Shown piece after piece: positions 1 to 64,000 of a stretch of 64,000 bases of DNA. The stretch's first letter is position 1; every line of letters begins with the position of its first letter. The notes below the pieces were generated by a model. The model was not told the DNA's origin, did not search any database, and saw only the letters and a list, made by a program, of their open reading frames with translations. Location: the NCBI GenBank assembly GCA_040357565.1, contig JBDODJ010000031.1, one strand, 5' to 3'. Made by a program: the position numbers and the translations under genes. The DNA comes from Cercozoa sp. M6MM. Lineage: Eukaryota; Protista; Endomyxa: Ascetosporea.

Positions 1-68
<68 letters not shown>

Positions 69-1178
69 GGAAGAGGCCGAGAAGGAGCGGATGTCACGCG
101 CACGCCTCGCTGCTGCCGAGAAGCAACGCGAGGTGTGCACGCCCTATATCCCACTCCTTGCATATGTGCACAAGTTTTTACATGTCCATATGTCTATGTG
201 TCGCTGTGTATGTAGGTGAGCGATCATCTGGCCAGCAGCTCGGTGCGACAGCAACGCGGACGAAAGCGCGGCCGTGCCAAGCGCTCTGTACTCTAGTCTG
301 TCCTCACCCACATTTCATTGGTAACCTTTACACCGCTGCTGTCGTACAGTACGAGGCAACACCCGAGGAGGGAGGCGACATGGACATGCAGGAGGTAGCC
401 GAACTCGAGGCTGAGTTGGTAAGAACCACCCTTATACTCTTGACCGACCCCTTTCTGTTACACTCTACCCCCCCCCCCCCCCCGCAGGCAACAAAAACAA
501 CAAAACCCGGTTGGAAAGGGACCAAAAAAGCGCAGCTCCGAGGACGAGTACTATACTCAGGGCACACATCCTCGTCTGTCTTACCCCCCCCCCCCCCTCG
601 CGCAGTCTGCCTGACGTGTTTGATGATGAGCCCGAAGACGCGCATGTTGATATGTTTGACGATGGCGACGAAGAGGAGGTGGCGTCCTTACCCATGCTGT
701 TGTAGGCTTCCCTAGGTATCCTACCCTGCAGGCGGACCTGGGTGTGCCCGTGAAGCGTCGCCGCAAGGAGCTTGACGCCGATGTCTCAACCGCCGCCGAG
801 GTCCTCGAAGCGGAGGAGAAGGAAGAGGAGGAGGCACTGCCACCTTGCGATGACGAGTTGCAGTCTGCAATGCAAGAGACCGCGCGACAGTTCGTGTCGG
901 GTACACCTTGTCTCTCCATATACCTGTCCCTAGCATATATTTACTTCCTGTGCACCGTAGGCTTGTCGGACGAGAAGCTGCAGAATTTGACGATTAAGGA
1001 CGTGCGCAAGTACGTCAAAAAGCAGCGCCCGGACCTCAAGGTGCTCCTTACTGCTGTTTGCTTGATTTACCGTTTGGTTTGCATTTTTGATCTGGTGATT
1101 AAACAGGACGCGCTTAAGACGCACAAGCGAATTTTCAAGAAGATTGTGCGTCGTTGCGTTGACGAACGCGATGTGTAA
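1..1178 (+). CDS. 3' part of a spliced gene; acidic linker plus C-terminal DEK_C-like domain
   Basis: Exons give ...LSDEKLQNLTIKDVRKYVKKQRPDLK|DALKTHKRIFKKIVRRCVDERDV*, resembling DEK_C (L..LT.K.VR); 5' end is outside the window. Confidence 0.55.
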
Positions 1179-1489
1179 ACGACTTGGTTGAGCACTGTAA
1201 AAAGCGCTAGCACAGGCAGAGGTGTTACAGCATGTCTGAGAGCGCTGCGGTAACAGAGGAGTCGTTCTGATACGATCCGTACGTTACATTAGAACGGAAT
1301 TCAGCAGTTCCGGACTTCAGCACTTCGGCACTAGGTGGCGATGATCGGAGATATTGAACATTTTTCTGATCCCTCGGTACATATGTACAAAAGCATGTCC
1401 CAGATATATATAATTATTAAGATAAGCACACAATCGCTTTGGCGGAGTGCGCGCCACTTTTCTGGGTTCTATTTAGTGTGTAAGTTCTT

Positions 1490-5766
<4,277 letters not shown>

Positions 5767-5837
5767 TCGATCGATCCAATTTCGCGCGACGGTGCCGTCG
5801 GCGTTTCGCTCGCGTACGGTATGCGTACGGGGCCTGT

Positions 5838-5880
5838 AGTTAGTTCAGTCTCCTTAAAAACCAACTATGTAGTTCCACTG
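5838..5880 (-). mobile_element. Very short 5'-truncated 3' end of non-LTR retroelement (copy A)
   Basis: AGTTAGTTCAGTCT..AAACCAACTATGTAGTTCC matches 6125-6165 and the reverse complement of 13731-13778; flanked by the CTGTAGT direct repeat. Confidence 0.7.
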
Positions 5881-6124
5881 TAGTACTCGTACCGTACCTC
5901 GGAGTTGACTTCGACCGCAGGTTTCGACTTACTTGCGCAGAGTTGCCGAAGACTCGCGCTCCGCCGCCGACTCGCGTCGCAACGCCGACTGCTCGCGCGC
6001 CCATCTGACGCCTTAATTCTCCGACCCGGACCTCCGGCACGACTGAAGACGTATTGTACGGACTACTCGTACCTCGGTGTTCTAGTCTGACAGCTACCCG
6101 ACCTACGTATACGCTAAGTTATGC

Positions 6125-6205
6125 TAGTTAGTTGAGTCTTCTAGGAAACCAACTATGTAGTTCCCCTGCACCAGTCTGGGGTGGGTCACAAGAGCATGGC
6201 CGTTG
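6125..6205 (-). mobile_element. 3' end fragment of the same retroelement (copy B)
   Basis: TAGTTAGTTGAGTC..GAAACCAACTATGTAGTTCCCCTG..GGGGTGGGTCACAAGAGCATGGCCGT matches the reverse complements of 13700-13778 and 32955-33045. Confidence 0.75.
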
Positions 6206-6299
6206 GCTATGCATCAAACGTTAAAACTAATTGAACGGTGGACGTGGGTTAGCCGTAGTGAGCGGAGCCGAGCGTGGTGCGCTGGACAAGAACGGAACG

Positions 6300-7517
6300 T
6301 CATCGCGAGTCACAAACTCGTGCCACCTCGTCAAGGAAGGCGACACGGGCCTTTTTCTTGAGGCCCTCGACGAAAGGAAGCGCACGGGCGAGCGACAGTA
6401 ACTGCGCCTTGGTGTAGTACTGCGCATGTCGACATTGGCATGCATGCATGCGGTGCAGAAGGGTAATGGAAGGTACGTGATTGCGCATGGCGAAGTCGAG
6501 GTACTCCTGTTGCGGCAAGAAGTAGGCATTGATAAACTCATCGAGTGGCCTCCAGGAAGGCTGCTCGCGGCCGGGAGTAAGTGGCGCCAGGCCCTGCAGC
6601 ATCTGCTGCAAGATGCGTCGGTCCTGCAGCATCTGCATGCGGCCCTCCGTGGTGCACTTGATGACGCGCGAGAAGGCCTCCACGAGCTGCTGGATGAGGT
6701 ACTCAAGGGCAGCGCACACGGCGTCGGAGAAGAGGTCGCCTTCATCACCGCTTCTTTCCTCATCCCTGCTGCTACGACTGGTGCTCTCGGTGTCACTTTT
6801 GCTGTGGTTGCCGGTGCTGCTCGAGTCGTCGTGCTGCCCGTGCGTGCGCAGGCCGCACTGCGTCAGCGTGTTGGCGAAACGCGCAAAAGCGCCCACGATG
6901 CTGTCCACCACGGGCGAGTGACTGTCGCTCATGTCGCTCCTGGCGTAGACCTAATTTGGAAGTTGGAATGACGGGGGGGGGGGGGTAGTTAAGGTAAGTG
7001 GCAAGGACTAAGAAAGGTTGGCCTAGACAGTAAGCAAGGTACATCAGCCTGTGCAGCAACAGCAGCAACAACGGACTCGCGGAAGGGCAGCGCGGCGCAC
7101 TGCTGCACCTGAAAAGCACACAAAGACAACTCAAGGACCAGGGACCAAAAACACAAAGATATAGAGTGACAGAGAAAAATAAACCATGAAGAGACGCAGC
7201 TCCTCAAACAACGACTCGCCTTGCAGCAGCACTCGGTTGAACATGCTAGCTTGCTGTTGCAGGTGCGTCACTGCCAACGTATACACGCACATGCAAACAC
7301 GGACCTATTTGCGAACAGAGCACGGTAAAAGCACACCTTTGAAGTCGTCGTGTCCCCTGTGCTGCCCAGCGTCGAGGAGTGGATCGCTACTGCTGCCGAG
7401 ACTGCTCGCCAGTCGCTCGGTACAGCGCGTGAGCTGCCACACGATACTCCGCAGCACCAGCAGCACGCCTTTCAGCGACTCGGTACTGCGCAAGTGCATA
7501 TATGTTAAAGAGAATGT

Positions 7518-7563
<46 letters not shown>

Positions 7564-10500
7564 ATGGAACAAAGGGAAGCACGCACGCGATGAGTCGATC
7601 AGCCAGCGCGAATAAATGTTCGCGATTCGCGAGGCGTTGTCGCAGCGCCGGCGCCAGCGGCGCCAGTGCCTCGTGTGCACTGGCCGGAGTGGCCGCGTGC
7701 TGTCGCAGCACCTCGTCGAACACGCCGTTGGCGAATGCACCCGGTGCAGTGAGTCTGTTTCCCATACGTACGAGATGTAAATCAGAGTGACCCACGCAAA
7801 GTGAGGAGTCAGCTACCTAGACTGCACGCCAACAAAGGTCCTGTACAGCGACGGGAAGCCGTGCTCGAGCGTGTCGGTGCTGTGGTCGGGTGCAAAGTGC
7901 GCTGTCACCACGAAAACGATCGCGTCGGCAACGCTGCGAGCCACGACGGCAGCCGCTGCCGTTGCTCTGGGGTGGGAGGGGTACACAACAAAAAGGGTAA
8001 GCAAGCGGCATACCTCGGCAGGAGCAGCGAGAGTTGCGCAGCTTTCGCCATCGCGTTCATTGCAGACAGTGCCTGAGAGCGTTAAAGTGAGGGCAAGGCA
8101 AGGGTGGGGTACACAGGGAAGAGAGAGGTGAAGCAGCACCGGTCCAGTCAACAGCACGCGTTGGAGCGGCAACACGCTATCACTTGCCTGGACAGAAAGT
8201 GTGTGTGTGTATTGTGTGTGTGTACGTGTGTGTGTATGTGTGTGTGTATGTGTGTGTGTGTGTGTGTGTGGAAAGGGAGAGAGCAGGATACCGTGTCGGC
8301 GATGCTGCCCTGCTGAGGTGTCATCTCTCGCTGGGCCATCACGCGCAGTCTGCGCTGTAATTCTTGCAGCGATACCACACTTTCCTGCTCTCAGAAACAC
8401 GGGAGCACGTGTCACAATAAACAGAGGCCATAAAACACAAACACAGAGATAAACACAAACACATAGATAAACACAAACACATAGATAAACACAAACACAT
8501 AGATAAACACAAACACATAGATAAACACAAAGACAAACACAAAGACAAAGAGAAAGAGAAAAACAAACACAAAAGCAGTTACCGCAGACAACGCTTCTTC
8601 GAAGGAATCGGCAGCCGCATTCTAAAACGCACTCGCACTCAGGAACCACTAGGTGACTTACCAGGACAGAGAGGAACTGAGTACCTGCACAGCCTCAAAA
8701 TTGCTGATGGCCTGCTGAACCAGCGCGATGGGTTCGGTGCGCTGTGTGGCGGTTCCTTTCACCGACAGACGCGACCATGCCGTTGGCTCCTGCAGGATAA
8801 TAAAGGTTAAATCGAGGCGGTAGCAAGGGTGGTATCCTGGGGCAGTGAGAGGGAGCTACAGTCATCGCATTGCGCAGATTCGTCAGTGCGTCGACTTCTA
8901 GTGCCTTGGCCACGTGCAGTGCGGCACTGTCAAGAGCCTGCGTGCAGTGCGCACATGTGTGTTCGGTGGAAAAGGTTGAATGAGATAGAGGAGGGAGTAC
9001 AGCATCTATGCGCAGACAGGCATCGCGAACGTGCTGCCTGGTCTCGTCCAGTTCCTGCTCTTCCAGTTCCTGCTCTTCCTGCTGATGCTCTTCGTGTCGC
9101 TGCCCTCGCTGCCGATCGGTCAGACAGTGCAGAATGTAGCACGCCGTGCTGCCGCTCATCTCGGTCATTGCGTGCTGTGCCCAGACAGACATGTACAGGA
9201 GTAGGAATAGGGGGTGCATGGATAACGGGATACCACAGTGGCAACATCGGTCGAGCAGAGGTGCACCTCCTCCAGGAAACACCTCAGGCGCGAGCACACT
9301 GCCGTAACCACGGGCATAGGGTTCATGTGACGACTCAAATGTAACACTTCCTCTTCCCTGCAAACACACACACCATGCCCAGCAGTACGATTAATACGGG
9401 GTGGAGTGAGGCAAGTAAAGTATTACCCCAAGGCGGCATTGAGGGCACTGTGGAATCTGTACGCAGCGCGTGCCGACACGAGACACACCTGCGCGAACAG
9501 TGCGAGCGTGTTGCGTCGCTTCTCTCGAGTGCTCTTGCGTATGTGCTCGCGCAGCGCCGGCAGCACCTGCGCACACGGGTGTCAACCCACTCTGTGCCCC
9601 AGACCACCACTATAAGTCAGCCTGTGTACATCGTGCACGCCATCCATTTGTTCCGGGACAGTGTAGCCAACGATGCGGTTGAAGTCGTGGCACAGTCGGC
9701 TCAGCAGCGAGTTCTCAACGCGATCAGCGACGGCGGCCACCATGCCGAGTTCCACGTAGGCTACAGCAACAACGATCGGTACAGAACAGAGCAACACGGA
9801 GAGGACGCGGGGAGAGGGTCTACCTCCGAGAATGGATCGAAAGAGGTCGCTGCGAAACACGTCCTTGTGGTCGGCACTGTCCTCCTTGTCCCCCTACACA
9901 AAGGAGTGAATGGGACAGGATGAAGAGAAAAGGGGCACCTTTAGCAGGACGTCCAGACGCGCGTCGAGTACTTGGCGCAGTGAGTCGTGCATTAATCTCT
10001 GTTTAGACAGGCAGGAGGTAAGGGGAGCAGACAAGCACAAGGTAGGAGTACCACTCGGTTGATGATTGTTTCGGCACACGTGAGTTGTTCCTGTACTCAC
10101 ATGCCACGTGCAAAGACACATCCGAGAAGCAGGAACAGGGTAGGACGTACCAGGCGAGGTTCTGCTTTGAGCAGATCGAGTGCTTGCTGCCTCCTCGCTA
10201 GTGCTGCCATCTAAAACAAAAGGTGCATCGAGAAGTTGTAATTACAGAGCTACAGAGGCAGAAGGATACGAAATCATCGCGCGCAACAGCCTCGTGGAAG
10301 CGCCGCTCGTACTGCCGCAGCGACTGCAGGCGACTGCTCAACTGCACAATGTCTGCACAGACAGCATATGAGGTCGGTCGAGGAAAGGAAGAGGAAAGCG
10401 CGGCAGCAGACCAGTCAAGTGGCGTCTCTGCGCAGTGGTGGACAACAGCGCCAGCTGCTGCGTTGCCGCCTTTTGCTTGAGGTCGGCGAGCGTGCGCCGG

Positions 10501-10569
10501 GCTTCATTACACTGACGCAACGTTTGCGACAACTCGAATTCCACATCGCCCACTCCTGCACATGTGTGT

Positions 10570-10621
<52 letters not shown>

Positions 10622-10932
10622 CTCTCATCGCTTCCGCAAGCTCGCCCGTACGCTTGCGTACTCGCTTCGTCAGTTCCTTTCGAACCACGCTCCTGGTGAA
10701 AGGAAAACACAGATTATCCGGCTAATAAAAAGAACATCATGTGGCATGCGGACTACATTTGACCGTCGAAATTGCGCATGTTGACGATGACGCGCATCGT
10801 GGCGTCGTCCTTCTCGCCATCCGCGCTGATCACTTCAGGGTCACTACCGGGCGAGGTGCTGAAGACGGCTGTGGCCAAGAATTGTCCCGCGCGGAATTCT
10901 TCGTCGAAAAACCGCTCGTCGACGCCTTCCAT
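6300..10932 (-). CDS. VPS50: Syndetin / VPS50 (EARP complex subunit)
   Basis: C-terminal KCTTEGRMQMLQD...LDEFINAYFLPQQEYLDFAMRNH..YTKAQLLSL matches Syndetin_C; N-term MEGVDERFFDEEF; coiled-coil middle exons. Confidence 0.85.
8440..8545. repeat. 18-bp intronic minisatellite (ACATAGATAAACACAAAC), about 5 copies
   Basis: Tandem units are visible directly inside a VPS50 intron. Confidence 0.9.
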
Positions 10933-11256
10933 CTAAGCAATCGACGGTCATACCAGTACAACTCAAATAATATGTAAATTGTAGCAATTCGCGTGACAAG
11001 GAGTACCGAACGCGCTCTCTGAAGCCCAATTCGGCTTGGTGGTCTGCCAGCAAAACCGTTGCTGCCAGTAATGCTGCCACCAGGCACTCCCGGGCCGTGT
11101 GATCACTACTTTAATCCAGAGCCGGATGTGCCAGGGTTTGATTCGGACTCGTCCGTAAAACAGTCCTCTGAGCCCGAATTTCAATGACAAAACATCTCTT
11201 TACAGGATATATTTTGACAATCTGTGCATTTTAAAAGAGCACGGTTTAATATTAGC

Positions 11257-12698
11257 ATGGGCCACGCTCCTCCTGGGCGCTTACAGGCGACAGAAGATGT
11301 GAGATTTTTCAGTGCAAGAATTAAATCTATACTGTATTTGTCCCGGTTGTGCAGTACACGTTGCCAGAGCAACACGTGCGGGCACACCGCCAACAGATGC
11401 ACTTTCAGCAGCGAGATCACGTGCCGCTGGAGGAGCCTCGTGCCGAGTATCGACAGCACAACCCACAGCCGGCCCTGCAGGATAGGCATTATCAAAGGTA
11501 TAAGATGCTCATCTGAAAAGTGCCGTGAGGCTTGTCCTTTGCAGGTTGCAGCTGCCATTGGCGGTAGTGAGCTTCGACTGTGTGCGAAGTGACCGAGCAT
11601 TTGACTATGCTGATGACACGAACAGTGACAACAACGAAAGCGCTCCCAAAGCCATCCAAGTTCGTGTCAAGTGCCATGTTGACAACACGTGCGTCGTTCT
11701 GGCCTTTTTTGGCAATGCAGTACACTCTCTTTCTACTTCACACACATACCCACACGTACACATTCATACAACTCACGTAGGCACCAGAAGCAACGCGAAG
11801 TGTAACGTGGCCGGTGCATCGTGCGTCGGCTGCAATCCGTGGAGAGACCGAAGATCACCCGTTGCACCACAGTGATCGAGATGAGGTGGTCATGTACCAC
11901 ACTGACGCCCTTTGTCCGGTCGACAACCACGTGAGCGAAAGCAGTGTGCTTCGTCGCGAGTTCAAACTGCCTCGCGGCAGCTTTGTCCTCCGTGTTCCGT
12001 ATCCTACAATAATGTCAAGAGTGTACGTGTGTTTGGTTTGTATAAATACTACACTCATGCGAGCAACAGGGTGCCTTGCCAGGCGGTTGTAGCCTTGGTC
12101 AATAAGACGAATGTTTGGACTGCACGCGGAGACTATGCACCTTGTACGTTGTGTGACATTGATACAATGATGTAGTGTGCTCGTGCAGTCACTGTGAAAG
12201 CAACTGCCGGCGACGTCACTCTGCTGTGTTACTGCGATCTTTCCGAAGGTTGTTTTGAGTTGATGCACCGTTTTTGTTATCGACGCATCTTGGGTGCGTA
12301 CATGGGTAGGTGGAGTCAAAACAGTCGGCCACACCGTGCAAGTACGAAAGGGCGACTCTGTGGAAACGCTGCCCATCGAGACTCTGTTCACCCCTGGCGA
12401 CTTGTGCAGCGTTTGTTTAGCAGCAACGCCAACCGTCATGGCTGAACCGTGTCGCCACCGGATGGGTCAGTCTGCATTCTGCAAGTATGCCTCTCATTGT
12501 GTATATCCCAGTTAATCGCCCAGTTCAACTTGCCTGCAGCCTGCACGGAGTGCGCAGCGAGGCTTCGGCGTCAGTATGCTCCAAAATGTCCAATTTGTCG
12601 TCAGTGTACCCATTTCTTTCAGTACTACATTTCTACATCTGATAAGTACTGCACCACCTGCAGCGACCACAAACTTCATCGACATCGAGGTCGACTGA
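11257..12698 (+). CDS. C-terminal RING-HC E3 ligase (CGRRF1/MGRN1-like); start approximate
   Basis: CSVCLAATPTVMAEPCRH|..CTECAARLRRQYAPKCPICRQ, ending TNFIDIEVD*. Confidence 0.75.
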
Positions 12699-12749
12699 CG
12701 CGCGCCGTGCGCGACCCGACGCCGTCGCGTGATCTTCGCTTAGTTAGTT

Positions 12750-12775
12750 CGTTCAGTCTTCTACTCGGCTACTGT
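12750..12775 (-). mobile_element. Retroelement 3'-tail remnant (copy C)
   Basis: TTAGTTAGTTCGTTCAGTCTTCTA, about 50 bp after the RING gene stop; only the tail is similar. Confidence 0.45.
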
Positions 12776-12819
12776 CCCACGTGGGGAACACTGACGTGAT
12801 ACGCTAACTACACAAAGAA

Positions 12820-13778
12820 GAGGGAGGTGCAATCATTGCACTGTCCGAACATGCGCTGGCAAAGAACTGTTCCTCATGGAGTCCTTCCTCTCAGACAGAA
12901 CCATCTCGGTGAGAAGAAACGACACTGAATCAACAGACAAACAAGTCAACGGCAGCACTCCTCAAGGTGCCGTCAGTCCTCTACTCGCAACGACCTTCCT
13001 CGGCGACATGCACATCCAACTACTAGAAACAGGATCCCCAAAAATACTCAGTTTTCACAGCACACAGCGTTGCATACGCAGAGGACTCATACCTTAAACA
13101 GACACAGCACCGGCAATGGCAAATTCTCAATGCCACCATCTACGATGCAGAAAGGTTTGCAATATACCAATGTATCAAACACGCAAAGGAACAAGAAGAG
13201 ACACTGATAGCTCTACTGGTAGACAACAAAGGAACCATTCTGCACCCCAGAGCGCCACAAAAGGCAGAACCCGATGAGATCGATGCCCAACTGAGGGAAC
13301 TGACAAAGACATGCAAATTACAATGCACCTGGGTGCCCTCTCCCACATAGAGATGCAACTCAACAAACTCGCAGACAAGCAAGCCAACAATGGCTGACAA
13401 TAGAAGAACCAACAACGGTTGCTAAGACTCAACAAGAATCACAGAAAACTAAAGCAAGGCACTGGTGATAGCCCAAATTTTCCAAATTTCTATGTTTGTC
13501 TGTGCGTGTTTAAATTGATTGGGTGGTAGGAGGAGTGAGTGACTGGCGACAGACGACCCGACGGACGGCAGCGAGGCGACGAGACGCTGACGCCGACGAC
13601 TTCTCCTACTCCCAACCTGCCGCCTGTACCAACGCAACCTTGAAGAAGATGTCCTGGGGAACTTCAAAAGGGGAGTTGGATCCGGGCGGTGGAGTACGGC
13701 TTGTGACCCACTTCAGGACCGTACACGACAGGGAAACTACATAGTTAGTTTCTTAGTTTAGTAGACTGAACTAACTAA
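12820..13778 (+). mobile_element. Decayed non-LTR retrotransposon with RT and RNase H remnants and intact 3' tail (copy D)
   Basis: ESFLSDRTISVR...STPQGAVSPLL (RT motif GxPQGSxLSPLL); DAERFAIYQCI, LLVDN, WVPSHIEMQLNKLADKQA (RNase H, across a frameshift); deleted and frameshifted; ends GACTGAACTAACTAA. Confidence 0.85.
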
Positions 13779-13887
13779 ATAAAGTCGACATGGACGCTGT
13801 GGCTGTGTCGTGCCGTGCGCGCCCGGCCGAGTCGACGTCGAGACGGACGGGACGGGAGCGGAGTCTAAACTGAACGGAGTCGCCAGT

Positions 13888-15706
13888 CTACTCGTCATCC
13901 GAGTCGCTGCCGTTGCCGTCCTTGATCATGACGCCGTCGGCGTTCTTGGCCTGGGGCTCGGTCTTACCGAGGTCCTTACCGAGCGACTGGAGGGCAGCCT
14001 TGCGCATCTCGTCGACCGTACGCGGCGGTGGCGGCGGGCGCGGCACGCCTTGCTTGGGCTCCTTTGTGTCAAACTCCTTCTTTGACTCCTTCTTCGGCTC
14101 AAGCTTGGGCTCTTGCTCCGGCTCTTGCTTCATCGGCCAGTCCTCCTCCTTTTTTGCCGGCAGATCGCGACGTCGCCGGCGACTGTCGCTGCGGCTGCGG
14201 CGTCGTCGTCGCGAGCGAGAGCGCGAACGTTCGCGCTTCATGTCGCCACCACGACGCGACTCGCGCTTCACCGAGCGCGAACGGGTGCGACTGCGACGTC
14301 GCGAACGCGAGCGCGAATGACTCCGGTAGCGTCGCCTGTCAGCACAAAAAATCATCAGTACAAACAAAACTCACTCACAACTATTAGAATAGGCAGCGAT
14401 ACGAGCGACGATCACGGCTACGCGAACGGCGACGACGTCTCCTGCGATACAATAAAGGCGATACAAACATGTGCTGGGTTAAAGGGGAAATTACGAGCGC
14501 GAACGCGAGCGTGAACGGCGTCGCGACCGCGAGTCCGATCTGTACGACATCAGATATGATGTCACACTTGACTTAAACGACAACACACACACACGCAGAC
14601 ACATACACACACACTCACACACACACACACATGCAGGCACGCAGGCAGGCACGCAGGCACGAACGCACGAACACACACAGAAACACACGTACCGAGAGCG
14701 ACTTCTGCGACGCGAATGGCTGCGCGAACGGCGACTGCAACGCACGCACAAAGTTCGACAGATGCAGGCAAAGCACATCACAAACATAGCACAAGCACAC
14801 CCTGAGGTCGGTCCAAAAGCTGGCGCCGGTCGACCCACGTGGAAGCCAACGACGCGACGCATCCTTTCACGGTCGTTTCGCGCGCTGGAAGCAGCGTCGG
14901 CACGCTGCTGCAGCGCCTGCTCACGCACGCAAACAACACAAGTGCAAGGAACATGGGCATCTGCACGTTGAACAAAGAGCAGAGGCACCTCCTCGGAGAT
15001 GCCAGTATCACTGTTCTGCGACTCGACTAGCTTGGACCTGAAACAGATAAACAGACAACGTGAACGCAAAACGGCGATCGACATGTGGAGACACAGGCGA
15101 ATTCACCATAGGGACCGGCAGAAACGAAGTGCACTCTTACCGAAGAAGCCTGTTGCATGGCACCAAAAAAGTGCAAAAAGTAACAATGCATGGCACCAAA
15201 AAATGTGCACGAGCCACTGTACCACTGATACTCTCTTGCAACTGCACAGGGTCCGGAAACTGCTCCTGTTCCAGCTGCGCGATAATCATGCCTAAACAAA
15301 CGAGCATACGTTTCTACAACACAAACTAGGATCAGACAACACGCACAAATACGATCAGCCTGACTTTTAGTGCAAATTTAGCGACGTACCAGCAAGCACG
15401 TCGTCCGATATGCCAATCGTCTGCTTGAGTTCGTACATCAGCCACGGCATCAACGCGCTCAAGTTGACCCTGTACAGACACACAAATACACCCATGGCCG
15501 AGGATTTCTGACGAACTGACGAACGTACTTCGAGATGTCGACCTTGTGCTGATATTCGGGGATCTTGGAGCGTCGTGCTGACTTCTTCTTCTTTGTGAAA
15601 CGCCCATCCTGGGCCATGGAGACACCCTGCTCCACAACGAAAAAGTAAAAGGCCAAGCCCAACCAGCACCCACAGGCTAAGAAAAGCAGCAACTTACACA
15701 AAACAT
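13888..15706 (-). CDS. SRRM1: PWI-domain SR-rich splicing coactivator (SRm160)
   Basis: MFC|GVSMAQDGRFTKKKK...KVDISK|VNLSALMPWLMYELKQTIGISDDVL (PWI domain), followed by multiple RS-repeat exons. Confidence 0.85.
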
Positions 15707-15873
15707 CCTAAGAGAAGGCTGCAACCACCAGGAACACACGTCGAGGCCTCGGGGCGGCACCCAGTTGTTGGGGATCAAAAACAATTGGCTCGAGATTTTC
15801 GGCTCACCCACAGGTAGACAACTTGAGCAGTTACAAGTACAGTACAAAGAAGTAGTACAGTACTGTTCTTGAA

Positions 15874-17663
15874 ATGCAAAACGTTGACCTATCAGAAATG
15901 ACCGACGCCAGGAGCCGGCTCCGACCGGTTCGCTTGGAGAAACGCCTGGAGCTTCCGCGCGTACAGGAATACGGATCAAATGAGAAGCAGGTTCCGCCAC
16001 TAATTTCAGCTGCCATGCGAGGTACTGAATGTCGACCTGTCGCTACTTACTATATTGAGAATTTATTCAACCATTTGATTTTCAGGCGATTTGGAAGACA
16101 CTCGAAGTTTGTTGCTAGTCGTAAATACCGTTTTCCTCAATGCTGTTACTTATTGCGCGAATTCTCTTGGTTCGCTTAGGAGGATCCTTGTCAATTGGAC
16201 ATTCACGATAAAACTGCCGCGCATTGGTATTCAGTTAGAAGAGCCACACAAAAATGATAGTGGTGTTTCAGGGCGGCGTACTTTGATGAAACCGAGGTGT
16301 TGGCATGTTTGCTGCAAGCCTGTCCGAAACTGGCGCTGTGCAGGTCATCGAAGCTGCAGACACCTCTCGTATCTTTACCGATTTTATTCCTACCTTTAAC
16401 CTCACTTTTTTGTGCAGCATGAAGCTAGCGTCGCTGGTGCCGTCGATTCAGTGAAGCTTCTATTGGCACAGGGATCGTCAGAAGCGATGTTGAATGCGCG
16501 CAACCAATGGCAAGAAACACCTCTCCACCTCTGTGCGGTACCTTTGTTCCCTATTCTCAGACGGTATCGCAAGTTTTTTACGCTCTTGATAGAGTACCGG
16601 AGATGCTGCATGCGTTGGTGTTCTTCTTCAAGCGGTAGCTTGTTCAATGGGTGGTTTGTTTCTTTCTTTAGTTCGAATGATGCGAGGGCTTGCAGGGTGC
16701 AGACACAGAGGCGTGTGACCAGTGGCAGCGTACGCCACGGCAGTGTGCGTTGGATCACGGCGAGCACCGCCGTGTTCTCCACTTGTTTGATGGCACCGAC
16801 ACCGAGAGTGACGAAACCACTGCTTCCGTGACGGAGGTTTCTGCCGTTGTTCAGTCTAGTTTTGCCAGTCCGATGGTTCGGCAAAAGTTACGGCCTCTGG
16901 CGAAACTGTTCGAATTCCCGGGCGATGAAACTGTGTTTGCGCATTTGTTGCAACAGCCTGATGTACACTGCACCCACCCCGCGCGCACTCATGTGCTGAG
17001 TTTATTTAAAGTAGGTTGACCCTACTGGCAAGGACTTCTACGGGAACACTGCTCTGTACAAGGTACCTGATGCACGAGCAGTCAGTATCAGTATCCACAG
17101 TGAACTAGCTATGGGCTTGTGCTGGTTGAACAAAAAGGTGTGTTGCTGGGACCGTGTTCCATTGTTAAAGCTACTCGTGTCGCATCTCCGCGCTTTGGGA
17201 GGTACCACTCCTTTATTTGTCAGCAGCAACCATTTCTGAGTGTATCTTTCACTCCCACTGAAGAGGAGACACTCCGTGCGGCACTACACGCAGGCTGCAC
17301 GATAGACAAGCGAACTGTTCTGCATGCTTGCGCTGAGATGCTTGCACTCCGATGTACCACTGCTTTGTATTCATCACAGTTGCACTGTGCACCAAAACTT
17401 GGGTCCTCGCAGCGCTGCGATACTTGCAAAAAGAGTGCGCGGCATTGCTGCCATTTTGCGAATTGGACGTTAATGGTCTTACTCCTGTTGATTTGGCCGT
17501 GCAAAGTGGTACCTTGCCTCTTCTAACTCTTTGTTCGTGACTAAATTACATGACGTGATGCTATACAGGGGCACCTGAAGAGCTGAAGTCACTTTTGACA
17601 TACCGTTCGAAGACTGATGAAGAAACAACTCAACTCAACTCATCGTATGTACCTACTCGCTAG
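15874..17663 (+). CDS. Ankyrin-repeat protein
   Basis: PPLISAAMRG|DLE, HEASVAGAVDSVKLLL, NARNQWQETPLHL, DQWQRTP, KDFYGNTALYK, DVNGLTPVDLA. Confidence 0.85.
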
Positions 17664-17949
17664 CGGCCGGTACCTACGCGACAGTCTCTACATCGCATAT
17701 ACAATTCGTTTGTACTGTCATATTCGTCGGACCGGAGAGCATCATTTGTTTGTTTTTACGTACGGTACGGTATCAATGATACTGTGGCTTGCATGCGACG
17801 GCACGATCAGATCGCATGCTACGTACAGTAAAATTCGAGGCAGTTCGAGCTCGGGTCGATGAAACAATCAGTTGAAGCCAGTGGCATCAGTGCCAAAAGG
17901 TAACCAGTATGGTCTACAATGACACGCGAGTGACCGGACGCGCGTTCAA

Positions 17950-19408
17950 ATGGTACGACAATGCCACCGTGAGTCCGGATGCGCGCCCGGTAGATATCGA
18001 CTTTCCTGTTCCTTTAATCAGTCTTCGTTTACGATGACAGGGTGCCGACTGCGTTGCAACAGCTGCGTCTCGGTTTCTTCAATCATTTGCTCCTACGAAA
18101 ACAAACAGTCATATTAACAACGCGAGGTACAAACAGACTCGAAGTTAAATTTACCTGCACAGAGTGGTCGCACTCAAACAGAAGCGGCAACATCAGCGGT
18201 GCGTAAAAGACAGCATCAAGCGAGCGTGACTATTGGGACAGTAGAAACTCAACCGATCCATCGACGACGCGAAGGAAACAAACTGAATGAGAATCGTACC
18301 AGTAGGGTAGCCTGGTCCCAGTCCAACAAAATGCCAAGCAACGGGAGCAGCAAAAAATCTGTCCAAATTAAAGTATGCGCTTTGGCCGACAAAGACGGTG
18401 ACGAGAGTTCTGGACCAAGTCGGGTACCTGCAAGTCCAATTGTTCCCGCGAACACGGCGAGAGTCGCCGCGCGCGTCTTACTTCGGTTGCGTAGTCGCCA
18501 CAAGGATACATACTACAGACGGACAAGGAAATGCATCAACTGAATAGTATTCGACAAAGAGAGCACGGCAAAGCAGGCTGCCAATGCGTAGTAGGCCACC
18601 ATGATAGCAGTTGCGACACCCTCCTCCTTGATTTCTGCGGCTCACCAGAAATCGTAGGAGTAAATTTAGGTTCAAGCTTGATTTACTGACTGGTACCACC
18701 CTTGTCATCAATGCCTGAATAGCTCACAATGAGCACTACACTCGCCGATACGGATCTGCGCAGGTCTCAGCAGCTTCAATACCTCGTAAACCACAGAAAG
18801 GTCCGTTACCCAAAGACTGCCGTGAAGAGCATGAACAGTCGCTTGCCGAGCTTCAATGGAAACCAACACATTCCCAGAACTGCGCATGCCATGTACAATA
18901 CGACAACCCAAGCTAGACGAAAACTGTGTTACCAATGTAGACAGTAGCGGCGACACAAAGCAAAACCAGAAAGACGCTTGTCTACGATTGTGCAAGTATG
19001 TGCTGCTGGTACTTCGCAGACACTCATGCGCAAAGAGTAATTTTACAACAATTTTCTGTGATCCCTCTGAGAGCGAGTCACTCCAGTGTATTTGCACCGC
19101 TCTCACTGTGTGCAGGTAAATTTAACTTACATCTCTCTCCACCACATAGGCAAGTACAGAAGTCAATGCATACATGCGCTAGCAGCCGTCTGCATGGTGA
19201 GATACGCCGCAAACAGCTTTCGCTCCGATGAGGCGCGCTGCCACCATCTTACTCGCACCAGGAGGCAGCACAGCAGACATGACTATTTTCAGGGAACAAA
19301 AGTATCGGTCCCCCTCCCTCTCCTACAAAAACAAGCTTGCACAAACTTGCAAAAACTTACAGTAGCCCACACAAGGAATCCAATACTGTCACCGGTATCT
19401 TTGTTCAT
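17950..19408 (-). CDS. Multipass (possibly 7TM, THH1/TOM1- or GPCR-like) membrane protein; 3' end approximate
   Basis: MNKDTGDSIGFLVWAT|SCLLCCLLVRVRWWQRASSERKLFAAYL; further hydrophobic exons such as VATAIMVAYYALAACFAVLFVEYY and AATLAVFAGTIGLA. Confidence 0.5.
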
Positions 19409-19687
19409 TTTCAAGGCCAGTTTAGCATATGATTGCTCGTTTCATATTAGATACAGTCCAGTAGCATAGTATTGTAGCCCAGAAGCGGACAATTCTGACA
19501 GAAGTACTTGTACTGTACCGCACAATTTGTACTGTAGCCGGACACCTGGTCACGCGACCCCTGCCGCGCCGCGCCGCACCGTACGCTCACCATTCTACTG
19601 TAGCAGGTCAGATATAGCAGGTAATGTAACCTACTGCCTGGTTCACATGATGTTGTTGGTTGTGAAATTTTTTTCTTTTCCTAGACC

Positions 19688-20986
19688 ATGAGCCTCGCAG
19701 CAGTGCAGGAAAACCCGCTGCCGTATCTGGTGGCCCTGGGTGCAGTTGCTCTCGGCCTCCTAACCTTTTTGAAGAAGCCGTCGAAGCAGGGTGCGACACA
19801 GCATCATTTTTTTTGCATCGCTGTTCGCTTTTTTGACTTGTTTCGTGCAGTGGCCCTGAATGCATCTGAGTGGCGCAGCTTCCAGCTTATTGAGCGCGTG
19901 GATGTGTCGCACAACACGCGTCGCTTCCGTTTCGCCCTGCAGACGCCGCAGACCACGCTCGTACGTCAGCTTGGTCTTGTCCTTGTCACGCTGGATATGC
20001 GCAATGTTCACAGGGCTTGCCGATTGGCCAGCACATGTGCCTGCGTTTCACGAACGCCGACGGCGAGGAGATCGTGCGCAAGTACACGCCGACTACCGTA
20101 CATTTTCAAATGCAGATCTGCAGGGAAGTTGTTGTGTTACTGGTCTACTTGGCCTCACAGAGCGACGACGAGAAGGGCTACTTTGACCTCGTGATCAAGG
20201 TGTACGAAAAGGGCCAGATGACACAGCACCTCGAGCACATGAAGGTCGGCGACAACATCGAGGTGCGTGGCCCCACGGGCAGCATCACTTACTCGGCTCG
20301 CGGCGAGTTCACCTTCGCTTCGCGCAAGGGCGCCATCGTTAAGAATGTGCCTCTGTTTCACTGTGTTGTTCCTATGCATTGTCGGTATGTACCTGTTTAC
20401 TCGCCGGTCGTGCTCCCTGCAGGTGAAGCGTATCGGCATGATTGCCGGCGGTACGGGCCTGACGCCGATGCTGCAGATCGCGCGCCAGATGATGAAGGAC
20501 AAGGCCGACAACACCGAAGTCTCGCTCATCTTCGCCAACGTCAACGAGGAGGTACCCTGTGCACACCGATGCCTTTGTGCAATTGTGCAAACCCTATATC
20601 CTCGGCTTTTTAAAGGATATCCTGCTGCGCAATGAGCTCGAGAAGATGGCTGATGGTACTTGTGTTGTCTACATGTGTTTGTTGTTTTTACTGTGTGAGT
20701 TACAGACGAGGAGCGCTTCTCGCTGTACCACGTGCTGAACAACCCGCCAGCCGGCTGGACGCAGGGCGAGGGCTTTGTCAACCAGGAGCACATTCGCGCC
20801 AACATTCCTGCGCCTGCCGACGACGTGCTGGTCCTGCTGTGCGGCCCGCCGCCAATGATCAAGGCCATGTACCATCACTATGTTTTCTGCTTTGTGTCGC
20901 TTTGTATCCTGTGTGTGTATGTGTGGCACAGGAAGGGCCACCTCGAGGCTCTCGGTTACGACAAGTCAAGCGTCAAGGCCTTCTAA
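19688..20986 (+). CDS. CYB5R: NADH-cytochrome b5 reductase with N-terminal membrane anchor
   Basis: [73 protein letters not shown]; probable 5'UTR intron 19621-19684. Confidence 0.95.
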
Positions 20987-21419
20987 CTAACATAAATTTC
21001 GTTTCCGGCACGGCATTCAGTTGTTTTGCGTCTTCATCGTTCTGTTGGCTTCCGTTGGTTACTGCGCGGCACCTTTCAATTTCAATTATTCGATTGGTTA
21101 AATTATCATTCGATTCCGTTCCGTTCAGTTCACGTCGCGCTTTTCTAAAGGATAAACTGGCGTGGCACGCATTGACTCTTCTTACATTAGAGGTGTTAAG
21201 CTCAATGAATTGCAGATTAGAGCCCAGGTAATCGAATGGACGAAAACTCACATTTCATGTGGGCTGCACATCATCCACCATGAAGTGCGGACGAGTTCGC
21301 GTCACCGTGCTTTCTCACTACGCCGGACAAAAAGGTACTCAGACCAGCAAAGCAGAAACAGTGCAGTCACACTGTGCGTGCAAGTACCGTGAATGGCGTT
21401 ATCAAATCGGCGGTATCGG

Positions 21420-27084
<5,665 letters not shown>

Positions 27085-27658
27085 TCCAAGGCACTTTAAA
27101 CGGCCTTCTGTATACTGCGGTGCACGTACTTTCAGACAACACCAGCTGTACAGTACAATGTTCTGTACATTACTGTACAAGTATCGATATTACCGGCTCG
27201 AGATAATGAGCCGAAGACAAAAAACGAACCAGAGCAGAGAGAATACTCAGAAAAGTACAGTTATTGTAAGTCCGTGCGTGCGCTTGGTCTGCACCAGCAA
27301 CGTGCTGCCCTATGGTAAATCAAACTGTCAATTTTTGCATCTTTCTTTCGCCTCCTGTCCCTGGGTTTCTCTCTCTCTTCCTCTGGTGACTATGCATCTT
27401 CGGGTCATTTTGATGGCGACTGATCAACACCCCCAGGCCTGTTAAGTGGCCAACCTTTTCGGGTTGGGTTGACCCTTCCGAGTCATTCTCCGATCGATCA
27501 TTGATCAATGACACATTGAGTCAGATACCAATTCCGGTTGTAATCATTGTTTTTGGAAGATGTTTTTGTCTTTGTATCTTTGTTTTTTTTTTGCACATCA
27601 TTCCAATCATTATCGATGTATCAATTTGCACCTGTAGGACCCACTCCAGCAACTGGTA

Positions 27659-30600
27659 ATGGGCCAAAGCACTGCTCCATCAGCAGTGCATTTGCGCAGC
27701 TGCCACGGCAGGTTCCTCTGTGCGACTCCTGAAGGCATTCTCATAGCCGATCGTGATAGCTCAAGTGTTTGGGAGACGTTTACTGTCATTCCGAGTGTAC
27801 ACACATTTCCTTCAATCATTCGTATGAGTCATATGTGGAGTATTATCCGTTTTGTGCAGCCAAGCGTGCCGGGTGCTTTTGCACTGCAAACGGCACACGG
27901 AAGTTACGTTTGTGCTGAGGTATCGATATCCCTTGTTTTTTTTTTTTTTTTTTTTGACCATTACATGCTATAACTGCACGTGCAGGGGTCAGGCATGATG
28001 GTTGCGAACCGAATGGACATTAATGATCCAGACACTGCAATGCGCTTTCTCATCACTGTTAGTTTACATTTTTAAACACAACATGCAGTTTGCTCATGTT
28101 TATTCATGTTGTTTTCACAGGCTCCGGGTACGTGTGTGCTGCAGTCGGCACGATACAGCAAATACATGTAGCTTCGTGCGCTCAGCTTGCATACTGATGC
28201 TTCGCTTACCGCTTTAGTCGCTGTGCAGGAGTGCCCAACCGGATGGTCGCTTGGAGTGCAACCGTGACCAGGTCAGTTTGTTCGCAGTTAGTGCACTGAG
28301 TTGACACGTGCGCCTGTGATGTGCATGCATGTAAACAGGTCCAACAGTGGGAGACCTTCTACTACATGATCGCTGGCATGGTGCCGATGCAGCAGCCGGT
28401 TCTGCAGCCAATGCAGCCAATGCCAATGCAGCCAACGCAGCCCCAGCCGATCCAGATGCAGCCTGTTCAGCAGCAGGTATCCTCTCCTTTTGCTAGCTCA
28501 TATTTTGTGAGCCCCACTGTGTCAGCAGGCGCCTACGACAGGCACATTTGTTCCGTCTCCTGTCAACGTGTCTCCAGGTACAAAATTGTTTACTACAACA
28601 TGTTAAAAACGATGAAAGTGTGACTTATCTTGTTGTGTTGATGGCTTGCAGCTGACCATACCTTTGAGATCGAGGACAAAACCGACGAGGGTGCAAAGAC
28701 ATGTGGCATGGACGCTCTGAAAGTCAAGCGTGTCATCCTGGTGGTAAATCGATGTAAATTTGTAATCAACAGAGTTTGATTGATTCATTGTATATTGTGA
28801 ACTTTGTTTGTTTTGTAGATCAAGATGATTATGGGAATCATCTCTTTCGTTCTTGCCTACCGTAGCACCATCCCCACTCTATTACTATTTGTAGCGCTTT
28901 TGTGTGAATAGTTATGTTGAAGTAGATATATTTATGTATATTGTGTGAGTATGTATTTGATTGCTATAAAATGCTTTAGAGGCGTGGTCCGCCTGGGATG
29001 ACGCTGGAGATGAATTTGTCATTCTCGAAAAAAACTTCAACACGCCGCCAGTGGTAGCAACTTTTGCATGTTCCTGCCGTGAATTTACACAACTTATCGT
29101 GTGCAAATCTTTCACAGGTGGACGCAATCTGGGTTCACACTTCTGTCTCGGGTCGAGAACCGAGTGCTTGCCCTAACGACTATGAGCCAGCGGACCCTCT
29201 GTTCTTCCCGGGCGTCCAGCGCACCAATGACTCGGTATAATCTGACTGCAATTTTTAATTTGTAGTGCAATTTTTCATTTTTGTATTTAGAGCACGTTCT
29301 GTGGTTCTACCAACATCAACATCGAGGTACCCGTGCGAGTCTTTTCACACGGCTTGTTTTGTCATACTGATTTCTGCTGTAAATTAGCCTTCCAAAATGA
29401 GCGATACCGGTTGCCCTGCCGGCTCCAATACTATCCTTCGTCCTGTGGTATTGTCTAGAGTACTCTGTGCACGCTTTTTATCGCATGTGCGTGCTATTTG
29501 TGTCCAAAGGAACCAGTGCCGTTGTTCTTCACGTCGGAACACTGTGCGTTCGAAGGTGTCCAGCCCGGCGATAGCTCAATTCCAAACAACCGTATGATTT
29601 CTTTTCCTTTTCCTTTTCCTTTTTTCCGTTGAATTTGTTAGTTCGGTGTTTTTGCAGCGTGCGGTCTCCGCAGCGACAACCCGGTCGATGGAAGTCTCTC
29701 TCAGACAGCGCAAGTATAATCACCATGCATGTGTATTGTTCCACGGCTCAATACGATGTGGCAGGACCCTGTGCGTCGACTTGGCACGCTATGTGTTAAA
29801 AGAGGCACTCAAAAGTAGTCCTGCTTTACGTACCCACTGTTGCCTTACAGTATTCATACCGTATTCTGATTCCGTTTTTTAATTGTAAGCAGTGCGCGTG
29901 AACGAAAGAGTGTCTTTGGCGATGCAGCGTGTCCCAAACACATGTAAATCGCGTCTGTCCCTAAAATTGTTTCTTTTATCGAGCAAATATCAATGGGTTC
30001 TTAATGCAGGTTCAAGTGCACTGATTCAAATGAGACCGAGGCCACGACGGAGTACCAGTGCGTCGACTCGGAGTTCGACTGTCCCTGGTCTGTGACTCTA
30101 CTCTGTCGGGGCTAGCCTGTTTTGGTGAAATGTGCAAGAAATTTTCCAAAAAAAAAACACGTGCAGGACGGAGATGGCAGTGTTCAGCACAAATCAGGCT
30201 CTGCCTGCGCCCGCCGACGACACTACTGACACCAAGGTCCGTGTGTCTCGCGTTTGTGCGTCGTTTGCACTTATGTTGATTACGTAGGTTTCTCTCGGTG
30301 AGTGGAAGTGCGCTGGTATGGGCAGCACTGACATGCAGGTATTTTAATAGCTGGAAGACGGCCACTTTTGTCTTATTTAGACTGTTGTCTTTGACGCAGA
30401 CAGTCGTGTGTGGACGTGCCACGTCGGGCGGAGCGCCTCTCACTGGTAAATTTCCAGTGTGGCAGTACCGCTGACCTTTGATAAAATGTATGTGCAGTCG
30501 TGGGCAAATTCGGCGGTGGTGCACGCTGCCTCAAGAACAACGGTCGTTCGGTAACACTTAATTGTCAGTATATCCTTCCAAATGTCTGTCTTCATGACTT

Positions 30601-32214
30601 TGATAAGTGGTACTTTAACTGCAGCATTCCCGTTCGGGTGGCATCGGCGGCTTGCTGACTACGTACTCAAAGCTGGGTGATCTGGTACGCCATTTATGCC
30701 CGTGTTACGGTCGTTGTAACCTGTTTTGTCGTAGGTGTACTCGCTCTCGAACGAGAAGATTGACAAGGAAATGCGCGAGCGCTACCAAAAGTACATGGCG
30801 TTTCTTTTCTCAGAATATGTGTATGCACGAACCCGAGTTCTGGCAGGTGCGATAACCCGGACCCTCGATGGATCACTGTGCACAAGGGTATACACGGCGC
30901 AACTCTCATACGGCATAGGTTTATTCGTATGGCACGTTTAACTGCTGCTATTTTCAGAATCCGAGTCATCTATGTGGTGGGCCAACCTGTACAAGAGTTC
31001 AACGAAGTACCACGCCTTCCAGGTATTAGCATTTGTGCTAACCTCGAACGGTTTCACCGCCCATTCATCGTAGGCTCACGGCGAGCCGAGCATTGACATC
31101 TCGCTCCTTGCCTTCCAGCAGGTCGAGTGGAGAGCTGGTGTTGAAGGCACAACGTGTGATGGTATTAACCTACCTGTCTATAAACTGCATCAGAACTCGT
31201 GGTTTGCCTTGACAGTGTCCCGTGACACTATTGCAAGCCGCGCTGAAGGAGTCAACAACCTCGTATTTTTGTTCGCATACAACTGACTATCTTTGGGACG
31301 CTGTATGTAAGTTTATGCGTTTAGGTGAACGCCCAGCTAGTTCTTGCCATCCTTTCGGGTGATTTAGCGAACTTCATTTGCGTTATGGCTTAAACAGCTT
31401 TGTTGTGTTTGTTGTGTGCAGGTGCAATCGCACTGTGCGTGAACATGTAAATTGCCTTTGCTTTCATTCTACTTTGTGTGCGGTCCCCTCAATTTACTAA
31501 ATGAACTCAGTCTGTACGGTGCGTGGGAGTTCGCTCAAAAGGACGATCCGGGTTGGCATGACGATACGCCCGAGCGTATCAATATTTCGAGTTTTTGAAG
31601 CATTATGGTAAGCTAAAACTTATGTGTGGCAGAGGTCACGCGTCGTCGCATGAAGATCGGACTTGTCTTGTTGGCGGGCTTGGTCAAAATGATTCTATTA
31701 GTCGTGTGTCTCGCCTGGTCGGGTGCTCTTTGGCGCGTGTTCGAGTATGTTGTTTTCTTTTTTCTCAACATGCCTACTATATGCTTCTGCATTGGCTGCG
31801 ATTTGAGGGTTGTCATTGTTCAGCGGTGTGTCGTCGGACGGCTGTACCACCGACGAGGCCACTTTGGTACTTGTCCACAGTCCACACCCACACACACACA
31901 CACACACACAAGATTTTCAAATTTGTGATTTCTGGCTTTTAATTATCCTGCAGGATGCTCTGGAGTTCCTCGAGGTGAACATCGCCAAGATTCGCAAGTT
32001 TAACATTGCTCTTTTCTGGTACAATCGGTCTCAGATTCATTGAATCGTCCTTTACGTGCGCGTTTCCCTCGCAGTGTTGCCTTTGTCGGCCTTGCTCTCG
32101 AAGTCCGTGCTCTTTACAAGAGCTACAAGGTACCCATTTGCAGGTTATCGTCTTGTCTTTGGTTAAGCTTGCCTCGCACAGGACCGTAACGAGCGCCCGG
32201 CTCTCTGCGCGTGA
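27659..32214 (+). CDS. Fascin-like beta-trefoil + P/Q-rich linker + multipass membrane protein with Cys-rich ectodomain; start approximate
   Basis: Three fascin repeats (LRSCHGRFLCA..WETF; LQTAHGSYVCAE; SAQPDGRLECNRDQ|VQQWETF), QPMQP linker, TM KRVILV|IKMIMGIISFVLAY, ectodomain exons, three further hydrophobic segments, stop ...RPALCA*. Confidence 0.65.
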
Positions 32215-32439
32215 GTGTCGCCCTCGCATTTTGAGTTCAATCAGTTCAGATTAACAATGACGGCCAATGTCCCGTCCTCTCGTCTTCCAGCGAGCACCGC
32301 ACTATATCATTGTGAAAACTTCGTTTCGCTCGCTTTCGTCTATGCGATGTTAGTTTGTTGCCGTGCGAGATTGCCAATGCAAGTCTTAGTGAAGACAACG
32401 ACTAACGTAAAGAAAAGTAAGAATTTGAGGTAGTTTAAA

Positions 32440-33045
32440 TTAGTGTTCGCTCGACGTCTCACCGCACGTCAACGCAACAAACTGAAAGATATAAGATAGG
32501 AGGTTACCTAAGGCAGAGCCGTCGTTAAAGTTGAGAGTGTAAAGAGGTGTGTTCGAAGAACTCAACAAACAAAAACCCTCTTGCCCGCTCAAGATAGAGC
32601 AAGTCAGTTGCTTCAATGTCAACAAGCACGGTATTACCTGATATCTGGAAAGAGGGCTGTGTTCAATTCTTGAAGCAGTTTCGAGCTGCTCGCCACTCTA
32701 CCAAACACAGGGTATACCAAGCTTGGCAACCTCGATTGCTAAGCTACCAGCTCTCAACCTTCGCAAAACACTCTATTGCTTTTTGGCATGACTTGGTAGC
32801 TGAATGCTTGGAAACTTGTTATTTGTCAACATCAATCAATCTACTCGGCTGACTACTTGCTCCGCGTGGAAGCACCAACCTGGAAGAAGATGTCGTGGGG
32901 AACTTCAAAAGGGGGAGTTGGATGGCCCCATCCTGCGCTAAGCGGGCAGCGGAATACGGTCATGCGCTTGTGACCCACCCCAAAACTGGTACAGCAGAGA
33001 ATCGACATCGTTGGTTTCTTCGTCGCGTAGACTGAACTAACTAAC
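32440..33045 (+). mobile_element. Decayed 3' portion of non-LTR retroelement (copy E)
   Basis: GAAGAAGATGTC.TGGGGAACTTCAAAAGGGG..GTTGGAT is shared with 13643-13681; CTTGTGACCCAC; tail GTAGACTGAACTAACTAAC; ORF-end remnant SINLLG. Confidence 0.8.
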
Positions 33046-33099
33046 GTAAACGTAACGTAAGTAACAAAGCCGTCACGTCAATCAAACTGAACGAAGGAA

Positions 33100-34767
33100 T
33101 CATAATGATTCAGTTTGAAGTAGCGTAGAATGTGAGACGAGAAGCGAAGAGAAGAACAACCGGGGTCGTTGAGTCGTAGCCGTTACCGTCCGTCTCGGAA
33201 AACCGTAGACCACTGCAGAGCAACTGACCAGCTGACGAGTAGACGAGAATTCTCTTTTGCCAGCTGGCAAAGTCAATCTACACAGAACAGGCTTATTTAA
33301 ACAGGTCCAGTAACAGCTCTGTAGGCAGCAGTACCGCAAAGCCTTAAATCTCTTCTTTTGCTTCAATGATAGAAGACCGACCGGTCAGCCTGTGCTCATA
33401 CGCGCGATACTCATAATCTGAATCAGCCCGAACAACAAGTCAGTGACACGTAAGGTTAGATTAGTTGTACCCAGTGGCACGGCAGCTTCACCGATGCGAG
33501 TTAAGTTGGAAGCATAAGAAACGGTGCTCAGCGCAACTGGCGCGGAGGTGAGCGGTGCCGCAAATGACGCCGCATTCGCTTTTGTCGCTCCAGGGCGCGG
33601 CATTGCGTCTGTTCGGGTGAACAAGCACAAATAACAGCCGTACAGATGTTTAATCCGGTGCGAGGCAAAGCAACAAAAAGAGAACACACCTGAAGCACAA
33701 GCGCCACACCCAAAGCAGTGACCAAGACCAAGTGTGATGTTTCCGTACTGTCCCAGACTACAGTCGCATCTGTAGATACATCTGCACAAAAGAAGGAGGA
33801 GAACTGCGCACCAGCAACCAGAAGACGAACAGGAACTTGCTGACAAGCGTAGTAGCCCGTCACAATGCCCTGTCATTTCGTGTGTCTTCATATCCCACAT
33901 ATACACAAAGAAGTGGGCAAACCCACCGAAAACAAGGCGCACAATGAAGGCCCGCGCTGCAACAGAAGCCAAGTGTGCTGCCACTGCCAACTCTGCAGCG
34001 ACCATACAGCACAGGAGCGTGTATTCTGTCTCTCAAGGAGATAGGAGGTAAGAAGTACCTCATGCGAGTGTAGTCTTATGAAACGTCGCAGCAGCTCGGC
34101 GTGTCGTTGCACGTGTTTAACCGCTACAGGAAAAATTGAAAACTCACTGGCAACACCAAGAACAAGCAGGCACAATCTTACACGACAGGAGCAGTAGTGC
34201 GGCGGCGACGAGCACGACAGCATCGGCAACAGTTTTCTGGAGACCCACCAGCAGCAGCGGAACCGCTGCGACGAGCACGTGACTCGGTACCACTTGCGAT
34301 AGTGACCATGATGGCGGCGTAGGTGTTGCCGACAGTGAGGCTGTTGGAGCTGCGGCTGCTCGGAACCTTCTTGGTGAGCCAGGCACGCACCTGACTGGTG
34401 ACGGTGACCGTCGGCCCCGTGATGGTCTCATGTCAAGACGCTGGTGGGTGCGTGACCTTGGTGACACTGGGTAGACAGGCGGGCGTCCGTCAGTCACAAC
34501 CTCATCATCTGGGAGAATTTCATCGTCAGTATCGTCGCGCATCATGTCCAAGCTTCGCCGCTCATGAAAACAGAAAACGTCGCGTGTGTTGCTCGTGTTG
34601 AAGGCACCCTCATGGGTGTTTCGGTTGAGGTAGTTGGCCCCTTTAAAAGAAGCACTGGTATTCTCATTGGCACCGAACAGACCGGGCATGTCAAATGCCC
34701 CGCCGGTCCTTGTGTTGCCAGCCAAACCATTAAAGTCGCGACCTTGCTGACTCCCGCCGGCATCTGG

Positions 34768-34827
<60 letters not shown>

Positions 34828-34927
34828 NNNNNNNNNNNNNNNNNNNNNNNNNNNNNNNNNNNNNNNNNNNNNNNNNNNNNNNNNNNNNNNNNNNNNNNNN
34901 NNNNNNNNNNNNNNNNNNNNNNNNNNN

Positions 34928-34971
<44 letters not shown>

Positions 34972-36479
34972 CTAGCACTATAACGGCCAGCAAGCAAAGA
35001 ATGATACATCTGACTGGCAAAAACAAGGGCGCCAGCAGAGAATGCTCCGATGCGAGTGGCAAAACCAAAGCAGTCGCGACGACCACGCGCACCGTGTCGA
35101 CCAGCAGCACGTGTCGCAGGTTTCGTATGTGGAACAACTGTCCGTATACTGATACACAACGCACGCACACGCACACACGCACAGAGAGGGGGAGAGACAG
35201 GGAGAGAGAGGGGAAAGAGAGAACGGGGGAGAGAGTGGGGAGAGAGAGGGAAAGAGATGGAGAGAGGACAGGACATGACAGGACAGGGCAGGACAGGAGG
35301 AGGAAAAGAAAGTACCGGCAGCAACAGCGAGATGGCGAGAATAACGAGCGACACCGTCATCGCGTGACTGCTGTCACCGTCAGTGGCAGCACTGACCCAG
35401 GAGTGCAGGTCAACGACATCACGCGAAACGCTGCTATCGACGAGTGCCGTTACAGCGTCGCCGACAAGACTTACGGCACGGCACAGATGACGACTCAGCG
35501 ACACTATTGACCAAGTCACAGGCCACGTGAGCGACGGCGCAGCGAACGATGGCGTCTGCGGCAGTGAGGCTGACCACTGCAGGTGCCAGGCAAAGTGACG
35601 CAACTGCTCGGACGATGTCACCGAAGCACCGCTCCACAATGCATATACCGAATCGTCCTGAGATATACGGTCAATCAATCAGTAGGTGTATGTGTGTAGT
35701 TTGTGGACAATAAAGGCACAACTGACCAGTGAAACGGCGGCACAGTGGAAGTGCAGCACACCCAGAGACCATGCGAGCGACAGCAGCGACAGAAGCAGCA
35801 GACCCGCATGCATCAGCAACGACAAGAAGGAGCGCACACGGCTTGGACGACGCAATTCCGTATTAGGCAGCAGCAACTGCACCAAATTAACACAGTAATA
35901 GCGACAGAAACGCACAGCATACTACATTGTAAGCGAGCAGAGGTACCCCCTGCAAGATGAGATCGCCGCGCCGCAGAGTTCTCTCGACGGCGACGCAGCA
36001 ATCGCCGCACAGCGGGTACTTGCGCTCCATCCTCCGCTCTGAAAACACAGAAAAGCCTTATAAGCTTGCAAAGAAAACAGTGACCGTACGCGAAAGTCCT
36101 TTGGCAACGCCGTCGACGATTCGCTTTTGTTTCTGCGTGCACTGTTCACACAATTCAGTCAACCACAATACACTCAATCGCAAAAAGAGCGGTCGCAGGG
36201 CACCTCATCGCACAAAACAGGGTGCGCGGATTCCCGATTTTCACTGTTTTCGTTTAGACCGGACGTGCTCCTGTGCGGACTTGCGTCCAGCACATCGAAG
36301 CGGTAGCTGCCGTCCGAGCGGAAGCCGTTAAGACTGTCGCAGTGACGGCACTGCCACGCGTGCCGCACAGGTCGTTTCGCAGTGCTCTTTTTCGTCCAGT
36401 GTCCGCAGAACCAGCACTCCCGTGCGTACCACCTTCTGCTCGTTTCAAAGCATTGAAGCATCAAGCAAGTGCGCCTCAT
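33100..36479 (-). CDS. TMEM201/Samp1/Ima1-like inner nuclear membrane protein; ends approximate
   Basis: CWFCG...WQCRHCDSLNGFRSDGSY (Ima1_N zinc-binding signature), further CxxC pairs, several hydrophobic segments, low-complexity tail. Confidence 0.75.
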
Positions 36480-36786
36480 ATATTATGTACTTCCGATCTC
36501 GAAAACAATCGGCGCCCCGTACCGGAGAATGTCCATTACGCGAAGACACGCAAACTCTAGACACTATCTGGTGCGCACACACGCCTGCCGGCCTTCGATA
36601 ATTCTATCGTACCACTGTACTTGTACAGTAGATGATCGTCATCTTCTTCGATTGTAGCCGGCATTGTCTCATTGCCACACAGCAATTGGCGTGCAGTTTT
36701 ATAGCGCAGCACTGTGTGCTAATTTGTTTACTTTGGTTCTTTGTGTTGTCGCCGACCGCAGGCGCCAAATCCATCGACATTGAGAA

Positions 36787-37290
36787 ATGTCGGCACCGTC
36801 CGCCATGCCTGCCGACAACAAGGTGCACAGGAGTACATTTACGAATCCACAAAAACGCGGTGTGTGTGTGTGTGTGTGTGTATCCGCAGTCGTTGTCGGC
36901 AAGCGAAGTTGATTTTATGGCTCAAGACGTGCTGATCGATGTCACGCCGCATCGCACGCTCGCAGCGTTTCCAGGACTCACGGTATGAAGTAATTGAATC
37001 TTTTTGCCCAGTGCTGTTGCTTCGGAATAGACGAATCGCATGCATAGGGACACTTTGGACCGTTCCAGTTGGGTCAAAGAACACCAGTGCCAATCTGGTA
37101 AACTTGGTGGGAGTGGGTCTTTATGGCAGTGCCTGTACAAGCATATAGGTATTGTGTGCCTGCTATCGGCAGGTTGGCGCTGCAATTGTACAAAAACGGC
37201 GAGGCCGGCATCTCGTGTCCAAAGTGGCTCGATATCGAACACTTGAAACACCGCCTTGAGGATGAAAAACAGTTCGAGGTGTGTGTATGT

Positions 37291-37375
<85 letters not shown>

Positions 37376-38400
37376 CCATACAATGCCATGGACAGAGCAC
37401 ATTCTCGGAGCTGCCTCTGCACTGGTACGAGGTCTATTCCATGCTGGTGCGGCATGCTCCCGAGGTGCTGTCGCAATTGGAGGACCTCAAGGTACACACA
37501 CACACGCACACCTGGCCGGCAGGGACACCGTACTATACTGATGTGTTCAACACAGGCGGTGGTGCACGATCTGCAAGATCTCCGGCAGAGCAAGTTCAAG
37601 CGCGGTCTCAGCATCATCACGAGCGACCCGGACATTGCCATTCGACTGCGAAACATCGGCGCCGTGGAATTGAATCGAATGCGGCCTCTCGTGGCTGCCA
37701 CCATGGATGCTGTGCATCGCCTTTCCGTACTCTCTCTCTCCCTCTCCCTCTTTCTCTCTCTCTCTTTCTCTCTCTCTCTTTCTCTCTCTCTTTTTCTCTC
37801 TCTCTTTTTCTCTCTCTCTCTCTTTTTCTCTCTCTCCCTTGCACGACTGATCAGTTGCTGCTTAGGTCGCACAAAGGCGGCGCGTGGACCACTACCGACC
37901 TGAGATTGGCGATGCTGGAGGCCCAGCGCCGCTGCCGCTGCCTTCTTCCACACCTGCCGCCCAACTGCACCGCTTGCGCAGGGTACACTCTGTGGCAGGC
38001 AGACACCTATGTGCGTGGGGGCTTCTAGCCTCGTGGCGTGTAGGAGCAGCACCAACAACAGGCAGGATCGCAAGAAACCCGCGCGCGACCAAGGTATATG
38101 CAGCTTCTGTCTGTGCTGCTGTTGCTGCGCGGCTTCACAGCCGTGCATGTGCGTACTGCAGTGCGACCAACCGAGCGACGCCGTTCGCGTCCGTTGGTGC
38201 CAGTGCTCGGCCTTCCAGTGCCAGTACCTTCTTTCTTTCCGCATACTTACATTCGCGCTGTGTCACTCAATAAATTAATTGAGCGCCGTAGTGACCGATT
38301 CCACCGCATCACAGCCGCCGAGTTCTTTCGCGTCGCAGCTGCGCAGGGATCGCAGCGCTGGTTAAATATCATACGTTGTCGGTCACGCGTACTGCGCTGT
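36787..38400 (+). CDS. PSF2: GINS complex subunit Psf2, with C-terminal extension (end approximate; core ends near 37727)
   Basis: EVDFMAQDVLIDVTP, FGPFQ..PVPIW|LALQL, PKWLDIEHL, FSELPLHWYEV, DLQDLRQSK, NIGAVELNRMRP. Confidence 0.9.
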
Positions 38401-38969
38401 CAGTCCTTACGTTACCGCGCACCCTGCACGGCAGCGCTAGCATGGCTGCGTTGGATATTTGTACATGTTAAAACTGGGTTGGCAACTGGGGGCGTTTTTG
38501 AAAACATCCAAAGCGTACGGTAACGTAACAGGTCTGGCGTTCGGATGCGGCGGCAACAAATTCGTTCGCTCAGCTGCTGCCACCCAACACTGCTTTTTTG
38601 TTGTTTTCCAAACAGCATAGACCACTTTCCTTGCACGATTGTGACACACTTCGTACGGTCTTTTTGTCCAGTTGATGATTCCAATTCTAGTCCAAAGTAC
38701 CCTTGTGCCCTGCGCGAGAGCTTGTGCAATTGTTTCCTGCTTGTACATAGTTAAATTTACAGTCTCATATCTCCTTTCATAGAAACGTCAATTTTGGTCA
38801 TGTTTCCTGGGTGCCGCTGACCCGTCGCTCTGTCAGCTCCAAACTGAACTAATTAGAGTTTGTTGAATACTCAGCGTGGAAACTTGGGAGCTTACTATAG
38901 AGTACAGGCACTCAGACTCGGCCGTACACGTCTGACGTGACGCGACGGCCCGACACGGCAGCGCAATGC

Positions 38970-41953
38970 CAGTGTCATTGGTACCTATACGACATCTCGG
39001 TGCTGTATCGTTGCAGGCGTTGTGCGCTTTCTTTTCTCTGCCAGCGGGATGGATGTTATTACTTTTTTGACGATCTGGATTTTCTCCACAAAGATTTCTC
39101 CCCCGCTTCGCGGTAAACTTCGACCACACCTCCCCCAATCGTATGTGTACGATGCTTAGATATTTGACTTAAAACTACGTTCTGATTGTTGGTGCGTACT
39201 TAGCTACAACGCAAAGCGCACTTGTCGGTCGTCATCGCTCTGTAGGAATGAGGCTTCCTCGCCCGTGGCAAATGAATGCAAGGACTGTGTCCCCTGTGGT
39301 GTCCGTTTGCGAATCTTTGCGTCGTTGCTGCGTCTTCGTTCGTCTATCACAACGCCGTCCGATGTCGGCGATCTCAGTGGCACCAAGTTTCCAAACGCAT
39401 CTTCAGCCGAATGAGCGCGCGTGCCTGTTGGAGGTCGGAAGAACCGTGGTCGTTCATTGGTGTACCTAAGCAACACGGAGATTTAAGGGAATGGCACAGC
39501 GGAAGGAACATGAAGACAATTCACTGTTGTGCTTCGCGACTATCTGTCGAGTTAATTGTGGGTACACGTGCGCTCTCCGCGATTGCCTTCGCGGCGGCAG
39601 AAGCTGCCCGTGCAGAGGTGCTGTCTTCAACCCGTGGATCCACAAGCACACGGCGGCGCATGTGCTCCAGCCCCAGTACCAGTATTAAGAACACCGGCAA
39701 GACTAGTCCCAGTACAACATAGCCGAGCTTTTCGGCCACGCATGAGCTCTTTGCATTTAGAACACGATATCTACTCTCCTAATCCCAAAGAACAGCGGGC
39801 ATACCGTATTCGGTTCTTGACACAACTCTTCGGAGCGTATGAGACCGAGCGCAACGACCACAAGCATCAGAGGTATCAAGAGACGTCCCATCAGTCTATG
39901 CACAAACTCGAACCACTGCCGCATGTCGCTGTCTCCAACCGGCGGTCGCAAAAGCCCCATCGTCACTTGGGCTAACATGAACAAGAAGGCAACGAACCCG
40001 AGAACACCTGCCCAAAAGACGCTAATCAAAAGGCAGTTGTTGGGAGGAAGCACAGGACAGCTCTACCATGGACACCAACTGAGGAAGCCACGAAGTGTGA
40101 GCCGCCTTCATCACTGATATGCACTGTAATCAGGACGAAGGCAGCAAACGTTAAAGCTGTCGTGAGGATTGCAAATAGTCGGTGGTAGCGAAACCAGCGC
40201 GTGCTCGGCGTCGCCATGCGCGCAATCTCCCGAATCATCGACAACTGGTCTGCAGCTCCGCCGCTTTGTTTCAGTTCAAGCGAGCGCTGCAGCGTCGCAC
40301 CTCTGGAACACAATCGAATATTCAGTTTATACAAAAACTGAAGTGTATCTGGTGTACTGCTCGCGACTGCGCGTGTAGGCTTGATTCATGTCGTGAATCT
40401 TCAGATAGCGTGCCGACATGACAGCGAGTGGTGCGCAAACCAACCATGCCAGCGTCATCAGCACTCCGTGTGCGTATACGAGTGGTGGCACTCCGCCGAC
40501 CGTGATGTTGTTGCCGCTGGTGAAGTCCACTTTTATCGCACCTATGTGCAAAGGCGTAATTTTACACGTGCCCGGCTTCACTTGTAACCATTCAATGACT
40601 GCTTCCTACCTCGACTTTGATGCTGCTGCAGCTGCCAATCATCGGACAGAGTCTGCGAATGAGTAGCCCACACCACCGAAGTTGTCCTCCCGAAGCCGTA
40701 CTCGATCCCTGTCTCGGATAGAGGCACCGAAAACAACACAAAGTGCTCACCATTGTCGCTTCCGGTGAGCACACTTTTCACCGTCGTGTCCTAAACCGGA
40801 TGACGTTAAACAAATCTAACTGGCTTGGAAGAATCTTTTCAGGTTACCGAAATATGCGTGACCCCAGAAACGGACTTGGCCGTCATGCTTACCGTGGCTA
40901 GGGCATCACTTGAAACCTGTGAGCTGGTGCTGCCAATGCGTGCAACGTACGCATTGCCGAGCATTCTTTCTCGGTTGAAGCCCAACGCCACGTAGCCCTG
41001 CGAGAGTGTACTCGAAGCGAGCTGCACAGTCAGTACGCGCTGGCTGCTGTCCTGCTTATCGGCGTCGAATCTCCACCTGCAGAAATCGGCACGTATCCGC
41101 AACAAGTGATTGCGAGAGTCAGTGACACTAATAAATTCTACCGCATGATGGCGTCAGTTCCAAGCGCCACTCCGAATGGAAACGCGTCGGTTCCCAGAGC
41201 TGTCGCGGCGCCACTGGACGTCTCATTGTTGCCAGTGAGGATGTCGACATTGATTACACCTCGCGCAGTATGCATGTTGAGAGCATCGTACGAAAACAAC
41301 TCGTTACTTGACCTGGCCCAGATCGCTGTAGCTTTCGACAGCATTTGTGACACACTCGACTGAGTCGTTGGCATATGCCATTCGGCCAGAATATCGCCAC
41401 TTCCAACGTCAATCTCGATCTTTGGTAGCTGTTCAACAGGTCAAGTAAATGTTGACATGCAAACAAGGCAATTTGCCAAAAACTAACCTTCAGCCAGCTG
41501 CCACTGGCAGCGTCACCTGCCGTCGCGACCTTTTTAACCCCCGAAACCGTCTTTGACTCGATCTGAAACTCCGCCTGCGCGTCATTTTCACGATACCCTA
41601 CCGATAGTATAGTGCAGTCGCAATGAAGAGTGCAAATACGAGATCTGCGACGTCGGGGTCACCGCGGTCAATGCGCAGCGCAATCACCCGTGCTCCTACC
41701 ATCGCACTGGTTCCAAAACCAATGGCAATCCAGCCTCTGCGGTAACACCAAACAACTATAATTGGGCACTTGGTAGCAAAGCTGTTGATTACGTGGGCTG
41801 ATCCGTTCGCAACTGGAAGTGCACGAAATCTTGTCGTCTTTTCCATAGCAAAAACGCTCCATCTGCCATCTTCCGGAGGTGTTCAAAATCGTCCAACGTC
41901 GTGTCTGCGAGAGCGCACGCCACGAATGCGAGTAGCGCGAGAAGTCGCAACAT
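38970..41953 (-). CDS. Signal peptide + two DOMON domains + cytochrome b561 (ferric-chelate reductase-like); 3' end approximate
   Basis: MLRLLALLAFVACALA; GWIAIGFGTSAMVGA; GYVALGFNRERMLG; AHGVLMTLAW, WFRYHR, VHG, LRPP..RQWFEFVHRLMG (four heme His). Confidence 0.85.
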
Positions 41954-42419
41954 CAACTATATAAACTTATATCGCACTGTCTGCGCGGCCGGAAACTATT
42001 CTACGTGTTAGAAAAGCCTTTAGGCTTCTCTTTGGAACGCAACACATTTTTCCATACACGCGCCGAAACGCTGCTGTCGGCAAAGGAAACGCTTCATTCG
42101 GCGAGGAACTGCTTTCACCATAAATATGCGGGGCGTTTCGTTCTTCGCGTTTTTCCACGAATTGCGAGCCATTCACTCTACGTACCGCGACGAGCTTGCA
42201 ATTCCCAGTGCAGCGACAGAAAACATAGCACGGGAAGGCGTCGTGGGCTCTTTCCTCAGTTTCCTTGCGTTGGCGGACCTGCGCTGATTCTTTGCCCTTG
42301 GGTGTCTGGCATATTTAGGTAGTTACTGTACTCACGTCCCCTTCCTTCCCCTGGGATGGTTTTAGTTAACTTTTCGACGCTGTCACGGTGTCCCACTTGT
42401 ACTGTACTAGTTCCATTCG

Positions 42420-44753
42420 CCTAATAGCAACGAGCTGAAGCTCATCGCCTCAAAGCTCGTCGTCTGGCAGTACGAAAACCTCGAGCGCTAGTTTGTCATG
42501 CTGTATCACACAACTTGGATTGTGCACTGAAAAGCATCACAATTCACATTAAGACATTAAGCATACCGGGTCAGCTTCATCTCCAAGGTCGTGTAGCATG
42601 CGAAGGCAGTGTGCAGTGACTATGTCAGCCTGTGTGCCCAAACTAGTCAACCGCACGTGCAATGTTGATTCAGTATGGGCGGAGCAAGGTACAGGCACAT
42701 CGAAACGAAACTGCAGCGCCAAAGCAACGCGCAGTTCACACCGCAAAATACTCTTTTTGTCCGTGTGAAATCTGTACGAAAAGAGTGCTCAAATCAGGTG
42801 ACATTAGTTTACATTGAGAAAAAAGACAGGACACGTCTCAAATAGGCGTCGAAAAAGCGTTGGAAGCTTCGCCAGCAAGGTCAGCAGCGGTTCATTGAAC
42901 TTAGCCGCCAACAGAATGCACTGCACGGAACAAAAGGGGAATACAAGTAGTCAAAACAAGTGTGAGTGCTGATACCACAGCAAAGACGAGTCGCAAATTG
43001 TCGCCGTCGACCAGACGTTGCAGGATCAAAAGGTCCTGTATCGAATCGAGGAACACACACACACACACACACATACACACACACACATACACACAAGCAT
43101 ACACACAGTAGATACGAGGTAGGTGGTGGCAAAAGCGATGGTGCTCAACTCGAGCAGGAAGGACGACGAGGACATATCGATATCGCCAGCGACACTGGTA
43201 CCGTGATTGGCGACGTGAGTACCTCTGTCGGCACCACCATCGGTGTCATGCACGAGACTGCTGACACTGCCACTGACGGTGTTGCCACCAGCGACACTGA
43301 CAACATTGACTGCAGTGGTGTCGGTGTGCATGTGCGGTATGTTGCTGCCTGTGCTGACGTGTCCGTAGGCCACTTGTACTACACGTGGTCAGTCACAAGA
43401 ACCAAGTCATTCCAACATCGTCAAAACGGTACAGATAGCGAGTCGTTTCAGCTTTCGAATGTCTGTCAGAGACTATGCAGTTATACACACATGCTCGTAC
43501 AACATAATGACTCAAGATACTCAAATCTCAAGTACAAGAGACGGCGGCATCGCAGATGCAAAGGCCGTTCTCCACTGCGTGCACACACCTTCCTCATCGC
43601 CAGTGCACATTACACAAAGAAGATACGTGTCGCACCTGCTCATCGATGGAAGCACGCACTTCTTCCGTGCGGATGTAAGAGATGGCACTGCTGATGACGA
43701 AAGGTGACGGCGACATCACCACTCGGTGTCGGCTGTCATGTTTGTACATAAAAGGACGAGAAACATGAACATAGTAGAGTTGAGGTACCCCAGCGCGAAC
43801 TGTAGTCTCGGGTCGTCGACAGTGTCAGCAGCGTATGTGTGCCGCACCCCTTCCTGCGCGTATGAGTTCACTGATAGACCCAAACTACATCTACATATGT
43901 ATGCCAGAGCACCTTTTCAAAAAACAGAACTGAGCCGTGTGGTCGCAATAACTCACCGAAACTGCCGTCTTCTGCCACTGCAACCCATACACACACTCCT
44001 TTAGAAAAGGTGTACAATTTGCTCCTAGAAGGGCAACATTACGCTGAGTTTCGATGTGTGCGGGTTGACAAAAGTGCTTCCACGGTTTCGGTGTCTGCTG
44101 GTAGATTACATATCATGCATAGTACACATGCGTCTCTTTAGTCAGGTAGAAATACCGTGGCCTGTGACATGACGGAGATGCGGCCGTAGGGCACCCACTT
44201 TCCTCCTGTACCAAATACACATACACACACGCACACATACACACACGCAAACATACACACACCCACACACACACACACACACACATACACACACACACAC
44301 ACACATAGACACACAGGTGACTCGAGAGCGAGTGGTACGCGACGATGTGCAGAGCAGGAAGGCTTCGTTGGCGAGTGAACCGGCGTGCTGCGAAATCGGT
44401 AGCATCCCGCGCGTCGTTTCTTGCCTGCACGCATGAACATGTGTTGTATATTTGGTGCGTGGTCCAAGGCAGGTCAGTACATTCAAAGACAGTTGTACCG
44501 CGAGGCAGCGATTTGCGATTTGTGACGTCGCCACTCTGGTTCGTGCGAGCATAACGGTACAGACATAGCAAAGGATACATATGTATGCTCTCGCTTGTAC
44601 CTTCCTGGCCTTCTCGATACACGCCGTAGATATCGGCGCGTGATCTGCGAGTCGCAGGCATGCAGCGCGACCTCATGCAACAAAACAAAACAAAAACATA
44701 CTTGGGGCTCGCTTCGCGTCGATGTGCAAAACTGCCGAGATTGTGTCTTTCAT
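42420..44753 (-). CDS. Hypothetical spliced protein of unknown function
   Basis: ATG at 44753, regular short GT-AG introns and open exons; no motif recognised. Confidence 0.4.
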
Positions 44754-45258
44754 CGTACTACATCATGCACTCACATGTAAGGATGCACTGCGCAAGTCGC
44801 GCACGACAGCGACAGATCGATACCATACGCCGCACTTCTTCTGCAGGTGGATCCTCTTTTCGAGAGTCATACCTGAGTGTCTGCGTACAAGAGCGAATAT
44901 GGCAACTGGTCACACAATTCAAAGCGAAATACACTTTTCGCTCACCAAAAGAAAAGTCTCAGCGGCGTTCAAAGCCTCAGGCGAAAGTTCAGCGAATGAA
45001 CGCTCTTCCTCTTCCATTGTGAGTCCGATAAAGTCGCTCACGCAAGTGCAGACACAGCTAAACCACCACAACTTCTATCGACTCAAAAGAAATCCGAAGC
45101 CAAAAACAAAAACGCTGCAAAATATCGCATCGATTGTGATTTTAGTGCGCCCCATGGTAAAAATATCGGTGTGAATGCGGTTAACAGGCTTTTTGTGCTG
45201 TTTGATTTCGTGCGCTTTTCTTTTGAACAATGTTTGGTTTTCTTCCTTGCGTCCACAA

Positions 45259-46520
45259 ATGATGCAGCAGATGCAAGAAGACGAGGACGAAGAAGCACCA
45301 CCGCCGACAGTGTTGGACCTACTGCAGCGAAGTCGACAGCAGCGCCTCGAACGCGCTCATTCAAGTCAGTCTGGCAACGTACTGTGCCCTCCCTCTCCTC
45401 AACAGATCCTTCTGGATCGTCCGTGCGTGTGTAGGTGCATTCGAGTCGAACACGGACAAGAGCACAGGTACGAGTGCAACGTGACTTGCAAGAACTCACG
45501 TCGATGCGCACGGCTGTGGAAGGGACGTCAACACTCGTCACTCTACCTGACTCGGATGTAGCTGATCACTACCTGGTTCTTCCGTGTCTCTCTTGTATGT
45601 TGACGTCTTGCAGAATAACCTGCGCATCCACCTCGAAGTACGGCCGTCGCGCGGATTTTTTGCCGGATTCGGTCTACACTTTGAGGTATCCGACTGTGTA
45701 CGACACAGCTGCCTCCCTTTGTGGTGTACTGCGTGTCATTTGGGGCAGATCGAGTGCTCGGAAAGGTACCCGTTCACTGCGCCGCAAGTGCGCTCACTCG
45801 CGAAAGTGTTCCACCCAAACATTCGCCTGCAGGACGGCGTCGTTCTTTTGCCGCTTCTCAACGAATGGGCCCCAACACTTGTACGGTGAACATACCGAGT
45901 GCACACCTGTGTGTGTGCAAATGCAGATACATGTGGACATGTGCAGTCGTTGAATTTCGTCGTTTACTCGCTTCAGTTGATGCTGTGTGATCCTGCACGC
46001 GATGAGCACTGCGGTACATTCGCATACTCTGAATATTCTGCATGGATGTATGGTATTTAGTCGGAAACGAAACAGCAGCGTACCTGTACCAAAGCGACCG
46101 CGAGCAGTATGCACGAGCGGTGCTTCAGTTCTTTTTTGCCTTCTCCTTACATATTCATTAGCATACAGGTGGAACATGCCTCACGAGGAGGCGAATTCAA
46201 TGGAGTGGTTTACTCTGATCTGTAACTCAACTGCAATACTCTTTGCTACTGTCATCAAAAATGCCCTTGCCATCGCAGGAGACGACAGACACCGACAAGG
46301 AGGAAACGGAGAATTAATGTGTGTTTGTACCGACTTTTTAGTGTGCGTGATTTGTCTATGTGTATTCTTGTGCATGCAGGAGGAAGAAGCGATAGCTATG
46401 GACTTTTCGAATCTGCGCATAGACACGCCACGCGCCAAGAGACGGCGCAAAGGTACCCCGATTCCGAAGTCCAGACATAGCAGTGTCGATACCGAAGTGT
46501 GTATGTGTGCACAGCAGTAA
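45259..46520 (+). CDS. UBC12/UBE2M-like E2-fold protein lacking the catalytic cysteine
   Basis: RAQVRVQRDLQEL, VRPSRGFFAG, YPFTAPQVRSLAKVFHPNIRLQDGVVLLPLLNEWAPTL versus the family pattern HPNID..GxVCLxIL..W.P. Confidence 0.8.
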
Positions 46521-46860
46521 CAAGAGACGCGTTGGCACTCGAAAATCAACTGGTCACGTGGAGTCTTCCTGTACATCACAGCCTGTCATGATATATACAC
46601 TCTGCAATACGTGCAACTGTCTCAGGAGGGAGCATTTCAGACACCTAGCTTGCAAGCACAAGTACCAGAGCCAATTGCGAGTTTTGTGTTTTTCGCGCAA
46701 CCATGAGCACGAGCAGGTGTCGGCACCGACTTCACGTGGCAATACCTCTCCGAGCCATAGTGCACGGACCAACGAGTCAGCAGCCGTGTCTCTTTCAATG
46801 CCTGCGCATCAACGCAGGCGAAGTGAGGGAGCCTGGCCACAGAGACACCGCAACGCCTTC

Positions 46861-46960
46861 AGTTCAACCTACAGTTAACAGTCCGATTTTGTACCAACTC
46901 TGTAGTTTCCCTGTCTCGGTCCTGGGGTGGGCCACAAGCGCATGGCCATAGCCCAGCGCC
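46861..46960 (-). mobile_element. Degenerate retroelement 3' fragment (copy F)
   Basis: ACCAACTCTGTAGTTTCCCTGTC..GGGGTGGGCCACAAGCGCATGGCC matches copies B, D and E. Confidence 0.7.
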
Positions 46961-47199
46961 CACTTAGGGTAGGTTGAACTATCGTTTTAGAGCCCGAGAG
47001 GTCTTGACCAGCGGCTTTAAATTCTGCGACTCGGGAGAACTGAGCTCACGGTCAGTGACATAAGACAAGACATGATAGTCACTTATTTGGTACAAAAGTG
47101 AACAAATTTGACGTGTTCGCTAGCATCTGACAGCCCTTAATTTTATATGTGATTGGAATAACCAAACATACAACTCGAGTGATGGCGTGCGGGAACGAC

Positions 47200-48048
47200 T
47201 TAGAACTTGAGCTTCGAGAAGAGGAAGGCAGTCGGGGCCGTCTGCTCCTTCTCGAGGTAACTGCGCACGCAACAGACACGTTAGTCGACTTGCTTGCCGC
47301 ACTGAATGGATCTCGCTTCCAGTCGAGACATTCGCGAGCTGAAGAACAGCTCGCCGATGTCTTGCGGACGAGCCCACCAACCACCGAAATGGAAGGCAGG
47401 ACACGACCGCAGCTCAGCGCGGTGCCGCTCCAAAACGGAGCCGACACAACCAAACGCCTCTGCCGGTTTGTGCTGGACGGGTCGCCCCTTACGATGGAGA
47501 TCGTGCAAGCCACAAGCAATCACAAGGCAAAAGCGAAAAAAACGCGCCAAGTGAGCAGACACAAGAGCAAAATAAATCCGCTGTACCGCGTCTTCATCGT
47601 CTTGCGCAGCGTCTTCTTGACCTCGGCCTTCTTGTCAGCATCCTTGATGGCGGCGGCCGTCACCAGGTCCTTAAGCTGGAGGTCAGCGTTCGGGATCGTG
47701 AAGCGCGTCGGCATGACGTGCTGCAGGTTCACGAACTTGACGAACGACTTGATCTGCGACTTGCGCAGGATCTGCTTTTTCGACATCGACTTGGTGACCT
47801 TCAGCGGGGCGCGCTCAACACCGGCCACGATGACGTGCGGGAACGGGCGGGCCTTGCTGCCGTTGTTGACCTTGACGATCACGGCCTTCTTACCGGCGAA
47901 ACGGCCAGCAAGCAGCACAACCACACGGCCGGGCTTGATGCTGCGCGCAAAGACAATATATCATCAAGCGAAAAATACGAACAGCGCCCCAAAAAAGCAC
48001 TTATAAGTGCGCAACAACTTACAACTTCTTGCTCTCGTTCTTGGACAT
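47200..48048 (-). CDS. RPL27: 60S ribosomal protein eL27; introns 47941-48022 and 47261-47586
   Basis: MSKNESKKF|IKPGRVVVLLAGRFAGKKAVIVK...KSFVKFVNLQHVMPTRF...KTR|YLEKEQTAPTAFLFSKLKF*. Confidence 0.96.
47288..47522 (-). ncRNA. Putative structured intronic RNA of unknown class in RPL27 intron 2
   Basis: Nested long-range stems plus several hairpins with GCGA and UUCG tetraloops, folded by eye (see findings). Confidence 0.65.
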
Positions 48049-48235
48049 CTCGAGTGTGTTGTAGGGTTCCCAAAAAAAAACAGGATTCGCTGCTTAGTAT
48101 TTTTGGCACAGGCGCTCCGGTCTGTTTCTCCCTGGGCTCAATTATTTTTGCCCGGGCAGAGCCCGAAGTGCGAGCAGTCCAGAGTCCTGTCCAGTGGTGT
48201 CTAGTGTTTCTTTGGCACTCTAATTGGCGCGATCG

Positions 48236-50855
48236 ATGGAGGAAAGCTATCAGGGTGACCCACAGCAGCCGTATAATGTCAGTAGGTATGTTGTGGCATT
48301 TCGGAATGCATCGAGTTTTAATTTTAAGTGGTCATCGTTTTTTTTTTTTTTTTGCACAAAGCGATGAGGGTGACGACATCGCTTTCGATGATGTGGGTGT
48401 AGCCTCGCTCCCCGGAAGTGTCGCCAATGTTGTTAAGGTATTGGCCCTCCCTTTCTTTACTTTTACCCGCTTGACCCCCTTATCCCCACCCCCACCCCCA
48501 CCCCCTTCTAACCCCCCCCCCTACCCCCTAGAACGTCATAGGCAGCGGAATCCTGTCGCTTCCGTTCGCTTTTAGACTGGCCGGTGCCCTCTTTCTGAGT
48601 TTGGTATGATGCATATGCCTGGTGCGTCACGTGCAATCTCGAGTTTAGGTTTGTGGCCGGGTTTGCTGCTGTTCCTTCTGTGCTGGGTGCTCTCGATCGC
48701 GACCTACCTAATACTCGCCAAGTGTGCACAGGAGGCTGCTGTATTGTTTTCTGTCCTGTCCTGGCTATGTAAGGTGTGTGGCAGGTGCGCGGAAAATCTG
48801 TGCATATGCGTTTAATACGCAGGAAAGGAGCGCCGCCAAGGGCGTTGCCTTTAGCTACAGCTACAAGGACGTGATGGCAGCAGCAAAAGGTCCGCGCTGG
48901 GCAATTGCTGTCGATTACACAATTTCTATCCTCAGCATCATTTCATGCACGAGCTATATCGTGCTAATTGGCGACTACGGTGCCGCCATGAACCTCGTAT
49001 TTTCTGGCATTCACTCACGTCCTGGCAAGTGTAGTACCATGAATAGGTGTGTTCGCCGGACACACTGTGTACCAACCGTGCCGTACAGCAACTGGTGGTG
49101 GCCGTTGGCATCCTGCTGCCACTGTGTTTGCTGCGTGACCTGTCACCTCTGTACCACCCTTCTTGATGCTGGCACACATTGTGGTATTTCAGAATGAACA
49201 CTTTAGGAAGTACATGAGTGTCGTTGGACTGCTTGCTGTTGTGTAACGTGCTGCTTTGCGATGTAACTACTCGCGATGTTGCTCTTGCATGTGTTGGCAG
49301 GTACACGGCCGTCTTTGTTGTTGTCACCGACGACACCGGTGATTCGGTTCCTGGTATGCGTGCTCGTTTTGGTTTCAATGAGGCATCCAAGCAGCAAAGC
49401 ATGGGTACGTAGAGGATAGGAAGCTAGACTGGTGGAATTTTGACGTGCAACTGTTCGAAAGTGTCTCTCTCCTGAACGGTATACATCTCGCATCTTACCT
49501 TAGCCGTACCCCTCGCCTTCTCCCACTGTTTTAACCTCGCAGCCACATTTTCGAGTCACTACAATGCACCGCGCTTCTACGCCGAACTCAAGAATCGATC
49601 GGTATGTTGCTAGTTGAATGTGCGTCTGTCTGTAGCTATTGGTTGGTGTGCCTGTGTAGATTAAGAGGTTTCGCGCACTGACAGTGTCGGCGTATGGACT
49701 TGTCGCTGTCCTCTCTGGCGTCGGTACGTTGTTAGGCTTTCTGCTTTTGTGCGGTTCATTTTTATGGGATCGTAGTGGGCGTTGGTGCTTATGCAACGTT
49801 CGGTCGGGCCACGAAAGGCAATATCTTGGTACCTTTCTTTTTGTTGTTGTGTATGAGCCTGTGATTAAGTACGAATGTGGTGGCTGTAGCTGAGCTACTC
49901 GGAGGACAATGTCGGCGCCGTTGTTGCGCGACTTGCCACTCTAGTTGTATGCTCATCTTCTTTTCAGTTTCCGCACTACCTTCCTTCCTTCCTTCCTTCC
50001 TTCCTTCCTTCCTTCGTTCCTTTATTTCTTCCTTCTTTTTTCCCTACCTTCTTTCCTCCTTTCCTCCTTTTCTTCATTCCGTCCTTTCTTCCTATCTACA
50101 CCTATTTATCTCCCTCCCTCTACGCGGGTTCGTCTACAATCACGCTGTCGTTTAGTAGTCAATCATGGGTACGTTCGCACTCGTGTTCAATGCGGGCCGA
50201 GTCGCCACCAGCAACCTTCTCGTGCGACTGCTCAATCGCATCGACAGAAGAGACGATAGCGCTATCAACAGCAGTGTCAGCAGTGATGACACCAGACTCC
50301 TGGTGGAGGATGGCAACTCTGTCGGTAGGATTGCTTTGTGCATGTCTCAGTCTGTGCAGTAATTGGTGTTTTGCAGGTGCCCCTCCCAGAGACGATTTGA
50401 CGAAGTCGCAGCGCTACGCTCTCACTATGTTTATGTTGATCTGCGTCACGACTGCAGGTACTAGAGGATCCAGTTGGCATGTGCGTCTCTATTTGATTGT
50501 TGTGGAAACAGGAGTACTGGCTGATGACGTGTCCACAGTGAATGCCATCAAGGGCGCTCTCACCAACTCCCCTGGTACCGTCGTTCCCTTGATTTTTCTA
50601 TCGGTTGTGCTACGCATGCGACGTTTTGTTTGTGCAGTTACATACATCTTTCCGGGCATGATCTGGCTGTCACTCGGCGACTCGCAACATCGGTGGATGC
50701 ATCGCTTCGCCTACTTTCTCATCGTTTTCGGAGTGGTTTGTTTGTGATTTTGATATGGATGCATGCTCGTGGTTGTTTTATGCTTTGCTTTCTTATAGTT
50801 CACATCAATTGTCAGTCTGTCGGTCACATTGGTCAAACTGGGCAAGACGAACTGA
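48236..50855 (+). CDS. Amino-acid transporter (Aa_trans / SLC38-AVT family)
   Basis: ASLPGSVANVVK|NVIGSGILSLPFAFRLAG, SYIVLIGDY, PLCLLRDLS, FAFSHC..HYNAPRFYAELKNRS, YIFPGM. Confidence 0.9.
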
Positions 50856-51000
50856 CTGGACTGTGCTCCCGCTTTACTGTACCGTGAGGTCATCGATAGC
50901 TATGTTTTGCGGTGCCGTGCTGTGCCTTCAGTTGAATCGTGCGGATACGGATTGGATCGAATGCGCGTGTGCGGGATTCCGCGCCGTCATTTGATTTGAT

Positions 51001-51700
51001 AGTTATAGTTAGTTCGTTCGGTCTATTTCGACACAAGTGTTACTGCACATTTTCAGTAGTCATTCTGACCCGTCCGCGTGGAGGCCATAATCCACGTCCC
51101 AACAAGTTTGAGACAAGGAAGAAGTTTAAGAGTGTTTTGGCTTGATCTTGCCTGGACAGAGTCCTTGCAGAGAAGCAGAAAGCTCCGTCACGGCTTCAGC
51201 CTGGCGGAGTTTTTCTTTCTACACGCATTAAACGACCAAGGACGTCTTCCTTCGGTCGAGATCCAGTGGGATCACTTCGAGACCCAGTAGGGGTATTTCA
51301 CCTACAGTTCTAACGTTGACTCAACTGAGTGACGACTTATCTAATTGAATGATTTATTTAGTCTCTCCTTTCCCTTACTGATTGGGCCATTGAGCCGCAG
51401 TAACACAAGAGTCTAGGTCAGAGACGCGGGGGTCATCATACCTCCGAGAGGTGGCTTGGTTTCGCGCGCCAGCAGGCGTCTACTTCCGTTCTCTCCATGC
51501 GACACAATCGTCCTCTGCCGGGGCATGGACAACCTAAGCGAAGGGGCGACCTTGGCGCAGGCGATGACAGAAGACTTGGTGGGCTCACGTTTTGAGGCGT
51601 CGGCGTCCTTGGCCCTGCGGAAGAAGGGGAAGGGGACGTCTGTCGTGTGCGTTGGGTCGTGCTCGGTCCCATGTGCATTGCCTTCCTTCAGAAACACGCA
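51001..51700 (-). mobile_element. Decayed LINE ORF2 C-terminus and tail (copy G, divergent subfamily)
   Basis: Tail TAGTTAGTTCGTTCGGTC; reverse translation gives LLNFFLVSNLLG..PPRG (compare copy E SINLLG..APRG) and LRLGC...C..HL, resembling a CCHC remnant. Confidence 0.5.
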
Positions 51701-51706
51701 GCCTGC

Positions 51707-51782
<76 letters not shown>

Positions 51783-52165
51783 GGAGTACATTAAGAGGTC
51801 ATTTTCGTTCCAAGTCGGTTTGGTTTAATTGGTTAGCTAAACTTACCAACGCAACTCCTCTGTACCAGTCTTAATTAAGCATGGGGTGGCCTAAGTCATC
51901 GGATCCATACATATCGATCTCACCTTGTGAACAAATCGCGGATGAACTCAGACTGAGCGTGACAGTCGAGTGTATGTAGTTACTCAATTTTGGCTCCGGA
52001 GCGAAGTGAAAAGAACCCTCAGTTCATCGTCGGACGGGTTTTAATGCTGTGTGGCAGTGGCCACGCTGGATCGGTGTGACCGTATTTTGCTGCGCTCGGA
52101 AGTTCGGTTCAAGGCGTCGCGTTCAGGTTAATTGTCAAGTCGACTTTAGGTATTGTGCGGTGCTA

Positions 52166-52731
52166 ATGATTCGTGTGTGTCTTGTGCTGTCGATTTTGGG
52201 CCTCGCTACGGAGGCTTCAGCGTCCTCCGCCGGCGGCATTTCGAGTCAGTTCGCCTGCGTTTTCAAAAAAGCTGTGCCAGCCCATCGTTTCAACGCTGGT
52301 TTGGACAGGCTATATCGTTACCGTAAAGAAGGGTTCGCCTCAATTCGCAGCCCTCGACGTATCGGACCGCGCTGCGCTAAAGTTGAAGTTTGCCGAACTG
52401 TTCGGCGTTTCAAGCGAATCCATTGACGACGTTTTTGCAATGTACGTGAAATTTATTCCGAGTGAAGCCGGAGGCAAAAAAAAAACTATATACCTGATAC
52501 TTCTCACCGATATCGTTGTAGCGGTCGTGACTTTAAGGCGTTTTCTGCTCATGTGAGATGTCGCTTCAACATGACTTAAAGTCACCACTCAGCACTTTTC
52601 AATCCTTTTTTTTTAATTGCGCGCTTGCGCAGCTCTCGGAAGAACAGGCGACGACAGTTGCAGAAGCGAGTGCTAGCTTCGCTACTGTAGAAAAGGATGA
52701 GGAAGTGCGTATTTCGGGCAACGCAGACTAA
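52166..52731 (+). CDS. Small secreted Inhibitor I9 (subtilisin propeptide-like) protein
   Basis: Spliced: MIRVCLVLSILGLATEASA..S|SYIVTVKKG...DDVFA|IGRDFKAFSAH|LSEEQATTVAE..FATVEKDEEVRISGNAD*; I9 pattern YIV.xK / F.AF.A.L / VE.D..V. Confidence 0.7.
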
Positions 52732-52955
52732 ATATTAAAAAAACTATTTAGTTCACAGTCCGCGCGGACGGAAGATATACAACATTTGAAAGGCAGGAAA
52801 TTTAGCGATAGTCATTCGTACCACAACCTACGCGAGGCCCTGTCTTGAAAAGTAAGGAAGAGACGTGTTACCTGCTCAAATACAGCAGATACACTAATTT
52901 ATTCCGGCTTTTCCTGCTTTGATTGTCGTCTGGTTTTGACCGAACTGAATAACTG

Positions 52956-58304
<5,349 letters not shown>

Positions 58305-58363
58305 ACATCAGTAAATTTACAAGATGACACCGGGCAAGCGAGCATATGCTTGTTTAGGAGGGC

Positions 58364-59092
58364 TCAGTGGTAGCGATCGCTGTCTTGCGCGTGACGAGAT
58401 ACACTAATAGCACGAGCAGTGCCACTGCTAGCAAAAAAACAAAGAAGGCGATGCAGCGGCCTTTGACGTCTTCGTTTGTTGATTGCACACAATATTGAAC
58501 AATAGATTGAGTTGAATGTGTATACAAAGCTCTTCCAAGTTAAGAACTCAAGAGTACACGCGAGACACGAACGCCGCCGAACGCGCCGCGCGCCTAAGCG
58601 AAAGTCCATTGTCAAATCTGTCATTTGGTCAGTCTGTTGGTGCAATCTGTTGAGCGACTGCTCGCGTTCTTGCACTACCAGTGAGAGATATGGATGTACT
58701 TTCGATTACTAGCTAAACCCAAGAACACACGCACCCAACTGTATTGTGTCCAGCACGGAGTGTCTGGTTGCGGATAGCTGACGGCTCAGCGATAGGAGCG
58801 ACTCTTCGCGTAGGTCGCGTCTGTTTTCATTCCCCGCCTCCGAACGTTCGTCATCGTCTGCCGTAACCGCTTTGTTGCTGTCGGCTGCGTTTTCTTCTGT
58901 TTCACTATCGGTGTGCTATTGCAGACAAAACGTACGGGGGGGGGGGGGGGGGCACGCAGTGAACATTTTTTGTTACCGATTTGCAAATACGAGAAAACCA
59001 CTTCTGCGAGTACTTCCGTAGAGATTGCGTCGTCATTCTTTGACGTGCATACTCACATCGTCGACGTCGGGCGGCACGAAGCTCTTCAGCAT
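58364..59092 (-). CDS. Small R-SNARE (synaptobrevin-like) protein; exon structure uncertain
   Basis: QEREQSLNRLHQQTDQMTDLTMDFRLGARRVRRR resembles the R-SNARE core (ERGEKL..L...T..L...A..F...A..L.R). Confidence 0.6.
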
Positions 59093-59296
59093 GTTGATTA
59101 CCAAAGGTTGACAACGGAAACTTCGGTCTTTAAAACGACACAGAAACAGTCTGTTTGCAAAGCACGCGCTCTACCAACTGTGCTTTTGCCGGGAGAGCTG
59201 GATTCACAGAGTGGGTGTTGGCTCCCTAGGCAACAAACGAGCGGAGGAAAATACAAGGGATGATGCCGAAGTGAGAAAAATATAAACAGAATGCCG

Positions 59297-59308
59297 TACT
59301 GTACAGTA
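59297..59308. promoter_or_regulatory. Palindromic TACTGTACAGTA, candidate promoter element
   Basis: About 50 bp upstream of the GTPBP3 ATG in a divergent intergenic region; TACTGTA/TACAGTA recurs in other divergent promoters. Confidence 0.5.
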
Positions 59309-59360
59309 AACTTAGACTCGCAAATCCGTTGGCTGCATTGTAATTTAATCTTATTCTGTG

Positions 59361-61853
59361 ATGCGCACATTAGTCCGACTTTGTCGGCCACGTTTCTTTG
59401 GCTCGGCAACGTCGCTGCATTCACGTACATTTGAGAGCACAGGTAGCACATTTTAACTGCGTTCAAGCCATAGAAGAATTGGGTTTTCAGTTAACTCAAA
59501 CGACACGATTTTTGCTCTTGCAACGGGTTCGGGACAGGCTGGCGTAACGACTGTTTTTTTTTAACTGGTGTTGGTATCTGTTGTTGGTTGTGTGCAGCTC
59601 GCTGTCGTTAGAGTGAGTGGACCCCGGGCCTTGTACTCTTCTTATATTACCTGTCGTTTGCAGTTTTACTTCTGTGCACGTTGTTAGCGATGTGTTCACC
59701 AACATGGCGCGCACGCATTCGAAAGGACGTCGGTTTCGTCGAATCCCGCCTGCACGACAAGCCACTTTAGTGCAAATTCACGCGATAGATTCCGTAGGGC
59801 GGAAAAAAGAAGAAGAAGTGCTCGACCGCGATGTTCTTGCGTTGCTATTCGAGTCACCGGCGTCGTTTACGGTACCACTGAGTTAGTATCTCTGCTGGAT
59901 GTTTGTCTTTGCGGCTTTATATCTGCACGGACATTCTTTTTTTTTTTTGTTGTCTCTGTACAGGGTGAAGACACGGTCGAACTGCATGTACATGGCTCGG
60001 TCGCTGTGGTTGATGCTGTGTTGCGGCACATGGCATCTCTGCGTATGTTGACTACTTGTGTCTGTTGATATACTATCGATATCACCTTGCTTTCCACAGC
60101 CGAGGTTAGACAAGCAGAGGCAGGCGAATTCACGAAAAGGTACGGCGCCTTCCCTTCTGAATTTTGTGTTGTTGAGTCGTATCACTGTGCAGAGCCGTAT
60201 TAAACGGCAAAATGTCACCACTCCAGGTGCAGCTATAAGTTTGTCGCGTTGAGCGCTGTCCAATGATTCCACTCTGTTGTGTCTCACTTAACAGGCCGAA
60301 GCACTGGGTGACTTGCTGAGTGCGACAACACAGGAACAGCGGCGACACGCGCTGAGACAGGTACTCAGTGCTTTCAATAGTTACTGAAAGCTGAGAAGTG
60401 CGCCTTCAGATGGACGGTCGACTGGCGGAGCACGTGTCCAGCTGGAGGAACACATTGCTGTCTGTCGTTGCTGATGTAAAATCGATTGGTGTGCCATGCC
60501 TGTAGCTTGACTCGCCCGTTTGTCATAGATCGACACCTATCTCGACTTCGCCGACGAATTCCTACAGGTGCACTGACCAATTTTATTTTTTCCCGTATAC
60601 TACATATAGGCTTATTTCTCTGACTGCTTTGGGACTACTTTGTGACTGCTTTGTGACTGCTTTGTGACTGCCTTGTGACTGCTTTGTGACTGCTTTGTTA
60701 GGACGAAGAAAGTGTGTTGGAGCAACGAAACGTCGCTCCTGTTGTAGTTTCAGTACGCAGACAGATCGGGTACATCCTATGTTTGTCGTTCGTTCTTTGT
60801 TTTGCTGCTTTCACATGCACACTGCCAGAACGGTACTCGACTCGGCGTCGCAAGGAGCAATTGTGGATCGTGGCGCGCGTGTTGCACTCGTTTGTTTAGC
60901 ATGATTTACCGCAAGTACAAACAATGTATGGTGTCTGTTTAGGTCGGTGCTTGCAATGCCGGAAAGTCGTCCCTGCTCAACAAAATATGTCAAAGCGACG
61001 TTGCCATCGTTCACAATGAGGTATTGGCGGTCACTGTATGTCCTGTATTCCCTGTAGATGAAAATGTTGATTTATGAACGAAAAAGGCCGGCACCACGCG
61101 CGATACAGTTCACGGAAGCGTCGATTTAAGTGGTACTTGAGGGACGTTCTCGACGGAGCTATCCTGGTCCAAAAATTGACTTGCCCCGCAGGTTTAAAAG
61201 TGACGATGCAAGACACTGCTGGCTTGCGCGAGCTGCCTGAAGACCACCGTACTATGCACACTATCTATCAACCCTTTTTTAATGAGGCATGTACCTCACC
61301 ATGTGCTTGTGTTTTCATTAGATGTAGAAAGGGAGGGAATGAAGCGATCGCGTTCGCAGTGGAATGACGTTGCTTCTCATTCTGGTTATGTGCTGTTGTA
61401 CTTTATTAAAATTCTTAAACTACAGGCACACGTCCGTCTGGCAGTTTTTGATATGCAGCACGTCTCCGCCGGTGTCACCTGCTCGGAAACGGTGTCACTT
61501 GTGGCTCGTGCACTGACCGGCAGTGCCCGAAACAAGGATGGTTCAGTGAAACCGGTGATTTGCGTGCTGAACAAGAGCGATCTGGTGGAACCGTCGCAGT
61601 GGTCGCACTGCGAGCGATCACTCCGTGACTCACTGGCGGCTGCGGTTGCTGATGATGACACGTGTGATATCGCACGAGCACGTGCACTTGTCGATAGTGT
61701 TGTCGTTGTTTTCTCTTCGTGTCACAGCGCGAGCAGTCTCGATGATGCCGGTGTTGGTGCTGTTGAACGCGCCGTCAGCGCCAGTTTGAGACAGTTTGTG
61801 CCGGTACTGTGCGTGTGTGTGTGTGCGTGTGTGTGTGTGCGTGTGTGTGTGTG

Positions 61854-61900
<47 letters not shown>

Positions 61901-62297
61901 GTAAAGGTACGATGAGTGTACTTAGGAGAGCGGAACCAATGTGGTTTTGACAAGAAGAAGACATGCGGATGTGAGTTCATTTGAGACGTTTGTTTGTTTA
62001 CTGCTGGCTTGTGCGGTCGCAGAATGCTGCATGTCATGTGCACTCGTTTTATCTTGTGCAGCTGTTGAATGACGCTTACGACGATTTGTCCAACAGCATC
62101 GACTGCCTTAAAAGTACGAAATTTTTCTTTGCACGACATCTCTGTCTGTATCCTCAGCAGGAGAGGACGGAGCGGCACTCGCGAGTGAGCACGCACGTCG
62201 CGCCCTTGTCGCCTTAGACGCGCTGGCATGTGAAGGCCGTGTGGGCCACGAGGATATCCTCAACAAGATCTTCGCAGACTTTTGCATCGGAAAGTGA
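59361..62297 (+). CDS. GTPBP3: Mitochondrial tRNA modification GTPase MnmE/MSS1
   Basis: Presequence MRTLVRLCRPRFF, DTIFALATG, AVVRVSGP, GEDTVELHVHGS, GACNAGKSSLLN, GTTRD, DTAGLR, NKSD, terminal IFADFCIGK*. Confidence 0.95.
60621..60697. repeat. 11-bp tandem repeat (TGACTGCTTTG) x7 inside an intron
   Basis: Directly visible; ends at the TAG acceptor. Confidence 0.9.
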
Positions 62298-62455
62298 AAC
62301 TAGAGCCGAGTCAACGCGACGTCAAACGAACGATACTGTAAATAATATCGATGCTCACAGCAAATAAAATGCGTCCAGCACGAATCACTTGATGGCCAAG
62401 CAGTTTCTGCTGCGTATCTAGCATTGTGCCGAGTGCAACAAACGGCTATCCGCCA

Positions 62456-63211
62456 ATGCTGCGCCCAAAGGTAGAGATTTATTCCTTTGGCGAGGAGTGT
62501 CAGTCGAGATTTTGATTTTGCCTTGTCTAAACAGCTCGATCGAAAAGATCCCAATCAAATCCTCTTCCAACATGCAGGTACCCAGTGTTCAAAACGTGCT
62601 GGTGTTGATGGACACGTGTGTAACGTTTAGTTGCGGCTAGTTTTGCCGATTACGTTGACAAGCGCGTTTTGTGCTCGTTGCGCGACGGCAGGCATTTTGC
62701 CGGTACCTTTCGGCTGACACTCTCGCCAAAACTTTCATGCCTTTCGGTTTGCAGGCGTCTTCCGGAGCTTTGACCAATTCGGCAGTGTTGTTCTGAGTGA
62801 GTGTTGTACCGTTCTGCCTTGACACAGGAAACCTTCGCGGGGACTTTTTGTCTGGACTGTTTATCGGCTTTTTTCCAACAGGTGAGAGAATATTTGATGG
62901 CACTACCTTGCGTGAAGAGGAACAAGGAATTCTCGTGCTGCGTGGCGAGAACCTCGCCACCGTCGGCGGTACTTGTGCTGATTCTTCGTGCTACCTCTAT
63001 CATATTGTTGACTCTGTCTGTCGCAGTCCTCGACGAAGTAAAAGACGCTGAACTGATGGCGCAATTTAGATCTGAGGTACTTTTTTGTATTGTTGTGCAT
63101 CTATGTCTATTGACTGTTGAACCATGTGTTCAAACACAGACAGAGCCGAAGGCTGCATCAAAGCACGAACGACGGAAGTCGCTTGAGATTCCTTTTGAGG
63201 ATGTATTTTAA
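62456..63211 (+). CDS. LSM1: Sm-like protein LSm1
   Basis: YVDKRVLCSLRDGRHFA|GVFRSFDQFGSVVLSEC|CERIFDG...GILVLRGENLATVG. Confidence 0.9.
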
Positions 63212-64000
63212 CACCTTTCCGCCACCCGCGCGGCGACACACGACATTGCATCACATGGATTCTCATGTGGGTACCTGGCCACAAACGTGAATGAATGAAA
63301 TGCCGCTAGCAAGTCAAGAGTATTCAGTCCGCTTGAATTGATTCTTCCCGAGGAGACGATCGACCGGACGGAACTGATTTCGTTTGCGTCGCGTTGCGTT
63401 GCCGCCGCGTGTCCGTGTCATGCGGCCACGAGAACCTAGGTAGCGTAATTACGCCGAAATTACGCAGCGTATTTTTAGCTTCATTTGGCAATTTTAGCCG
63501 CTTTAGTTGTGCTCAGCATAATTTTACATAGTAGAAAACACTACACTGGGCATTATAGTGGCGCTAAGCCACTGTAGGCCAAAAACAGGACAATCGGCTG
63601 CAGAATTAGTTTTTTGTCTGGGAATTTGAGAATTAAATAAAATTTGGATATTTGTCTTTTTATTGCCGGAGGGCGGTCAAGGAGCTCCGAATACTGCAGT
63701 TGCTGTTAGACGACCTTGAAGAAACGTTGTCAAGCACGATCTTCGAAAACCGTCACGGCGCCCGGAGCGCCGGGACAAAATGAAACCCCCTTATTCGTAA
63801 TACTGTAGTATTACAGTACGAATACTAATCGGGCCGCGTGATAAACACCTGAAGGATACTTCGTCGATCAAGACTTCAACCCTCCGTGACATCTGCCGCG
63901 ACATTGACACTTACAGATGGGCAACCACTCGACGATGCGCGAGACACCTCGCCTCACGGGAAGCCGCATCGTCCACGCGGTGACCAGGCTATTGCTTCTG

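Follow-up and report, generated by a model that had tools for sequence, protein, structure and literature searches.

The sequence analyzed here is a 64,000-nucleotide window (64 kb) of contig JBDODJ010000031.1 in the assembly of Cercozoa sp. M6MM (GCA_040357565.1), an amoeba strain that is now named Lemnamoeba sinaloensis (Apofilosa, Rhizaria) (PMC13746701). The source of this strain is fish gills. The minus strand of positions 47200–48048 carries the gene for ribosomal protein eL27 (RPL27), which has three exons and a 146-aa product; a protein search, for which exon 2 served as the query, found this product to be identical to the NCBI model of the same strain. A search for a second RPL27 copy in the genome found none, and the gene is single copy. 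The features of the gene are as follows:

48048–48023, minus strand: exon 1 (gene model)
48022–47941, minus strand: intron 1, 82 nt (gene model; removed in public contigs)
47940–47587, minus strand: exon 2 (gene model; covered by public contigs)
47586–47261, minus strand: intron 2, 326 nt (supported by the frame running on through the TR|Y junction and by the match of the 146-aa product to the NCBI model)
47586–47581 and 47263–47261, minus strand: splice sites of intron 2, GTACAG at the 5' end and CAG at the 3' end
47520–47522, minus strand: TGA that is in frame when intron 2 is retained (reading of the sequence)
47280–47286, minus strand: GACTAAC box of the branch site, with the 3' splice site about 20 nt away
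47260–47200, minus strand: exon 3 (gene model)

The sequence and the NCBI model bear out the gene structure, the intron boundaries, and the branch box given in an initial annotation of this locus, and homologous eL27 proteins run through the position of intron 2 without interruption (..DRY..). The same annotation had noted that retention of intron 2 would end the protein at position 47520. This stop is indeed in frame and lies 66 nt into the intron, and an open reading frame at 47520–47924 terminates at the same TGA. The genome of L. sinaloensis has 13 introns per gene with a mean length of 82 bp, and no Introner signal was detected in it (PMC13746701). Intron 2 of RPL27 is thus about four times as long as the norm.

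Contigs from four public sequencing runs match exon 2 at 100% identity and have intron 1 excised exactly at the predicted sites. In these runs, for which depth was low, only contigs were available, and the library type is unrecorded, no contig was found on intron 2 or exon 3. The runs with exon 2 contigs (47587–47940; X1, X2, X5, and X12) belong to no fewer than four studies and carry as many different organism labels. The presence of contigs that are identical in exon 2 and spliced at intron 1 shows that this amoeba or its RNA occurs in samples labelled otherwise.

The initial annotation had proposed a highly structured element of about 235 nt in intron 2, and it asked whether the folding energy exceeds that of shuffled sequences. 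It does, both for the whole intron and for a shorter part of it. The 326-nt intron has a predicted folding energy of -136.8 kcal/mol (z -3.33; none of 100 shuffles as good), and its antisense strand has a z of -2.31. The scans of the 64-kb window for background structure were regression-based and composition-corrected, with windows of 230 nt and 126 nt. In the 230-nt scan, only two of 1094 background windows outscored the element as first proposed. The signal is unevenly distributed along the intron (positions counted from its 5' end). Sliding 120-nt windows have z values between +0.8 and -1.9 over positions 1–135 and between -2.8 and -4.2 from position 136 on. Among the sub-stretches, positions 140–261 (122 nt; z -6.64) and positions 165–290 (47297–47422, 126 nt; z -6.15) fold better than each of 200 shuffles, and the 5' hairpin at positions 52–132 was equaled by 17 of 200 shuffles (z -1.7). 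Together, the sub-stretches and the sliding windows indicate that structure beyond chance is limited to positions 140–290.

The 126-nt stretch at positions 165–290 has a MFE of -68.4 kcal/mol, and the best of its 200 shuffles is weaker by 10 kcal/mol. Its MFE structure is also the centroid and accounts for 11% of the ensemble, and its ensemble diversity is 7.3 compared with a shuffle mean of 29.3 (0.5th percentile). In the 126-nt scan, which placed windows on a 42-nt grid on both strands, none of the 3018 windows is as extreme as the domain, which has the same size, and the grid window nearest to it ranks second among the 3018. The antisense of the significant stretches also folds well, with z values from -4.6 to -4.75 (-4.75 for the 126-nt domain). 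The five G-U pairs and the larger z of the sense strand therefore give moderate support only to a preference for that strand. The composition of the intron is A-poor (13–14% A).

These scans also drew attention to other parts of the window. The top grid window of the 126-nt scan is 43177–43302 (minus strand). A 230-nt stretch at 57961–58190 (minus strand; z -5.68, none of 200 shuffles as good) contains a perfect inverted repeat of 13 bp, rich in A/U, together with three more hairpins, and it has no Rfam match. The stretch at 14146–14375 (plus strand) is a composition-corrected outlier that is GC-rich and has CG-rich, repeat-like palindromes (z -2.9).

The structured part of intron 2 is predicted to consist of one hairpin followed by a four-way junction. 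The components are listed below from 5' to 3' on the sense strand, together with the 5' half of the intron:

47448–47586, minus strand: 5' half of intron 2 (positions 1–139), U/G-rich, with three CUUGUG copies, folding no better than chance
47422–47447, minus strand: hairpin H2 (positions 140–165), 10 bp with one bulge and a GUUUU loop, inner stem probability 0.91
47297–47422, minus strand: four-way-junction domain (positions 165–290), 126 nt, predicted fold in which MFE structure and centroid agree
47413–47422, minus strand: 5' strand of P1 (positions 165–174), pairing with 47297–47306 and holding the only CUGA of the intron
47363–47411, minus strand: P2 rod hairpin (positions 176–224), 49 nt, about 21 bp with U-U mismatches, three G-U pairs, and a UUCG loop, probabilities 0.70–1.0
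47326–47362, minus strand: P3 hairpin (positions 225–261), 37 nt, with 6 bp, a 2x2 internal loop, 8 perfect bp, and a UUCUU loop, probabilities 0.96–1.0
47307–47321, minus strand: P4 mini hairpin (positions 266–280), 15 nt, 4 bp with a 7-nt loop, found in the MFE structure and the centroid of the isolated domain
47297–47306, minus strand: 3' strand of P1 (positions 281–290), ending 10 nt upstream of the branch box

In this arrangement, P3 joins P2 directly with zero linker, and P4, the least certain arm, runs straight into the 3' strand of P1, also without a linker. Stacking of P1 on P4 and of P2 on P3 can be envisaged in such a junction. The 10-bp P1 helix has a probability of 0.42 in the intron alone and 0.72 when 40-nt exon flanks are added. 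The helices of the domain stay highly probable in the full intron and with the exon flanks, and the four local hairpins have probabilities of 0.6–1.0 in the full-intron ensemble. The distance from the end of the domain is 10 nt to the branch box and 36 nt to the 3' splice site.

This model differs in several respects from the one first proposed. All the complementary segments that had been listed exist, and each pair is Watson-Crick or G-U. However, the nested stems that were thought to close the 235-nt element (S1–S4) have probabilities below 0.01 in the full intron with or without the 40-nt exon flanks, as do two of the listed hairpins (H1 and H3) in the full-intron ensemble, and a model that enforces the nested closing stems lies 6 kcal/mol above the MFE. 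The pairing of 47413–47422 with 47297–47306, which had been described as a 10-bp alternative to the outer stem, was correctly located but is in fact the favored helix (P1; 0.42–0.72). Similarly, the competing pairings on which a conformational switch had been postulated are all present, yet they are not in balance, given that one of the two conformers has a probability below 0.01. The predictions thus describe a fold that is real, but shorter and otherwise arranged than was first thought.

No known RNA class accounts for this fold. Searches with the Rfam 15 covariance models, which cover riboswitches, ribozymes, snRNAs, RNase P/MRP, SRP, and telomerase RNAs among others, found no match at E<=1 in 44000–51000, which includes the locus, and none at E<=0.1 across the whole 64-kb window. 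The same search works on this genome, where it detects SNORD18, U5, RNase P, and RNase MRP RNAs, indicating that the RNAs of this organism are not generally aberrant. An identity as RNase P or MRP RNA, of which the initial annotation had seen no conserved regions, can be rejected since both RNAs lie at other loci: the nuclear RNase P RNA on contig C183 (G000:C183:7559-7802, minus strand; 97.6 bits, E 8.5e-28) and the MRP RNA on the contig of the window but outside the window (G000:C31:81534-81860, plus strand; 86 bits, E 1.8e-23). This genome also has partial LSU rRNA-like matches at G000:C647:6139-6998 (plus strand; model positions 962–1888, 253 and 336 bits). The main rDNA unit is on a different contig, C314, and the C647 matches could represent a second rDNA type, an organelle, or a contaminant.

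Box C/D and H/ACA snoRNA identities were rejected because the intron lacks the boxes, the guides, and the arrangement of hairpins that define these classes, in agreement with the initial reading that such features are absent. For the C box (RUGAUGA), neither strand of the intron has a match with one mismatch or fewer, the best sense-strand candidate being GUGAUUG at position 64 with two mismatches. The sole CUGA that might serve as a D box (positions 170–173) lies inside the 5' strand of P1, and the sequences beside the candidate boxes are not complementary to each other, as a terminal stem would require. The best contiguous duplexes with the SSU, ITS/5.8S, and LSU sequences of this organism have 10–12 Watson-Crick pairs compared with 10–13 in shuffled introns, and none abuts the CUGA correctly. 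The H box ANANNA occurs nowhere on the sense strand. ACA is found only at positions 3, 116, and 227, and the hairpin before position 227 is a rod with 1–2-nt U-U mismatches and no pocket. A scan of the intron for a hairpin-box-hairpin-box layout returned no candidates. A very divergent C/D or H/ACA snoRNA, with boxes that drifted past recognition, would fit the size, the host gene, and the presence of one verified intronic C/D snoRNA in this genome (described below). However, the failure of all defining box and guide tests and the ability of Rfam to recognize SNORD18, U5, RNase P, and MRP RNAs of the same organism largely refute this explanation, and we regard it as very improbable.

Several further candidates were examined. 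Telomerase RNA was rejected because the reported TAA[G]n motif occurs just once, on the sense strand, and there is no 1.5-repeat template, and a tRNA search found none. Hidden coding sequence was also rejected: the open reading frames that span the intron have no Pfam match, and their length is explained by the A-poor composition. Dispersed copies, as expected from a mobile or repeated element, were sought in the genome by BLAST with the intron and with a covariance model of the domain; both recovered only the locus itself. Accordingly, this single-copy element is not a MITE, an Introner, or another repeat. Based on these predictions and searches, the domain is a real, unusually stable, and well-defined fold for its composition that is unique to its locus and outside known RNA families.

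Long introns occur in other ribosomal-protein genes of the same genome. Intron 2 of RPL13 (316 nt; L018, 1886–2201, minus strand) and intron 1 of eL42 (326 nt; L019, 1687–2012, minus strand) have z values of -1.3 and -1.8, respectively, neither of which is significant against shuffles. By comparison, intron 1 of RPS14 (uS11), which is 470 nt long and located directly after the ATG (L021, 1915–2384, minus strand; G000:C132), has a z of -5.7 (antisense -3.6) and two structured zones, with no snoRNA features and no Rfam match. In yeast, RPS14B has a classic autoregulated intron. None of these three long introns has a Rfam match or an H/ACA layout on the sense strand. Homology among the long introns was rejected, as no two of them, the RPL27 intron included, have sequence in common. 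The first introns of eL42 and RPS14 have a common extended 5' end, GTGCGTAG(A/G)ACTC. Long unique introns without snoRNAs are thus a recurrent feature of the ribosomal-protein genes of L. sinaloensis, with strong structure in two of the four (RPL27 and RPS14).

An intronic snoRNA is nevertheless present elsewhere in this genome. Intron 2 of RPS3A (about 197 nt) contains a SNORD18-like C/D snoRNA (L024, 1907–1978, plus strand; G000:C280) with a score of 36.7 bits (E 1.7e-4), just below the gathering score, and its end is separated from the putative branch site by about 55 nt and from the 3' splice site by 75 nt. A U5 snRNA gene (L024, 3152–3269, plus strand; G000:C280; 51.6 bits) is located downstream of RPS3A at a distance of about 1 kb.

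For conservation in relatives, the closest eL27 protein among 5.8 billion proteins is 57% identical, and the closest eL27 locus among metagenome contigs is 53% identical. Distant eL27 genes with a readable C-terminus have no long intron at the site of intron 2.

The reading that we tentatively favor, with a rough probability of 0.4, is that the domain acts in cis to modulate how a long ribosomal-protein intron is spliced, with a parallel in yeast, rather than being a separate RNA gene. About a quarter of this probability belongs to a special case that involves eL27 itself and is considered below. Once transcribed, positions 140–290 would fold into a hairpin and a compact four-way junction, leaving 10 nt between the closing helix P1 and the downstream GACTAAC branch box. 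The RNA upstream of the branch site is the region contacted in branch-site recognition and U2 snRNP binding. A rigid domain placed where branch-site factors and the U2 snRNP need this RNA may set or modulate the efficiency of splicing. The domain might act alone or as a platform for a protein, with excess eL27 being one candidate. In RNA left unspliced, the reading frame would reach the TGA after 66 nt of intron, with a truncated product or degradation of the RNA as the outcome. Such a cis-acting modulator is favored because the junction, rigid and well defined, lies immediately upstream of a branch box that fits the consensus. Consistent with it are the strength of the fold, its top outlier rank in the 64-kb window, the high helix probabilities, and the proximity to the branch box (10 nt, compared with about 55 nt for the verified SNORD18-like snoRNA). 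The lack of snoRNA boxes, guides, Rfam match, or paralogue points in the same direction, as does the occurrence of unique introns of 316–470 nt without snoRNA features in other ribosomal-protein genes, including the strongly structured RPS14 intron.

Some observations count against a cis-acting role. The branch box is already consensus-like, such that an enhancer is not needed, and the insignificant z values of RPL13 and eL42 show that structure is not a rule for long ribosomal-protein introns of this organism. In addition, the antisense strand of the domain folds well too, and there is no similarity to the rRNA of this organism that would suggest a mimic of the eL27 site. A role in bringing the splice sites together is not specifically supported, given that the mean graph distance that separates the 5' splice site from the branch site (24.3) is no shorter than that in 25 shuffles (24.5 +/- 6.8); any sequence of such length and GC content collapses alike.

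Long structured introns with zipper stems have been described in yeast ribosomal-protein genes (Rogic 2008, PMC2536676; Kumar et al. 2025, PMC12350175 / bioRxiv 10.1101/2022.07.22.501175), and it is these introns that the RPL27 domain resembles most closely overall. As in Saccharomyces, a ribosomal-protein gene contains an intron several times the usual length of its genome. The differences are a rhizarian host, the absence of homology, and a four-way junction instead of a single long stem, and the RPL27 fold is a prediction only. When compared with the zipper-stem definition, which derives from the yeast spliceosome and may not transfer to this amoeba, P1 ends 10 nt from the box and leaves a linker of about 158+10 nt, which is too long. 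The outer stems (about 61+3 nt) fall in the range for the total, but they end 3 nt from the box and have probabilities below 0.01.

The special case of the favored reading is specific feedback by eL27, in which free eL27 would recognize either the domain or the outer stems and toggle the intron between splice-competent and splice-incompetent folds. Autoregulatory intron elements of ribosomal-protein genes (of the RPL30, RPS14B, RPL22B, and RPL7B type) are bound by the gene's own protein, often at a mimic of its rRNA site. In yeast RPL7B, the intron can adopt either of two mutually exclusive structures, and when Rpl7 binds one of them, a splicing-enhancing stem is lost (Granas et al. 2025, PMC12311795). 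The logic would be the same in RPL27, where the segment at positions 273–297, near the branch site, can pair either locally with positions 165–174 (P1) or over a long range with positions 68–90 (the stems first proposed), and where unspliced RNA is likewise unproductive through the early stop. However, the two states are far from balanced, as the outer stems have probabilities below 0.01 compared with 0.42–0.72 for P1. The RPL27 intron thus differs from that of RPL7B in the strongly unequal predicted stability of its alternatives, as well as in its consensus-like branch site and in that binding of eL27 is hypothetical. The binding site of eL27 is in domain III of 25S rRNA (PMC6795146), and no rRNA-like motif was found in the domain. 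In a sequence-level comparison, the best sense-strand match of the intron to the rRNA of this organism is 17 nt long (E 0.05) and lies outside domain III. A search of the literature found no report of eL27 autoregulation. Feedback of this specific kind therefore seems improbable.

Among the explanations that do not involve splicing control, the one with the greatest weight, though still an unlikely one in our view, is that the structure is neutral. The intron may have grown by insertion or local inverted duplication, and the hairpins would then be tolerated by-products without a selected role. This would account for the structured antisense strand (z -4.6 to -4.75), as inverted repeats at the DNA level would give, and for stems with perfect 8-bp palindromic arms. 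Short perfect hairpins are also found in the other long introns of this genome, and the excess of G-U pairs over A-C mismatches is explicable by the A-poor composition. The element is moreover lineage-specific, as distant relatives lack a long intron at this site. What argues against neutrality is that the domain tops all 3018 windows of its size in the 64 kb and that its fold is a clean four-way junction, in which linkers have zero length, instead of one long palindrome. The absence of copies elsewhere also means that it is not a repeat family, and no Introner signal was found in the genome (PMC13746701).

Less probable still is a hosted orphan ncRNA, for which a region of 125–150 nt would be freed from the excised intron and persist as a stable, protein-bound RNA that is neither C/D nor H/ACA. 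Ribosomal-protein genes are the usual hosts of intronic RNAs. The sense strand has a strong and well-defined structure with a size within the range of snoRNAs, and the SNORD18-like snoRNA in RPS3A shows that this genome hosts at least one intronic snoRNA. As in RPS3A, an oversized ribosomal-protein intron owes its extra length to a discrete structured insert. However, the RPL27 insert has no C/D boxes, terminal stem flanking such boxes, guide, or Rfam match, has about double the length, and is separated from the branch region by 10 nt instead of about 55 nt. It is without the protein-binding boxes that protect from exonucleases (no C box, a buried CUGA, no ANANNA, and no pocketed ACA), its complementarity to rRNA is not above that of shuffles, and no paralogue, family, or Rfam match was found. 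The lack of contigs on the domain in four RNA-like runs that do cover exon 2 also argues against a stable RNA, albeit weakly given the low depth and the unknown libraries. A precedent for such RNAs comes from yeast introns, in which non-snoRNA structures were predicted with an enrichment in ribosomal-protein genes and some were detected as maintained RNAs (Hooks et al. 2016, PMC4937481). Those structures were predicted from conservation across multiple species and were tested by RT-PCR and deletion, whereas the RPL27 domain is known from the sequence of one genome. In the same study, the intron of yeast RPL27A served as a negative control without predicted structure (PMC4937481).

A related and rather doubtful proposal is that the domain of 126–150 nt is itself a functional RNA, either as a stable non-C/D, non-H/ACA RNP released from the intron or as a protein-sensing module, responsive to eL27 or an assembly factor, that gates the use of the branch site. 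If such a module exists, splicing-level feedback of ribosomal-protein genes, so far known in fungi and animals, would extend to Rhizaria. More generally, if the structure is functional, the yeast-style link between a ribosomal-protein gene and a long structured regulatory intron would have had an independent origin in a rhizarian amoeba whose introns are very short (mean 82 nt). It would also provide a compact and well-defined RNA for testing how structure adjacent to the branch site affects splicing. The long intron of RPS14 is comparable and even more strongly structured, and a small class of such introns may thus exist in this genome. At present, the domain may best be regarded as a well-supported structure prediction.

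A final observation concerns branch sequences. Intron 1 of RPL27 (47941–48022, minus strand; 82 nt) has a GC content of 0.42 and a z of +0.7. Near its 3' end it contains TTGATGAT, which is C-box-like but probably represents the branch region, and the RPS14 intron has GTGATGATG, which resembles TTGATGAT of RPL27 intron 1. From these sequences, CTAAC-type and TGAT-type branch sequences both appear to be in use in L. sinaloensis.
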